Of a stretch of 64,000 nucleotides of DNA, positions 1-64,000 are shown piece by piece. Position numbers and translations under genes: made by a program. Numbering within the stretch: the stretch's first letter is position 1; each line of letters begins with the position of its first letter. This DNA comes from an uncultured Planctomycetaceae bacterium (GTDB lineage Bacteria > Planctomycetota > Planctomycetia > Planctomycetales > Planctomycetaceae). The notes under the pieces are model-generated. The model searched no databases, had not been told where the DNA came from, and saw nothing but the letters and a program-made list of their open reading frames with translations. The stretch is from the NCBI GenBank assembly GCA_963813715.1, contig CAWFAK010000005.1, positions 1,248,001 to 1,312,000 on the forward strand. The letters are read 5' to 3'.

Positions 1-48
1 TCGCATCGAATTCCGGGACGGTCTGGCCGATCGTGCACTTTGGAAGAG

Positions 49-78
49 CACGGTTGAGCAAGCTCAACCGTGGCACCC
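49..78. repeat. REP-like palindrome
   Basis: Perfect 11-bp stem CACGGTTGAGC-AA-GCTCAACCGTG followed by GCACCC (GGGTGC tail on the minus strand); intergenic. Confidence 0.65.
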
Positions 79-136
79 ACTCTGGCGCGGTGGGTCCAGA
101 TCTTCACTTTCCCCTTATATCAAATGAGAGAGACCC

Positions 137-184
137 GTCCCGCCGGGTCCACTTCAGGTTGTCCCGCCGGGTCCACTTGTCCCA
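137..184. repeat. Short direct repeat GTCCCGCCGGGTCCACTT x2 plus a partial third copy
   Basis: Copies at 137-154 and 161-178, then GTCCCA; next to an AT-rich spacer bounded by GGGTC...GACCC. Confidence 0.6.
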
Positions 185-611
185 CCGTGATGAACGCGAG
201 CCGAGTCGCGGCGATTCGACCGGCGAGGAGACCCTAGCTTCCCTCCGCTGATGTTTTTCCGTCCGCGCATGCGGTTTTGATCTTGGGTCTGACGACGGGC
301 AGTGTGCCCTCGATTGCAGCAAGCACCGGATCAGCAAACTTGACGCACCGCGCACGGCGCCGGTCAGTCGTTCGTCACGCCACACACCGAATGTACCCTG
401 CGCGCACCGTTCGCGCAAAATCGCCTCTTTGCCATTGAGCCACAAAATCCCGATTCGACCAAGATCAGTTTGGGGGAATTCTTGACGCGCGACGGCAAAG
501 CTCGTTCTTGCGATGCGCGGCTCGACCCGAGAGACCGACTCTGCTGGCGCCTGCGGCGAAGTCGGCCGCAAGTCAAGGTGCGTCTCTACGTCTCTTCTAA
601 ACGCCTCGCAG

Positions 612-842
612 TTAAGGCCGCGGCCAGTGCATCGGGTGGATCACGTCGCAGGCCAAGAGCAGTCCAAAAACGATGCCCGCGAACAACAGTCCGACGAGGA
701 CGCGTAATCCCGCAGTTTCGCCGAACCAGCGGGCCAAACGCCGGCCCTTTCGCGTGTTCTCAAAGAACCATCGGCGCCGCCAGAGCCCATAGAGACAAAT
801 CAATGCGACCATTCCGCCCATCGCGGTCTGCGAGGAGATCAT
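612..842 (-). CDS. Small hypothetical membrane protein (2 TM)
   Basis: 76-aa ORF with two hydrophobic segments separated by a basic loop; divergent from coaE. Confidence 0.55.
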   Translation of the reverse strand: MISSQTAMGGMVALICLYGLWRRRWFFENTRKGRRLARWFGETAGLRVLVGLLFAGIVFGLLLACDVIHPMHWPRP

Positions 843-970
843 TTCATGAGAATAACAGCCGCGATTTCGCCGGGCGATGTTGGGTGTCCGGGCCCGAGGG
901 ACAAGCCAAATGTCGCGTCGCTTTTTTGCTTCAGTATTTCTTAATGAACGGGACGTCCCGCGCCGGCGAA

Positions 971-1018
971 TTTAATCGTTTATCGTTGACAGGCGCAATA
1001 TGATTGGCGACGATTAAA
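971..1018 (+). promoter_or_regulatory. Putative sigma70 promoter for coaE-rho inside an inverted repeat
   Basis: TTGACA 986-991, 17-nt spacer, weak -10 GACGAT 1009-1014; TTTAATCGT (971-979) / ACGATTAAA (1010-1018). Confidence 0.4.
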
Positions 1019-1145
1019 GGCGCAAGAGCTTTCCTCACCGCATTTCTTTCGTCTGTGTGCGATCGGAACGCACGACGGCAGACTAAAATCGCAACGGATT
1101 GTTGATCACTCGGTTTCTTCATCCCAACCTACCGCCGTTTCGTTC

Positions 1146-1769
1146 GTGTCAGAACGCACGCACATTCCCGTGATTGGAATTGTCGGGGGGATCGGCTCGG
1201 GTAAAAGTTCGGTTGCCCGTTGGGTAGCGGCCCGCCACGACGACGTGTCGCTGATCAATGGCGACCAGGTCGGACATGAAGTCTTGACTGGGGCTGCGGT
1301 GCGGGACGCCGTCCGGAAACGGTTCGGCGAACCTGTGTTCAATGCGGACGGTCAGATCAATCGCCAAGCGCTGGGGCAGGTTGTTTTCGGCACTAGCCGC
1401 GAATGCCAAGCAGCGAAGGACGACTTGGAGCGGATCGTCCATCCTCGAATCCGGGAGATTTTTGCCAACAGAATCGCGGAGGCAGCAGCCGCCGGCAAAC
1501 GCGCGGTGCTGCTCGATGCGGCCGTGCTTTTTGAAGCGGGCTGGAACGATTTATGCCACGCGGTGGTCTTTATCGACGTGCCGCGCAGCGAGCGCCTGGC
1601 CCGACTTCGCGAATTACGCGGTTGGGATGATGCGGAGACCGAACGTCGGGAGTCCAGTCAGGCTTCGTTGGAATCGAAACGAAGCCAATCGCAGTTCGCC
1701 GTGGACAATTCTCGTTCCGTCGATGCCGCTGGCCGTCAACTCGAAGAAATCCTGTTGAAAATGTCGTGA
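1146..1769 (+). CDS. coaE: Dephospho-CoA kinase
   Basis: IGIVGGIGSGKS P-loop, INRQALGQVVF, LERIVHPRI, DAAVLFEAGW. Confidence 0.95.
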   Translation: MSERTHIPVIGIVGGIGSGKSSVARWVAARHDDVSLINGDQVGHEVLTGAAVRDAVRKRFGEPVFNADGQINRQALGQVVFGTSRECQAAKDDLERIVHPRIREIFANRIAEAAAAGKRAVLLDAAVLFEAGWNDLCHAVVFIDVPRSERLARLRELRGWDDAETERRESSQASLESKRSQSQFAVDNSRSVDAAGRQLEEILLKMS

Positions 1770-1927
1770 TGCAAATCTGCGCTGCGTTGCAATCGAATCG
1801 TGCACATTCGTGACGCCCGCTGGGGCGATTTCCCATCAAGAATCGCTCACGCGTTCCCGCCCACTTCGACTTTCCGACTTCACTCCTTGCGAATGTTGAT
1901 TTTCTTGCATTTGAGAAAGATCTCGCC

Positions 1928-3344
<1,417 letters not shown>

Positions 3345-3518
3345 CGGGACCGGCTGTCGGCGGGCGGGACAAATCGGTTATGCCCTTGGCGCGGACCCGT
3401 CGAGGGATTGCCACCAGTCGGGCCGAGTCGGCAGCACCTCGTGGCGCTCCAGGGCAGGCGCTCACTCGTTCCATGATTTCGCCGCGACGTGCTCTGCGAT
3501 CTCCGAAAGACTGGCGAT

Positions 3519-4073
3519 ATGCCCAAGCACCTCGAAGGTGAATTAACCGTTGGTGACGATGCCTTTGCCATCGTCGTCTCTCGGTACAATGAAATGGTGA
3601 CGCGACGGCTGCTCGACGGAGCGCTGGCCACGTTCAAGCACCACGGCGTGCCGGATGAGCGGATCACGGTCGCCTGGGTGCCCGGCGCGTTTGAGATCCC
3701 CCTTGTGGCCGATCGTCTGGCGCGAAGCGGCGGATTCGCTGCCGTCTGTTGCCTGGGGGCCGTTGTGCAAGGGGAAACGAGCCATCACGAATACATCAAT
3801 CACCAGGTGTCCCGAGCCATCATGGAGACGACGGTTGCCAGCGGAGTTCCAGTTCTGTTCGGCGTGCTGACTTGCCCGACGATGGAGTTGGCGATGCAGC
3901 GAGCCGGCGGGACGGGCGGCAACAAGGGGAGCGAGACGGCGCTCGCGGCGATGGAAATGGCCAACCTGCTGAAGAAGATTCCCCACGGGCAGCCCGGGAT
4001 TGAATCGGGCCGGATTGGATCGGGACCGCATTTGATTGGGCCGAATTTGATTGGGCGAAGTGTGACGCGATGA
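3519..4073 (+). CDS. ribH: 6,7-dimethyl-8-ribityllumazine synthase
   Basis: [38 protein letters not shown]; overlaps nusB. Confidence 0.95.
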
Positions 4074-4510
4074 CGCGACGCAGCAAGGCACGCGAGGTCG
4101 TGCTGCAGATGCTTTATCAGATCGACGTCAATCCGGACGTCGCAGCGGCAGCCGTGCGCGAAATGATCTACGAGCAGCTCCCCGACGAAGACCTGCGGTC
4201 ATTCGCCTGGTCTCTGTTCGCCGGGGTCCGTGAAAGCCGTGGCCAGCTCGACGCGCTGATCAGCACCGCGGCGGAGAACTGGACGCTGGCCCGGATGGCG
4301 CCGACCGATCGCAACGCGCTACGGCTGGGTGCCTATGAATTGCTCTTTACCGACACGCCGCACCGCGTCGTGATCGACGAAACGATCGAGCTGGCCCGGC
4401 GTTTCGGAGCGGCCCAGTCCCCGCAATTCGTGAACGGGATCCTCGATCGGCTGATTCCGCCGGAAAAACGTGACAGCCAGCCCGCGCAACCCGACGAGCC
4501 TTCCGAGTAG
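4070..4510 (+). CDS. nusB: Transcription antitermination factor NusB
   Basis: RSKAREVVLQMLYQ, DRNALRLG, VVIDETIELARRFG, FVNGILD. Confidence 0.95.
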   Translation: MTRRSKAREVVLQMLYQIDVNPDVAAAAVREMIYEQLPDEDLRSFAWSLFAGVRESRGQLDALISTAAENWTLARMAPTDRNALRLGAYELLFTDTPHRVVIDETIELARRFGAAQSPQFVNGILDRLIPPEKRDSQPAQPDEPSE

Positions 4511-4656
4511 CTAGCCGGGGCCGTGCCGGTTGAACTGTGCTCGTCGCCAATTTCACGGTCGCCGGCGCGTGATATCCCGCCGCGTTTCACGCCTCAACAC
4601 TTGGGAAAAGACGCGGTTCCGACGATGACCCGCGTCCCTCGGAAAGGCGGAAACTC

Positions 4657-6481
4657 ATGTCTCTCTCCATGTTCGAGACGGAAACCGAGATGACACACGG
4701 GGGGCGACTTTGCCTACGGCTCGCCACGCCCGCGGATCGTCCGGCGATTTACCGAATGCGGCACGACGTCTACGCGATCGAGCTGGGCCAGCACGCCGAG
4801 AACGCACAAAGGACGCTCTCGGACCCGCTCGATGACTTCAACGTCTACATGGTCGCGGCAGAGGCGGGGGCAATCGTCGGCTTTGTCAGCATCACGCCGC
4901 CCGGCCATGGCCGCTACTCCGTCGATAAGTATTTGGCCAGAGCTGAATTCCCCGTGCCTGTCGACGATGGGTTGTACGAGGTCCGGCTGCTGACCGTGGC
5001 CCGGTCGCACCGCAAGAGTTCAGCGACGCCGCTGCTCATGCACGCGGCCCTGCGTTGGATTGATGAACAAGGCGGGCGAACGGTGATTGCCATCGGTCGT
5101 CGTGAAGTGCTGGGACTTTACCAAAAGGCGGGCTTTGTGACGGCGGGCCGGACCATCCAGTCGGGGGCCGTGCGTTACGAGCTGATGAGCACGCCCATCG
5201 AGCGGGCGCGCTGCTCGGCCGCCTCGTTCAGCGAACTAATTCGGAAGCTGGTCGCGGCCGCCGATTGGCAACTCGATTTTTCGCCGTTCGGCGGCGAGCC
5301 GTGCCAGCATGGCGGACAGTTTTTTGCGCGATCGGAGAAGACTTCAAGACACTCGAGAGCGCCGCGAGATCATCAATGCCGACGTGCTCGACGCGTGGTT
5401 TCCGCCGGCTCCGCAAGTCCTGGCCGACGTCCGCGTCCATCTCGATTGGAGCATGCGAACGTCGCCTCCGACGCACTGCGAAGGGCTCGTGCAAGCCATT
5501 GCACAGGCGCGGCGAGTCCCTGCGTTTTGTCTCGCCCCCGCCGCGGGGTCTTCCGCGCTGATCTATTTGGCCTTTCGCGAGTGGCTGGATGCGACGTCGC
5601 GCGTGTTGTTGCTCGATCCGACCTATGGCGAATATCGGCATGTCCTCGAGCAGATTGTCGGCTGTCGCGTTGATCGACTCCCTCTGCGCCCCGATCGGGC
5701 CTACACGGTCGATGTCCAGCAATTGGAAGACCGCTGCGCGGCAGCGTATGACCTGGTGGTGCTCGTGAATCCGAACAATCCGACCGGTCGGCACATCCCC
5801 AGAACCGACTTGGAAGCAATGCTCAGTCGTGCTCCCGCGCGCACGCGATTCTGGATCGACGAAGCCTACGTCGACTACGTCGGCCCCGACGAATCGCTCG
5901 AACGGTTTGCCGCCCGAAGCGAAAACACGGTCGTGTGCAAAACGCTGTCGAAGGGTTACGCCCTGAGCGGAATGCGCGCCGCCTATCTATGCGGTCCGGA
6001 ACCAATCGCTCAGGCGATTCGCCGAATCACGCCTCCTTGGTCGATCGGCCTGCCCAGCCAGATTGCCGCCGTCCGAGCACTGGAGAATCCGGGCTACTAT
6101 CAACAGAAGTACCGAGACACCGCCCGCCTAAGGATGGATTTGACAGCCCGGCTCGCCAAGCTGGGCGTGGACGTCGTTCCGGGCTCGGCCAATTTTCTCC
6201 TTTGCCATCTTTCCGCATCGGGTCCGGATGCCGGCACACTCATCCGCGGCTGCCAGTCGGCCGGGCTTTTCCTACGGGACGTCCGCAGCATGGGGACGGG
6301 CTTCGGCACGCAAACGTTCCGCATCGCCGTGAAGGCCGCCGCCACGAATGAACGGGCGGTCGAAATTATGCGGCGTCAGCTGGGTATTTCGGCAGACCCG
6401 AGGGGCGGCCGAAGGCCAAGGTGGAAAAGAGCCATCCGGCGGGGGGCCAACGACCCACATTCTGGTCCCCCCTTGCGGTAA
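4657..6481 (+). CDS. GNAT/N-acyl synthase-like domain fused to a class I/II PLP enzyme (HisC/CobD-like); frameshifts near 5325-5360
   Basis: N-term RLAT..R.AIYRMRHDVYAIELGQ, YEVRLLTVARSHR, LYQKAGF; junction HGGQFF/AIGEDF/REIINADV read across frames; C-term LVNPNNPTG, IDEAY, KTLSKGYALSGMR. Confidence 0.8.
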
Positions 6482-6581
6482 CTTCCGGCGGATGCAATAG
6501 TTCGATGAGGCGGCCGCCGATGGCGTTTTTCGTGTTCGGCCGTCCCCTGCTGCGCCGCATGGCGGCAATGAGTGCCGAGGA

Positions 6582-7811
6582 ATGACCGTCCCACTGATCG
6601 CCGACGCCGATCAATTCGCCGAGCTTTGCCAGCATATCCGCGAAGCTGGAATCGTTGCGTTCGACACGGAATTCATCTCCGAACACACCTATCACCCGCA
6701 CCTCTGCCTGCTGCAATTTGCCACAGCCGAGCGGCTGGCTGCCGTTGATCCGCTCGCCGTCAAGGATCTGTCGGCGTGGTGGGCGCTGATGGTGGACGAA
6801 GAGACCACCGTGATTTCGCACGGCGGTCAGGCGGAGATCCGTTTTTGCCTGCACTTTGCCGGTCGGCCGCCGCGCAACTTCGTCGACGTGCAACTGGCCG
6901 AAGGGCTGCGGAGCCGCAGTTACCCCCTCGGCTATGCGACTCTTGTCAGTCGCGTTCTCGACAAGCGAATTCACGGCAAAGAAACGCGGACGAATTGGGA
7001 TCATCGGCCGCTGACCAAAGCTCAGATTCAATACGCACTGGAAGACGTGAAGTACGTGCTGGCGATCTGGGAAAAACAACGGGCTTCGCTATCTCGACTC
7101 GGGCGCCTCGAATGGGTGCATGCCGAGTTTCGGCGGATGGTGGATGAGATTGCCGCGGAGCACGTTCGCGAAGCCTGGCACCGCCTGCCCAAGCTGCACA
7201 AGTTGTCGCCGCGGGAAATGGCCGTCGTCCGCGAATTGTCGCTGTGGCGGGAAGCAGAAGCCGTGCAACGGAACCGTCCGCCACGGCGGATTCTGCGAGA
7301 TGATCTGATCCTCGAGCTGGCCCGGCGGCAGCCCAAAACCATCGACGATCTGTTCGCCACCCGCGACATGAACCGGAGCGATCTCCGCCGCTCGGGCCCG
7401 CAGATTCTGGCCGGAGTCGAACGGGCGCTGGCAATTCCCGAAGACGAGCTGCCTCCCCCGCCGCGGCCGGCCGGGCTGGAAGTCGATTCGGATGAGCACG
7501 TCGTCGGCCAGCTCTTGGGAATCGCGCTGATGAATCAGTGCACCGCCCAGAACGTCGCGAAAACGCTCGTCGGCACCTCGGCCGACCTGCGTGATCTCGT
7601 CCGCTGGCATCAATCGGGCGGCAAGGGACAACCCCCGCGCATCCTGCAGGGTTGGCGGGCGGAAGTCTGCGGCGAGCTTCTGCGTGACGTGCTCAACGGG
7701 CGGATCGCTCTCCGCGTCGCTGACAGCAATTCCGATCATCCCCTCGTCTTCGAGCGGTCCGACAAGCCTCCGACCGAGCACGCGGAGCGCAGCTCGGCGC
7801 GGCGGCATTGA
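6582..7811 (+). CDS. rnd: Ribonuclease D (3'-5' exonuclease + HRDC)
   Basis: AFDTEF, LCLLQFA, NWDHRPLTKAQIQYALEDV, HRDC region WREAEAVQRNRPPRRILRD. Confidence 0.92.
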   Translation: MTVPLIADADQFAELCQHIREAGIVAFDTEFISEHTYHPHLCLLQFATAERLAAVDPLAVKDLSAWWALMVDEETTVISHGGQAEIRFCLHFAGRPPRNFVDVQLAEGLRSRSYPLGYATLVSRVLDKRIHGKETRTNWDHRPLTKAQIQYALEDVKYVLAIWEKQRASLSRLGRLEWVHAEFRRMVDEIAAEHVREAWHRLPKLHKLSPREMAVVRELSLWREAEAVQRNRPPRRILRDDLILELARRQPKTIDDLFATRDMNRSDLRRSGPQILAGVERALAIPEDELPPPPRPAGLEVDSDEHVVGQLLGIALMNQCTAQNVAKTLVGTSADLRDLVRWHQSGGKGQPPRILQGWRAEVCGELLRDVLNGRIALRVADSNSDHPLVFERSDKPPTEHAERSSARRH

Positions 7812-7866
7812 GCGAGTGGGCAGCCGCGCCCAACCGTCCGACATTTCTTCGCACGACTCCTTTCGC

Positions 7867-9131
7867 ATGGCCGCTCCGCTTCAACTGCCGATCATCCAGA
7901 ATTGGAGTTGCCACAATTGCGGCGGCTGTTGCCGGCAGCATCTCATTGAAATCACGGCGGAGGAACGGCAACGGATCGTCGACCAGAAATGGACGGCGGC
8001 CGATGGAATCCCCGCAGACCCGGCGCCGGTCGTCTGGTTCGCCGGACCGCCTTGGAAGAAACGCTATCGCCTGGCCCATCGGCCCGACGGCGCCTGCGTT
8101 TTCTTGAACGAGCAGGGACTGTGCCGGATTCATGCGAAGTTCGGCGAGCAGGCCAAGCCGCTGCCTTGCCAGCTCTATCCGTACGCCTTTCATCCGGGCG
8201 GCCGCAAGGTCGCGGTGAGCCTGCGATTCAGTTGCCCGTCGGTCGTCGCCAACCGGGGGACGCCGGTGGGCAAGCAATTGGACGCGCTGAAATCGCTCGC
8301 CGCCCAGGTCGTGCCGGCACACGCCGACGCGAATCGAGCCGCCTCGAATCTCGCCGCGCACCCGAGTCGACTGGTCCGACTTCGCACGCTTCGTGCAGGC
8401 GATCGACGATGTGCTTGCCGAGGAAGGGACGCCGTTGACCGCGCGTCTGCTGCAGGCCGTCGCACTCGTGCGGACGATTAATGAGGCCAAGTTCGCCGCC
8501 CTCCGGGGCAGCCGGCTGGTCGAGTTCTTGGAATTAATATCCGGAGCGACTCGCTCGGAGCCCGGCGCGGAAAAAACGGAGCCGCCCAGCCGGGCCGGAC
8601 GGCTGCAATTTCGCATGCTGGCTGCCCACTACGCACGACGTGACACCTTCGAGGATGCCGCCCGAGGTTGGCGCGGCCGAGTGCAGCTCTTTCGAGCAGC
8701 GCTGACCTTCGCTCGTGGCAGCGGCACCGCGACTCCTTTGCAGCCTGCGTTCCGAAAAGTTGCCTTTGCAGCACTCGAGGAACCGTTCGGCGGACTCAGT
8801 CCCGAAACCGACGCGATGCTCACGCGGTATTTCCGCGTCAAGGTGCAGGGGCTGCACTTTTGCGGGCCGGCCTACTACGACGTGCCGCTGGTGGAAGGGT
8901 TTCTACAGCCTCGCGATTGTTTACCCGGTCGTCATGTGGCTGGCCCGCTGGCTGGCGGCCAGCGATTCGCGCAATAAGCTGGTGACCGACGACGTGGCCC
9001 GCGCGCTGGCGATCGCCGATCACCATCACGGTTATTCGCCTGTGTTGGGAAGCCGCTCGTCGCGACGACGGATCCGCCTCTTGACCCACGACGACGATCT
9101 GGAACGGCTGATCGTCTGGTACTCGCGTTAG
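7867..9131 (+). CDS. YkgJ-family Cys-cluster / FliB-like protein (2 frameshifts)
   Basis: WSCHNCGGCC, GACVFL, CRIH, KPLPCQLYPY, SLRFSCPS; continues through ORFs 8393.. and 8715..9131. Confidence 0.8.
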
Positions 9132-9241
9132 TGCTGCGAGCACTCCAGTGACGCGACGAATCTATAAAGTTTCCCGACGATTTACGCCGCGGCACCACTA
9201 CAGCTGGATGGAAAGCGCTCTAGAATAGTCGGCAACCGAAC

Positions 9242-9733
9242 ATGGAATACGAGCCGTTCGCCAATCCGTTGCAACCGCACGAGCGCTGGATGCAAGCCGC
9301 GCTGGGCGAGGCACGTTCCGCCTTCGAAGCGGGCGAGGTGCCGATTGGGGCCGTCATCGTCCACGAGGATCGGGTGATCGCGGCCGCCGGGAACCAACGC
9401 GAGAGCCTCAACGACCCAACCGCTCATGCCGAGATGATCGCAATCACGCAGGCCGCGCAAACGCTCGGCTCCTGGCGCCTGCTCGACTGCACGCTCTATG
9501 TCACGCTCGAACCGTGTCCGATGTGCGCGGGGGCGATCGTTCAGGCCCGGCTGCCGCGAGTCTATTATGGAGCCACCGACCCCAAGGCTGGTGCCTGTCA
9601 CACGCTCTTTGAGTTGACCAGTGACATTCGGCTCAATCATCAGGCGATGGTGATTGGCGGCGTGCTCAAGGAAGAATCGCGAGCACTGCTGCAAGAATTC
9701 TTCGCCCAACAACGTAAGCTCGGCAAGAAATAG
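9242..9733 (+). CDS. tadA: tRNA adenosine(34) deaminase
   Basis: [27 protein letters not shown]. Confidence 0.95.
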
Positions 9734-11242
9734 ATGGCTGAAGCCTGTTATCTGGGAGTCGACCTGGGAGCCGAAAGCGGCCGCGTGATGGCCGGACTGT
9801 TCGACGGCCGCCGCGTGCGGCTCGAGCAGATTCATCGTTTCCCCAACGGTGGCGTGTCACTCGGCACGACCTTGCGTTGGGACGTGCTGCGGCTCTGGTC
9901 GGAAATTCAAGACGGCTTGAGCCGGGCGGCGAGCAAATTCGGCGACGACATCGTGTCGGTGGGCGTCGATACCTGGGGCGTCGACTATGTTCTCTTATCG
10001 CGAAACGGCGAGATCGTCGCTCAGCCGTTCCACTATCGCGATTCGCGAACGGACGGCGCCCTGGCGCACGCCTTCGGCCGAGTGCCCAAACGGGAAATTT
10101 TCGCCCAGACCGGCCTGCAGTTCATGGAGTTCAACACGCTCTTTCAGTTGCTCGCCTTTCAGCGGTCCAATCCCGAGTTGTTGGCCGCCGCCGATCGCCT
10201 GCTCTTGATGCCCGACTTTTTTCACTGGTGTCTTTGCGGCAGCCGCGTGATCGAATTCACCAATGCCACGACCACGCAATGCTTCCACGCGATCGACCAT
10301 CGCTGGGCCTTCGATCTGCTCGCGCGATTCGGCCTGCCTACGGCGATCTTTCCCGACGTCGTTCCACCCGGCACGCAGCTCGGCAAACTCCGCGACGGTC
10401 TCGCCGCCCGCACCGGGCTCAAGCGGATCGAAGTCGTCGCTCCGGCAACGCACGATACGGGAGCAGCTGTCGCCGCCGTCCCCACGCAGTCGACCGGCAC
10501 GCCAAATTGGGCGTACATCAGCTCGGGCACCTGGTCGCTGTTGGGGGTCGAGGTGCAACAGGCGGTGCTGAGCGAGCGGGCCCTCGAGCTCAACGTCACC
10601 AACGAGGGGGGCATCGATCGCACCTACCGCTTGCTCAAGAACATCATGGGTCTGTGGCTCGTGCAGGAATGCAAGCGATCCTTCGAGCGGCGTGGGAAGA
10701 GCTACGACTATGCCGAGCTCACTCGGCTGGCCGGTCAGGCGCGCCCGTTGCGATCGCTGGTGAATCCCGACGATCGCGCCTTTCTCAAACCGGACGATAT
10801 GGCCTCCGCCCTGCAAAAGTGGTGCGGCGACTTCGGCGAACCAATCCCACAGGACGAGGGCGCGCTGATCCGCTGTGCGCTCGAGAGCCTGGCGTTCCGA
10901 TATCGCATGGTGCTCGAGTGGCTCGAAGAACTGACTGGCACACGCATCGAGGTGTTGCACATCGTCGGTGGCGGCTGTCAGAACGAGTCGCTCAACCAAT
11001 TGACGGCTGACGCATGCGGCCGTCCGGTCATCGCGGGTCCGGTCGAAGCCACCGTTCTGGGCAACGTCCTGATTCAGGCTCGCACGCGAGGCGAACTGAA
11101 GAGCCTCGCCGACCTGCGCCAGGTCGTGCGTGAATCAAGCGTACTCAAAACTTACGAGCCTCGTGCGACGGCAGCCTGGAACGACGCCTATCCCCGCTTC
11201 ATCGATCTCGTCGCTCGATCAGCTCGAAACGCGGCAGTTTGA
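9734..11242 (+). CDS. rhaB: Rhamnulokinase-family FGGY kinase
   Basis: [52 protein letters not shown]. Confidence 0.9.
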
Positions 11243-11300
11243 GCGCGCGTCCGAGAGTTTGAACCGCCCTCCTACCCCCCACCGCTCAGGAACCCGCCCG

Positions 11301-12038
11301 GTGTTCGATGCGACCACCGTCCATGTCATCTTCGTCATCTTCTTCGCGACGCTGATTCGCTCGTCGTTCGGATTCGGCGAGGCGCTGATTGCCGTTCCTC
11401 TCCTGTCACTGCGTCTGCCGGTCGCCGTCGCTGCTCCCCTCGCCGTAGCCGTATCAGTCATCATCGCCGGCGTCATCGTGGCGCAAGACTGGCGTAAGAT
11501 CGAAATGCGCAGTGCGGCCGGACTGGTGCTTGCTGCCTTTTTGGGAATTCCGCTGGGTCTCCTGCTGCTGACGCGAGTCGACGATCACCTCGTCAAATTG
11601 CTCCTGGGCGTCGTCATCGCCGGATTTTCGCTGTACTCGCTGACGGCTCGACTCAAGCTGCACCTGGAACATGACCATCGCTGGTGGCTTTTGGGCTGCG
11701 GATTTTTTTCGGGAATTCTGGGCGGGGCGTACGGCATGAATGCTCCGCCGCTGGTGATTTATGGGTCGCTGCGACGCTGGTCCCCGCAGCACTTTCGCGC
11801 CACCCTCCAGGGCTACTTCTTGCCGGCCAGCCTTTTGGGACTGATCGGTTATTGGGCCGTCGGGCTCTGGGTGCCCGAAGTCACAGGCTATTTGCTGCGC
11901 TCCCTGCCGGGCGTGCTCGTGGCGATCGTGATGGGGCGGGCCATCAACCATCGTCTCAGCGGCCATCAGTTTTTTCGCTACGTCTATCTGGGCCTGCTTG
12001 TAATCGGCGCTGCCTTGGTGATCCAGGCGGTTTACTAA
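11301..12038 (+). CDS. TauE/SafE-family membrane protein
   Basis: FGFGEALIAVPLL and GFFSGILGGAYGMNAPP motifs, ~8 TM. Confidence 0.85.
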   Translation: MFDATTVHVIFVIFFATLIRSSFGFGEALIAVPLLSLRLPVAVAAPLAVAVSVIIAGVIVAQDWRKIEMRSAAGLVLAAFLGIPLGLLLLTRVDDHLVKLLLGVVIAGFSLYSLTARLKLHLEHDHRWWLLGCGFFSGILGGAYGMNAPPLVIYGSLRRWSPQHFRATLQGYFLPASLLGLIGYWAVGLWVPEVTGYLLRSLPGVLVAIVMGRAINHRLSGHQFFRYVYLGLLVIGAALVIQAVY

Positions 12039-12256
12039 GTGCGAGTCTCTTCCTGTGAATCCGAAATTTGCGCGATCTTTCCTGCCGGCATCGGGGTTTG
12101 ATTAGTGGCCAATTTCCGACCAAAGCCTGGTTTTGGGCCCCGCCAGGCGGGTAGGGGCCGGGGTTTACCCTAATTGACGGGTAATCAGCGCCGTCCCATA
12201 CTCAGATTCGCGCTTTAAACCATCTCCGTTCCGTTCTGTTCCTCCGGGACGAGCGC

Positions 12257-15200
12257 GTGACGCCCAAAGGCCGCGACGCCAAGTCGCAAACCGATGGCAC
12301 GGAGCCCTCGTCGAAGGGCAACTGCCTCGAGACTCGAACTTACCCGTTTTCCGAAAGCGGAAACGCCGGTGACGTGAGGGGTGCAGCCCTCAAGATTCGC
12401 CGTTTCGAGATCCTGGACGAGATCGGCCGCGGCGGGCACGGCGTCGTTTTCCGAGCCAACGACCGGGTACTCCGCCGGCTGGTCGCCCTCAAGCTGCCGC
12501 GACCCGAGGTCCTTCGCTCCAAAGAGATGCGACGGCGGTTCGTCGCAGAAGCGCAGGTCGTCGCCGCGCTGGATCATCCGAACATCATCAAGGTGTACGA
12601 CGCCGGTTTTGAGTCGGCCGTCTGCTATATCGCGCAGGAACTGTGCAACGGTCCGTCGCTGGCGAAGTGGCTCATAGAGCAGCCGGCAAAAATCCCGGCC
12701 GATGTTGCCGCGTGGGTCCTGCTTGGCCTGGCCCGCGGACTCGAGCATGCCCATCGACAGAATGTGCTGCATCGCGACCTGAAGCCCGCCAATGTCCTCC
12801 TGAAACCGCATTTCGGAGATTCCCCCGACGAAGTCCTGGAAGGACTCAGCGATCCGGGAATGAGCGGCATCTTCAAGGTCTTCCCCTACACACCGAAGCT
12901 TGGCGACTTCGGGATCTGCAAGGCCTTCGACTTCGACACCGAAATGACGGGGACACGCACGGGACTCGTACTGGGGACCGCGTCGTACATGGCACCCGAG
13001 CAGGCCGTCGGCACGGCCTCGGAGCTGGGACCGCAATCGGACATCTATTCGCTCGGGGCGATTCTCTACGAGATGCTCACCGGGCAGCCGCCGTTTCGAG
13101 GGATGTCGTCGGCCGACGTGCTAAAGCAGGTTCTCGTCGATCCGCCGGTTTCGGTGCGCGCCACGCGTCGCGACGTGCCGGCCGAGCTCGACGCGATCTG
13201 TCTGAAGTGCCTGGAGAAGTTACCCACCGACCGTTACGCGACAGCGGCGGAGCTCGCTGACGACCTCCATCGCTTCTTGGCCGGCGAACCCGTGCGAGCG
13301 CCGCGCAAGAGTTTCTTGTACCGATTCGCTAGGACGATCGGGCTGCCGAAGCGATCGATCCGGCTGTCGTTTGCACTGTCGGGGTGGGTGCTCGTGTTGC
13401 TTATGCTCGGGCTTTACCTCCGCGCACCGAAAGGCACGCGCGACTGGGCGGATGCCTCAGTCGCCGATAGCGAGGCGGCCGTGATGGCCGACGTGCATAG
13501 CGCCTTCAATCTGTGGCACGAAAATGCCGAGCGGCTGCGCGACAACCCCAACGTGGGCGACGAGATGACGGCGCTGCTCGAGCGTCATAAGCCCAAGCCA
13601 GGCGACGTCGACCGACGGGGATTCGGCTGGCACTACGCCTGGCGGCTTTGCCATCCGGCAGAGTCGGTGGGCACGTTGAACCGGATCGCCACCTTCAAAG
13701 CCCACCCGAGCGACGTTTACTTTGTCGCTTTTTCTCGGGACGGCAGCCGCTTCGCTACAGCCGGGGGCGACGGAACGGCCCGTGTTTGGAACGCTAAGAC
13801 CCGAGAGCCGATCTGCGTTTGCACAGGACACAAAAGCGAAGTCAACTGGGTCGACTTCTCGCCCGACCAGCGCCTGCTTGCCACGGCAAGCGACGACCAT
13901 GACGTCAAGATCTGGGATGCCGCGACGGGAAAAGAGCTGTTCACGCTGCCCGGGCATCAGAGCGAGGTCGTCGCCGTCCGTTTCAGTCCTGTCGGGAATG
14001 TGATCGTTTCGGGCGACCATCAGGGTGTGCTCAAGCTTTGGGATCTCACAACCCGAAAGCTGATCAATTCGGTGCAGGCCCATGGCAAGCGGATTGAATC
14101 GCTGGCTTGGGGCATGAGCGGCCACATGCTGGCCTCCATCGGCAACGATCACGCCGTTCGCCTCTGGGAAATGCCTGGAATGTTCCGGCACTCGGAGAGC
14201 GAAACGACCGAAAGCCAGTGCGCGTCCTTCAGCCCCGTTGCCAACCTGCTCGCCTGCGGCGGCGGCGGGACGATCCGTATCGATGACGTGCACAGCGGCG
14301 GATGCTATGCGACGTTCTCCGATCACTTCGACCACATTGAATCGATCGCCTTCTCTCCCGATGGTCGGCAGCTGGCCTCCTGTGATGGACATGGCTTCCT
14401 GCGGCTGTGGGATGTCGCTAGCCGCCGCGGTTGGCAAGCCGCGCCGGTCCGTCAGCGCACCCTGCCGAACGGAGAAGTCGTCGGCGTCGGCCTGTGGTGT
14501 GTTGCCTATTCGCCCGATGGAACGCAGCTCGTCACGTCGGCCCGCGACGGGGTGGTCGATGTCTGGGATGCGTCGAATACTCCGCAATGGACCACGGTGA
14601 CACGTTGCGAGTCGGCCCAATCGGCCATTCCGCTCGCCTTCTCGCCGGACGGCAAGCAGCTCGCCGTCGCGCGGCGCTGCACGAAACACGTCGACGACCG
14701 CTTGCAAATTTGGGACGTCTCACTGGCGCAATCCAAGCTCGTGCGTGACTTCCCTGGCGTGACCGGACATGCGGCCTGTTTTTCCCGCAATGGGAAACAG
14801 CTCGTCGTTGGCATGCCCGGCAAAGTCGAGGTTTTCGATCCGCATACCGGCGAAAGCCGATTAAAGATCCCGCTGGCGGGAGAGACCGTCGCCTCGTTCG
14901 TCACGTTCGACGCCCATGGTTCGCTGGTCGTTTTGGAGAATGGCGCCAAAAACTCGGCGATCGACGTCTTCGATCCGGAGACCGGGACCAAGCTCCGCTC
15001 GATTACGGACCCGTATTTCGCCGCCAGCGGAGTGCACGAGTCGGGATTTTCAGTCTCCGCAGATGGAAATCTGTCGGCCGTGGCCGCCCGGGGTTCGCAG
15101 CTGACAGCGCTGTGCCAAATTTCGGCTGGCAGTTTGCTTCCCAATCGGCTCGGAGAACGAGGGGGAACCGGGGCGCTGCAATTCTCTCCCGTCGGAAACC

Positions 15201-15601
15201 TGCTGGCGATTGGCTCGTGCGGTGGAGTCGAGCTTTGGGATCCGCAAACGGGCAAAGAACAGGCATTTCTATCCGGGCTCGGTCGGGACGTCGGCCCCCT
15301 GGCCTTCTCCGCCGACGGTCGACTGCTGATCGTGGTTTCGCGGCAGCTGCGGGCGGTGCAACTGTGGGACGTCAAGGACCGCAATCCGCTCTTCACGCTG
15401 CCACTGCCGGCCGACGCGGCCGCCCACGCGGCGGATTGGCATCTGGCGGTTGCCCCCGATGGCAAACAAATCGCCTGCTCGCTGTGGAGTTCGGACGGCA
15501 CCGGGGGCATCTATCTGTTTTCGGGCACGCCGGCCGAACTCGCCGTGCGCGACGATTCATCAGTGGCCCTCGGCGAGCCGAATCCCGACGGTCGCGACTG
15601 A
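12257..15601 (+). CDS. Ser/Thr protein kinase with TM segment and WD40 repeats
   Basis: IGRGGHGVV, VALK, HRDLKPAN, DFG, GTASYMAPE; many FSPDG...LWD repeats. Confidence 0.95.
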   Translation: MTPKGRDAKSQTDGTEPSSKGNCLETRTYPFSESGNAGDVRGAALKIRRFEILDEIGRGGHGVVFRANDRVLRRLVALKLPRPEVLRSKEMRRRFVAEAQVVAALDHPNIIKVYDAGFESAVCYIAQELCNGPSLAKWLIEQPAKIPADVAAWVLLGLARGLEHAHRQNVLHRDLKPANVLLKPHFGDSPDEVLEGLSDPGMSGIFKVFPYTPKLGDFGICKAFDFDTEMTGTRTGLVLGTASYMAPEQAVGTASELGPQSDIYSLGAILYEMLTGQPPFRGMSSADVLKQVLVDPPVSVRATRRDVPAELDAICLKCLEKLPTDRYATAAELADDLHRFLAGEPVRAPRKSFLYRFARTIGLPKRSIRLSFALSGWVLVLLMLGLYLRAPKGTRDWADASVADSEAAVMADVHSAFNLWHENAERLRDNPNVGDEMTALLERHKPKPGDVDRRGFGWHYAWRLCHPAESVGTLNRIATFKAHPSDVYFVAFSRDGSRFATAGGDGTARVWNAKTREPICVCTGHKSEVNWVDFSPDQRLLATASDDHDVKIWDAATGKELFTLPGHQSEVVAVRFSPVGNVIVSGDHQGVLKLWDLTTRKLINSVQAHGKRIESLAWGMSGHMLASIGNDHAVRLWEMPGMFRHSESETTESQCASFSPVANLLACGGGGTIRIDDVHSGGCYATFSDHFDHIESIAFSPDGRQLASCDGHGFLRLWDVASRRGWQAAPVRQRTLPNGEVVGVGLWCVAYSPDGTQLVTSARDGVVDVWDASNTPQWTTVTRCESAQSAIPLAFSPDGKQLAVARRCTKHVDDRLQIWDVSLAQSKLVRDFPGVTGHAACFSRNGKQLVVGMPGKVEVFDPHTGESRLKIPLAGETVASFVTFDAHGSLVVLENGAKNSAIDVFDPETGTKLRSITDPYFAASGVHESGFSVSADGNLSAVAARGSQLTALCQISAGSLLPNRLGERGGTGALQFSPVGNLLAIGSCGGVELWDPQTGKEQAFLSGLGRDVGPLAFSADGRLLIVVSRQLRAVQLWDVKDRNPLFTLPLPADAAAHAADWHLAVAPDGKQIACSLWSSDGTGGIYLFSGTPAELAVRDDSSVALGEPNPDGRD

Positions 15602-15661
15602 CGCGGCGAAAGCGATCCCGCACGCCAAAGGCGCTGCGAAGAAGCGCACCAGAAGTCGCGG

Positions 15662-16003
15662 TCAATAGCGCGGGAGCGTCGAATCGACTTCTTGCGACCA
15701 GCGATCGATGCCGCCGGCGAGGCTGCGCACATGCGGAAAACCGCGGCCGCGCAGCCAATTGGCAACTTGGCGGCTGCGGACGCCGTGATGGCAATAAACG
15801 ACGATTTCGGCATCCCGCACTTCGTCGAGCTCGCCCACTCGCAGCATCAGCTCGCTCATCGGCAACAAGCGGGACGCCGCCAACCGCACAAATTCATGTT
15901 CGTCGGGTTCGCGGCAGTCGAGCAAAACCAGCGGCTCACCGGCCTCCAGCCGCGCGTTGACTGTGCGACAATCGATTTCGAGCGACCCAGTTGGTTCGTT
16001 CAT
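15662..16003 (-). CDS. Rhodanese-like domain protein
   Basis: LLDCREPDE, VVYCHHGVRS, SLAGGIDRW. Confidence 0.9.
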   Translation of the reverse strand: MNEPTGSLEIDCRTVNARLEAGEPLVLLDCREPDEHEFVRLAASRLLPMSELMLRVGELDEVRDAEIVVYCHHGVRSRQVANWLRGRGFPHVRSLAGGIDRWSQEVDSTLPRY

Positions 16004-16151
16004 CCGGCGCTGGCTCCCTTCCCGAAAGGGGATTCGGGGAGTCATTATACAGTTCCCGAGGGACGATGCCGGTCGCGATCAACGGGGGTGCGCCTCACGG
16101 CGGAGGTGCGATCGGCCTGATCGAGTGGAACTCGAGCGAAGATCCGCGCCA

Positions 16152-18233
16152 ATGACGGTTACCCACGAACCCGATCCCATTCTGGCCGAACTGAATGAGC
16201 AGCAGCGGGCCGCCGCCGGTCATGCGGACGGGCCCTTGTTGATTATCGCCGGAGCAGGCACGGGTAAAACGGCCACGTTGGCCCATCGCGTGGCGTGGCT
16301 CGTCTCTCGCGGCACGGATCCGGGCCGCATCCTGCTGTTGACGTTCACCCGCCGAGCGGCGGCAGAAATGCTTCGCCGCGTCGATCACATCATCGAGCGA
16401 GCGGGTCGAAAACCGGGAAGCAACAACGCCGGCCCGGTCGCCCGTCGGATTTGGGGCGGCACCTTCCATGCGGTCGCCACGCGGCTCCTACGGCTTCACG
16501 CTGACGCTGTCGGACTGCCCCGCGCCTTCACGATTCTCGACCGGAGCGATTCCGAGGATCTGATGCAGGAGGAACGCGCAGCACGGGATTTGGGCGACTC
16601 GAAGACGCGGTTTCCGCTTAAGGGAACGTGCCTCGACATCTACAGCCGGTGCGTCAACTGTCAAAAGCCGCTCGTCGATGTGCTCGATACGGCGTTCCCC
16701 TGGTGCCGGATGCACTTGGACGCCTTGAAGGGCCTCTTTCACGCGTATGTCGACCGCAAAGAGACGCTCGCCGTCCTCGACTACGACGATCTGCTGCTCT
16801 ACTGGCACGCCCTGTGTAGCAAGCCCGAGACGGCAGCGCTCATTCGCTCGCGGTTCGACGCCGTCCTGGTCGACGAGTACCAGGACACCAACGCCCTGCA
16901 GGCCGAGATCTTAAGTGGCCTCACCCCCAGCGGGCAGGGACTTACCGTTGTCGGCGACGATGCCCAGTCAATTTATTCGTTCCGCGCCGCCACCGTGCGG
17001 AACATTCTGGACTTTCCGGCCCAGTTTCCCGGCACGACGGTGCTCGCGCTCGAGCGGAATTACCGCAGCACTCAGCCGATCCTCGATGCCACGAACGCCG
17101 TGATGGCCCAGGCGCAGGAGGGCTTTCGCAAGAACCTCTGGACCGATCGCAAGGACGGCTTACTGCCGGAGCTGGTCCACTGCCAGGACGAGGCGGAGCA
17201 GACGCAGTTCGTCGTGGCAGAGGTGCTACGCGCGCGGGAAACCGGCACGCCCCTCAAAGGACAGGCGATTTTGTTCCGCGCGGGCCATCACAGCCTCGAC
17301 CTCGAACTGGAGCTGGCGCGGCGGAATATCCCGTTTCAAAAATACGGCGGCCTGCGGTTTATCGAAACGGCCCATGTGAAGGATCTGCTGGCTTTTCTGC
17401 GACTGGCCGAGAACCCGCGCGACACGCTGGCCGGCGCCCGCATGTTGCAGCTGGTTCCCGGAATCGGGCCGAAGAAGGCGGCCCAACTCATGGCGAAGCT
17501 TGTCGACGCGCGGGGCGACTTCCGCGTGTGGAAAGACTTTGCGCCGCCGACGCAAGCGGGCGACACCTGGCCCGCGCTCGTCGAGATGATGATCGGCCTG
17601 GCCGCACCAGAGGCGCAGAGCCAATCGCTGGGCAGCCAGGTGCATCGGGTGCGCACACTCTACGCGCCGCTGTTGGAGCAGCGGATGGATCACGCGCAGG
17701 CGCGATTACGCGACCTCGAGCAACTCGAGATCGTGGCTGGACGTTTTTCCGATCGCTCGGATTTTCTCGCGGACATCACCCTCGACCCGCCCGCTTCGAC
17801 GCAAGAACTCGCCGCCGACCCGCTGCTCGACGAGGACTATGTCATCCTGAGCACGATCCATTCGGCCAAGGGGCTCGAATGGGACTCGGTTTACGTGATT
17901 CATGCGGCGGACGGCAACATCCCCTCCGACATGGCCACCACGTCGCCCGAAGAGATCGAAGAAGAGCGACGGCTCTTTTACGTCGCCCTCACCCGAGCTC
18001 GCAATCGCCTCTTCGTCTGTTACCCGCAGCGCTACTACTTCGCGAACCGTCGTCGCGGCGACGAGTACGGATTCGCGCAACGCACGCGGTTTCTGCCCGA
18101 CGAGGTGGCGGCTCTCTTTCAGGACCGCCTGGCGATCGAACACGACCCGCTCGTGCAGAAGATCGTCGAGGCGGCCTCAGCCCGCTTATCCTCCGCCGAA
18201 GTGCGTGAGCGTCTGAAGCAAGTGTTCGGCTAG
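16152..18233 (+). CDS. UvrD/Rep/PcrA-family ATP-dependent helicase
   Basis: AGAGTGKT, LTFTRRAA, VDEYQD, VGDDAQSIY, NYRS, STIHSAKGLEW, EERRLFYVALTRA. Confidence 0.95.
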   Translation: MTVTHEPDPILAELNEQQRAAAGHADGPLLIIAGAGTGKTATLAHRVAWLVSRGTDPGRILLLTFTRRAAAEMLRRVDHIIERAGRKPGSNNAGPVARRIWGGTFHAVATRLLRLHADAVGLPRAFTILDRSDSEDLMQEERAARDLGDSKTRFPLKGTCLDIYSRCVNCQKPLVDVLDTAFPWCRMHLDALKGLFHAYVDRKETLAVLDYDDLLLYWHALCSKPETAALIRSRFDAVLVDEYQDTNALQAEILSGLTPSGQGLTVVGDDAQSIYSFRAATVRNILDFPAQFPGTTVLALERNYRSTQPILDATNAVMAQAQEGFRKNLWTDRKDGLLPELVHCQDEAEQTQFVVAEVLRARETGTPLKGQAILFRAGHHSLDLELELARRNIPFQKYGGLRFIETAHVKDLLAFLRLAENPRDTLAGARMLQLVPGIGPKKAAQLMAKLVDARGDFRVWKDFAPPTQAGDTWPALVEMMIGLAAPEAQSQSLGSQVHRVRTLYAPLLEQRMDHAQARLRDLEQLEIVAGRFSDRSDFLADITLDPPASTQELAADPLLDEDYVILSTIHSAKGLEWDSVYVIHAADGNIPSDMATTSPEEIEEERRLFYVALTRARNRLFVCYPQRYYFANRRRGDEYGFAQRTRFLPDEVAALFQDRLAIEHDPLVQKIVEAASARLSSAEVRERLKQVFG

Positions 18234-18343
18234 CCGGCGTCCGCCTGAGCCGAGCAATTTCTTTATCGCTCTTTTTTTCAAAAGCGCCCCTCACACGTTT
18301 GCGATGGGGGGACGGTCCGGATATGCTGGCCCGTGTCCAATTT

Positions 18344-18401
18344 GTGGGTTTTAAGCCCAAACTGATCTTTGACAACTAGTTGAATGTGGGATTCGATCCC
18401 A
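18344..18401. promoter_or_regulatory. Two TGGG-N7-CCCA palindromes upstream of mraZ
   Basis: TGGGTTTTAAGCCCA 18345-18359 and TGGGATTCGATCCCA 18387-18401, both preceded by TG. Confidence 0.5.
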
Positions 18402-18511
18402 TTAGGATGAATGTTGCGAAGAGCAGTCAGGAGGCTCAGCCGCAATTCTGCCGTTTGCCCGGGGCAGCAAGCGTAATCCGGGCGCGGCCCTGTTTTGCCT
18501 GAGATCTCTCG

Positions 18512-18994
18512 ATGGCCGAGTCTGCTTTCATCACCGGCGAGCATAAACGAACGCTCGATGAACGCAGCCGCCTGTCGCTGCCAAACGATTTCGCGTCCGC
18601 TGTCGCCGATGCCGAGGGCTGGTGCATCCTGGCCAAGGAACGGGCTGGCTGCTTAAGCCTCTGGCGCGGCACCGACTGGCAGACGCGACTCGACGACGGC
18701 GTCGAACTGATCCGCAAAAAGATCGATGCGGGCCGCATGGAAGAGCGTTGGACCGAGGTTCAACGTTTTGGCCGGCTGCTGTCGACGCGGCACACGCGGG
18801 TGCGGCTGGCGAATCGCTCGCGACTGCTCTTACCCGAACCGTTCCGAGAATTTCTTGGCGTGGCCGCGAACCAGGACGTGATGCTGGTGGGCGCGGTGAT
18901 CTGTGTCGAGATCTGGAACCCGGCCGCATGGCTGGACGTGCTGCGACAAGAGATGCCGGAATTCGGCCAGCTGTTTCGCACGCTGTCGCAGTAA
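18512..18994 (+). CDS. mraZ: MraZ-family transcriptional regulator
   Basis: [16 protein letters not shown], second repeat [22 protein letters not shown]. Confidence 0.88.
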
Positions 18995-19105
18995 ATCGGC
19001 CGGCTTGGCCAGCTCAATCGGCGTCAAGCGGCCTCAGCTCTTTCTCAGCGCGCTCTGCAGCCAACTGGAACAGGTTCTGCCTCATACATTTGAGAAATCA
19101 CTGGA

Positions 19106-19265
19106 TCGAAGCACACATGCCCGACCGGGATTCCCAAGCGAAGAAGCGAACACTCACTCACCCCAAAAACGCTCCGTGAATTTTACGACAAGCGTTCAGG
19201 CACCAAGGATGGCTTGTTCGGCACGGATGCCGCTTCTTCCACCGGTCGGGCATGTTGCTTTTCGA
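19106..19265. ncRNA. Candidate structured RNA / long hairpin element
   Basis: Nested stems: 19115-19128/19242-19255 (14 bp perfect), 19140-19148/19231-19239, 19168-19173/19191-19196. Confidence 0.4.
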
Positions 19266-19390
19266 AGGGCGCGAAACGCAGGCGGAGAGATTTCTCTGCA
19301 CGCTCTCCCGGCATCCCGCTTTGGGCGCGCACTCACATTGCCCTGCGGCAAGCGCATCTTTAAGTTGCTGCGATCCCGCTTACCGCCCGC

Positions 19391-20632
19391 TTAGCTGCTG
19401 AAGGCAGTCAGCACGCGGTGGATTTCCTCGATGGTGGTGACCTTTTCGAGGACTTTTTTCTTGGCGGAGGACTCGAGGGTTTGCATTCCCTTCCCCCTGG
19501 CCAGATCGAGCAGCTGCGCGTGGGAGCGGCCTTTGAGCACCGCGTCACGCAGCGCGTCGTCCATTGTCATCACCTCGAAGACGCCCGTGCGGCCCATGTA
19601 GCCGGTGTGGAAGCACTGCTCGCAACCGGCACCTCGCAGGATTTCGGTCTTGGCCGCCTGCTCGCTGTCGAGCCCCAGGAACTCGGCTTCGGCTGCGTCG
19701 GGACGCTGGGACTGGCGACAGCGCGGGCAGGCCTTACGGACGAGTCGCTGCGAAATGATGCCGACGAGGCTGTCGGCAATGAACATCGGCGGGACGCCGA
19801 ACTCGCGGAATACGTCAATCGTCGACGCGGTATCGTTGGCGTGCAGCGTGCTCAGCACGGTCACACCGGTCAAGCCGGCCCGGCAGGCGATATGGGCTGT
19901 TTCCGGGTCGCGGATTTCGCCGACCATCATCACGTTGGGGTCCTGCCGCAAAACGCCGCGGAGCGCCTCGACGAACCCGAACTCGATCCGCGAATCGACC
20001 TGAATCTGGTTGACGCCGTCGACCCGCCGCTCGACCGGATCTTCGATGGTGCACAGGCTCTTGGCCTTGTCGTTGAGGGCGTCGAGGCAGGCATACATCG
20101 TCGTGCTCTTGCCGGAGCCCACGGGGCCGACGCTTAGAATCATCCCGTAGGGTGCAGAGACGGCCTTCTTCAGCTGGACGATCTGCGCCTCATCGAAGCC
20201 GAGATCCTCGATGCGGGTGAGCTGGGTCGCGTCGGGCATCAGCCGCAGGACGAGCCGTTCTCCGTGAATCGTCGGTCCGCTCCCAACGCGGATGTCCCGC
20301 TGCTGTTTGAGAACGGCGTTGGCAATGTGTCCGTCCTGAGCGAGGCGCCGCTCCGTGATATCCATGTTGGCCATCAGCTTGACGCGGGAGATCACGTGCG
20401 AGGTCATCTCCGTGGGCAGCTTGGCGACGTCGTGCAGCAGACCGTCGACCCGCAGGCGGACGCGGAGGCCCGTCTCGCTCGGATCGAGGTGAATGTCCGT
20501 TGCCTGCAGTTGGAAGGCTCGCTCCAAGAGCAAATCGACGAGCGGCCCGGGGCCGACAACGTCGACGAGTTCTCTCAGCTCCTCTTGCAACGCCTTCTGA
20601 CGGATTCCCGATTTCTCGGTCGTGGCACTCAT
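19391..20632 (-). CDS. GspE/PilB-family secretion ATPase (short form)
   Basis: [55 protein letters not shown]. Confidence 0.92.
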
Positions 20633-20772
20633 GGGATTCCTTTCACGGTCTCTTGGTGTGACGCGTCTAGATTGTAGTCGAGGAGAAAACCGGCGTCGTG
20701 CCGGCGAGTCGTCAAGCGGAACGCCCGCGTTTCCGATAGATCAGACTGAGTGAGAATCTCCAAAGGCCGTGA

Positions 20773-21645
20773 TCAGTTGGATCTGCCGTAGCCCCCCCGC
20801 AGACCGGGTTTGGCCGCCGGCGAATTGGTTGGTGGCGTTGTCGCAGCGGCCGGGTTGGCGGCCGGTGCGGAGACAGGCGTGGTCGCTACAGGAGTCGCGG
20901 CAGTCGCTGGGGCGTCAGTCTTCGGCGCAGACGCCTCGGTCGGGGCGCTGCGAGAGTTGGCTCCGGCGGCTGGCGCCTTTGCCGCCGCTTCTTGAGGAGC
21001 CATCACAATTCCGCCCAGGACCGCCAAAACGCAGATCGCCAAAAAGGCGATCCCCAAGTTGCGGCGATTCCCGGCCTGATTCAACAAAAACATCCCGGCT
21101 CCCAAGCCGAGAAACGCAAACGCAATTTCGATGAACATTGCGTACCGCGGAGCCAGCGGCGGATTGGGCGAAAACTGCAGGGCCAGGCCGACCAGCGTTC
21201 CGACCGTGCCGATCACGCCCGCGGCGACCAATCCCATGCCACCGGTGGCAAGGCCGCCGCCGGTCGACGGAGCGGTCGCCTTGATTCCCAGCGTTGCATA
21301 CGCCTCCTGCCGCGTGCCGACGATCGTCCACAACTTGGTCAGGCCGGCCAGCTTCAACACTTCGAACACCAGTTCGTGCTGGTTGACCACGACCATCTTG
21401 CCGCCGCGGCTGTTGACCGTCTTGTAGAGCCGCACGATGAGCGCCACCATCGCGCTGCCCATATAGCTGAGCGGCGTCAGGTCGACAAGCACTTTGGGAG
21501 ACGGCGCCCCGCTGATGCGCTCCACGATTTCACTGCCAACGCGCTCGATGTCGGCCCACTGCTTGTCGTTGAGTTCCGGGAGCAGCGTGACCGTGAGGCA
21601 GCCATTGACGGTCTCGAACCGGTAATATGTCTCGCCAGTGCTCAC
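20773..21645 (-). CDS. STAS-domain protein with 3 TM helices and Ala/Pro/Thr-rich tail
   Basis: VLVDLTPLSYMGSAMVALIV, VFEVLKLAGL; GTG start. Confidence 0.8.
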   Translation of the reverse strand: MSTGETYYRFETVNGCLTVTLLPELNDKQWADIERVGSEIVERISGAPSPKVLVDLTPLSYMGSAMVALIVRLYKTVNSRGGKMVVVNQHELVFEVLKLAGLTKLWTIVGTRQEAYATLGIKATAPSTGGGLATGGMGLVAAGVIGTVGTLVGLALQFSPNPPLAPRYAMFIEIAFAFLGLGAGMFLLNQAGNRRNLGIAFLAICVLAVLGGIVMAPQEAAAKAPAAGANSRSAPTEASAPKTDAPATAATPVATTPVSAPAANPAAATTPPTNSPAAKPGLRGGYGRSN

Positions 21646-22019
21646 GGCTGCATCTCCACGTATGAGTAAATCGACGGACTATTGCGCGATACGGCCCGTG
21701 CGCCGGAAGGCCATCGTCTCGGGGCGGCCACGAGAGGGAAGAACGGGTGAAGAGCGGAATTAAGTCGAAAATCGGTCTCTATAATGTAGGGAACTCTCCC
21801 ACGAAGCAACTGTGCACTCTGCAAAATCGCTAAAACCGCTTCGCGCTCCCCTGAACGCACGATTCCGGCCGAAAAATGCCCTGAAAACGGGTCCAGGACG
21901 CGACTCACGGAATGCGGCTCACACGGCCTCCCGGCGGCGGTCTGCACCCCAAACTTTTCGGGGCAATTGTCACGATCGATTGATGATTGGGACGAGTCAC
22001 CTCTCGGCGCGCATTTTGT

Positions 22020-22049
22020 TTGACACCCTGTTTTTGCGCCGCCTATAAT
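22020..22049 (+). promoter_or_regulatory. Consensus sigma70 promoter
   Basis: TTGACA 22020-22025, 18-nt spacer, TATAAT 22044-22049. Confidence 0.8.
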
Positions 22050-22310
22050 CGACCTATCCCCCGAAATCTCGCAGGTTCCCCAAAACATTCACCAATTCCA
22101 AATCGATCGGGCCGCGCACCAAATCGAACGGACTGAGATCCGACCGCACGAGCACTCATCTTTCGGACGTCGCAGGCGGCGACAACAACGGCTCAGGAGG
22201 GCGTCACCGAAGCGTCTCGTGCGGAATGATTGGTCGAGTGAACGAGACGTTGGTCGAGGGGCGTCAGGTTTAGGCGGACTCTTAACTCCGGGCCGGAAAC
22301 AGCAGCGCTC

Positions 22311-22973
22311 ATGACAAAGGTCGCCAAGTGTCTCGTGGTCTTCGTCGTCGGCGCCTCATTCGCCTTTCTGGGCTTTGCCTGGGTGTCGATGATGGGCGGG
22401 CCCAACTGGGCCGCTGAAGCCGCGGCTTTGCCCGGCTACGAATTCATCAAAGGTGATGATGGTCGCTGGAAGGTAACCGATCGGGCTTCAGGCCAGGCGG
22501 TCAACGTCTCGGCCTCGCCCACGGTGTTCGCCTCCGCCATCCTGGCCGCCCGCAAGGACCTGTCCGACAAGCAGGAGGCTGAGGCCAAGAACCTCGCGAC
22601 GCCAACTGCCAACTACAAGAAGAAACTTGACGAAGCCAAGAAGTTCAACGAGATCGACGTTAAGGCCATGGAAGCGCGCGTGCAGCAATTGGACACCCAG
22701 CTTCAAGATCTCAACGCCAAAATCCTGCAGCTTTCCGGCGACGTCGTTAAACGCTCGCAGGAGGCGCAGTTGATTCGTAGTGAGGCGACGAAGCGTCGCG
22801 AAGACGTCTTTCGCCTGACACGGGAACTTTCCGAGATTCGCACCGATCACGCGCGATCGGAAGAACTGGAACGCAAGCTCCGCGATCAACTCGTGCGTCT
22901 CGACGGCGTGATCGCCAGCCTCGAAAGCCGCAACAAGCAACTCCACGACGCCCTCGACCACGCGTCGCGCTGA
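22311..22973 (+). CDS. Membrane-anchored coiled-coil hypothetical protein
   Basis: N-terminal hydrophobic helix followed by heptad-like L/E/K/Q/R-rich region. Confidence 0.85.
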   Translation: MTKVAKCLVVFVVGASFAFLGFAWVSMMGGPNWAAEAAALPGYEFIKGDDGRWKVTDRASGQAVNVSASPTVFASAILAARKDLSDKQEAEAKNLATPTANYKKKLDEAKKFNEIDVKAMEARVQQLDTQLQDLNAKILQLSGDVVKRSQEAQLIRSEATKRREDVFRLTRELSEIRTDHARSEELERKLRDQLVRLDGVIASLESRNKQLHDALDHASR

Positions 22974-23059
22974 GTTTCCAAGTGCCCCGGCGGGGCACCG
23001 AATCGAAGTCCCTCACGATCCTTGATATCCGCAAATTGAGCTCGAGTTAGGAGTAGGTA

Positions 23060-23917
23060 ATGTCGACTGTCGGCAAGGTCCTCGTTGTCATGCAAATCGC
23101 GTTCAGCGTCCTGCTGATGGCGTTTGCCGGCGGTGTTTATTCGGTGCAGACCAACTGGAAGACAAAGGCTACGGCGGCTGAAAGCAAGCTCTCCAAGGCT
23201 GAGACGGATGTCCGGAACGCCAAGGCGAACGCCAAAACCATTCAGGACAAGGCCGTCGCCACCGAAAAAACGCTCAAAGATGCGGCCGACAGGGCCCAGG
23301 GCACGGCGGACGCCGAAAAAGCGCAGATTACCCAGTTGCAACGGAATTTGACGCAGACGCGGACCGAGCTGGAAAACATCCGTGCCGAGGACAAGATCGC
23401 CGGCGAGGAGGCTCGCGCCCGCCGCGACGAGGCCCTCAACATGCGGAAGATCAACGACGAGCTCCATCGCACCCGCGATGAGCAGATCACCCTGGCCCAC
23501 CAATATGCCGACAAAATCGTCAACCTCGAGCAGCAAAATAAGGCGATGACCGAGAAGCACAACAAGCTGCTCGGCGATTACGCCATCCTGCAGAAATTCA
23601 TCCGTATCAAGGGATTCGACTCGGATCCGCGTGAAGTCGCCGGACTGGCCGAACCGGCCCCCATCGTTTACGGCCTGGTGCTCAATACCCGCAAGGGGGG
23701 ACGCAACGGGGCCGAGCTGATCGAGATCAGCCTGGGCAGCGATGCCGGATTGGCGAAGGGGCATGAGCTCTTCGTTTACCGGTCGGACGGCAAAGGCAAA
23801 TATCTGGGCAAAATCCGCCTCGATTATGTCGATTACAAGACGGCCGTCGGCGTTGTGATTCAAACGACCAAAAACGGGCAAATTCAGGTAGGGGACAATG
23901 TCACCACGAAGCTCTAA
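23060..23917 (+). CDS. Membrane-anchored coiled-coil protein with C-terminal beta domain
   Basis: AGGAG RBS; MSTVGKVLVV TM; long coiled coil; ELIEISLGSDAGLAKG...YLGKIRL beta-rich C-terminus. Confidence 0.88.
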   Translation: MSTVGKVLVVMQIAFSVLLMAFAGGVYSVQTNWKTKATAAESKLSKAETDVRNAKANAKTIQDKAVATEKTLKDAADRAQGTADAEKAQITQLQRNLTQTRTELENIRAEDKIAGEEARARRDEALNMRKINDELHRTRDEQITLAHQYADKIVNLEQQNKAMTEKHNKLLGDYAILQKFIRIKGFDSDPREVAGLAEPAPIVYGLVLNTRKGGRNGAELIEISLGSDAGLAKGHELFVYRSDGKGKYLGKIRLDYVDYKTAVGVVIQTTKNGQIQVGDNVTTKL

Positions 23918-24047
23918 GAAGAAATCGGCCCGTCCTGAGGGTCCGCCCCCGGTGCTCGACGTTTACGTCGGGTTGCTCCTGTTCTCCGTCGGGGCGCTGA
24001 TCGTGGGCATCCTTTTCCTCAAGTTCCAGCTGGACGCCTACCTCTAA
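23898..24047 (+). CDS. 49-aa single-TM small protein (not in ORF track)
   Basis: MSPRSSKKKSARPEGPPPVLDVYVGLLLFSVGALIVGILFLKFQLDAYL; overlaps previous stop; purine-rich GGTAGGGG upstream; GC3-rich codons. Confidence 0.7.
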   Translation: MSPRSSKKKSARPEGPPPVLDVYVGLLLFSVGALIVGILFLKFQLDAYL

Positions 24048-24239
24048 ACCGGCCCTGTCGATCGCGACCGCTCCGACTGAACGGTGGGGTCCAGCCCGCC
24101 GCTGATGGGCCGCCTGGACGCCGTCTTGCAGCATTTCGCGTTTCGCGATACAACTCCGCCGACTGCAAGACCTTAAATCCACTCCCCGCCGCCAGAAGCC
24201 GGCGCCAACGCTTCCCCCCATCCGTCGCGAGCAGCATGG

Positions 24240-25289
24240 ATGCTGAACCGCTTGCGCAATTGGCTCTGTCCCGATCTCGCCATCGACCTCGGGACGGCGA
24301 ACACGCTGATCGCCGTGCAAGGTCGCGGCGTGATCGTCGATGAGCCGTCGGTGGTCGCCCTGCAAAAGGGAAGCCGGCGGGTTCTGGGCAAGGGCACGGC
24401 CGTCGGCAAACTCGCCAAGCAGATGCTGGGCCGCACGCCCGATTCGATCACCGCCGTGCGGCCGCTCAAAGACGGCGTCATCACCGACTTCGAGTTGTGC
24501 GAGGCCATGCTGCGGTATTTCATCCGCAAAGCGGGCCGCCAGTCAGGCGGGTTAAGGCCGCGCGTGGTGATTGCGGTGCCCGGCGGCATCACGCCGGTCG
24601 AAAAGCGGGCCGTCTTCAACAGCGCCGAGCGCGCCGGGGCCGGCCGCGTCTACCTGCTCGAAGAGTCGAAGGCGGCCGGAATCGGGGCCGGGCTGCCGAT
24701 CTCCGAACCGCTCGCCAGCATGGTCTGCGACATCGGCGGCGGAACCACCGACGTCGCCATCTTGAGTCTCGCCGACGTCGTGGTCAGCCGGTCGATCCGC
24801 ATCGCCGGTGACGAAATGGACGAAGCCATCGTCGATTATCTCAAACGCCACTTCTCGCTGAAGATCGGCCTGCAGACGGCGGAGCAAGTCAAAATTGAAA
24901 TCGGCAGCGCGTTCCCGCTGGAACAGGAACTGTCGCGGGAAGTCAGCGGACTCGACACGATCAGTGGCGTACCCCGCAAGGCTGTCGTCACCAGTGAAGA
25001 GATTCGCGAAGCGCTCCGTCTGCCCGTCGAGGCGATCCTCAACTGCATCAAGGTCGTGATCGAGCAGTGCAAACCGGAGTTGGTCGCCGACCTGGCTGAC
25101 ACCGGCCTGGTGCTGACGGGAGGTGGGGCTCTCTTGCGCGGGCTGGCAACCTATCTCAACGAGCAATTGGGAATCCCCGTCCGCGTGGCCGACGACCCCC
25201 TGACGACTGTTGCCCGCGGAACGGCCATCTGTCTCGAACACCTGGCCCACTGGCGCGACAGCCTCGAGACCTCCGATCGCGATGTTTGA
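24240..25289 (+). CDS. mreB: Rod shape-determining protein MreB
   Basis: AIDLGTANT, PLKDGVITDF, CDIGGGTT, VLTGGGALL. Confidence 0.96.
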   Translation: MLNRLRNWLCPDLAIDLGTANTLIAVQGRGVIVDEPSVVALQKGSRRVLGKGTAVGKLAKQMLGRTPDSITAVRPLKDGVITDFELCEAMLRYFIRKAGRQSGGLRPRVVIAVPGGITPVEKRAVFNSAERAGAGRVYLLEESKAAGIGAGLPISEPLASMVCDIGGGTTDVAILSLADVVVSRSIRIAGDEMDEAIVDYLKRHFSLKIGLQTAEQVKIEIGSAFPLEQELSREVSGLDTISGVPRKAVVTSEEIREALRLPVEAILNCIKVVIEQCKPELVADLADTGLVLTGGGALLRGLATYLNEQLGIPVRVADDPLTTVARGTAICLEHLAHWRDSLETSDRDV

Positions 25290-26263
25290 GTGCGTCCATG
25301 CGCCGTTCTTCCCGGAATCGATCGACGCTGCTGGCCGCCTTCGCGACCTGTGCCGCCGCCGCAGTGCTGTTCCTGTCGCCACCCGGGATCCAGTCGGCCG
25401 TGCGAAGCGCGGTGCTCGACATGGTCGGGCCGAGCCAGGCTTGGGTTTTTGCTCGCTACGAATCGGGCCGGCAGCTCGTCCTTGCTCAGATCACGAGATT
25501 TCGGCCGAGCGCAACAAGCAGTGCGCCGACGCTCGCGGCTGACGCGGATGAGCGGGTCGTCGCTCTCGAACAGGCTTGTCGTCGTCTCCGCCTGGAAAAC
25601 GCCCGTCTCCGCGACGAGCTGATTCTGGCCGAAAAATACGGCGTTTCCCCCGTCCCGGCTTCAGGCCGCCGCTCCTTCGAACGGCCGACCGTCGTCCTCG
25701 CCTCCGTGATTCCCCAACGGGCCCCCGCGGCAGCCGTCGAGCAGATGTTGGGCGCCGGCCGCGGACAGGGTCTGGCGGAGTCGGACGTGGTTGTCGACCA
25801 GTCGCGGCCGCACCTCGATCAGGGTTCCGACGCCGGCGTCGAGCCCGAACTGGACGTGCTGATTGGCCGGTGTGTCGTCGGGCGCATCGCCTCGGTGGGC
25901 CGTTGGGCGAGCGCGCTTGAGCCGATCACCGATCCGCGCTATCGCGGCCTGGCTCAGATCATCCGCCCCAGCGATCAAGGCGGCTCGTTCGGAGCGGAGG
26001 GAATTCTGATCGGCCAGGGGACCGAGTTGCTGAAGCTGGCCGAGGTGCCCACGACCCAATCGGTCCGTGTGGGCGACGAGGTTTACACCAGCGATCGTGA
26101 TCGCCGTTTTCCGATCCCCCTCTATTACGGCCGCGTCGTGACCGTCACGGAGGCGGGCCGCAACTGGGACATCACCGTCCGCCCGGCCGCCCGCGTGAGC
26201 GATCTCAAGACTGTCGCCGTGCTCAAATTCAATCGGCCGGCTGGAAAGACGTTGGCGGAATAA
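25286..26263 (+). CDS. mreC: Rod shape-determining protein MreC
   Basis: TM, coiled coil LRLENARLR, LDQGSDAGV, VVGRI, VGDEVYTS; follows mreB. Confidence 0.85.
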   Translation: MSASMRRSSRNRSTLLAAFATCAAAAVLFLSPPGIQSAVRSAVLDMVGPSQAWVFARYESGRQLVLAQITRFRPSATSSAPTLAADADERVVALEQACRRLRLENARLRDELILAEKYGVSPVPASGRRSFERPTVVLASVIPQRAPAAAVEQMLGAGRGQGLAESDVVVDQSRPHLDQGSDAGVEPELDVLIGRCVVGRIASVGRWASALEPITDPRYRGLAQIIRPSDQGGSFGAEGILIGQGTELLKLAEVPTTQSVRVGDEVYTSDRDRRFPIPLYYGRVVTVTEAGRNWDITVRPAARVSDLKTVAVLKFNRPAGKTLAE

Positions 26264-26266
26264 CCA

Positions 26267-26797
26267 ATGAAACCTTCTTTGGCCGCAATGCTGAGCGCGC
26301 TGGCTCTACTGGCCGCGCCGATTGTCGATCAAGCATGCGGTGATCGGTCCTTCCGTCCCGACTTTGTGCTGGCTCCCTTGGCAATTTGTGTTTCGCTGTG
26401 TCCCGGCGGACCGGCCGTTGTTTGCTGCGGCGTACTGGGATTGATTCTCGATTGCCTGGCCGGGCCTCACTTGGGGGCACGGGTCGCCGCCTTTTGTCTG
26501 TTGGCAGCGGCGGCCTCACTGGCTATCGGCCGACGCAATGAATCGTGGCCGCGTCGCCTCTTCGGCTGGTGGACACTGCTATTCCTCGCCGGAGCGATTT
26601 CGCAGTTGATCACCCATTCGTCCGTCGGAGGCGAGTTGCACGTGTCGGTCGTGGCCGTCGACGCCGCGCTTCGGGCGGTCGCGACCACGATTCTGCTCGC
26701 GGCCGCAGAACTTGTTGCCCAGTTGCTGTGGACCACCCGGCGGACTTCGGGCTCCCGCTTCGCACCGGTGATCGGCCGATTCGCAGGCGGGGATTGA
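26267..26797 (+). CDS. mreD: MreD-like membrane protein
   Basis: RPDFVL, GLILDCLAG..LG, ~5 TM, lies between mreC and PBP2. Confidence 0.7.
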   Translation: MKPSLAAMLSALALLAAPIVDQACGDRSFRPDFVLAPLAICVSLCPGGPAVVCCGVLGLILDCLAGPHLGARVAAFCLLAAAASLAIGRRNESWPRRLFGWWTLLFLAGAISQLITHSSVGGELHVSVVAVDAALRAVATTILLAAAELVAQLLWTTRRTSGSRFAPVIGRFAGGD

Positions 26798-26802
26798 CGG
26801 CG

Positions 26803-29098
26803 ATGGACAACCGCCCCACGAATGTCTTTTTCGCCGCCAGCCGTTCCTCGTCGAGTGACTCGGCTCTGCATGGGACCGATCGGAACGAAGGTGGGAGCGG
26901 TCGGTTGATCTGGTTGTTTGTCGCCTTCGCGATGCCGCTGGCCGTTGTGTCGGCCAGGCTCGTGCAGTTGCAATGCTTTCTGGCGGATGAATATGTGGCC
27001 GCCTTCGAGACCACGACCGATAGCGTTGAGCCGATCCCCATGACCGACGGACGCATTTACTTGGGCGACGGGCGAGTTCTGGCCGAGGATGTCGAGCGCT
27101 ACAACATCAGCGTCCATTACCGCTGGCTCGAGGATCCGCCCGACGAACAATGGCTGACTCGTCAGGCAGTCTCCGGCCTGACGCGGGCCGAGCGTCGCAA
27201 TCGAACCATCGTGGCCGCGCAAAAAAAGACCTGCTTGACCGCCGCGCAGCCTTGTGGGCACGCCTGGCAGACTTGTCCGGCGTGTCGCCAAAGGCGTTGA
27301 CCGCGAAGCGGGCCGCGATTCAGCAACGCGTCGAGCGAGTCGGAGCCCGTCTCGCCGAGCGGCAGGCGGCTCGCGAAAACGAAGTCTCCGAGGAACCGGC
27401 CACCTGTGACGTTGGGGGCTCGACGCTTGCGCAGCGTTTGGAATCTGATATCGGCCGCGCTTACGACTCCGCCGCGGCGCGAGGCCGACGAGCCGATCAT
27501 TGCCCGCGAAGCACTCGACTATCATCCGGTCGTCGAAGACGTTTCTCTTGATGTGCGTGCCGAGATCGAAGGCCATCCGCGGTTGTTTCCGGGAGTGCGC
27601 GTCGGCTGCCTGTCGCGGCGCGTCTACTACGACAGCGCGTTCGCCCCGCACGTCGTGGGGGTCCGCGTGCCCGTCACGGAAGCCGAATTGAAGGGCAGCC
27701 AGCCGAAGTCGGAATTGGCATTCGACCGGTCGGACCTGGCCGATTCGCCCGCCGACGCCTCCCCGGCCGACCCGCTCGACTACCAGTCGGGCGACCGGAT
27801 CGGTCACGGCGGCGTCGAAGCAGCGTACGATTCGCATTTGCACGGCCTCCACGGACTGCGAAAGATCACCCGCAACCGTTACGGCGAAGTCGTCCGCGAG
27901 GAAACGATACGCTCGCCGCGACCGGGCGGCAGCGTCGAGCTGACGCTCGACGCGACCGTGCAACGAACGATGGAGCGATTGCTCGACGCCGCTTTGCGGG
28001 CCAATCCCGCGACCGGCCCGTCGGCCGAGGAGCACGTTCCGACCGGGGGCGCCGTTGTCGCAATGGACGTTCAAAGCGGCGCCGTGTTCGTGATGGCCTC
28101 GGCCCCGCGGTTCGACCTGGGCACGACCGGCGTCCCGGACGCCGCCACGTGGAAGCGGCTCACTGCTGACCCGTCGCGACCTTTGTTTCATCGCGCCCTC
28201 CAATCGGCGCTACCGCCGGGATCGGTCTTCAAAGTTCTGTCCGCCGTCGCGCTGCTCGAGAGCCACAAGATCGATCCGGACGAGCGCTACGAATGTCGCG
28301 GCTACCTCGACCATCCCGAGCGGTTCCGCTGTTTGATCTATGCGCATCAGAAAATCGGCCACGGTCCAGTCGATCTGAGCACAGCGCCTGAGCCGCTCGT
28401 GCAACGTGTATTTCTTTCAGGCGGCCGACCGGCTCGGCCCGCAGCCGATCGTCGATTGGGCCGTGCGATTCGGCATCGGCCGACCGACGGGCATCGACCT
28501 GCCTTTCGAGAAGGCGGGCCACCTCCCGGATCCGGACGCAGCTCAGGACGCGACTGGGAGGAAAACGGCCAGTCCCTGGCACCGGGGGGACACGCGCACC
28601 TTGGCGATCGGCCAGTCGAGCCTCACGACTACGCCCCTGCAGATCGCGCGAGTGATGGCGGCGATCGCCAATGGAGGCGATCTGGTCACGCCCGTTGTCG
28701 CCCGCCGGTCGGGCCCGCGTCTGGCGGATGAGGACGCCGCCAGCAGTCTGTCGCGGCGGGTGCATATCCCAGGACTCTCGGACGGAACACTGGCGAGAAT
28801 TCGTTCCGCGCTGGCCAAGACCGTGGCCGACCCCGCCGGCACCGCCTACAACACCGTCCGCACGACAGAGATTTCGATCGCAGGAAAGAGCGGCACGGCC
28901 CAGGCCGGCCGCGGACAAGCCGATCACGCCTGGTTCGCGGGCTACGCTCCGGCTGACAATCCCCGCGTCGCCTTCGCCGTGGTGCTCGAGCACGCCGGTT
29001 CCGGCAGCAAGGCCGCCGGCCCGCTCGCCCGCCAGCTCGTCGAAGCACTCCTCGCCGACGGCGTGCTGCAGCGCGAGCGAGTGGCGCTCGGCAATTGA
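26803..29098 (+). CDS. mrdA: Class B penicillin-binding protein, PBP2-like (several frameshifts)
   Basis: RLVQLQ, GRIY, IGHGGVEAAYD, LTLDATVQ, PPGSVFK (SxxK), SCN across the shift near 28390, AIGQ, GKSGTAQ, HAWFAGYAP. Confidence 0.9.
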
Positions 29099-29147
29099 GT
29101 CGACAACGACGAGAAGGCGGATTCGCGTCTGGCTCGACTGATTTGCT

Positions 29148-29399
29148 ATGCTAGCCGCCATGGGCGAAGCAGCCGAGCATTTATTCAATCGCAAAAGTGC
29201 GGCCCCCGCGCTGATCACCGCGATGCAGGATTTGGCCGACCGCAGCGGGCGGACGCTGGATTCCCTGGATCAGATGCGGCTCGGCGACGCGTTCGATCTG
29301 GCGGTCGAGCTTTACGGTAACGATCTGCCCGAATACTGGCGGATCTGGAACGATTGGAACACGGCCCCCGACGAGCCGCGGCCGATGGGCGACCTGTAG
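29148..29399 (+). CDS. Small acidic hypothetical protein
   Basis: 83-aa ORF co-directional between PBP2 and mnmA. Confidence 0.65.
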   Translation: MLAAMGEAAEHLFNRKSAAPALITAMQDLADRSGRTLDSLDQMRLGDAFDLAVELYGNDLPEYWRIWNDWNTAPDEPRPMGDL

Positions 29400-29430
29400 T
29401 GCGCGGCGGCGTGAAGGACGTTTGAAGACG

Positions 29431-30609
29431 ATGAGCCGGCGCGTGGTCTTGGCGATGAGCGGCGGCGTGGACAGCTCCGCGGCCGCCGTCCTCTTGAAGC
29501 GACAGGGTTACGACGTCGTCGGTCTCTTCATGCGGTCGGGCGCGACCGAAGAGGCGGTTTGCGCGACAACCGATCGGGGCGTGGCCTGCGCCACGACGAG
29601 CGGTTCCTCGCTGCCGATCATTTCGGGGCCATTGCCCTCGGCGGAGACAACGCCCGCCCCGCAGCGAGCCTCGCACAAACAGGGCTGCTGCAGCGCGTCG
29701 GACGCGGCTGACGCCCGTCGCGTGGCCGACCTGCTCGATCTGCCGTTTTACGCGCTCAACTTTCAGGACGCGTTTGGCCGTATCAAGGACTACTTCGCGG
29801 ACGAATACCTGAGCGGCCGCACGCCCAACCCCTGCGTGATGTGCAACAACTGGCTCAAGTTCGGCAAGCTGTGGGAGTTTGCCCAGCAGGTCGATGCCGA
29901 GGCCATCGCGACCGGACACTACGCCCAACTGCGCGACGTTGATGGGGACGACCGGCCGGCTCTCGTCCGCGGGAGCCGACGTTTCCAAGGATCAGTCCTA
30001 CGTCCTCTTTGGCATCGCGCGGGAGCTGCTCGATCGGATTATTTTTCCCGTCGGCGGTTTCGAGAAGCCGGCGATCCGCGAGCTGGCCCGCGAGGCCGGC
30101 CTGCGCGTCGCCGACAAACCCGATAGCCAGGAAATCTGTTTCATTCCCGACAACGACTACGCCGGCTTTATCCGCAAGTATCGTGGAATCGACGACGACC
30201 TGTCGGGCGAGTTTGTCGACAGGGCCGGCGCGGTTCTCGGCCGGCACGACGGCTGTCATCACTTCACCATCGGCCAAAGGCGCGGCCTGGGAATTGCCTT
30301 CGGATCGCCCCGCTTCGTGGTCGCGATCGAACCGGCGACGCGCCGCGTCGTTCTGGGGACGCACGACGAGTTGGCCCGGCACGAGCTGGACGCCGATCGG
30401 ACGAATTGGCTCGATTCCGCAGGTTCCGACCAGTTTTCGTTGCCACGCCCAAATCCGCTACCGCCATGACGCGGCCGGCGCTGAAGTCACGTGTCGAGGG
30501 GGACCGAATTCACGTCCGCTTCGACGAGCCGCAATTCGGCGTCACCCCCGGCCAGGCCGTCGTGCTCTACGACGGCGACCGCGTGCTGGGCGGCGGCTGG
30601 ATTCGCTGA
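29431..30609 (+). CDS. mnmA: tRNA 2-thiouridylase MnmA (frameshifts)
   Basis: [54 protein letters not shown]. Confidence 0.95.
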
Positions 30610-30685
30610 TAATTGGGTCCTCGGTACCGTTTCGTGAGATGCCGCCTTCAATAGGTGGACCTGGCTCCTTCTCGCCTGACCGCAG

Positions 30686-30723
30686 ACGCTGTAGATTCGT
30701 AGAAACGCTGTCCCTTCGTAGAA
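30686..30723. repeat. 19-bp tandem direct repeat upstream of the LRR gene
   Basis: ACGCTGTAGATTCGTAGAA / ACGCTGTCCCTTCGTAGAA (16/19 identical). Confidence 0.6.
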
Positions 30724-30755
30724 GTTGAGAACCTCGCGGGCCGCGGAGAGCGGGT

Positions 30756-33413
30756 ATGGCCGAGCTCGAATTTCCGGCCGACGCCGGCAGCCGGCCAGCG
30801 GGCCGGCACAGGCTTGGGCCGCGCCCCTGGTTGATCGCGCTTTCTTGCGCAGCGGCCGCAGTCGCCGCATACACCGCATGGGGCAAGCATCGCGCCCGCC
30901 GGCTTTCGGACTTGAACGAGGAACTCGGGCAATCCTCCGGTTACGAGTTTCACGCCTCGGACACGGGCGTGACGTGTCGCGGGATTGCGATTAGTGACGA
31001 ACTTGCCCAGAGCATTGCCTCCGTGCCGACGATCTCTTCGCTCGATTTCACCGCGTGCCGCATTTCCAAGGATGCGCTGGAATCAATCACCTCCCTCCCC
31101 AACCTCAGCTATCTCAATCTGGTTGATTGCCGGTTCACTGGACCCGGAAAAGTCCGCTTCGGCAGCTCGCAATCCTTGGCGCGCGTCACGCTGAAAACAA
31201 CGAAACTCTCGGAGTCGAATCTCGCCGAATTCTTGTCGGAGCAATCGCATCTGGAAACGCTGAAGCTCGAGGATACGGGGATCACCGACGGCGACCTCAA
31301 GGGCTGGACGGCGTCTACGGAACTGAGCAACGCCTTCTTCCGGGAATCCGGCCTCACTGCATCCGGGCTGGCGGGATTGATGCGTTGTCAGTCGCTCACG
31401 ACGCTCTCGGTTACCGGCTCAGGCATTGACGACGATGGACTGGCGGTCATCGCGCGGCTGGGCTCGCTCTCGAGCCTTGATCTTTCCAATTGTGGCGCGC
31501 TCGATGGGAGCGGCCTTGCGCATCTCGCGCCGCTGGCTAACCTCGCGAGTCTCGACCTCAGCAGCACCCTGGTGACCGATCGTGGTCTGCAAAATCTGGT
31601 CAACGGATTCCCGGCGTTGTCTCGTGTGCGACTGCGAAATTGCGACAGGATCACGGATGCCGCCATGGAATCGCTGGCCCGGTTACCGCGGCTCACGTTG
31701 CTGGATTTGACTCACACGAACGTGACCGGGCGGGGATTGAAGTTTTTGAGCGGTCACGGCTCGCTGCGCGTGCTGGAGCTCAGCATAACGAAATTGGACG
31801 ATCCGGGCCTATCGGCCCTGGGGGCGCTGCCCGCGCTCACCTCGCTCGACCTTTCGAACACTCGAATCGCCGGGGGGTCGCTCGCCCGTTTGCAGAACTG
31901 TCCGCGATTGGAGATCCTTTCGATCGCCGGGTGCGCCGTTTCGCAACGCGCGGTCCAGAGCCTTCGCTCGGCCGCTCCCGCGCTCCGCTCCCTCGACTGC
32001 TCCGGATGCGCCTCAATCGACGACGAGACAATCGAGGTCTTGCGCGGCCTGGCCCACCTCCAAGCCATCGAGTGTCAAGGCACGCGAGTCTTCGATTCGT
32101 GGAACGGACGTGCGGGTCCGCGAGTCGAGGGCGGCTCAAATGGGGTGGTGACCGCGCTTACGAACGCGGAGATTGACGAAGCGGCCGCTCTCGACTTGAG
32201 TGCCGGCGGAATGCTGCGCAGGCTGACTCTCAGTCATTGCCGGCTGTCGTCGAAGGCTCTCCAGATCGCGACGAGTTCGCCGGCGCTGAGAGTCCTCGTG
32301 CTGGACGGCTGCACGATCCTCGAGAACAATGCCGGACAACTGGGCAGTCTGGAGCGACTCGAATCGTTGACAATCCGCGACACGGCCTTCGACGCAGCCG
32401 ATCTCGCGCGAGTCTGTGGCGGCCATCGGCTTTTTCACCTGGCGCTGGGCGGGTCTGCCGTCTTGGCGCTAACTGGATGGCCCGGGGCGCCTGCCGCGCA
32501 AAACATCGATCTGCAGGGAGCGCGTTTCGGTGGGGATGCCCTCCCCGGCCTTCAGAGATGCACGGCGCTTGAAAGTCTCGATCTGAGCAACAGCGACGCG
32601 GCGGACGCGGTGCTCCAGAACATTCAGCGGCTTGATAAGCTGGCAACGCTCAACCTCCCTCGTTGCAAGCACGTGACGGATCGCGGACTCGCCTACCTCG
32701 CGAAACTTCCCCAGCTACGGTCGTTGAGTCTGAGCGGAACGAGCATCACCGATCCTGGGCTCGAGGCGCTGTCGCGGCTTCCCTCACTTACCACTTTAGA
32801 TCTGTCGGTGACGAGCCTGGATGGGCACGGGTTGATTTATTTCAAGCAGTGCAAGAACTTGAGAGATGTGAACCTCGCCGGGACGAAGCTTACCGACGAA
32901 TCGATCGCCGCCGCGGGGTTTCCGCCCTTGCTTTCGAGCCTGTCCGTTGCCAAGACCTCCCTTCATGGCTCCGGTCTTGCGAGTCTGACGAACGTGAAAG
33001 GACTGCAAACTTTTGACGCGAGTGGATCGGACCTCGACGACGATGGCCTGCAAGCAATTGCCGCGATTCCAACCCTCGCGAGCTTGGATGTCTCGCATTG
33101 CGCCAGGATCACCGATGCGGGCGTGCGGCGAATCGCAAAGATGTCCCGCCTGCGGTCTCTCAACTTGTGCGGGACGCAAACGAGCGATGTGGCTCTCGAG
33201 GCAATTGCGGCGATGCCAGCTCTCGGGACACTCAATTTGCGGGAGACGCGGGTGACTGCACGGGGCGTTCAGCAACTCTCGTCGTGTCCTTTCCTCAACA
33301 ACCTCGAGGCTGACGAAACAGTCCGACCTCGGTCCGTGCTGCTTGACATCACGCGGCGGCGGAGTGCAACCAGGAGTGCCCTGCAGAGCGACAGGATCGG
33401 ACAGGCAAAATAA
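30756..33413 (+). CDS. Leucine-rich repeat protein with N-terminal TM
   Basis: Many ~24-aa LxxLxLxxTxITDxGLxxL repeats. Confidence 0.92.
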   Translation: MAELEFPADAGSRPAGRHRLGPRPWLIALSCAAAAVAAYTAWGKHRARRLSDLNEELGQSSGYEFHASDTGVTCRGIAISDELAQSIASVPTISSLDFTACRISKDALESITSLPNLSYLNLVDCRFTGPGKVRFGSSQSLARVTLKTTKLSESNLAEFLSEQSHLETLKLEDTGITDGDLKGWTASTELSNAFFRESGLTASGLAGLMRCQSLTTLSVTGSGIDDDGLAVIARLGSLSSLDLSNCGALDGSGLAHLAPLANLASLDLSSTLVTDRGLQNLVNGFPALSRVRLRNCDRITDAAMESLARLPRLTLLDLTHTNVTGRGLKFLSGHGSLRVLELSITKLDDPGLSALGALPALTSLDLSNTRIAGGSLARLQNCPRLEILSIAGCAVSQRAVQSLRSAAPALRSLDCSGCASIDDETIEVLRGLAHLQAIECQGTRVFDSWNGRAGPRVEGGSNGVVTALTNAEIDEAAALDLSAGGMLRRLTLSHCRLSSKALQIATSSPALRVLVLDGCTILENNAGQLGSLERLESLTIRDTAFDAADLARVCGGHRLFHLALGGSAVLALTGWPGAPAAQNIDLQGARFGGDALPGLQRCTALESLDLSNSDAADAVLQNIQRLDKLATLNLPRCKHVTDRGLAYLAKLPQLRSLSLSGTSITDPGLEALSRLPSLTTLDLSVTSLDGHGLIYFKQCKNLRDVNLAGTKLTDESIAAAGFPPLLSSLSVAKTSLHGSGLASLTNVKGLQTFDASGSDLDDDGLQAIAAIPTLASLDVSHCARITDAGVRRIAKMSRLRSLNLCGTQTSDVALEAIAAMPALGTLNLRETRVTARGVQQLSSCPFLNNLEADETVRPRSVLLDITRRRSATRSALQSDRIGQAK

Positions 33414-33471
33414 GACGCTTTGCACCGCATGACTAGAACTGTCGGAAAGCCTTTCAACAGTGGGACGCAGC

Positions 33472-34563
33472 ATGACAGTCGGATTCGGAATCGTCGGTTG
33501 CGGGATGATCGCCAACTTTCACGCCAAGGCGATCGAGCACATTCGCGGCGCGAAGATCGTGGCCTGCACCGATAACGTGCCGGCCGCGGCGGATCGCTTT
33601 GCAGCGGCGAACAAATGCAAGGTCTACCCGACGGTGAAGGAGCTGTGCGCCGACCCGGCCGTGGAGATCGTGACGATCTGCACCCCGAGCGGCTCGCACC
33701 GCGATCCGGCCGTGACCGCCGCCAACGCGGGCAAACATGTCATCGTCGAGAAACCGCTCGAAGTTACGCTCAAGCGGTGCGACGCCATCATCGACGCCTG
33801 CCGCAAGAACAAAGTGCAGCTGTGCGCGATCTTCCCGTCGCGATTCAGCGAGGCGAATCTGGCGCTCAAAGACGCCATTGCGGCGGGACGCTTTGGCAAG
33901 CTGACGCTCGCTGACACCTACGTGAAGTGGTGGCGAACGCAGCAATACTACGACAGTGGCGGCTGGCGCGGCACCTGGGCCCTCGACGGAGGCGGCGCTT
34001 ACATGAACCAGGCGATTCACAACGTCGACCTGTTGTATTGGTTCATGGGAGACGTCGCTGAAATCACCGGCGTGACCGCAACCTTGGCCCACGAACGGAT
34101 CGAAGTCGAAGACGTCGGCGTGGCGGCCGTCCGTTTCGCTAACGGGGCCCTCGGCGTGATCGAGGCGACGACGAGCGCTTATCCCGGCTTGCTCAAAAAG
34201 ACCGAGATTCACGGCACGCAGGGATCGGTGATCGCCGAACAGGACGACATCCTGCTTTGGAGCTTTGAGAAGCCGCTCGCCAAGGACGCAGTCATCCGCA
34301 AGAAATTCGCCCAAAAGGTCGGCGGCACGGGCGGAGCGAGCGATCCGTCGGCCATCTCGTTTCTCGGCCATCAAAAGCAGATCCAGGACTTTGTCACGTC
34401 CATCAAGAAGGGCCGCAAGCCGCTGGTCGACGGCGAGGAGGGGCGTAAGAGCGTGGAGATCATCCTCGCCATCTATAAGTCGTCCTGGACCGGCCGCCGG
34501 GTAACGCTGCCACTGGCCAGCGACCCGCCCATCCCCAAGTCCCTGCGGACCAAAAGCGGCTGA
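33472..34563 (+). CDS. Gfo/Idh/MocA oxidoreductase
   Basis: GIVGCGMI, ICTPSGSH, IVEKP, WRGTWALDGGG, NQAIH. Confidence 0.93.
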   Translation: MTVGFGIVGCGMIANFHAKAIEHIRGAKIVACTDNVPAAADRFAAANKCKVYPTVKELCADPAVEIVTICTPSGSHRDPAVTAANAGKHVIVEKPLEVTLKRCDAIIDACRKNKVQLCAIFPSRFSEANLALKDAIAAGRFGKLTLADTYVKWWRTQQYYDSGGWRGTWALDGGGAYMNQAIHNVDLLYWFMGDVAEITGVTATLAHERIEVEDVGVAAVRFANGALGVIEATTSAYPGLLKKTEIHGTQGSVIAEQDDILLWSFEKPLAKDAVIRKKFAQKVGGTGGASDPSAISFLGHQKQIQDFVTSIKKGRKPLVDGEEGRKSVEIILAIYKSSWTGRRVTLPLASDPPIPKSLRTKSG

Positions 34564-34674
34564 GCGACTCCGCCCGAAGGTACCGGGCGATTTCGGCCTT
34601 GATCGAATCTGCCCGGCTGTCGAGAATCCGCCGATTTTTGCCGACTTGCCCCATTTGGTGGCGGATTCCTTCCG

Positions 34675-35679
34675 ATGACAACTCCGCTCTGCCGGCGATT
34701 GGATCGCGACGCGCCGCTGCCGATGTTCGTGGCGTCGGTTTGCATGCTCTTGCTGCTGGCCGGCGAGATCCATTTTTCGCACGGCAAGATGTTCGGGCAC
34801 TTGCTCTTTGCCTGCCACATCGGTCTGGCGGTCGTCTGGCCGGTGTTCGTGCTCGAAGCCCTGTTATGCGCCATGGCTGGCAATCCGCGCTGGAAACGAC
34901 GCTTGGCTTGCTGTCTCTGCCCTCCGCTGCGGTTGGGAGCGCGCGACGCGTGCACCGGTGAGCGCGTCTGGCTGCCAAGGGTGGGGTGGGTGGTCGCCGA
35001 CCGCGATTTGGAAGACCGGCTGGAGCGAGCGCTCAATCTGCCAATGATTCTGATCGCGCTGTGCGTGGTTCCGCTCCTGGCCTTGGACTATTACCAGCCC
35101 GAACATCATCCACTCCTGCACCATCTGCACGACGCGGTCGCCACAGCGTCGGCTGCACCGGCCGCGCCGCCGGCCCCCCCGCCATCGCTCCCTCCGGCTC
35201 TCAGGGCGAGGCTCGCCCCCGTGCTGGCTTCGGCGCAACTGCCGTCGGTGCGTTTTGCGACCCGCATCGGCGAAGCACTGATCTGGACGGCGTTCGCGCT
35301 CGAATTCCTGGTGATGATCGCCGTCGTCGAGCGGAAGCTGAAATATTGCTTGAAGCACTGGATCGACATCCTGGTGATCGTGTTGCCGCTGGTCGCATTC
35401 CTGCGTTCTTTGCGACTGGCTCGCCTCGCACGGCTCAACCAGATCGGCAAGTTCACACGTTTGTACCGGCTGCGAGGATCGGTTGTGCGAGCGCAGAAGG
35501 GGCTGGTGGTGGCCTCGGTCATCGAACGCAAAGTCTTTCGCAATCCGCGAAAGCAGCTCGCCAAACTGCAGGACATGTTGGCGGAGAAGGAACGGGAGAC
35601 CACCTTGCTCCGCGAACAGATCCGCCAGTTGCAGCTCGAGGTCGAGCGGCACGACGCGGCCAGTCGACGCGTGGCCTGA
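34675..35679 (+). CDS. Ion-transport (voltage-sensor-like) membrane protein without pore domain
   Basis: S2-like IWTAFALEF, S3-like HWIDILVI, S4-like LRSLRLARLARL..KFTRLYRLR; no GYG/P-loop; C-terminal coiled coil. Confidence 0.8.
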   Translation: MTTPLCRRLDRDAPLPMFVASVCMLLLLAGEIHFSHGKMFGHLLFACHIGLAVVWPVFVLEALLCAMAGNPRWKRRLACCLCPPLRLGARDACTGERVWLPRVGWVVADRDLEDRLERALNLPMILIALCVVPLLALDYYQPEHHPLLHHLHDAVATASAAPAAPPAPPPSLPPALRARLAPVLASAQLPSVRFATRIGEALIWTAFALEFLVMIAVVERKLKYCLKHWIDILVIVLPLVAFLRSLRLARLARLNQIGKFTRLYRLRGSVVRAQKGLVVASVIERKVFRNPRKQLAKLQDMLAEKERETTLLREQIRQLQLEVERHDAASRRVA

Positions 35680-35706
35680 GCCGATTGTCCGCGAACCTTG
35701 ATGCCA

Positions 35707-36543
35707 TCAATCGTGATTGCTCGACTGCGCCACGCGTTTGAGGAATCGGGTCGAGCCCAGGCGGATCAGCGATCCCCCGAGCGTCGGGAACAGCGCCACA
35801 AACGCGCTCATCGGTCGCATCGGCGGCCAGTTCACGATCAGCTCGGCCTTGTCGTGCTCGATGGCTCGGATAACCGCCTCGGCCACGCGGTCGACCGTCG
35901 TCGAGCCGATGATGAACGGCGCACCGCGCCCCGATTGCTCGCGCATCCGGTCGTAGATTCCACCCTGCTCGGTAAAACCCGGGCAGATCGCCGAGGCCGA
36001 GATGCCGCGGCCGCGGTACTCGGCGCGGAGGGCGTGCGTGAAATTAATCAGGCCGGCCTTCGTCGTCCCGTACGCGGCGCCATAAGGAATGCCGAATTTG
36101 CCGGCTGTCGATGCCATGTTCACGATGTGTCCGCGGCCCGCCTTCAGCATGTGCGGAATCACCAGCCGCGTCAGCAACAGGGCCGAGGTGAGATTGACGG
36201 CAATCGTTTCGGCAATGCGGTCCAGCGGCAGCTCTTCGTAGCGATGAAAGGCCTCGACGCCGGCGTTGTTGACGAGCACGTCGATCGTCCCGAACTCGCC
36301 GATCGCTCGGTCGACCAGTGCCTCGAGCTTTTCGCGACGAGACACATCGGTCGGCACCGCCAGTGACTGCACTCCCACGGCGCGTACCGCAGCGGCGGCG
36401 TTTTCCAAGACGTCGGGCCGACGGGCCGCCAAAACAACGTTCGCTCCCGCTTGGGCCAGTCGCCTCGCGACGGCCAGGCCGATGCCGGCCGAGGCGCCGG
36501 TCACCAGTGCCGTGCTTCCACGAAGCTCGATCCGCCGCCCCAT
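35707..36543 (-). CDS. SDR family oxidoreductase
   Basis: VTGASAGIG, NNAG, YGTTK. Confidence 0.93.
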   Translation of the reverse strand: MGRRIELRGSTALVTGASAGIGLAVARRLAQAGANVVLAARRPDVLENAAAAVRAVGVQSLAVPTDVSRREKLEALVDRAIGEFGTIDVLVNNAGVEAFHRYEELPLDRIAETIAVNLTSALLLTRLVIPHMLKAGRGHIVNMASTAGKFGIPYGAAYGTTKAGLINFTHALRAEYRGRGISASAICPGFTEQGGIYDRMREQSGRGAPFIIGSTTVDRVAEAVIRAIEHDKAELIVNWPPMRPMSAFVALFPTLGGSLIRLGSTRFLKRVAQSSNHD

Positions 36544-36672
36544 TGCCGTGACCTCCACACGCGTCTTCACCCCGGTCGAACGTCGCGCACCGGTGATTGA
36601 CCTGACATTCGGTGCAACGGGATAATAGGGCCTCCGTGGCGATCCCGCGACCCGGGGATTCGTGGTGGCCCG

Positions 36673-37404
36673 ATGAGCAATCCCTGGCTGACGCTGGCGA
36701 AAGACGACCCGCAGGCGGTCGCCGCCAAGAAGGCCATCGAAACCGGCGACGTCGCAGGGTTGAATGGCCTGCTTCAACAGAACCCCGACCTGGTCCGCAC
36801 GCGGTTCGGCGGCGAAAGCGGACGAACGCTGCTGCACATCGCCGCCGACTGGCCGGGGCATTTCCCGAACGGGCCGGCAATTGTGGCGGCCATCGTCGCG
36901 GCCGGGGCCGATGTGAATGCTCATTCGATCGCCCTGCACGAGGAAACGCCCCTGCATTGGGCTGCCAGCAGTGACGACGTTGCCGTGCTCGACGCTCTGC
37001 TCGATCATGGGGCTGACATCGAAGCCCAGGGAGCCGTGATTGGCGGCGGCAGCGCGCTCGCGGATGCATGCGCCTTCGGCCAATGGCAGGCGGCCCGTCG
37101 GCTGATTGAGCGGGGAGCCAAGAGCAATCTCTGGCAGTCGGCCACGCTGGGGTTGATGGATCGCGTCTCTGGGGAATTCGTGGGCAATACGCTGCCGCTC
37201 GAGGATATTACGAACGCCTTCTGGTGCGCCTGTCACGGTGGCCAGCGCGAGGCGGCCGAATACCTGCTCGCCCACGGCGCTGATCGAAACTGGATTGGAC
37301 ACGACCAACAGACGCCTCTCGACGCGGCCCGCCGCAGCGAAGCCCACGAACTGGCCGAGTGGTTGGTCACACAGGGTGCGAAATCGGCGACTGAACTCAA
37401 GTGA
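36673..37404 (+). CDS. Ankyrin repeat protein
   Basis: RTLLHIAA, ETPLHWAA, LLDHGADI, TPLDAA. Confidence 0.9.
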   Translation: MSNPWLTLAKDDPQAVAAKKAIETGDVAGLNGLLQQNPDLVRTRFGGESGRTLLHIAADWPGHFPNGPAIVAAIVAAGADVNAHSIALHEETPLHWAASSDDVAVLDALLDHGADIEAQGAVIGGGSALADACAFGQWQAARRLIERGAKSNLWQSATLGLMDRVSGEFVGNTLPLEDITNAFWCACHGGQREAAEYLLAHGADRNWIGHDQQTPLDAARRSEAHELAEWLVTQGAKSATELK

Positions 37405-38264
37405 CCTTTCGCGCACTCACCACGCGCAACAGTCCGGCCGCATCCTTGAGCACCCGCACGTCGGCATAGCTGCCGGCCGCTTCCAACCGTGCCCGCACGG
37501 CATCGGCCTGCTCGGGCGAGATCTCCAACAGCAGCATACCGCCAGGCGTCAGTCGCGAGGCGGCACCGTCGATGATGCGAAACACAATCTCCGTTCCCGA
37601 CGGGCCGGCAAACAAAGCGGTATGCGGTTCATAACGGCGAACATCGTTTTGCAGCGTTTCGCGCTCGTGGTCGGCAATGTACGGCGGATTGCTGGCAATC
37701 ACTTCAAACTGCTCGCCCGGGGGCAGCGGCGCGAACAGGTCGCCCTGCAGGAAGCGAATGCGGTCGGCCACCGCGTGCGTCTGTGCGTTCTCCCGTGCGA
37801 TGGCCAGGGCCGCTTCGCTCAGATCGGTCGCCGTGACTCGGGCTTTCGGCAGATTCACCGCCGCCGCCACGGCGATGCAGCCGGACCCGGTGCCAATGTC
37901 CAGAATGCGGGGGGATTCGAGCGGCTTGGCGGCGTCGATCAGCTCGACGACCAGCGTCTCCGTGTCGGGCCGCGGAATGAGCACATCGGGCGTGACGCGA
38001 AACTCGAGACTGAAGAACTCGCGATGGCCGACCAGAGTAGGCGACCGGTTCGGACTTCGCCCGACGCTTGGCCAGATCGCGCATCACGGCCCGCTGGGCG
38101 TCGGTCAGCGGTTCGTCGAAATGCGTGTAAAGCTCGATGCGGCGGCAGGCGCGGGCGTGGGCCAGGAGAATCTCGGCATCCAGGCGCGGAGTGTCGCTGC
38201 CATGTTGTTTGAAATGGGCAGTGGTCCAGTCCAGAATCCGCCGGACGGTCCACTCTTCGGTCAT
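37397..38264 (-). CDS. prmC: Release factor glutamine methyltransferase (frameshift near 38035)
   Basis: EPVAY, LIPRPDTE, LDIGTGSG, SNPPY; downstream of prfA. Confidence 0.95.
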
Positions 38265-38294
38265 AACGGTCACCGGATCCACCTAAGGGCGGCG

Positions 38295-38408
38295 TCGGGT
38301 GGCGGGGGCGTTCCGCACTTGCGGAAGCCCCGTCGTGCGATCGCCCGCAATCGCGACACCTTTATCGGTCCGGGGCTTCCGCGACCGCGGAGCGCCCCGG
38401 CCACCCGA
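38295..38408. repeat. REP-like inverted doublet
   Basis: TCGGGTGGCGGGGGCGTTCCGCACTTGCGGAAGCCCCG (38295-38332) and near-inverted copy at 38371-38408; each is internally palindromic. Confidence 0.75.
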
Positions 38409-38432
38409 GCTGAGCCAACCGATCGCGACGGC

Positions 38433-39521
38433 TCATTTCGACGAATTCCCGTCGCCCTTCGCGCCGTTGAGGCGCTCCTGGCGATCGAATTCGACGAGCG
38501 CACTGACCAGCTCGTCGATGTCGCCCTGCATGAACTGGTCGATTTTGTGCACCGTCAGGCCGATGCGGTGATCGGTCACGCGCCCCTGCGGAAAGTTGTA
38601 GGTGCGAATCCGCTCGTTGCGGCCGCCGCCGCCAATCAGCGAGCGCCGGTGGTCCGACCGCTCCTGATCGACCTGCTGCTGCTTGTGCTCGAAGATGCGG
38701 CTGCGAAGCTGGCGGAGTGCCTTGGCTTTGTTCTTGTGCTGACTTTTTTCGTCCTGGCACTTCACGACGATGCCCGTGGGCAAGTGCGTGATGCGGATAG
38801 CACTTTCCGTCTTGTTGACCTTTTGACCGCCCGGGCCGCTCGCGCGCATCGTGTCGATCTGCAGGTCTTCCGTGCGGATGTCGACTTCGACCTCGGTCAC
38901 TTCCGGCAGGACGGCGACGGTGGCCGTGCTCGTGTGGATGCGGCCCTGAGCTTCGGTCTCGGGAACGCGCTGCACGCGATGCCCGCCGCTCTCGAACTGC
39001 AGTTGTTGAAAGGCCGTTTCGCCGGTGACGGAAAAAACGACTTCCTTCAAGCCCCCCAGCTCGGTCGGGCTAAGATCGAGCACTTCGTATTTCCAGCCGC
39101 GCTTGTCGGCAAACCGCTTGTACATGTCGAACAGCTCGGCGGCGAAGAGAGCCGCTTCGTCGCCGCCGGTCCCCGCGCGGACTTCCATGATGAGGCTGCC
39201 GCGGGTGGCCGAGTCGCCGGCCGAGGCCAAATCTTCCAAGTCGGCTTCGAGCGCTTTTTGCTCGATAAGCAGCTGGTCCAGTTCGGTCTTGGCGTATTCG
39301 CGGGCCTGGTGGTCTTTTTCTTCTTCGAGCAGGGCGCGGGCCGACTCTACGTCGTCCTTGAGCGCGTGGTAGCGGCGCATGGCCCGCGCGACCTTGATCA
39401 ACCCCCCTTGCTCGCGCTGCAGCGGCAGGAACTTGGCGGGGTCGCTCGAATTCGCCGGGTCCTGGAGCATCTGCTCCAGCTCGTCGTAGCGTTTGAGCTT
39501 GGATTCAAGACTGGGATACAT
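38433..39521 (-). CDS. prfA: Peptide chain release factor 1
   Basis: [19 protein letters not shown] (PxT), GPGGQ, RTYNFPQ. Confidence 0.97.
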
Positions 39522-39701
39522 GGCGAATGCGAACCGGAGAGCGGCCTTCGAGCGTCACACGATCCGTCGGTGGGGCTGGCTTGGACCCGTATTTTACGAC
39601 GTCCGCATTCTAAGCGGCCCAGTCAACACACGGCCGCCGAGGATCGTCGACGGCCCGACTACGGGCAGAACGGGCGTTGCATCGTCCGGCAAACGGAATC
39701 C

Positions 39702-39992
39702 CTACGAGGCGGCTTCGCCTTCGGCGGGGGCGGCGGCGCCCTTGCGCGAGGCCCACTTGTATTTTTTCTGGAACTTCTCGACCCGTCCAGCGGCGTCGAC
39801 GTACTTCATCTTCCCGGTGAAATACGGGTGCGAGTAGGCGCTGATATCCACGCGGATGAGCGGATAGTCTTTGCCGTCCTCCCACTTGACCGTTTCCTTC
39901 GAGGTCATCGTGGTGCGGGACAAGAACTTATGGCCTGTCGACGTATCGAGAAACACGGCCTCTTTGTAGTCCGGGTGAATTCCAGCTTTCAT
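39702..39992 (-). CDS. rpmE2: 50S ribosomal protein L31, type B (no Cys)
   Basis: [31 protein letters not shown]; lacks CxxC. Confidence 0.92.
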
Positions 39993-40230
39993 CGCATCGC
40001 CCTATTGCCGACGGCTCGGCCAAAGAATCGTGAAACCAGTTTGCGAACAGGCCAGTTTAGAAACCGAAAGCCCGGGGAGCAACATTAGCCGGCTGGTCAG
40101 CCACGGGGCCGACCGCCCGGGATGCTCGGAGGACCTGCCATTCCGCCGAATCGCTCCGGCCGCCATCGATCGCGATCGTCCGGAAGGGACCGGACCGGTC
40201 TCCTTCGGGTTCGGTCCGCTTCACGAGAAT

Positions 40231-40554
40231 GTGTCCGGACCTGACGTGGATCGGACATGGACCTGACAGTGCTGGAGTCACAAGTCATTTCTCAATTTTC
40301 ACTTATGGCGAAAAACTGGGTCAAAGCCGGCTTCCGGTCCGATCCGGTCCTCTTCCCGCAGAAAGTGTCCGGACCTGCGAGTCCGGGCTGGCCGAGACTG
40401 TCCGGACCTGAGAGTCCGGACCCGCCGAGACTGTCCGGACCTGAGTGTCCGGACCTGGCCGAGAGTGTCCGGGCCGGACTTGCGACAGCCGGATCGCCCG
40501 CTCGGGGTCAAACTCTTCGCGGGTCTGTTTCCTAATAAAGAAAGTGTCCGGACC
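40231..40554. repeat. Array of GTCCGGAC palindromes including a 33-bp tandem repeat
   Basis: Exact GTCCGGAC at 40233, 40367, 40400, 40414, 40433, 40447, 40546; GTCCGGGC at 40381, 40467. Confidence 0.85.
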
Positions 40555-40796
40555 GAACCTCTTTGTGACCTCGGCGGAACGGTCCGTCCCCCCTGTTCGG
40601 CCGCGTTGGCCTCCCCCGCGCGCACCGATTTCGTCCGAACTCCGTGGTCGAAATCCGCATCATCGATCCTACGGCGGGCGTCGCGACGGCGCCGAGCCCA
40701 AGTTTCCATGTGCGTGGAAACAACTCGCGAAATCCCGGGGGAGCGTCTTCCGACGGGCGATGCCTCGCGATCGATGATCGGGCAGAACATTTTCCA

Positions 40797-41174
40797 ATGA
40801 CGAAGTCCCAAACGCCCAAGATCGATCGCCGCCTGCTCGGCGTGTGGCGATCCGACCGTGGCCGGACATTTCGGAACTACAAGCCTGGGCCGAAATCAAC
40901 TCCCCGGTCATCTCGCCGCTTCAAAGCAATCTTCGGAAAACTGCGAGTCCGCTGGACGCGCAAGTTTGTGTACACGGAGTACGAGGCGAGTCGGAGTCGC
41001 AGCTCCTACGCGGTCGTGGCCAGCGATCGGATCAGCGTGGTCGTTTGCATCGACGACGAGTTGCTGCACGTGCACTTCGAGGGCGACCACTATTGGATCG
41101 GCGTCAAAGGCATTTTGTGCGAGCATTTCAACCGAGTGAAACGGCCCCCGCGACGAGTCCGTCGTAGGGCGTGA
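40797..41174 (+). CDS. Hypothetical basic protein (possibly beta-barrel)
   Basis: MTKSQTPKIDRRLLGVWRSD...; 125 aa, alternating beta-strand-like pattern. Confidence 0.6.
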   Translation: MTKSQTPKIDRRLLGVWRSDRGRTFRNYKPGPKSTPRSSRRFKAIFGKLRVRWTRKFVYTEYEASRSRSSYAVVASDRISVVVCIDDELLHVHFEGDHYWIGVKGILCEHFNRVKRPPRRVRRRA

Positions 41175-41296
41175 CCAGGTGACAGCCGCAGGCACACCGC
41201 CCGAATCATCGCGGACAACTGCGGTCGACTTTGTCGCGGACAGTATCGCATCGGAGAACCGGCTGGCTGACACCGCCGCTCGCCAGAGAAGCCGCG

Positions 41297-41340
41297 CTAC
41301 ATCCACTCTTTGATGAGCTGGCCTTCCACGAGATGGATCG
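41297..41340 (-). pseudogene. Duplicated 3' end of the DUF1501 gene
   Basis: 40/44 nt identical to 43080-43123; encodes IHLVEGQLIKEWM*. Confidence 0.85.
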
Positions 41341-41394
41341 AGATCTCGCGCCGCCGCATTCATCCGGCCCGGCGCCCAGAGTTTGTAAAACCAC

Positions 41395-42836
41395 TCATCG
41401 AACCGCGAGCTCTTTAGCGACTTCTTTTGCCGCGAGCAAACCGGATCGAATCGCGCCGTCCATGTAGCCCGTCCATTTTTCGGACGTTTCGGTGCCCGCC
41501 CAATGGATTCGCCCGATCCTCGGCCGTAGTGCGGCACCGTATTTCGTCAGCACTCCCGGCTCGAGCGGCGAGACGCAGCCCGCCGTGTATCTTTCCGCAC
41601 TCCAGTCCATTTCGTAAAACGCGACTGGGGTGGCGGCCGCTTTGCCGAATAATCCGACCAGACCATTTACGATCTGTTGCTTGCGCCGACGAGCCTTTGG
41701 CCAGCTCGTGGGATTCGGCGAAGAGCATGATGACCCCCGGCGTGCCTTCCGGCGGCGTGTTGTCGATCGTGAAAGGAACGGGCCCGGCATCGCTCAACGA
41801 CATCCCGCTGAGACCTCGATCGCGCCAAAACGGCCTGTCGTAAACCACGTTAATTTTGACACCACCCTCCTTCTGGACCCATCGCGCTTGCAGTTGTCGG
41901 CGGGCTTCGGGAAGCTCGGGCTCGAATCGGATGCGGGTACAGCTTCCCGGCATAAGCGCCATCACGACTTGGCCCGCCTCGACCGATCCTTTCGTGGTTT
42001 CGACGACAACGCTTTTGTCGTTCTGACGAATGCGTTGGACGGGCTCGCCGAGCCGCACGTGGTCGGCGAGTTCTTTCGCCATCTTCAGCGAGAGGATCTG
42101 CGAGCCGCCTTTGATTCTCGAGTCCTGCGCCCCGCCTCCCATGCTTTCCAGGTCGTGCAAACTGCCGGCTGAATGAACGTAATAGAGGAAATATAAGAAT
42201 GAGAGACGCTGCGGAGTCGTTCCCAAGGTCAGTGCCGCCGCGCCGCTGAGGGTCGAGCGATCCGCCGCATTGACCGCCTCGTCGCGCATCCAATCCTCGA
42301 GCGTCATCGCGTCCCATTCCGCGGCCTTTTTGGCCTGCCACGGAGCGTTGAGCGGCACCTGGGCCGCCAGCGCGTCGATCTTCTTCTGGAGTTTGGTCGT
42401 CGCCTCGCCGGCTGCCGCGTAGGGCACCTCGATTCGAATCCCGCCCGCTTTGTAGACCAGGCTCCCCTTCAAGTAGGTCTTGAAGGTCTCGACGCCGAGT
42501 TCCTTGCACAGACTCAGAATCGCAGTTTGAGTCGGACCAACCCACTGCCCGCCTCCCTCCACAACTCGGCCCTTGCCGATGTCATGGTTCACGGTACGGC
42601 CGCCCACTCGATCGCGGGCGTCGAAAACGACGATCCGGTTGATTCCCGACTTCGTCAGCGCCCGCGCTGCAGTCAATCCCGCGAGCCCCGCGCCGACGAT
42701 CGCGACGTCGAAGAACTCGCCTGCTCCGGGCCGTTGTGATCGCGACGGTCACGGAGCGATTCAGCGAAAGATGCACACCCGCTGCCGCTGCCGTTCCCAG
42801 GAGCTTTCGCCGCGAAATCCTCTTCGAAGGGTGCAT
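41395..42836 (-). CDS. Flavin monoamine oxidase family protein with Tat signal (2 frameshifts)
   Basis: ISRRKLLG Tat motif, IVGAGLAG, ARDRVGGR, GGQWVGPTQ, IHWAGTET..W.GYMDGAIRSG. Confidence 0.9.
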
Positions 42837-43079
42837 GGTGCCCACGGTCCTCGTTTTGTGCCTTCCCGCGATTGACCGATTGAGACGGCGCGCTGGCTTC
42901 GGGAAGAATGCTAATCCAGGGTCGGAACACCGGCAACGATTGTCCCACCCTCTGGGCATTAAATCGCAAAGAGCGGATTCGACGACCCGACCTTGAAGAG
43001 AGGAGCGGGGCCTTGTACTGGGCGCTGCAAAGCAGGGGCAGGCGGCTCAGTGACGCGAAGCATCACTCCAGCCGAGCGC

Positions 43080-44397
43080 CTACATCCACTCTTTGATGAG
43101 CTGCCCTTCCACCAGGCGGATCGGGCGGCCGTCCGGCGATTTCACCGTCAGGTCGGCGGGCAGGCCGAGCTTGGCGTAGATCGTGGCGGCGATGTCGTCG
43201 GTGAAGTACTCATCGCGGAGGACCTTGCCTCCTTCGTCGTCCGTCGCACCGAGAATGGCGCCGCCGGGTACGCCCGCACCGGCCATCACGGCGAAGCCGG
43301 CGGAGGCCCAGTGGTCGCGGCCGCTGGCCGAGTTGATCTGGGGCGTGCGGCCGAAGTCGGTCAGCCAGACGACGAGCGTCGTGTCGAGCAGGCCGCGCTC
43401 CGCCAGATCGGTGATGAGTTGGGGCAGCCCCTTGTCGATCGGCGGCACGAGCCGTTTGAGTGCGGTGAAATTGTTCTGGTGCGTGTCCCAGCCGGTGTCG
43501 GTGACGGTGACGAAACGGACGCCCGCTTCAATTAGCCGGCGGGCGAGCAGACAGCTCTGGCCGAACCGCGTGCGGCCGTAGCGATCGCGAAGCTTCGGAT
43601 CTTCGGCCTGAATCTCGAAGGCCCGCTTGGTCTCGGGAGCCGTGATCATGTTGAGGGCCGTCTTGTAATGCTCGTCGAGCGCGTGATAGGCGGCCGGCTG
43701 GAGTTCCGAGTGGCGTTCGAGCGTGTCGATGGCGCCCAGCATGCGTCGCCGTCGACTCAAACGCTGCGCCGAGATGCCGGAGGGAGGCGTGATGTCGCGA
43801 ACGTTCAGCTCTTTCGCGTTGGGATCGGCCAGCATCTCGAACGGGTTGTGTTGCAGCCCGAGGATGCCTGCGCTGCCCCCGTTAAACCGGTGGTCCATGT
43901 AATCGCCGAGTTGCACGAAGGGCGGCAACGGCGCTGCGGAAGCCTTTTTCGTGGCTGATCACCGAGCCGAAGCATGGATACGTGACCGCCTGGTTGAATT
44001 GCCGGCCCGACATCATCCAGGCTTCGGCCATGCCGTGCGACCCGTTCTTCGGGTTCCAGCCTCGCAGCACGGCGAACCGCTTCAGCCCGGCGGCCATGTT
44101 CGGACAGATTTCGGAGAACTGCACCCCGGGAACTGCCGTGCTGATTGCCCCGAACTCGCCGCGCACGCTCGCCGCTGCGTTAGGCTTGGGGTCGAGCGTA
44201 TCGTGATGGCTGGTGCCGCCGTGCGTCCAAACGAGGATGCAGTTGAAGTCGCGCCCGGTCGTAGCGGCCTGCAGCGACTTAGCCTTCAAGAACGTCGGTA
44301 GCGAGACACCCAACCCCGCGAGCGCTCCGACGCGCAAAAAACTTCGTCGGGACATCCCTTCACACGTCCGCGCGGAACCGCAGAGTAGATCGAGCAT
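43080..44397 (-). CDS. DUF1501 domain protein (frameshift near 43930)
   Basis: SRRSFLRVG, GGTSHHDTLDPKP, LLARRLIEAGVRFV, WDTH, DFGRTP, GRDHW. Confidence 0.93.
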
Positions 44398-44766
44398 GGC
44401 CGTCTCCGAGATGGGCAGGCAGGTAGGCGGGGGTCGAGGCAGGCAAGGCGGTAGGACGGATCGGCCGGTTGTCGATTGATCGGGCGGGGCCGATCATCAG
44501 GAAAGCCGACCGGAAAATCCGGCAAAAATCATTCTATCATGACCAATCAACGAATCAACGCACGCCGATCCGAAGTGGCCGGGGAGGAGGAATAGCAGGG
44601 CGCAAATCCAAATGCGGCTAAGCTGGAATCGTCCAATCCAACCGGTCATAATCAAGTGTGTTGATCCCACCGATATAAGTGGTATCCCGCCTCCCGCCCG
44701 TTTCGGAACCCCCTGTTCCGCCCGCCCCGACCCTCCGCCTGCCCGCCCGATCGGAGTACACATCCG

Positions 44767-47383
44767 ATGAATCCGGCGAATCTGCTACGACCGTCTTGCT
44801 CTCAGCATTCGGCTCGCTGTCGCCCCTTCCCGCTGCTGTTCGTCTCTACGAACCTCGTCGCGTCGGTTTTCCTGGCCACCGGTGTCGCGTCGGCCTCCCA
44901 ACCCGAGTCCGCGACCAAGTCGGCCAAGTCGGTGCAGAAGCAGAGCGGCATCGCGCCGACGTCGGCCATCGTGCACGGGCTGGCGGTCGAGCCGAAGCAG
45001 ATCGAGCTGGTCGGCAACTTCGCCCGAGCCCAGTTCGTCGTGTCGGCGGCGGGACCGTCAGGAACTGTCAGCCGAGCGATCGCCCGATCTCACGTCGGAC
45101 GCCTCGTTCGTGTCGAGCGACAGCAAAGTTGTCCGCGTCGACCCGCAGGGTGCCCTCTTTGCCGTCGGAAACGGCACGGCTGAAATCGTCGTTGCCTTGA
45201 AGGCGGCCCGCACGGCGCCGGCTTTTCACGTGTTGGTCACGGTGAAAGACGTGTCCGAGCGACCGACCGTCCACTACACGCGCGACATCGTGCCGATCAT
45301 CAGCAAGGCCGGTTGCAATATGGGGGCCTGCCACGCGTCGCAGTATGGCAAGGCGGGATTCAAGCTCTCGGTCTTCGGCTATGACCCGAGTCAGGACTAC
45401 CAGGCCATCGTCCGCGACCGCTCGCAGCGGCGGGTCAACTTCCTCGAGCCCGAACAGAGCCTGCTGCTGAAGAAGCCGACGCTGCAGGTTCCGCACGGCG
45501 GCGGCCGACGAATGAAGCTCGGCTCGACCGAGTTCGAGACGTTCGCCGCCTGGATCGCCTCGGGAGCCCCGGGACCCAGCGCCTCCGATGCGCAAGTGAC
45601 CCGGATCGTAGTAACGCCCGCCCGCAGGATCTCGACACCCAAGGCACGGCAACAACTGCGAGTCGACGCGTTCTACAGCGACGGCACGCACCGCGACATC
45701 ACCGCGCTCGCCAAGTTCGACTCGATGGACGAGGGCGTGCTGAGCGTCAGCCGCGACGGACTCGTCACGATCAACGGCAAGGGCCAAGCCCCGGCGCTCG
45801 TCCGCTACGAAGGCCAGGCGGCCACCTGCCTGTTCCTCGTCCCCTACGCGCCGCACGTCGAACTGGCGGGCTGGAAAAATCAGAACTTTGTCGACGAACT
45901 GGCCTCGGCCAAGTTTCGCGAGCTAGGAATCGAGCCGTGCGGACTCTGCAGCGACGCGGCCTTCCTGCGACGGGCCTATTTCGACGCCACCGGCACGCTG
46001 CCCACGCTCGACCAGGCGCGGGCCTTCCTCTCGTCGAAGGACCCGCAGCGACGAACCCGCCTGATCGACAGCCTGCTCGGGCTCACCGGCGACCCGCAGC
46101 TCGACGTGCACAACGATGCTTACGCCGCCTGGTGGACGCTCAAGTGGTCCGACCTGATTCGCAATCAAAGCAATGATCTCGGTGAACAGGGAATGTGGGC
46201 CTTCCACAACTGGCTCAGCGAATCGTTCCGCTCGAACAAGCCGTTCGACCACTTCGTCAAAGAACTGGTGACGGCCAAGGGGTCGATCTACAGCGTCGGG
46301 CCGGCCAACTTCTTCCGCGTGAACGCCAACCCGCAGGATTGTGCCGAGTCGACCGCTCAGCTCTTTCTCGGCGTCCGACTGGGCTGTGCGAAGTGTCACC
46401 ATCATCCGTTCGAAAAGTACGGACAGGACGACTACTACTCGTTCGCCTCGTACTTCGCCCGGGTTGGCAGCAAGCCGAGCCAGGAATTCGGACTGTTCGG
46501 CCGCGAGTCGGTCGTGATGGTCCGCGCGAACGGCGAAGTCAGCAATCCGCGCACCGGCCGCGTGCTCAAGCCGAAGCCGCTCGACGGCCCGGCCGTGGAT
46601 GATCCCCTCGATCGGCGTGCCGCGCTGGCTCGCTGGCTGACGTCTCCCAAGAACGACTACTTCGCGAAGTCGGTCGTGAATCGCTACGTGTCCTACCTGC
46701 TCGGCCGAGGACTCGTCGACCCCGTGGACGATCTGCGGGCCACCAATCCGCCGAGCAACCCGGAACTGATGGACGCGCTGGCCAAGCACTTCGTCGACAG
46801 CGGCTTCGACCTCAAACAACTGTTGCGGGTACTGATGACGTCGCGACTCTATCAGCTCGATTCGCAGCCGACGCCGGCCAACCAGGCCGACCGCCGGTTT
46901 TACAGCCACTTCACGGTCAAGCGTCTGGCGGCCGAGGCCCTGTTGGATGCGGTCGATGAAGCAACCGGCACGCCGACCAAGTTCACCAGCCTGCCGCTGG
47001 GAACGCGGGCCATCGAGCTGCCCGACGCCGAGTATCAGGATTACTTCCTCAAGACCTTCGGCAAGCCGGTCCGGGCGAGCGTCTGCGAGTGCGAGCGAGC
47101 GCCGGATGAAAGCCTGTCGCAGGCCCTGCACACGCTGAACGGCGACATCGTCACGGGCAAGATCGGCGCAGCGGCCGGGCGGATTGGCCGGTTGCTGACC
47201 GCCAAAACCGGCCCGGAGAAAACGATCGACGCGATTTACCTCGCCACGCTCTCACGTTACCCGACGGCGGACGAACGGCAGAACGTGGCCCGCTTCCTCA
47301 AAGAGAGCAAGACGCCCCGCGAATGCTACGAGGACCTGCAATGGGCCCTTATCAACTCCAAAGAGTTCTTGTTCGTGCATTAG
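44767..47383 (+). CDS. DUF1549/DUF1553 protein with Ig-like domains (frameshift near 45065)
   Basis: GCNMGACH, FLRRAYFD, CAKCHHHP, DPVDD..NPPSNPELM, CECER, WALINSKEF. Confidence 0.93.
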
Positions 47384-47422
47384 GCCGCTGACCCATCGGA
47401 GCATCGACTCGAAAGGCCGCGA

Positions 47423-49741
47423 ATGATTCGACGCATTGTCTTCGGGGCGCTGGCCGCGCTCTGTGCCGCCACGGCAGCCCGGGCTGGCAACTCCTATCCC
47501 ATGGTGATGAGCCTGCAGCCGGTCGCCATTCAGGCGGGCACGTCCGCCGAAATGACCGTGCGCTCCCGCTATTCGATGGAGGGCGCCTACCGCGTGCTGA
47601 TCAGCGGCAACGGCGTGACGGGTCAGGTCGAGCCGACACCCACCTCGGTGCCGGCCACGCGCGACCGCAAAGGCCACGTCCCCCGCCAAGAGCGCGATCG
47701 CCGCGAAAACTGCCGCGATGACGAAAAAGCCGAGCAGCACCGACAAGAGCGTCGCTTCCACCAGCAAGCCGCCGACGTCGACGGCCGGAAATAAAACGGC
47801 GAAGAAATCGAACGCCTCGGGCAAAGCTGCCATCGTCCAAAAAGCGTCGACCAGCAAGAAGGCTGGAGCGGCGCGCGCCCGGCGTCGACCGGCGGCGGAC
47901 ACGCTGACCGTTCGCTTTCATGCCGACGCCGACGCGCTGCCGGGCGTGCGCGACTTTCGCATCGCAACGCCTCACGGAGCGAGCACCGTCGGGCAAATCG
48001 TCGTCGACGGCGGATCCGGTCATTGCCGAGACCGACGGCGACAACAACTCGCCGGAGACAGGCGCAGCCCATTCGGCTGCCGGCGGCCGTTTGCGGCACG
48101 ATCGACCGGATCGAGGACCGCGACTACTACAAGTTTCACGTCGAAGCCGGCCAGTCGCTCGTCTTCCGCGTCCGCGGCATGCTGCTCGAAGACCGCATCC
48201 ACGATCTGCAGAACCATCTCGACCCGATCCTCACGCTCCGCGCACCCAACGGCTCGACGCTCGCCGTCGCGGACAACGACATCGCCGGCGACCCGCTGCT
48301 GTGTCAGCGGTTCGAGCGGGCGGGCGACTACACGCTCGAGATCCGCGACGTGCGGTACAAAGGGGACCCGAATTGGGTCTACTGCGTCGAGATCAACGAT
48401 CGGCCTTTCGTCCGCGCGCTCTTTCCGCTGGCGGTGGCCGCGGGAAAAACGGCCGCGTTCCGCCCGATCGGCTATCAGCTCCCCTCAGCAGGCCCGTTCG
48501 CGTGGTCCGTCCCCGCGAATTGGAGCCCGGGCCCGCACGACGTGCAGTTACCGATCGGCCACGCGTTGGCGAACCCGGCCGAGGTTGTCGTCGCCGATGT
48601 GCCGCTCGTAGACGAAGCGCCCGCTCGCCACGATACGGCCCAGACCGCGCAGCGAGTCGACACGCCGGTAGGAATCAACGGCCGGCTGTTGAAAGAAGGC
48701 GAGAGCGACGTCTTTGCCTTCCGCGCCAAACGAGGGCAGGCCCTGACCTTCGAGGTCGTTTCCCGCCGCGCTGGGTCGCCGCTCGACTCGGCCCTCCGCA
48801 TCGTCGACAGCCGCGGTCGCACCCTCATGGAAGGGGACGATTCTCCCGAAGAGGGCCGGCTGTCGGCCGACGCGCTGATCGAAGGCTGGAGCCCGCCCGC
48901 TGACGGCGTCTACTCCGTCGAAATCCGCGACCTGTTGCAGCGGGGCGGAGCAGAGTTCGTCTACTTCCTCAAAATCACCCCGGCCGAGCCTCGGTTCGAA
49001 TTAAGACTCGACACGGACAAGACCGAGCTGTCGCCAGGCACGAGCAGCGTGATCTTTGTCAGCACCATCCGCCGCAACGGTTTCGACGGCGACATCGCGC
49101 TCTCGGTCGATGGCTTGCCGCCGGAAGTCACCACCGTCTGTGGCCGCATCCCCGCCGGTCAGCGCGACGGCTGCGTGATTCTCACCGCATCTCCCAAGGC
49201 CAAGCCGGCGATCAACAACATTCAGGTCCATGGCAGGGGCACACAGAAACGGAGCGACGGCACGAAAGCCGCACTCACAGCGGTCGGGTTGCCGATGCAG
49301 GAGATTTATCTTCCGGGCGGCGGACGCGGGCACATGCCCGTCGAGTCGCACGCGGTCGCCGTGGGAGCGCCGGGCGACATCCGCTCGGTGCGGCTCAGCA
49401 CCGATTCGCTCACGCTTAAACCCGGCTCGATGGCGCGCGTGGACGTCACCATCGAACGGGCGCCGGGATTTACAGACAACGTGACGCTCGATCCGAAGTT
49501 CGACCACCTGAGCCAGATCTTCGGCGACACGCTGCCCGCGGGAGTCGACATCGACGCCAAGGCCAGCAAGACGTTGCTGGCGGGCACCGAGACGCGCGGC
49601 TACCTCACGTTTCGCGCGTTGCCGACGAGCAAGCCGGCGGAGCGTCGCCCCGTCTCCGTGATGGCCAATGTCTCGATCAACTTCGTGATGAAGACGACGT
49701 ACAGCAGCCAGCCGCTCTTCGTCACTGTGCTTTCCAAGTAG
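47423..49741 (+). CDS. Secreted PPC-domain protein of the DUF1501/DUF1553 cluster (several frameshifts)
   Basis: Signal peptide, PGVRDFRIATPHG, DRDYYKF, LDPILTL, INGRL...DVFAF, LDSALRI. Confidence 0.85.
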
Positions 49742-49777
49742 CGGTGGGCGGGCCGGCGTCCGTCAGGCTTGCCGAAC

Positions 49778-50952
49778 CTATTTATGCGATTGGCGCGGCG
49801 ACTGGGCGCGCACGATCACGTAATTGCTCAGCCACTCGGTGGCGACCTGTGCGAACCACATCGGCAGATGTTCTTCGTACCAATCCGTGCGCTTCGTTAC
49901 GAACAGCGCCGTGCCCGACGGTTTGAGCGCCGGGCCGCGCAGGCGGCAAAGAGTTCCGCGATCCGAAAATTCGAGTAGTAAGGCGGATTGGCCAGCGACG
50001 AGGTCGAACTCCGCGGCTGGGATCTCGCCCCCCGTCTGCGATTCGGCCGTGCTCAGCCGCACGTCGAGATTGGAGATCGCGTTGAGTTGCGCGCCCCGCT
50101 CGGTGCACTCGACGGCCCGCGGATTCGAATCGACGGCGAGCACGCGCACGCCGGGAGCGCGGAGGGCCGCCGCCAGCGAGACGACGCCCGATCCGCAGCC
50201 GAGTTCCAGGACGTACTGCCCCGCCTCGATCGTGGCTGCCCGCAGCAAGGCCCGCGCACCGCCGTCGACCTGCCGATGACTGAAGACGCCCGGGCGGCTG
50301 ATGGCATGGATCAGCCGGCCTTCATCGCGGAACGCCAACGCACACTCGAAGTTCTTCACTTTCTTCAGTGGCTCGGTCTTCGTCGCCTTAAAGAGCGTTC
50401 CCTGTTCGCTGGCCCGCCGCGTGACTTTCGCGAACAGCTTGCGCATTTCGGCGTGCAGCCAGGTGTCGGTGGAATTGTCCGTTGCCGCCAGCATCGTGCC
50501 GCCGTCGCGGAGCCGCTCGTGCCCCGCCTGCAGCCGGTCCCGCACTAATTCGGCTTCGCCGGAGGTCGAGGTGGGAATGGCGACCGCGTCGAAGGGGCCC
50601 TCCGGGAACTCTGCGGCGCATTCCAGTCGCAAGTTGGCGGGGAATTCCGTCTGCCGCAGCCGGGTTTGCTCGAGCGCGTACTGATCGAGAAAAGAACAGC
50701 ACACCTGCTGACTCGTGAGTTCGCCTGGGCGGCGGCGATCGCGAATTGGCCCCGGCCGAGCGACGTGCAGAGAATTCGGCCCGGCGTGAGGTCGGGGAGC
50801 GCGTCGATCAGGATCTGTTCGGCCGGACGCGGCGCCAGCGGAGCGCGCTCCGCCTCTTCGTTCTCCAAATCGGAGTCGGGCAGTTGCTCTCGTTGCTGCT
50901 TCGATCGGCGTGATTCTGAGCGGCGTGATTCTGACTGGCGGCGGCGTGACAC
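49778..50952 (-). CDS. RsmC/RlmG-like class I SAM methyltransferase (frameshifts)
   Basis: PGVFS..VDGG, LELGCGSG, ANPPY in alternative frame; GTG start just after the upstream stop. Confidence 0.85.
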
Positions 50953-50953
50953 G

Positions 50954-52178
50954 TCAGGCGACCCGGCAGACGTAGCACTTGAGGTACCCGCTCTCGAGGC
51001 AATGCACCGAGATCGGATGGTCGGGCGCCTGGCCGCGCGACTCGAGAATCTGGATCGGCCGGGCGCGTCCGCTGCGACACGTCGGCGAGCATGGCCACGA
51101 AGTCGTCGCGGCCCACCAGGCCCGAGCAACTGCACGTCACCAGGAATGCCGCCCGGGCCGGAGCACCTTTACGGCCAGCTCGTTCAGGCTGTGGTAGCCG
51201 CGGAGGGCCTTCGCCAGGCCGGCTCGATGGCGGGTGAGCTTGGGCGGGTCGAGGATCACGGTGTCGAAGGTTTCGCCGGCCGCTGCCAGGCGTTCGAGCG
51301 CCGCGAAGGTGTCGGACTTCTCGAAGTGGATGTCGGCCGAGACTCCGTTGAGCTCGGCATTGGCCCGCGCCAGGGCGAGCGCCGGCTCGGACGAGTCGAC
51401 GGCATGGACCGCGCGGGCCCGGCCGTGCTTGAGGGCGGCAATGCCGAACGCGCCCGTGTAGCAGAACAGATCGAGCACGCGGTGGCCGGCCACATAGCGG
51501 GCGGCCGCCAGGCGGTTCTCGCGCTGGTCGAGGTAGAAGCCCGTCTTGTGTCCCTGCGTGACGTCGACCCCAAACCGCAAGCCGTTTTCGACGATGAACA
51601 GCGGCCGCGGCGGCTCGACTCCGCGGGCCAGGCCGTCGGCCAGTTCGAGCCGTTCGCTCTCGCGCATCCCCTTTTCCGTCCGCAGCCAGATGCCCTTAGG
51701 TTTGAGGCGGCTCTCCAGCAGGTCGAAGATCGTCTCCCGCCGCTGCCAGAGTCCCAGTGCCGTGAATTGCACGAGCAGCCAATCGCCGTAGCGATCGACA
51801 ACCAGGCCCGAGAGCCCGTCGGCCTCGCTAAAGACCAGTCGGCAGGCGTTCTCCGCCTCGAAGGGACCGTAGAGCGACTGCCGCAGGGCGACCGCCGCGT
51901 CGAGCCGCGCTCCCCACAGTTCGCCGTCGAGCGGCTGTCCCTCGGTCCACGAATACAGTCGGACGCGGATTTGGCTGGCCGGGTTATACAAGCCGGCCGC
52001 GATGAACTGGCCGTCGGCCGCGTAGAGGGCGACGTCGCTACCCGGCGGCGGGTTCGCCATCGATGCGGTCGATCGCGCCGGCAAAGACCCAAGGGTGGTG
52101 GCCGAAGAACGGCAGGGCGCGCCGCGGCTTGAGGCGAACCTGGGGCGCCGACTTCGGTTCAGAGGCAAGGGTAGACAC
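50954..52178 (-). CDS. rlmI: RlmI-like rRNA methyltransferase (frameshifts)
   Basis: [48 protein letters not shown]....E..YLK. Confidence 0.88.
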
Positions 52179-52214
52179 GAGAGGTGACTTTTCGCGGAAA
52201 GTGCAGGCGAACGA

Positions 52215-52688
52215 TTAATGGGCCTGGACGCGGGGCCGATACAGTTCGATTTCGGCCATGTACGCCAGCAAGCGATCCCGCTCGTTCGTCAAGTGGCGCA
52301 CGCGTAGCAGCGACTTCACGCGCGTCTTCAGTTCCAGGTTATTGACGGGCTTGGTCAAAAAGTCGTCGCAGCCAGCCCGCACCGCCTTTTCGATGTCCCC
52401 CTGCTCATTGAGGGCGGTCACCATCAAGACGGGAATATCCTTCGTGCGCGGGTTCGACTTCATCCACTGGCAGACTTCGTACCCGCTGAGTTTGGGCATC
52501 ATGATGTCCAACAGGACGAGGTCGGGCTGAAACTCCTCGACCCGCTTCATCGCCTGCTGGCCGTCGTAGGCGACCGCCAGTTCGTAGCCCTCGTCGGCCA
52601 GGTAAGCGTCGATCAGTTCGCAATTCTGGACGTTGTCGTCCGCGATCAGGATCTTCGATGATGCGGATTTGGTTTCGTCAAATGTCAT
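52215..52688 (-). CDS. Stand-alone response regulator receiver
   Basis: ILIADD, LLDIMMP, MVTA, DFLTKP. Confidence 0.93.
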   Translation of the reverse strand: MTFDETKSASSKILIADDNVQNCELIDAYLADEGYELAVAYDGQQAMKRVEEFQPDLVLLDIMMPKLSGYEVCQWMKSNPRTKDIPVLMVTALNEQGDIEKAVRAGCDDFLTKPVNNLELKTRVKSLLRVRHLTNERDRLLAYMAEIELYRPRVQAH

Positions 52689-52844
52689 GAACGGGCATCC
52701 CTGCTGGAGCGTTTCGATCGACGCACGATCGCTCGACTGAGAGGGAAACGGACTAGGCTCCTCGAACAATTCGCGCGTAGGTCGGGCATTCCTTGCCGGC
52801 CTGATCCTGCTGGCGATGATAAGTCGTCAGGCGCTGCCCGCCGA

Positions 52845-53498
52845 TTATATGTCGAGGTTCGGCCGGGTGGTACCCCGTGGCGGTGTGGCCGCGATCAACC
52901 GCCGCAGGAGCAGTTCGTTGACCCGCCCGCGGAACCGCACCTTGCCGTCGAATTCGACGACCGGCACACAAGTCGTAAACCGCTCGACGAGCACAGGATC
53001 GCCGTCGATATCGACCTCCCAGATCGGGGGCAGCCAGGCCGCGTACTTCTCGAGCGTGGCCCGCGCCTCCTCGCAAAGATGGCAGCCGGCGCGGGTATAG
53101 AGGATCAGACGCGAGAACCGCGGCCCCACGGCCCCGAGTTCCCGCAGCGCCGCGTCCCACTTAGCTCGGGCGGGATCGCGCGGACCGCCGGGGAGACTCG
53201 CCGCCTCGCCACTCGAGTCGCGCAGCAAGTACCAGCCGCTCGCCAGGGCGATCAGGCCGCCAGCGACCCACAGGCTGCGGTCGGTGTACCAGGACCGGGG
53301 CATCGCCAGGGGTAGCTCCCGGTCGACTAGCAACAGTGTCAGTAAGCCAAGGCCCAAGAACAGGAGGACCGAACCGAGCACCGTGCGACGGTGTACCGCG
53401 GGCGCATCGGCCTCCGCCGGCCCGCGCTCCTGGGGCCCCTCGGGCAAACGATCCGGCGGGGGTTCAAGGTTGTCGATCGACATCTCGGCGTGATTCAC
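52845..53498 (-). CDS. Membrane-anchored glutaredoxin-like protein
   Basis: Two TM helices, then YTRAGCHLC, VDID, CVPVV. Confidence 0.8.
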   Translation of the reverse strand: MNHAEMSIDNLEPPPDRLPEGPQERGPAEADAPAVHRRTVLGSVLLFLGLGLLTLLLVDRELPLAMPRSWYTDRSLWVAGGLIALASGWYLLRDSSGEAASLPGGPRDPARAKWDAALRELGAVGPRFSRLILYTRAGCHLCEEARATLEKYAAWLPPIWEVDIDGDPVLVERFTTCVPVVEFDGKVRFRGRVNELLLRRLIAATPPRGTTRPNLDI

Positions 53499-53924
53499 TG
53501 CGGAAACCGTGCATCGGGCACTGCGCGGACGACGGGCTGGGCAAGCTGCGGCAACCCAACGGACGACGTCATTTTACGCGCCTCCCGGCAGTGCGAGCAG
53601 TGTCTCCTACGAACACGTGCCGCCGTCCTGCAATTTATGCTGGAAGTAAACGCTGGCGGTAAGCGCCGATCGGGGGCAGGAGGGTCGACCGGGGCGGCAC
53701 GCCTACCGCCTCATCGCGCGACGCGTAGCCTTTCCGATCGGGCAGCCGTTGTGCGGCGACGTTCGTGGCGGCTCGACAGAATCCGAGTTTCTCACCCTCG
53801 CGAGAAACTCAGCTTGCATTCCCGATGCGCCGATGGCATCGTATCGCCAACGAGCCGAACTTTCTGCGATTCGGGTTCCGAGCCGCAAGAAACCGGTCGC
53901 GGAAGTAGGCTGTGGGCCACTCGC

Positions 53925-54392
53925 ATGGATCCCATTGCCGTCGCCACCAGCGCCTTTCTGGTCGTCGGCCTGCGGACCCGCACCACAAATCGAATCGAGG
54001 CCGTCCCCGAGATGGCCAAGATCTCCCCTTTGTGGCGGCGGTTCTGCGCGGACGATGTCTCGAACCAGATTCCCCATCGCCTGCCCGACTCCCCGGAAAT
54101 TGTCGCCGTCTACTTCGATTACGAAGGCGACTACCGGGGCCAATATTCACTGATCGTCGGGCACAAAGTGACGTCGCTCGACAACGCTCCCAAAGGGATG
54201 GGTGGCGTGCTTGTTCGCGCCGGACGCTACCTGCGGTTCCCGGCCGAGGGGCCGATGCCCGTCGCGCTCGTCGACGCCTGGAAGGGAATCTGGCAGTTCT
54301 TCGATCTCTCGCACGAGTACGAACGGGCCTACGCCACCGACTTCGAGGTCCACGGCCCCAACGCCGTGGAAGTCTACATCGGAGTAAAGTGA
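53925..54392 (+). CDS. GyrI-like small-molecule-binding protein
   Basis: VVGLRTRTTN, I..LW.RF, Y.DYEGD, AW..IW, RAYATDFE, VEVYIGVK. Confidence 0.88.
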   Translation: MDPIAVATSAFLVVGLRTRTTNRIEAVPEMAKISPLWRRFCADDVSNQIPHRLPDSPEIVAVYFDYEGDYRGQYSLIVGHKVTSLDNAPKGMGGVLVRAGRYLRFPAEGPMPVALVDAWKGIWQFFDLSHEYERAYATDFEVHGPNAVEVYIGVK

Positions 54393-54473
54393 CAGCCGGC
54401 GTGAAGTGACGGCCAGCGTGAATTGACGCAGGCCGGACTCGTTCTCGCGTTGCGATGGAAAGCGAACAGCCGC

Positions 54474-55439
54474 TTAACGCCGTGTGACCCGCGGCACGCT
54501 CAAAGTCACAAACTCGACGGAGGAGTCTTTCCCCTCCTCCATGCTGGCTCCGCCCACAACCACCAGCGACGAGCCTCCCGCGCACAGCAACCGATGGAAG
54601 AAACGCGGTCGGCTGAGTCGGCCCGCTTCGTTCCAGCTCTGGCCATCGTCGGAGAGCCGCGAAATTTTTCCAGCATAGGTCGTGGCGAAGAGTTGTCCTC
54701 CGCAAGTCACCGCGCAGCCGCCGAAACCCTCCAGCCCCTCGCCCGGCAGCTTCGGGCCGGTCGACCACTTGTGCGTCGCTAAATCGAGGACGTAGGTGGT
54801 CGTCGTCGGTCCGCCCTGCTCCTGCATCCCTCCCAGCACATACACCTTGTTTTGTGCTTCACCCACGGCCAACGCGCGGCGATGAAAGGGGGCCTTGGAG
54901 ATTTGTTCCCACGTTGGACGGTCGGTTGATAAGTCGGCAGCCAGGACCGTGTCGTCCCAGACGCTCGGCTCGTTGCCGCGAAGCTCCCAGCCGCCGACCA
55001 CGATCAGGCGGCTGCCGACGACCACGGCATCGTGCGACGAACGTCCCTTGGGCAGCGGCGCCAGAGATTCCCAGTGTCCCGACGCCGGATCGAAGCGGCT
55101 GAAGTCGGGCACCGAGTGCAGGTCGGACTTTTGTCCTTCCTTGTTGCGGGCCTCGAACCCGCCGATCCGGTAGATCTTCCCGCCGTAAGAGACCATCGCC
55201 AGCCCGGCTCCGCGGGGGACGATGCCCAACGCTTCCCACTTGTGCGGCGAGCGCAGGTCGAGTCGCAGAAACTGGTCGGACTGCCCTTCGCGACTGTATT
55301 CGTGCGCGGGACCTTTTTGGCCCGCGCAGACATAAAGCTGCTGATCAACCAGCGCGGCGCCGAAGCTCGTAATCCCAAACGGAAGGTCTGGCAATGCGTG
55401 ATCCTTGTTGCGCGACTGCACCTTGACGGAGGTCCGCAT
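54474..55439 (-). CDS. Kelch-repeat protein (possibly C-terminal half of a fusion with the upstream ORF)
   Basis: ITSFGAA, IYRIGG, RSSHDA, LIVVGG, VYVLGG, PRFFH. Confidence 0.88.
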   Translation of the reverse strand: MRTSVKVQSRNKDHALPDLPFGITSFGAALVDQQLYVCAGQKGPAHEYSREGQSDQFLRLDLRSPHKWEALGIVPRGAGLAMVSYGGKIYRIGGFEARNKEGQKSDLHSVPDFSRFDPASGHWESLAPLPKGRSSHDAVVVGSRLIVVGGWELRGNEPSVWDDTVLAADLSTDRPTWEQISKAPFHRRALAVGEAQNKVYVLGGMQEQGGPTTTTYVLDLATHKWSTGPKLPGEGLEGFGGCAVTCGGQLFATTYAGKISRLSDDGQSWNEAGRLSRPRFFHRLLCAGGSSLVVVGGASMEEGKDSSVEFVTLSVPRVTRR

Positions 55440-56233
55440 CAGCTTCGACCGTTTTGCGACGGCCGCCCGCGGAGCGCCGCCCCTGGAGTGCCCGCCCCCG
55501 CAGGAACCGTGCGGGCCGTGACTTCGCGGCTCGGTTCGCCGACGTACGTGACCACCAGCGTACTATAGTGGCGAATGTTAGCGTACTTCTTCCCGCCGTG
55601 CGTGCCGGCGACCGGTTCCACATGTTTGGCGCGAAAGGCGTAAATACCAGGCTCGCTCGCTGCGATCGCGTACGAGCCGGACGCGTCGGTTTTCCCGTCG
55701 ATCTTTCGCTGTCCGGCGGCTTCTCCCTTCATCTCGGCGTCGGCGAGCGGTTGCCCCTTCCACAGCACGCGAACGACAAGCTTTCCGTCGGCAAGCGCGG
55801 GAACCAGTTCGAGCGGGAGCTGCTGCTTAGACGCCGGCGGCTGCCACTGATTGCGGGCCGAAGCGGGATACATCCGGCTGTAGTAAACGAGCAAGCTCGG
55901 CTCGCCGCCGCGGCCGAACAAACCGTAGGTGTGGTTGATGCTGAACGATTGGGCCGGCGCGGTCGCCACGGGGATGGCCACGATCGACTGCTTCCCGATG
56001 ATGGTTTTCAGGTCGTGCGACTTCCCGTCGACCGAGATCTCACTCAGCTTCAGTCCATCCAGGCGCGACAGCAGCGACGGATCGTCGGCCTCGGGAGTCT
56101 CGCTGAAGTAGACGTGGACTTGCGACTCGTGCGGCGAGGAATCGGGGGCGATCCAGAGAAAGTGAGCCTCGGCACGAGTGGCGGTCGCCACGGCGATGGC
56201 CGCCCACAACACGGTCGTTCGGGAAGAAAGCAT
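55439..56233 (-). CDS. Secreted DUF4198-like protein
   Basis: Signal peptide AEA-HFLWI, LELVP, VLWKGQPL, KTD..G, GIYAFRAKH, YSTL. Confidence 0.75.
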   Translation of the reverse strand: MLSSRTTVLWAAIAVATATRAEAHFLWIAPDSSPHESQVHVYFSETPEADDPSLLSRLDGLKLSEISVDGKSHDLKTIIGKQSIVAIPVATAPAQSFSINHTYGLFGRGGEPSLLVYYSRMYPASARNQWQPPASKQQLPLELVPALADGKLVVRVLWKGQPLADAEMKGEAAGQRKIDGKTDASGSYAIAASEPGIYAFRAKHVEPVAGTHGGKKYANIRHYSTLVVTYVGEPSREVTARTVPAGAGTPGAALRGRPSQNGRS

Positions 56234-56380
56234 GAATCGTCCTTTGTGCCAGGCTGCGGCCGACGCTTTGGCCGCGACTTCCACCCGGAGCGTCGAGCGT
56301 CGATTGTAGCGTCTGGGGATCGCAATTTCCCGCGGCCGTGCACGCAGGACTGGCCCGGGATCGAAACTGCTCGACGCCCT

Positions 56381-57219
56381 CTAGGTGCCGGCCGGCCAGT
56401 CGCCCGTGAAGACCTCGGCCGCGGGTCCCGTCATTTCGACTTCCCCGCCGCTCGTCCAGTTCAGCTCGAGATCGCCGCCCGGCAGGTGCGTCACAATCTG
56501 GCGATCGGTAAGCCCCGCCAGGACGCCCGCTACGGCCGCCGCGCAGGCGCCCGTGCCGCAGGCCTGCGTCTCGCCCGAGCCGCGCTCCCACACTCGCAGC
56601 ACCGTTTCCGTGCGTGACAGCACTTTCACAAATTCCGCGTTCACGCGGTTGGGAAAGGCCGGGTGACGCTCGATCTGCGGTCCAACTCGTAGCACCAAAT
56701 CGTCGGTGATCTCGTCGACGAATGTCACACAATGCGGATTGCCCATCGAGACGCACGTCACCTTGAGCGAGCGGCCGGCGACGTCGAGCGGAACGAGCAC
56801 GGGCGGGTCGCCCGGCAGTCGCGTCGGAATCTCCGCGCTCTTGAGGATCGGCTGCCCCATGCCGACGCGCACCCGATCCACAGGCCGTTGGCGGCCAACA
56901 CCTGGAGCGTGAGCACGCCACGCCCGGTCTCAATGCGAAGCGTCTCTTTGCGGGCGATTCCGTGGTCGTAGACAAACTTGGCCACGCACCGCACGCCGTT
57001 GCCGCACATTTCGGCTTCGCTGCCGTCCGCGTTAAACATCTGCATCCGCGCGTCGGCCACCGTCGACGGACGAATGAGAATCAGGCCGTCCGAGCCGATC
57101 CCCTTGTGGCGATCGCTGACGAGGCGTGCCAACTCGGACAGGTCGCCCGGCGGCGTCTGCTCGAAGCAATTGACGTAGACGTAGTCGTTGCCGGCTCCGT
57201 GCATCTTGGTGAAACGCAT
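56381..57219 (-). CDS. dapF: Diaminopimelate epimerase (frameshift near 56885)
   Basis: [37 protein letters not shown]. Confidence 0.96.
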
Positions 57220-57233
57220 GACCAGTCTCGCAA

Positions 57234-58250
57234 TCAGGCTTTCGGCCGCAGGCCGCGGAACACCGAACGCCGCATCGGATTGTCCCGCGAGGTGAATTCT
57301 TCGTCGGCTGCGGCCGGACCGGCAAGCGCGCCGGCCAGCATGTGAAACTTGGCGTCGACGTCGTCGGCAAAGTAGACCAACAACGCCTCGGGTGTGCGCG
57401 GCTCGACTGGCGAACCCCACTCGGGCAGGTTTTGATGCGCCAGGATGATGTGCTCGAGCCGCAGCAGCGTTTCGCGATCCAGGCCCTCGACGTGACGCCC
57501 CCGGTCCCGCACGAAGTCGCGGCCCAGGACGATGTGGCCGATCAGCTCGCCTTCGGCCGTGCGTCGCATCCCGACGAGCGGGCCTTCCAACTCGACCAGT
57601 TTGCCGATGTCATGCAAGATGGCCCCGGCGATGACCAGCGATTTGTTGAGTGGCGGCTGCAGGTCGGGGTAGTCGGCCGCGTACTTGTCGGCCAGAAAGC
57701 GGGCGTTGCGCGTCACGGAAAGGACGTGCTCCAAAAATCCTCCCAGATACGCGTGATGGTTCTTGAGTGCCGCCGAGCCGCGCTTGATGGCGTCGGCATG
57801 CTCGTCCAGGATCCCGACAACCAATCGCCGCAGAGGTTCGCTCTCGATTCGCTCTTGGGCCAGCGTTCGCAGTTCGACGAACATGGCTTCGATGTCGAAA
57901 CGGGTCGATTTGACGAGGGCCGTTTCATCGAAGCCGTCGGCGCGATCCGCCTCTTCCGCCGCGCGGATTTTTTCGAGTTCGAGCTGCAGCCCGTACGAGC
58001 TTTCCACCAGCCGACAGCGGACTTTGTAGAACGTGCCCACCTTCCACGTGGTGTCGCACGCCTCGAAACAGGGCGAATCCGACCAGACCATCGCCGTCGC
58101 GGCTCGACCCGAATCGGAGAATGTCACTCGGTAGTAGGGCTTTCCGTCGCGCGTGGTCGCCCGGTCGCGGCCGGACAGCAGCACGAAGCAATCGGCTTGC
58201 TGCCCCGGCTTCAATTCGACCAATCGCACGATTTTGGCATCTCCGGGCAT
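57234..58250 (-). CDS. YhaM-like OB-fold + HD domain nuclease
   Basis: GKPY OB-fold, [29 protein letters not shown]. Confidence 0.88.
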
Positions 58251-58477
58251 TCCGTCACTTTATCGCTTGGCGGCCCGCCTAAAAAGAGGCCGCCCAAGGG
58301 CGCACGGCTCGCGAGGACGGCGAGTGGGCGGCCGCGGAGCATTCCTCCGTTTCGGCATGAAGCCGGTTCCGCTGCCGGCATTCGGTACCTCTGGCCCGTG
58401 CCGGGTGATAGACTGCGGAGTTTGAGCAACCTTTTCGGAGGTGTCCGCCCTTCACACACGAACGACGGAAAGCTGGT

Positions 58478-60884
58478 ATGGACTGCCACCGCATTTCGAC
58501 GCGAGCCCTCGGTTCCCTGTTCCTCTTCTGGACGTTGCTCGGACTCGCGGGGGACGGACTAACCGGCCGACGAGCCCCGCAAGCAGCCGATCAAAGCCGT
58601 TCGCCCGAAATCGACCGACGAAACCGATTTCGGCCAGTACTACGGCTTCAAGCCGGTCGAAGTCGTCAAGCTCGAGCCGCGGGTGAGCAACCTGCTGGCG
58701 GGCGACTTCAACAACGACGGCCTGGGCGACCTGGCACTCTTCGACAACGGGCATGCGCGGATCGACCTCTTGCTGCAACGGCGGCGGCCCGCCGAAGCGT
58801 CCGCAGACACGACGCCCCTGGACGTCAACGAGGTTGCCAGCGATGGGCGCTTCGAGCACAAGAAAATCCCGCTCGACAAACAGCTGGCCTCGATGGCGAT
58901 GGGCGACTTCAACGGGGACGGTCGCACGGACCTCGCCTGTTTCGGTCTGCCCGACCACCTGCTCATTCTCTATCAGCCGGCCAAGGGCGAATGGCACGAA
59001 CACGCCTCGATGCGCGTGCCCGACGTGGCTCCCGTGCAATGGAACATGGCGGCCGGCGACGTGAATGGCGACGGCAAGGACGACCTGGTCGTTCTGGGCA
59101 GGCACCAAACCTATATCTTCCTGCAGGAAGCCAAGGGAGGACTCGCCCCGCCCATCGTGCTGATGAACACGTCCGAAAAACTGTCGCTGGCCCAGGTCGC
59201 CGACCTCAACGGCGACGGCCGCAAAGACCTTGTGTATGTCGCCGGCGAAGGGCAGGAGCGGACGCTGTGCGCCCGGTTGCAGGACGATTCCGGTCGCTTG
59301 GGTCCCGAGCTGCAGTTCGAGGTCGATCCGCCGCGTTCCGTCTCCTACGCGGACCTCGACGGCCATAAGGGCCGCGAGATCCTGACCATCGACAACCAGA
59401 CGGGGCGTCTGAAGATTCTGCAAATGGAACCGGCCAAGAAAGGTGACGATGAACCGGCCGGACGCCTCGTGCAAACCGGCTTCGGCCGCCAGGAGTCGGG
59501 CGATCGGACCCGCGACGTTGCGCTGGGAGACATCGACGGCGACGGGCTGGCCGACCTCGTGGTCACCGATCCCGAAGGGGCCGGCGTCTTCGTTTTCCGT
59601 CAGCACAAGGGGGAGGGTCTCGATCCCGGGCAGACGTTCCCCAGTTTTGCCGGCGTGGCCCAGGTGCGGATTGCCGATCTCGACGGCGACAAGGCCAACG
59701 AGGTCGTCGTGCTCAGCACCAAGGAGCGAGCGATCGGCATCAGTCGCTTTCAAAACGGACGTCTGACGTTTCCCGAAACAGTGCCTCTGGGAGAAGACGA
59801 GCCGCTCTTGCTGGAGATCGCCGATCTCAACGGCGACAAGAAGCCGGAGATTCTCTACATCTCTCGCGTGCGCGCGTCTGGTGGCAACACCCAATACGTG
59901 CTGCACGCGCTGGAACGGGCGGACAAAAAATGGCGGCCCTTCGCCTTCGGCTCCGGCAAGCGGACCGACTTGCCGCTCGACCTGCAAGGGACGCCGACGC
60001 AGCTCTTGCGTCTGGAGACGAATCGCGATGGCCGGCCGAACTTCCTGCTCTTTCAGGAGGAGAGCGATCGCGGGCCGTTGCTGTTAGCGACGGCGGCCGA
60101 CGGCAAAATCGCGCCCGTACCCGTTGAGGACAGTCCGCGCTTGGGAACGGCGCGGCCGGGGGCCGTCTTCCTCACGCAGGATGCGGCGCCGACGCTGCTC
60201 GTCGCGCAGGAAAACTTTGCCCGCAAACTGCAGCGCGCGAAAGATTCGAGCTGGCGCGTCGTCGATCAATACAACGCGTCCGAGCCCTCGGCCAAGATCG
60301 TGGGCGCGGCGATGATCGATCTCGACGGCAAGCCCGGGCGCGAGATCGTGCTGGTCGACACGGGAATCCGCAAGATTCGCGTGCTGCGTAAAGAGGGGGA
60401 CGTCTTTCGCCCCTGGAAGGAAATCGAGCTGGGATCATTCCCCTACGAGTCGATTCGCGTGGCCGATCTCAACGGGGACGGTCGCGAAGATTTGCTGCTC
60501 ATCGGCCGCGGCCGCTTCGCCGTCCTTTACGCCGGCAAGATGCTGCCGACGCTCAACGAGCTGGGCACGTTCGAATCGAAGTTGGCGAAGACTTATTTCT
60601 CGGACGTGGTGGCCGGGGATCTGAACGGAGACGGCCGCACCGACCTGGCTCTGATCGACACGCAGTCGCATTTCATCGAAATTCTGCGGCTCGATGCCGA
60701 TCACCGGCCGCATCACGCCTTGCAATTCAAAGTCTTCGAAGAGAAGAGCTTCTCCGAGGGACGCGAGGGAGGGACCGAGCCGCGAGAAGGCGTGATCGCG
60801 GACGTGACCGGCGACGGCAAAGCCGACCTGATCCTGCTCTCGCACGACCGCGTGCTCGTCTATCCGCAGGATGACGGCAAGTAG
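58478..60884 (+). CDS. Secreted FG-GAP/VCBS repeat protein (frameshift near 58570)
   Basis: Many GD(F/L/V)NGDG..DL repeats; signal-like N-terminus in another frame. Confidence 0.9.
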
Positions 60885-60946
60885 CCCGGCTCAACGAGCC
60901 CGGCCTGTACCCGCGCAACGCCCTCGGGCGATCACTTGCGACGAGA

Positions 60947-61409
60947 TTAGTGGTGCGCGGCGGCCGGGGCTGCGTGCCCCGTGTCGTGCGAATCGCCGTG
61001 CCCGGCGTGATGGTGCTCTTCCTCGGCCGGTTCCTCGAACTGGCACCACGAGCCGCACGCACCCGAAAGCTGGACCGATCCGCACAGCAGCATGATGCAA
61101 ATCAGCGCGGTCACCAGCACCGTCTTGCCGACGAAGTTCCCCAGGGTCAGACCGAGGAATTGGTGGGCACCGGCGGCCGGCGGAGCGACCGTCCCCCAGA
61201 CGAGCACGGCCAAAAACCCGAGCAGGACGACGCCGACCCAGCCCGCCTTGCAGCAGGACCGACCGCAGCTTGGTCCAGTTGACGGCAAAGGTCCAAAAGG
61301 CGACCCAAGCGACGAGCGGGAGCAATGGCAACAACACCCGCCCGATACTGACGGCCAACACCGCCAGATCGTGGAAGAGGTCCAGCAGGTTGTTAAGTAC
61401 GGCGTCCAT
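60947..61409 (-). CDS. Hypothetical membrane protein with His-rich tail (frameshift near 61240)
   Basis: MDAVLNNLL...AWVAFWTFAVNW joined to GWVGVVLL...EEEHHHAGHGDSH. Confidence 0.75.
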
Positions 61410-61521
61410 GGAGTCAGCTTCTTCAAAATTCGGTAGGAACCGGCCAGAATGCGGATGTAACAAAAATCCTCTCGACTCGCCACCGTAGGCATTGTGGCTG
61501 CGACCTGACCGAGGAAGCACA

Positions 61522-61953
61522 ATGAGCACGTTGCCCGAAAATGACGGCACGAAGAACCAAGCGTCGCGATTAGTGGCCGGAGAGTCCAAAGGCCGAGCCA
61601 AGGAATCATTTCTCAATTGGTGGGGCTTCATTCCAGCTGCGGTCTTCATCGGATTGGAAATACTCTTCTGCCGGCCCGCCGGTGATCCGAACGCGGGCGA
61701 CGTGGACCGTCTCGTGGGCTACATTTGTGGGCACGCGATCTTCGGAATCGTGATTTCGCTTTTTGCGGCCTACCTCATGTACATGCTCACTCGAAAATCC
61801 CGCCTCGTTTCGACCTTGGCCTTCTCGTTCGGAATGGTTTTCTTCAGCCTGGTCGTGTTGGCAACTGCGGCGAACCAGCGAGCGCGCCAACGTGCAAGGC
61901 CCGGGGACGCCGCGGGCAGAGCCCGCTCGGCACAACTAAACGATGCGGCATGA
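61522..61953 (+). CDS. Hypothetical membrane protein (3 TM)
   Basis: GAGGA RBS, three hydrophobic segments, overlaps the MTase start. Confidence 0.6.
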   Translation: MSTLPENDGTKNQASRLVAGESKGRAKESFLNWWGFIPAAVFIGLEILFCRPAGDPNAGDVDRLVGYICGHAIFGIVISLFAAYLMYMLTRKSRLVSTLAFSFGMVFFSLVVLATAANQRARQRARPGDAAGRARSAQLNDAA

Positions 61954-63330
61954 GAGCGAACGGAGCGTCCTTTTTCCAAGCGGCAGCAAAGCCGCCTACG
62001 CGGAGGATCAAACGCCATGGCGGGCGCGAAACACGCTCTATTGCGGCGACAATCTCGATGTCCTGCGCCGCGACGGCCGCGATGATACGGTCGATCTGGT
62101 CTATCTCGATCCCCCGTTCAACAGCCAGCAGAACTATCACCTGCTGTTCCGTGGCCGCAACGGCACACGCCCCGTCCGTCCGGTCCGGGCGTTCGAGGAC
62201 ACGTGGTGCTGGGACGACGCCGCGGCCGCGTCGTTCCAGGAGACCCTCGCGAGCGGAGGCCGCGTTGCGGACGCTTTGGGGGCCTTTCGCCAGCTGCTCG
62301 GCGAATCGGACATGCTGGCCTACCTGTCGATGATGGCCCCGCGGCTCGTCGAGCTGCGGCGCGTGCTCAAAAGCAGCGGCTCGCTTTACCTGCACTGCGA
62401 TCCGTCCGCCGGGCATTATCTCAAGATCTTGCTCGACGCCGTTTTCGGACCGGAAAACTTCCGCAACGAAATCGTCTGGCGGCGGACCGGCGCCCACGGG
62501 CCGCGTCGCAGTTTCGGTCCCATTCACGACACGCTGCTCTTCTACTCGAAGACAGGCGAATACTTCTTTCAGGTCGTCAAACGGCCCTACATGAAGGGGC
62601 ACGTCGACTCGCGCTACGCGCTCGACGCCGCCACGGGACGCTACAAGTTCACGAGCGGCGGGAACGTGCTGACCGGGGCCAATGCCACGCAGGGAGAATC
62701 CGGGCCAGCCGTGGCGTGGCTTTGATCCCTCCGCGAAAAATCGGCACTGGGCGATTCCCGGCTTTCTCGCCGAACAGATGCCGCCAGAATTCGCGCGGCA
62801 GGGCGTGCTGGCCAAGCTCGAAGCACTCTACGCCGCCGGTCTCATCGAAATCCGACCCGGCGCGGCGTGGCCAACCCCTGTCCGCTATCTGCGCGACGAC
62901 GACGGCCATCCGTACGGCGACATCTGGGCCTATCAGCCCTACACCAACGGGGCCGTTCACGGCACGAAGGACGGGATCGACGCGGACGTCGCCTGGCTGG
63001 GGCCCACCGATCCTGAGCGGCTCGGCTACCAGACGCAGAAGCCGCTCGGCCTGCTTGGCGCGGATCATCGGCAGTTCGTGTCCGCCGCAGGGACTCGTGC
63101 TCGACCCGTTTTGCGGGAGCGGAACGACGATCGTGGCGGCGCAGGGTGCCTCGTGTCGTTGGATCGGCATCGAACAGAACCGGACGGCGATCGAATTGCT
63201 CCAAGAGCGGCTGCGCACCGACTTCGAGTGGGAGCCGAATCGTGATTATGCCGTCGTCGGTGAGCCGTCGATGCCTGCGGCAAAACGCCGGCGTAAGCCC
63301 GTGTCGGCGCAGGTTCGTTCCCGACGCTGA
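61943..63330 (+). CDS. Beta-class N6A/N4C DNA methyltransferase (2 frameshifts)
   Basis: [41 protein letters not shown]. Confidence 0.9.
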
Positions 63331-63342
63331 ATGAACGGCCGC

Positions 63343-64000
63343 CTACTCCTCCCAATCGAGCGAGCGGGCGACGGCTTTCTTCCAGCGCGTGTAGAGCTGT
63401 TGCCGCTTGTCCGCCGCCATCGCCGGTTTGAATTGCCGATCGAGGGCCCAGTTGCGGCGGACGTCTTCCTGGTCTTTCCAGAAACCGACTGCGAGTCCGG
63501 CGAGGTAGGCGGCGCCGAGGGCCGTCGTTTCCTGCACGACGGGCCGCTGCACGTCGACGCCCAACACGTCGGACTGAAACTGCATCAGCAGATTGTTGAC
63601 GGCCGCTCCGCCGTCGACTTTGAGCACGGCGAGCGGCGTGCCTGAATCCTGCTGCATGGCGTCGAGCACTTCGCGGGACTGATAGGCCATCGAATCGAGG
63701 GCCGCGCGAGCGAGGTGCGCAGGCCGTCGTTCCTCGCGTCACGCCGACGATCGTGCCGCGGGCCCCCTGGTTCCAATGCGGTGCGCCCAGTCCAACGAAC
63801 GCCGGGACAAGGAACACACCGCCGGCATCCGGAACCGAAGCGGCCAGCTTTTCGATATCGGCAGCGGTCGTGATCATCTTCAGGCCGTCCCGCAGCCATT
63901 GGACGACGGCCCCGGCGATGAAGACGGATCCTTCGAGACAATAGGTGACTTTGCCGCCGAGGCCCCAGCCGATCGTGGTGATCAGCCCGTTCTTCGACGC
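63343..64000 (-). CDS. glpK: Glycerol kinase, 3' part (frameshift near 63720)
   Basis: [47 protein letters not shown]. Confidence 0.95.

What the first reader, a model, noticed from the sequence alone, without database searches (positions are those of the whole stretch)
34675..35679. Pore-less voltage-sensor-like protein with a C-terminal coiled coil
Seen: an intact 334-aa ORF whose second half has S1-S4-like helices (PMILIAL; IWTAFALEF; HWIDILVI; LRSLRLARLARLNQIGKFTRLYRLR with basic residues roughly every third position). There is no S5-pore-S6 and no GYG filter. A ~40-aa coiled coil ends the protein. The N-terminal half looks like a degenerate second S1-S2 copy (PMFVAS; VWPVFVLEA). Known: a voltage sensor plus coiled coil with no pore is the architecture of eukaryotic Hv1, while typical prokaryotic sensors are attached to a pore. 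The Hv1 S4 RxWRxxR signature is absent here. Inference: a stand-alone bacterial voltage sensor, or a channel that conducts through the sensor. No pore gene lies next to it.
Basis: partly seen in the sequence, partly recalled or inferred. Interest (0 to 1): 0.7.

Follow-up and report, generated by a model that had tools for sequence, protein, structure and literature searches.

The report
Pore-less bacterial voltage-sensor protein family
This planctomycete gene encodes a membrane protein that keeps the voltage-sensing part of a nerve-type ion channel but has no channel pore, and it belongs to a large, unstudied bacterial family that may turn membrane voltage into something other than ion flow through a classical pore.

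Summary
The 334-aa ORF at 34675-35679(+) is intact and conserved. Residues ~106-280 are a remote but real homologue of the S1-S4 voltage-sensor domain (VSD) of Kv-type channels. A family profile matches 6TM Kv channels of related genomes (hhalign 93.8%, E 1.8e-7). 54 of 148 family members hit only the S1-S4 half of Pfam Ion_trans. The canonical sensor residues are nearly invariant: S2 F207/E210, S3 D231, and S4 basic residues every third position from 244 to 265.

No S5-pore-S6 was seen in this protein or in the family members examined. The sensor is followed by an S4-S5-linker-like helix and a 43-residue coiled coil.

Residues 4-68 are an internal duplicate of pre-S1/S1/S2 (hhalign E 6.4e-6). 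Together with a conserved PPLRL...WLPxxGW motif, they look like a degenerate "pseudo-sensor".

The family has 585 clusters at 50% identity, mostly Planctomycetota, with one copy per genome. No neighbouring gene is conserved and none encodes a pore.

My best reading is a non-conducting voltage sensor with an unknown output; Hv1-like conduction is less likely.

Two weaknesses remain. AlphaFold does not build a canonical S3-S4 hairpin, and fold-search scores stay within noise.

This scan has noted other pore-less bacterial VSD families on other DNA, but not this one. My paper searches found no description of it.

The parts
34675..35679 (+). Whole gene: 334-aa pore-less voltage-sensor protein (P0001), including the stop codon.
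   Evidence: Open frame. Full-length homologues. Third-codon-position bias of strain differences.
34684..34773 (+). Pre-S1' amphipathic helix and S1' (residues 4-33) of the N-terminal pseudo-sensor.
   Evidence: AF2 helices 4-12 and 14-33, pLDDT above 90. Internal repeat with residues 111-139.
34786..34875 (+). S2' (residues 38-67), carrying W55, F58 and E61.
   Evidence: AF2 helix 38-67. It aligns to S2 (190-217) in the internal hhalign. Position 61 is E in 136 and D in 12 of 148 members.
34891..34995 (+). Conserved cytoplasmic motif (residues 73-107): two short helices holding PPLRLGAR and a beta-hairpin WLPxxGW. I read it as a remnant of S3'/S4'.
   Evidence: Conservation in 148 members: P83 146, R86 147, W99 142, P101 145, W105 142. 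AF2 gives helices 73-81 and 83-88 and strands 97-100 and 104-107, pLDDT about 96. The S3'/S4' reading is inference.
35002..35091 (+). Pre-S1 helix and S1 (residues 110-139) of the true sensor. The outer acidic residue D138 lies just at its end.
   Evidence: hhalign places residues 106-140 on pre-S1/S1 of Kv, with D138 on the nearly invariant E37 of the Kv alignment. Position 138 is acidic in 139 of 148 members, and P133 is present in 148 of 148.
35095..35241 (+). S1-S2 periplasmic loop (residues 141-189) with a His/Pro/Ala-rich insert.
   Evidence: The insert is present only in the nearer relatives in A1. pLDDT is 68-76.
35242..35325 (+). S2 (residues 190-217), carrying E200, W204, F207 and E210.
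   Evidence: E200, F207, E210 and F211 align to the invariant E54, F61, E64 and Y65 of Kv channels. F207 is present in 148 of 148 members, E210 in 147 and W204 in 147.
35350..35400 (+). S3 (residues 226-242), carrying D231 and P238.
   Evidence: D231 aligns to the invariant D87 of Kv. Position 231 is D in 124, N in 18 and E in 5 members; P238 is present in 148 of 148.
35401..35475 (+). S4 (residues 243-267). Basic residues sit at 244, 247, 250, 253, 259, 262 and 265, with Q at 256.
   Evidence: R244, R247, R250 and R253 align to R103, R106, R109 and R112 of Kv. R262 aligns to K118 and R265 to R121. The exact register is uncertain.
35476..35538 (+). Amphipathic helix after S4 (residues 268-288), aligned in part to the S4-S5 linker of Kv.
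   Evidence: The hhalign match runs on to residue 279, which pairs with Kv residue 135. AF2 gives a helix at 265-287.
35545..35673 (+). C-terminal coiled coil (residues 291-333).
   Evidence: AF2 gives a single helix at 291-333, pLDDT 86-95. Heptad a/d positions 295, 298, 302, 309, 312, 316, 319 and 323 are hydrophobic family-wide, with a conserved K/R at d-position 305. Only weak PDB hits to leucine zippers, E >= 0.06.

Best explanation
The gene encodes a six-helix inner-membrane protein made of four parts.
- A degenerate N-terminal pseudo-sensor: S1', S2' and a short cytoplasmic remnant that carries the invariant R86.
- A complete S1-S4 voltage-sensor domain of the Kv/Nav superfamily.
- An S4-S5-linker-like interfacial helix.
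- A cytoplasmic coiled coil.

It has no pore domain. I propose that it is a non-conducting voltage sensor. Changes in membrane potential would move the arginine-rich S4 past the F207/E210/D231 charge-transfer site, as in channels. The movement would then pass through the linker helix to the coiled coil and to the adjoining pseudo-sensor. That would change the protein's conformation or oligomeric state, and so the activity of a partner that is not encoded next to it.

What is shown: homology of the sensor, conservation of its key residues, absence of a pore across the members examined, the internal duplication, and the lack of a conserved neighbouring gene.

What is inferred: the topology (N and C termini inside), S4 movement, non-conduction, coiled-coil oligomerisation, and the existence of a partner.
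For: Homology to the sensor:
- hhalign of the 148-member family (A2) against 22 TVGYGD-bearing 6TM Kv channels from related genomes (A3) gives 93.8% probability and E 1.8e-7 over 126 columns. Residues 106-279 align to Kv residues 5-135, which is pre-S1 to the S4-S5 linker.
- An independently built 70-row alignment of the sensor part alone (A4) gives 85.2% and E 6.1e-6.
- 54 of 148 members hit PF00520 at E <= 0.1, best 1.1e-5. Of 52 members scanned at E <= 0.005, 14 hit it, always within profile positions 3-139 of 241.
- All 11 PDB sequences matched by A4 at E <= 10 are Kv2.1, Kv1.2-2.1 or Kv3.1 sensors. The best E is 0.047, so none is significant on its own.

Sensor residues:
- D138, E200, F207, E210, D231 and R244/247/250/253 align to the invariant or nearly invariant E37, E54, F61, E64, D87 and R103/106/109/112 of the Kv alignment.
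- These positions are conserved in the family.

No pore.

Internal duplicate.

No conserved neighbour: apart from the gene itself and its shadow ORFs, no neighbour family recurs in more than 10 of 80 loci, and none of the 15 recurring neighbour families annotated is a channel.

Presence tracks genera, with one copy per genome: 28 of 61 related genomes and 10 of 29 genera.

Sequence features that argue against conduction: S1 has no acidic or polar residue in mid-membrane, and every S4 rung is R, K or Q.

The basic residues of the loops fit a topology with both termini inside only if S3-S4 is a hairpin. This is my reading.
Against: - P0001 itself has no Ion_trans hit at E <= 1. All family hits are below Pfam's 25-bit cut-off.
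- hhalign probabilities of 85-94% are good but not conclusive for helical membrane proteins.
- AlphaFold (pLDDT 87.5) makes residues 229-251 one continuous helix and leaves 257-268 below pLDDT 50. It therefore does not show a canonical S3-S4 hairpin.
- The S3-S4 connection is 6 residues shorter than in the Kv relatives.
- HMMER against Kv2.1 prefers a different S4 register.
- Foldseek finds nothing at E <= 0.001.
- VIA Z-scores for sensors are within the stated noise for helical models. The sensor half scores 6.4-6.6. The N-terminal half scores up to 8.3 against NavMs.
- No partner, no output domain and no experiment are at hand.
Confidence: 0.55

Rival explanations
1. It is an ion-conducting sensor. 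The protein would act as a bacterial functional analogue of Hv1, passing protons or small cations through the sensor itself, through the pseudo-sensor, or along the interface between the two bundles, gated by S4.
For: - The architecture (a sensor without a pore, plus a C-terminal coiled coil) is that of Hv1, as described in passages read in PMC13095418 and PMC10377628.
- The pseudo-sensor lacks a full S4, so its crevice is plugged, at most, by the single invariant R86 near E61 (inference).
- The near relatives carry a His-rich outer loop. This recalls the Zn2+ sites of Hv1 and TMEM266 (passages in PMC13095418).
Against: - S4 has no tryptophan. That tryptophan is 'totally conserved' in eukaryotic Hv1 according to PMC10377628.
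- S1 (residues 122-137) has no acidic residue inside the membrane, and the family consensus agrees.
- All S4 rungs are R, K or Q, so no obvious gating-pore gap exists.
- The His-rich loop is absent from the more distant members.
Confidence: 0.15
2. It is a relic sensor that no longer responds to voltage. The S1-S4 fold would be kept as a structural or scaffolding membrane module, as in TRP-type S1-S4 domains, and the coiled coil would serve only for assembly or membrane organisation.
For: - AlphaFold does not place S4 in a canonical position.
- The S3-S4 turn is unusually short.
- No output domain or conserved partner was found.
- The distribution is patchy: 14 of 301 genomes sampled across the phylum.
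Against: - A relic would be expected to lose its gating charges and counter-charges.
- Here F207 is present in 148 of 148 members and E210 in 147. Position 231 is D, E or N in 147.
- Seven S4 positions are basic in at least 113 of 148 members: R244 117, R247 124 (+1 K), R250 110 (+3 K), R253 121 (+13 K), position 259 R 77 + K 53, R262 129 (+10 K) and R265 141 (+4 K).
Confidence: 0.2
3. It is not a voltage-sensor homologue at all. The likeness would be convergent composition: hydrophobic helices plus an arginine-rich amphipathic helix.
For: - The single sequence has no significant Pfam or PDB match.
- Fold searches are inconclusive.
Against: - Two profile-profile comparisons, with differently built alignments, give E 1.8e-7 and 6.1e-6 over S1 to the S4-S5 linker.
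- The functional residues coincide position by position.
- 54 of 148 members hit Ion_trans.
- All 11 weak PDB hits are Kv sensors.
Confidence: 0.05

Closest known systems
S1-S4 voltage-sensor domain of 6TM Kv channels (the S1-S4 half of Pfam PF00520 Ion_trans; planctomycete TVGYGD channels of alignment A3; Kv2.1 among solved structures)
   Same: - It is the only family with statistical sequence support.
- The S1 outer acid, the S2 E...F..E pattern, the S3 Asp and the S4 arginine ladder occupy the same positions.
- An S4-S5-linker-like helix is also present.
   Different: - There is no S5-P-S6 and no selectivity filter.
- The S3-S4 connection is 6 residues shorter.
- An N-terminal pseudo-sensor and a C-terminal coiled coil are added.
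- Identity is only about 24-26% at profile level.
Hv1 (HVCN1) voltage-gated proton channel, eukaryotic
   Same: A sensor without a pore domain, followed by a C-terminal coiled coil (passages in PMC13095418 and PMC10377628).
   Different: - No S4 tryptophan or RxWRxxR signature.
- No mid-S1 aspartate. The role of that residue in Hv1 is recalled, not from a call.
- The coiled coil is separated from S4 by a linker helix of about 25 residues.
- There is an extra N-terminal half.
- It is bacterial. PMC10377628 states that no Hv channels are known in bacteria or archaea.
- No direct sequence comparison with Hv1 was made here.
TMEM266 (HVRP1), vertebrate
   Same: An S1-S4 sensor with a coiled-coil extension. 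It moves gating charge but does not appear to form a channel, and its function is unknown (passage in PMC13095418). This is the closest functional analogy to my best explanation.
   Different: - No homology test was done here.
- It has no pseudo-sensor.
- It is eukaryotic.
Voltage-sensing phosphatases (Ci-VSP/TPTE) and SLC9C1
   Same: A sensor that drives something other than a pore (passages and abstracts of PMC13095418, PMC10620092 and PMC6052114). The SLC9C1 sensor appears among the structural rows for the N-terminal half: Z 6.3, rmsd 2.8, 89 residues aligned.
   Different: Those proteins carry their output domain (a phosphatase or an exchanger) in the same chain. Here no enzyme or transporter domain exists.
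Other pore-less bacterial sensor families noted earlier in this scan (AI notes e1-2882954, e1-1565347, e1-4457733 and others)
   Same: They are bacterial, carry a Kv-type sensor and lack a pore. One of them is also from Planctomycetota.
   Different: - Their architectures differ: a 1420-aa giant protein, PH-domain fusions, an HPP fusion, and a small sensor beside pumps.
- The sequence look-up found no look-alike of this protein among earlier windows.

Membership tests
[quoted passage not shown] | Significant profile similarity to S1-S4 of bona fide channels | tested here: met
   - hhalign A2 against A3: 93.8%, E 1.8e-7, 126 columns.
- hhalign A4 against A3: 85.2%, E 6.1e-6.
- 54 of 148 members hit PF00520 at E <= 0.1, within profile positions 3-139 only.
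[quoted passage not shown] | S4 with basic residues at every third position | tested here: met
   R244, R247, R250, R253, (Q256), K259, R262 and R265.
[quoted passage not shown] | Counter-charges and an aromatic charge-transfer site: S2 F-x-x-E with an outer acid, and the S3 Asp | tested here: met
   E200, F207, E210 and D231 align to the invariant E54, F61, E64 and D87 of the Kv alignment. F207 is present in 148 of 148 members and E210 in 147; position 231 is D in 124 and N in 18. Position 200 is mostly T in the family (87 T, 18 E).
[quoted passage not shown] | Four-helix antiparallel bundle with S4 inside it | tested here: inconclusive
   - AF2 (pLDDT 87.5) builds S1, S2 and S3 with confidence. 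It merges residues 229-251 into one helix and leaves 257-268 below pLDDT 50.
- VIA rows for the sensor half are within noise. Kv2.1 gives Z 6.6, 115 residues aligned, rmsd 3.5. NavAb/Nav1.7-VS2A gives Z 6.4, 92 aligned.
[quoted passage not shown] | Voltage-driven charge displacement | not testable with these tools
   Needs gating-current or voltage-clamp fluorometry measurements.
Pfam PF00520 Ion_trans (complete 6TM channel subunit) | Score over the curated cut-off (25 bits) | tested here: not met
   P0001 has no hit at E <= 1. The best family member among the 52 scanned reaches 23.4 bits.
Pfam PF00520 Ion_trans (complete 6TM channel subunit) | S5, pore loop with selectivity filter, and S6 | tested here: not met
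   - After S4 there is no further hydrophobic hairpin and no GYG.
- Matches end at profile position 139 or earlier, out of 241.
- Related Kv channels in A3 do show TVGYGD.
Hv1 voltage-gated proton channel | Conserved tryptophan in S4 (RxWRxxR) | tested here: not met
   S4 reads LRSLRLARLARL, with no W. The criterion comes from a passage in PMC10377628.
Hv1 voltage-gated proton channel | Acidic selectivity residue in the middle of S1 (recalled, not from a call) | tested here: not met
   S1, residues 122-137, is LPMILIALCVVPLLAL. The only acid is D138, at the outer end.
Hv1 voltage-gated proton channel | Sensor without a pore, plus a C-terminal coiled coil | tested here: met
Hv1 voltage-gated proton channel | Sequence homology closer to Hv1 than to Kv or Nav sensors | not tested
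In the PDB searches, no Hv1 chain was among the listed matches at E <= 10.
TMEM266-type non-conducting sensor | Sensor plus coiled coil, with gating charge but no ionic current | not testable with these tools
   The architecture is alike. The function needs electrophysiology.

The most novel reading that the evidence does not exclude
This family is the first prokaryotic counterpart of the eukaryotic pore-less sensors, and it does something no known sensor does. A live S1-S4 sensor would be paired in one chain with a crippled duplicate whose S4 is reduced to a single docked arginine (R86 near F58/E61). Voltage-driven movement of the true S4 would open a proton or ion path through the pseudo-sensor or the inter-bundle interface. 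Alternatively, it would switch a coiled-coil dimer that gates an unlinked membrane transporter in trans.
Probability: 0.15. Interest if true: 0.9.

Novelty: new variant of a known kind. Interest (0 to 1): 0.7.

Why it matters
A 2023 review states, after database searches, that every prokaryotic voltage-sensing domain known is accompanied by a K+, Na+ or Ca2+ pore, and that Hv-type proteins are unknown in bacteria and archaea (passages read in PMC10377628). It concludes that pore-less sensors arose in an early eukaryote.

A large bacterial family that keeps all the sensor hallmarks but lacks a pore would do three things.
- It would show that uncoupling the sensor from the pore also happened in bacteria.
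- It would give a small protein with homologues in cultured strains for studying how an S4 sensor drives a non-pore output. Cultured species with homologues are Stieleria bergensis, Rubripirellula obstinata, Thalassoglobus neptunius, Roseiconus nitratireducens and Allorhodopirellula solitaria.
- It would offer a handle on how bacteria read their own membrane potential.

Nine of the 65 database homologues carry the automatic name 'voltage-gated potassium channel'. That name is misleading for a protein with no pore.

Tried and rejected
- **Single-sequence searches.** They gave nothing useful. Pfam gave only HR1 at E 0.084. PDB phmmer gave one chance hit at E 1.3. NCBIfam gave 0 families and PADLOC gave 0.
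- **Whole-protein profile against PDB.** All 22 matches at E <= 10 fall on the coiled coil or the helix just before it, best E 0.062.
- **Foldseek on both models.** No match at E <= 0.001.
- **VIA wide search.** The top Z is 7.4 to 7.9, to unrelated helical proteins, with sensor rows at 6.4-6.9. This is not decisive.
- **Homodimer prediction.** Two copies were folded with alignment A2. The tool returned 'no answer' (score 0.10, mark 0.42). This says nothing either way about dimerisation.
- **Partnership with the genome's sensor-less K+ channel (P0209).** The test was co-occurrence over 60 related genomes. The counts were 10 with both, 17 with the sensor family only, 10 with the channel only and 23 with neither, against 9 expected with both. 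This gives no support.
- **Dependence on a 6TM channel.** 7 of the 27 related genomes that hold the family have no PF00520 match at E <= 1e-10.
- **Charge-pair covariation.** D231N goes with R247Q in raw counts: 8 of 17 against 12 of 123. On a tree there are only 7 independent pairs, with sign test p about 1. I dropped it.
- **Conserved operon.** Apart from the gene itself and its shadow ORFs, no neighbour family recurs in more than 10 of 80 loci. The most frequent is SUI1 upstream, in 10.
- **Promoter and terminator scan.** 0 promoter-like and 3 terminator-like sites, against 1.3 +/- 1.6 in shuffles. Nothing usable.
- **Longer fused forms.** None was found at 586-2000 aa. The tool itself calls this weak evidence.
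- **RNA libraries.** Contigs from four metatranscriptome runs cover the ORF in pieces at 95-99% identity. Contigs cannot prove transcription, and DNA carry-over is possible, so I use them only for the codon-position count.
- **Paper searches.** Searches found no description of a prokaryotic pore-less sensor family. Subscription journals are not covered.
Full report
**1. The observation**

The frame 34675-35679(+) is open and encodes 334 residues, kept as P0001.

The region is about 63-64% G+C and is full of long shadow ORFs. One is a 262-aa antisense frame at 34864-35652. An open frame alone therefore proves little here. Two things show that this one is the gene.
- Full-length homologues from 96% down to about 32% identity align from residue 1.
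- One search lists 27 differences inside the ORF between the window and near-identical contigs of four RNA libraries. Of these, 21 lie on codon position 3, 3 on position 2 and 3 on position 1. This is my count from table 3; 11 more differences were not shown.

**2. Is the second half a voltage sensor?**

The single sequence is too far from known families. Pfam gives no Ion_trans hit at E <= 1, PDB phmmer gives nothing, and NCBIfam gives nothing. The family as a whole gives the answer.

- An exhaustive search found 585 cluster representatives at E <= 0.001 and 190 at E <= 1e-30. The best 150 are 122-505 aa long. Nearly all match in two stretches, roughly residues 1-150 and 190-325.
- I aligned 148 of them as A2. 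Scanned one by one, 54 of the 148 hit PF00520 Ion_trans at E <= 0.1, best 1.1e-5.
- In a closer look at 52 members, 14 hit it at E <= 0.005. The match always lay within profile positions 3-139 of 241, the S1-S4 half, and always scored under the 25-bit cut-off.
- As a positive reference I took 22 undoubted 6TM K+ channels from genomes of the same order. All carry TVGYGD. I aligned them as A3.
- hhalign of A2 against A3 gives 93.8% probability and E 1.8e-7 over 126 columns. P0001 residues 106-279 align with Kv residues 5-135, from the pre-S1 helix to the S4-S5 linker.
- A second alignment, of the sensor part only, was built from different sequences: 70 rows cut from genome loci (A4). It gives 85.2% and E 6.1e-6.
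- A4 against all PDB sequences returns 11 matches at E <= 10. All 11 are sensors of Kv2.1, Kv1.2-2.1 or Kv3.1. The best E is 0.047, so none is significant alone.

The residue-by-residue match is what convinces me. In the alignment:
- D138 falls on E37 of the Kv alignment (the outer end of S1).
- E200 falls on E54, F207 on F61 and E210 on E64 (all in S2).
- D231 falls on D87 (S3).
- R244, R247, R250 and R253 fall on R103, R106, R109 and R112 (S4).
- R262 falls on K118 and R265 on R121.

The Kv positions E54, F61, E64, D87, R106, R109, R112 and K118 are invariant in A3, and E37 is nearly so. R103 and R121 are not on that list.

Within the family of 148 the same positions are the most conserved ones:
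- F207 is present in 148, E210 in 147 and W204 in 147.
- Position 231 is D in 124, N in 18 and E in 5.
- Position 138 is acidic in 139.
- R244 is present in 117, with P in 27. R247 is present in 124, R250 in 110, R253 in 121 (+13 K), R262 in 129 and R265 in 141. Position 259 is R or K in 130.

**3. No pore**

After S4 come an amphipathic helix (residues 265-287 in the model) and one long helix at 291-333. There is no further hydrophobic hairpin and no GYG.

Family-wide, Pfam matches never extend beyond profile position 139. I checked the eight longest members separately (400-505 aa). Three hit Ion_trans, at positions 9-132, 42-122 and 43-122, and none shows a pore-half or Ion_trans_2 match. 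Their extra length is N- or C-terminal extension, as P0159 shows.

A search for relatives of 586-2000 aa found none, which is weak evidence by the tool's own note.

**4. The N-terminal half**

hhalign of family columns for residues 1-108 against columns for 109-290 aligns residues 4-68 with 111-217. The result is 84.9%, E 6.4e-6, 65 columns and 32% identity.
- RLDRDAPLPMF... pairs with RLERALNLPMI... (pre-S1 and S1).
- VWPVFVLEA pairs with IWTAFALEF (S2).

So W55, F58 and E61 repeat W204, F207 and E210.

What follows S2' is not a full S3-S4. It is the most conserved stretch of the whole protein: P83 in 146 of 148 members, R86 in 147, W99 in 142, P101 in 145 and W105 in 142. It is modelled as two short helices and a beta-hairpin at pLDDT about 96.

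Its PPLRLGAR resembles the start of S4 (FLRSLRLAR). I read it as a remnant of S3'/S4' that may dock R86 onto E61/F58. This is inference.

In the second look at Foldseek's candidates, model residues 1 to about 101 superpose on the whole sensor of NavMs, with Z 7.6-8.3, rmsd 3.0-3.6 A and 87-95 residues aligned. Sensors of NavAb, Nav1.7, KCNQ2, SLC9C1 and MlotiK1 follow at Z 5.3-6.7. In the unbiased wide search the same kind of row (NaVEh, Z 6.9) sits among unrelated helical proteins, with a top Z of 7.4. The fold evidence is therefore consistent but not decisive.

**5. What does not fit**

The better AlphaFold model (148-row alignment, pLDDT 87.5, pTM 0.80) is confident for residues 1-250. However, it makes 229-251 one continuous helix and leaves 257-268 under pLDDT 50.

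The S3-S4 connection is 6 residues shorter than in the Kv relatives. HMMER's alignment to Kv2.1 shifts the S4 register towards residues 250-267. Three registers are therefore possible, and I cannot settle them.

The distribution of basic residues argues for a hairpin. It is 3 in the N-terminal tail, 1 in loop 1, 11 in residues 68-122, 4 in 218-228, and 14 between 244 and 286 (my reading). A single pass would put that last cluster outside the cell. This is an inference from the positive-inside rule, not a result.

**6. Coiled coil**

Residues 291-333 form one helix, pLDDT 86-95. Heptad positions 295, 298, 302, 309, 312, 316, 319 and 323 are hydrophobic across the family. A conserved K/R sits at the d position 305. 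The whole-protein profile finds only weak leucine-zipper matches in the PDB, at E 0.06 or more. The oligomeric state is unknown.

**7. Surroundings and distribution**

In the window the gene lies 111 bases downstream of a Gfo/Idh/MocA oxidoreductase. It converges on an SDR gene. Ankyrin and LRR proteins, prmC, prfA and rpmE are nearby.

A scan of one genome per species found 210 loci that encode relatives, and the best 80 were kept.
- Most are Planctomycetaceae and Pirellulaceae.
- Cultured species among them are Stieleria bergensis, Rubripirellula obstinata, Thalassoglobus neptunius, Roseiconus nitratireducens and Allorhodopirellula solitaria.
- A few records are labelled Gammaproteobacteria, Cyclobacterium, Trueperaceae or Nitrosopumilus. 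I did not verify these.

I clustered all ORFs within about 5 kb in the 80 loci. Beyond the gene and its shadow frames, no neighbour family occurs in more than 10 loci. The recurrent ones are SUI1, DUF1501, sulfatase, PQQ propeller and PSD1, and none is a channel.

In 61 genomes of the window's own taxonomic family, 28 carry exactly one copy. Presence follows genera: 10 of 29 genera, for example 10 of 10 genomes in one genus and 5 of 5 in another. In an even sample of the phylum, 14 of 301 genomes match. Eleven of these are strong. The three weak ones match only the sensor part of the model.

The window's own genome is 82.6% complete. It shows no PF00520 match to a full 6TM channel. Its only hit is a TVGYGD channel without an arginine-rich S4. 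That channel family does not co-occur with this one.

**8. Mechanism**

The hallmarks of a working sensor are conserved, so a mere relic seems the less likely reading. The sequence also lacks what a conducting sensor needs. S4 has no tryptophan, which is 'totally conserved' in Hv1 according to PMC10377628. S1 has no acid inside the membrane. The arginine ladder has no small-residue gap.

I therefore favour a non-conducting sensor whose S4 movement passes to the linker helix, the coiled coil and the pseudo-sensor, acting on an unlinked partner. The nearest functional analogy is TMEM266, a sensor with a coiled coil that apparently does not conduct and whose function is unknown (passage in PMC13095418).

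My confidence that this is a pore-less sensor homologue is about 0.9. My confidence in the whole mechanism is 0.55.

**9. Novelty**

Passages of the 2023 review PMC10377628 state that all known prokaryotic sensors come with a pore and that Hv channels are not found in bacteria or archaea. Two further reviews were checked by term search. PMC13661669 and PMC13095418 mention no prokaryotic pore-less sensor in the passages shown. Five full-text searches found no description of one. Subscription journals are outside that library.

Pfam, NCBIfam and PADLOC have no model for the family. Earlier AI notes of this scan report other pore-less bacterial sensor families on other DNA, but no look-alike of this protein.

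I class it as a new variant of a known kind. The module is known. What is new is that it occurs in bacteria without a pore, and that it combines a pseudo-sensor, a sensor and a coiled coil.

Noticed in passing
window 29422-30609 (+): The tRNA 2-thiouridylase gene mnmA is spread over three reading frames. PF03054 positions 40-143 lie in ORF 29422-30126. Positions 142-201 plus PF20259 lie in ORF 29879-30469. PF20258 lies in ORF 30406-30609. This means two frameshifts, from either a pseudogene or indel errors in the assembly.
   Followed up: partly
window 35095-35241 (+), P0001 residues 141-189: The periplasmic S1-S2 loop carries a His/Pro/Ala-rich insert, with six His within residues 143-153. 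It is present only in the nearer relatives and absent from the distant members. It could be a metal-binding site, as on the outer face of Hv1 and TMEM266.
   Followed up: no
window 35707-37416 (-): This 569-aa ORF is over-long. Only its C-terminal 287 residues (35707-36570) are an SDR oxidoreductase. Its 5' part overlaps the ankyrin-repeat gene at 36673-37404(+).
   Followed up: partly
own genome G000:C6:48369-49088 (-) (L001:1480-2199) and G000:C7:619652-620275 (+): These are K+ channel-like genes. The first carries a TVGYGD filter (PF07885) and multi-helix N-terminal parts with no arginine-rich S4. The second is known only as a weaker match to it (E 5.2e-16). They are the only pore-type genes found in this 82.6%-complete genome. 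They show no co-occurrence with the sensor family in 60 related genomes.
   Followed up: partly
window 30756-33413 (+): An 885-aa protein made almost wholly of leucine-rich repeats (LRR_6, LRR_4, LRR_8), with an N-terminal hydrophobic segment.
   Followed up: no
L070, L086, L094, L098, L101: Relatives of 29-37% identity sit on contigs labelled Gammaproteobacteria, Cyclobacterium sp., Trueperaceae and Nitrosopumilus sp. These could be transfers out of Planctomycetota or mis-binned contigs. I did not examine them.
   Followed up: no
P0138: One family member (248 aa) has a reduced N-terminal half. It has one hydrophobic helix and then passes directly to the pre-S1 helix, without S2' or the PPLRL motif. 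This suggests the pseudo-sensor can be partly dispensed with.
   Followed up: no
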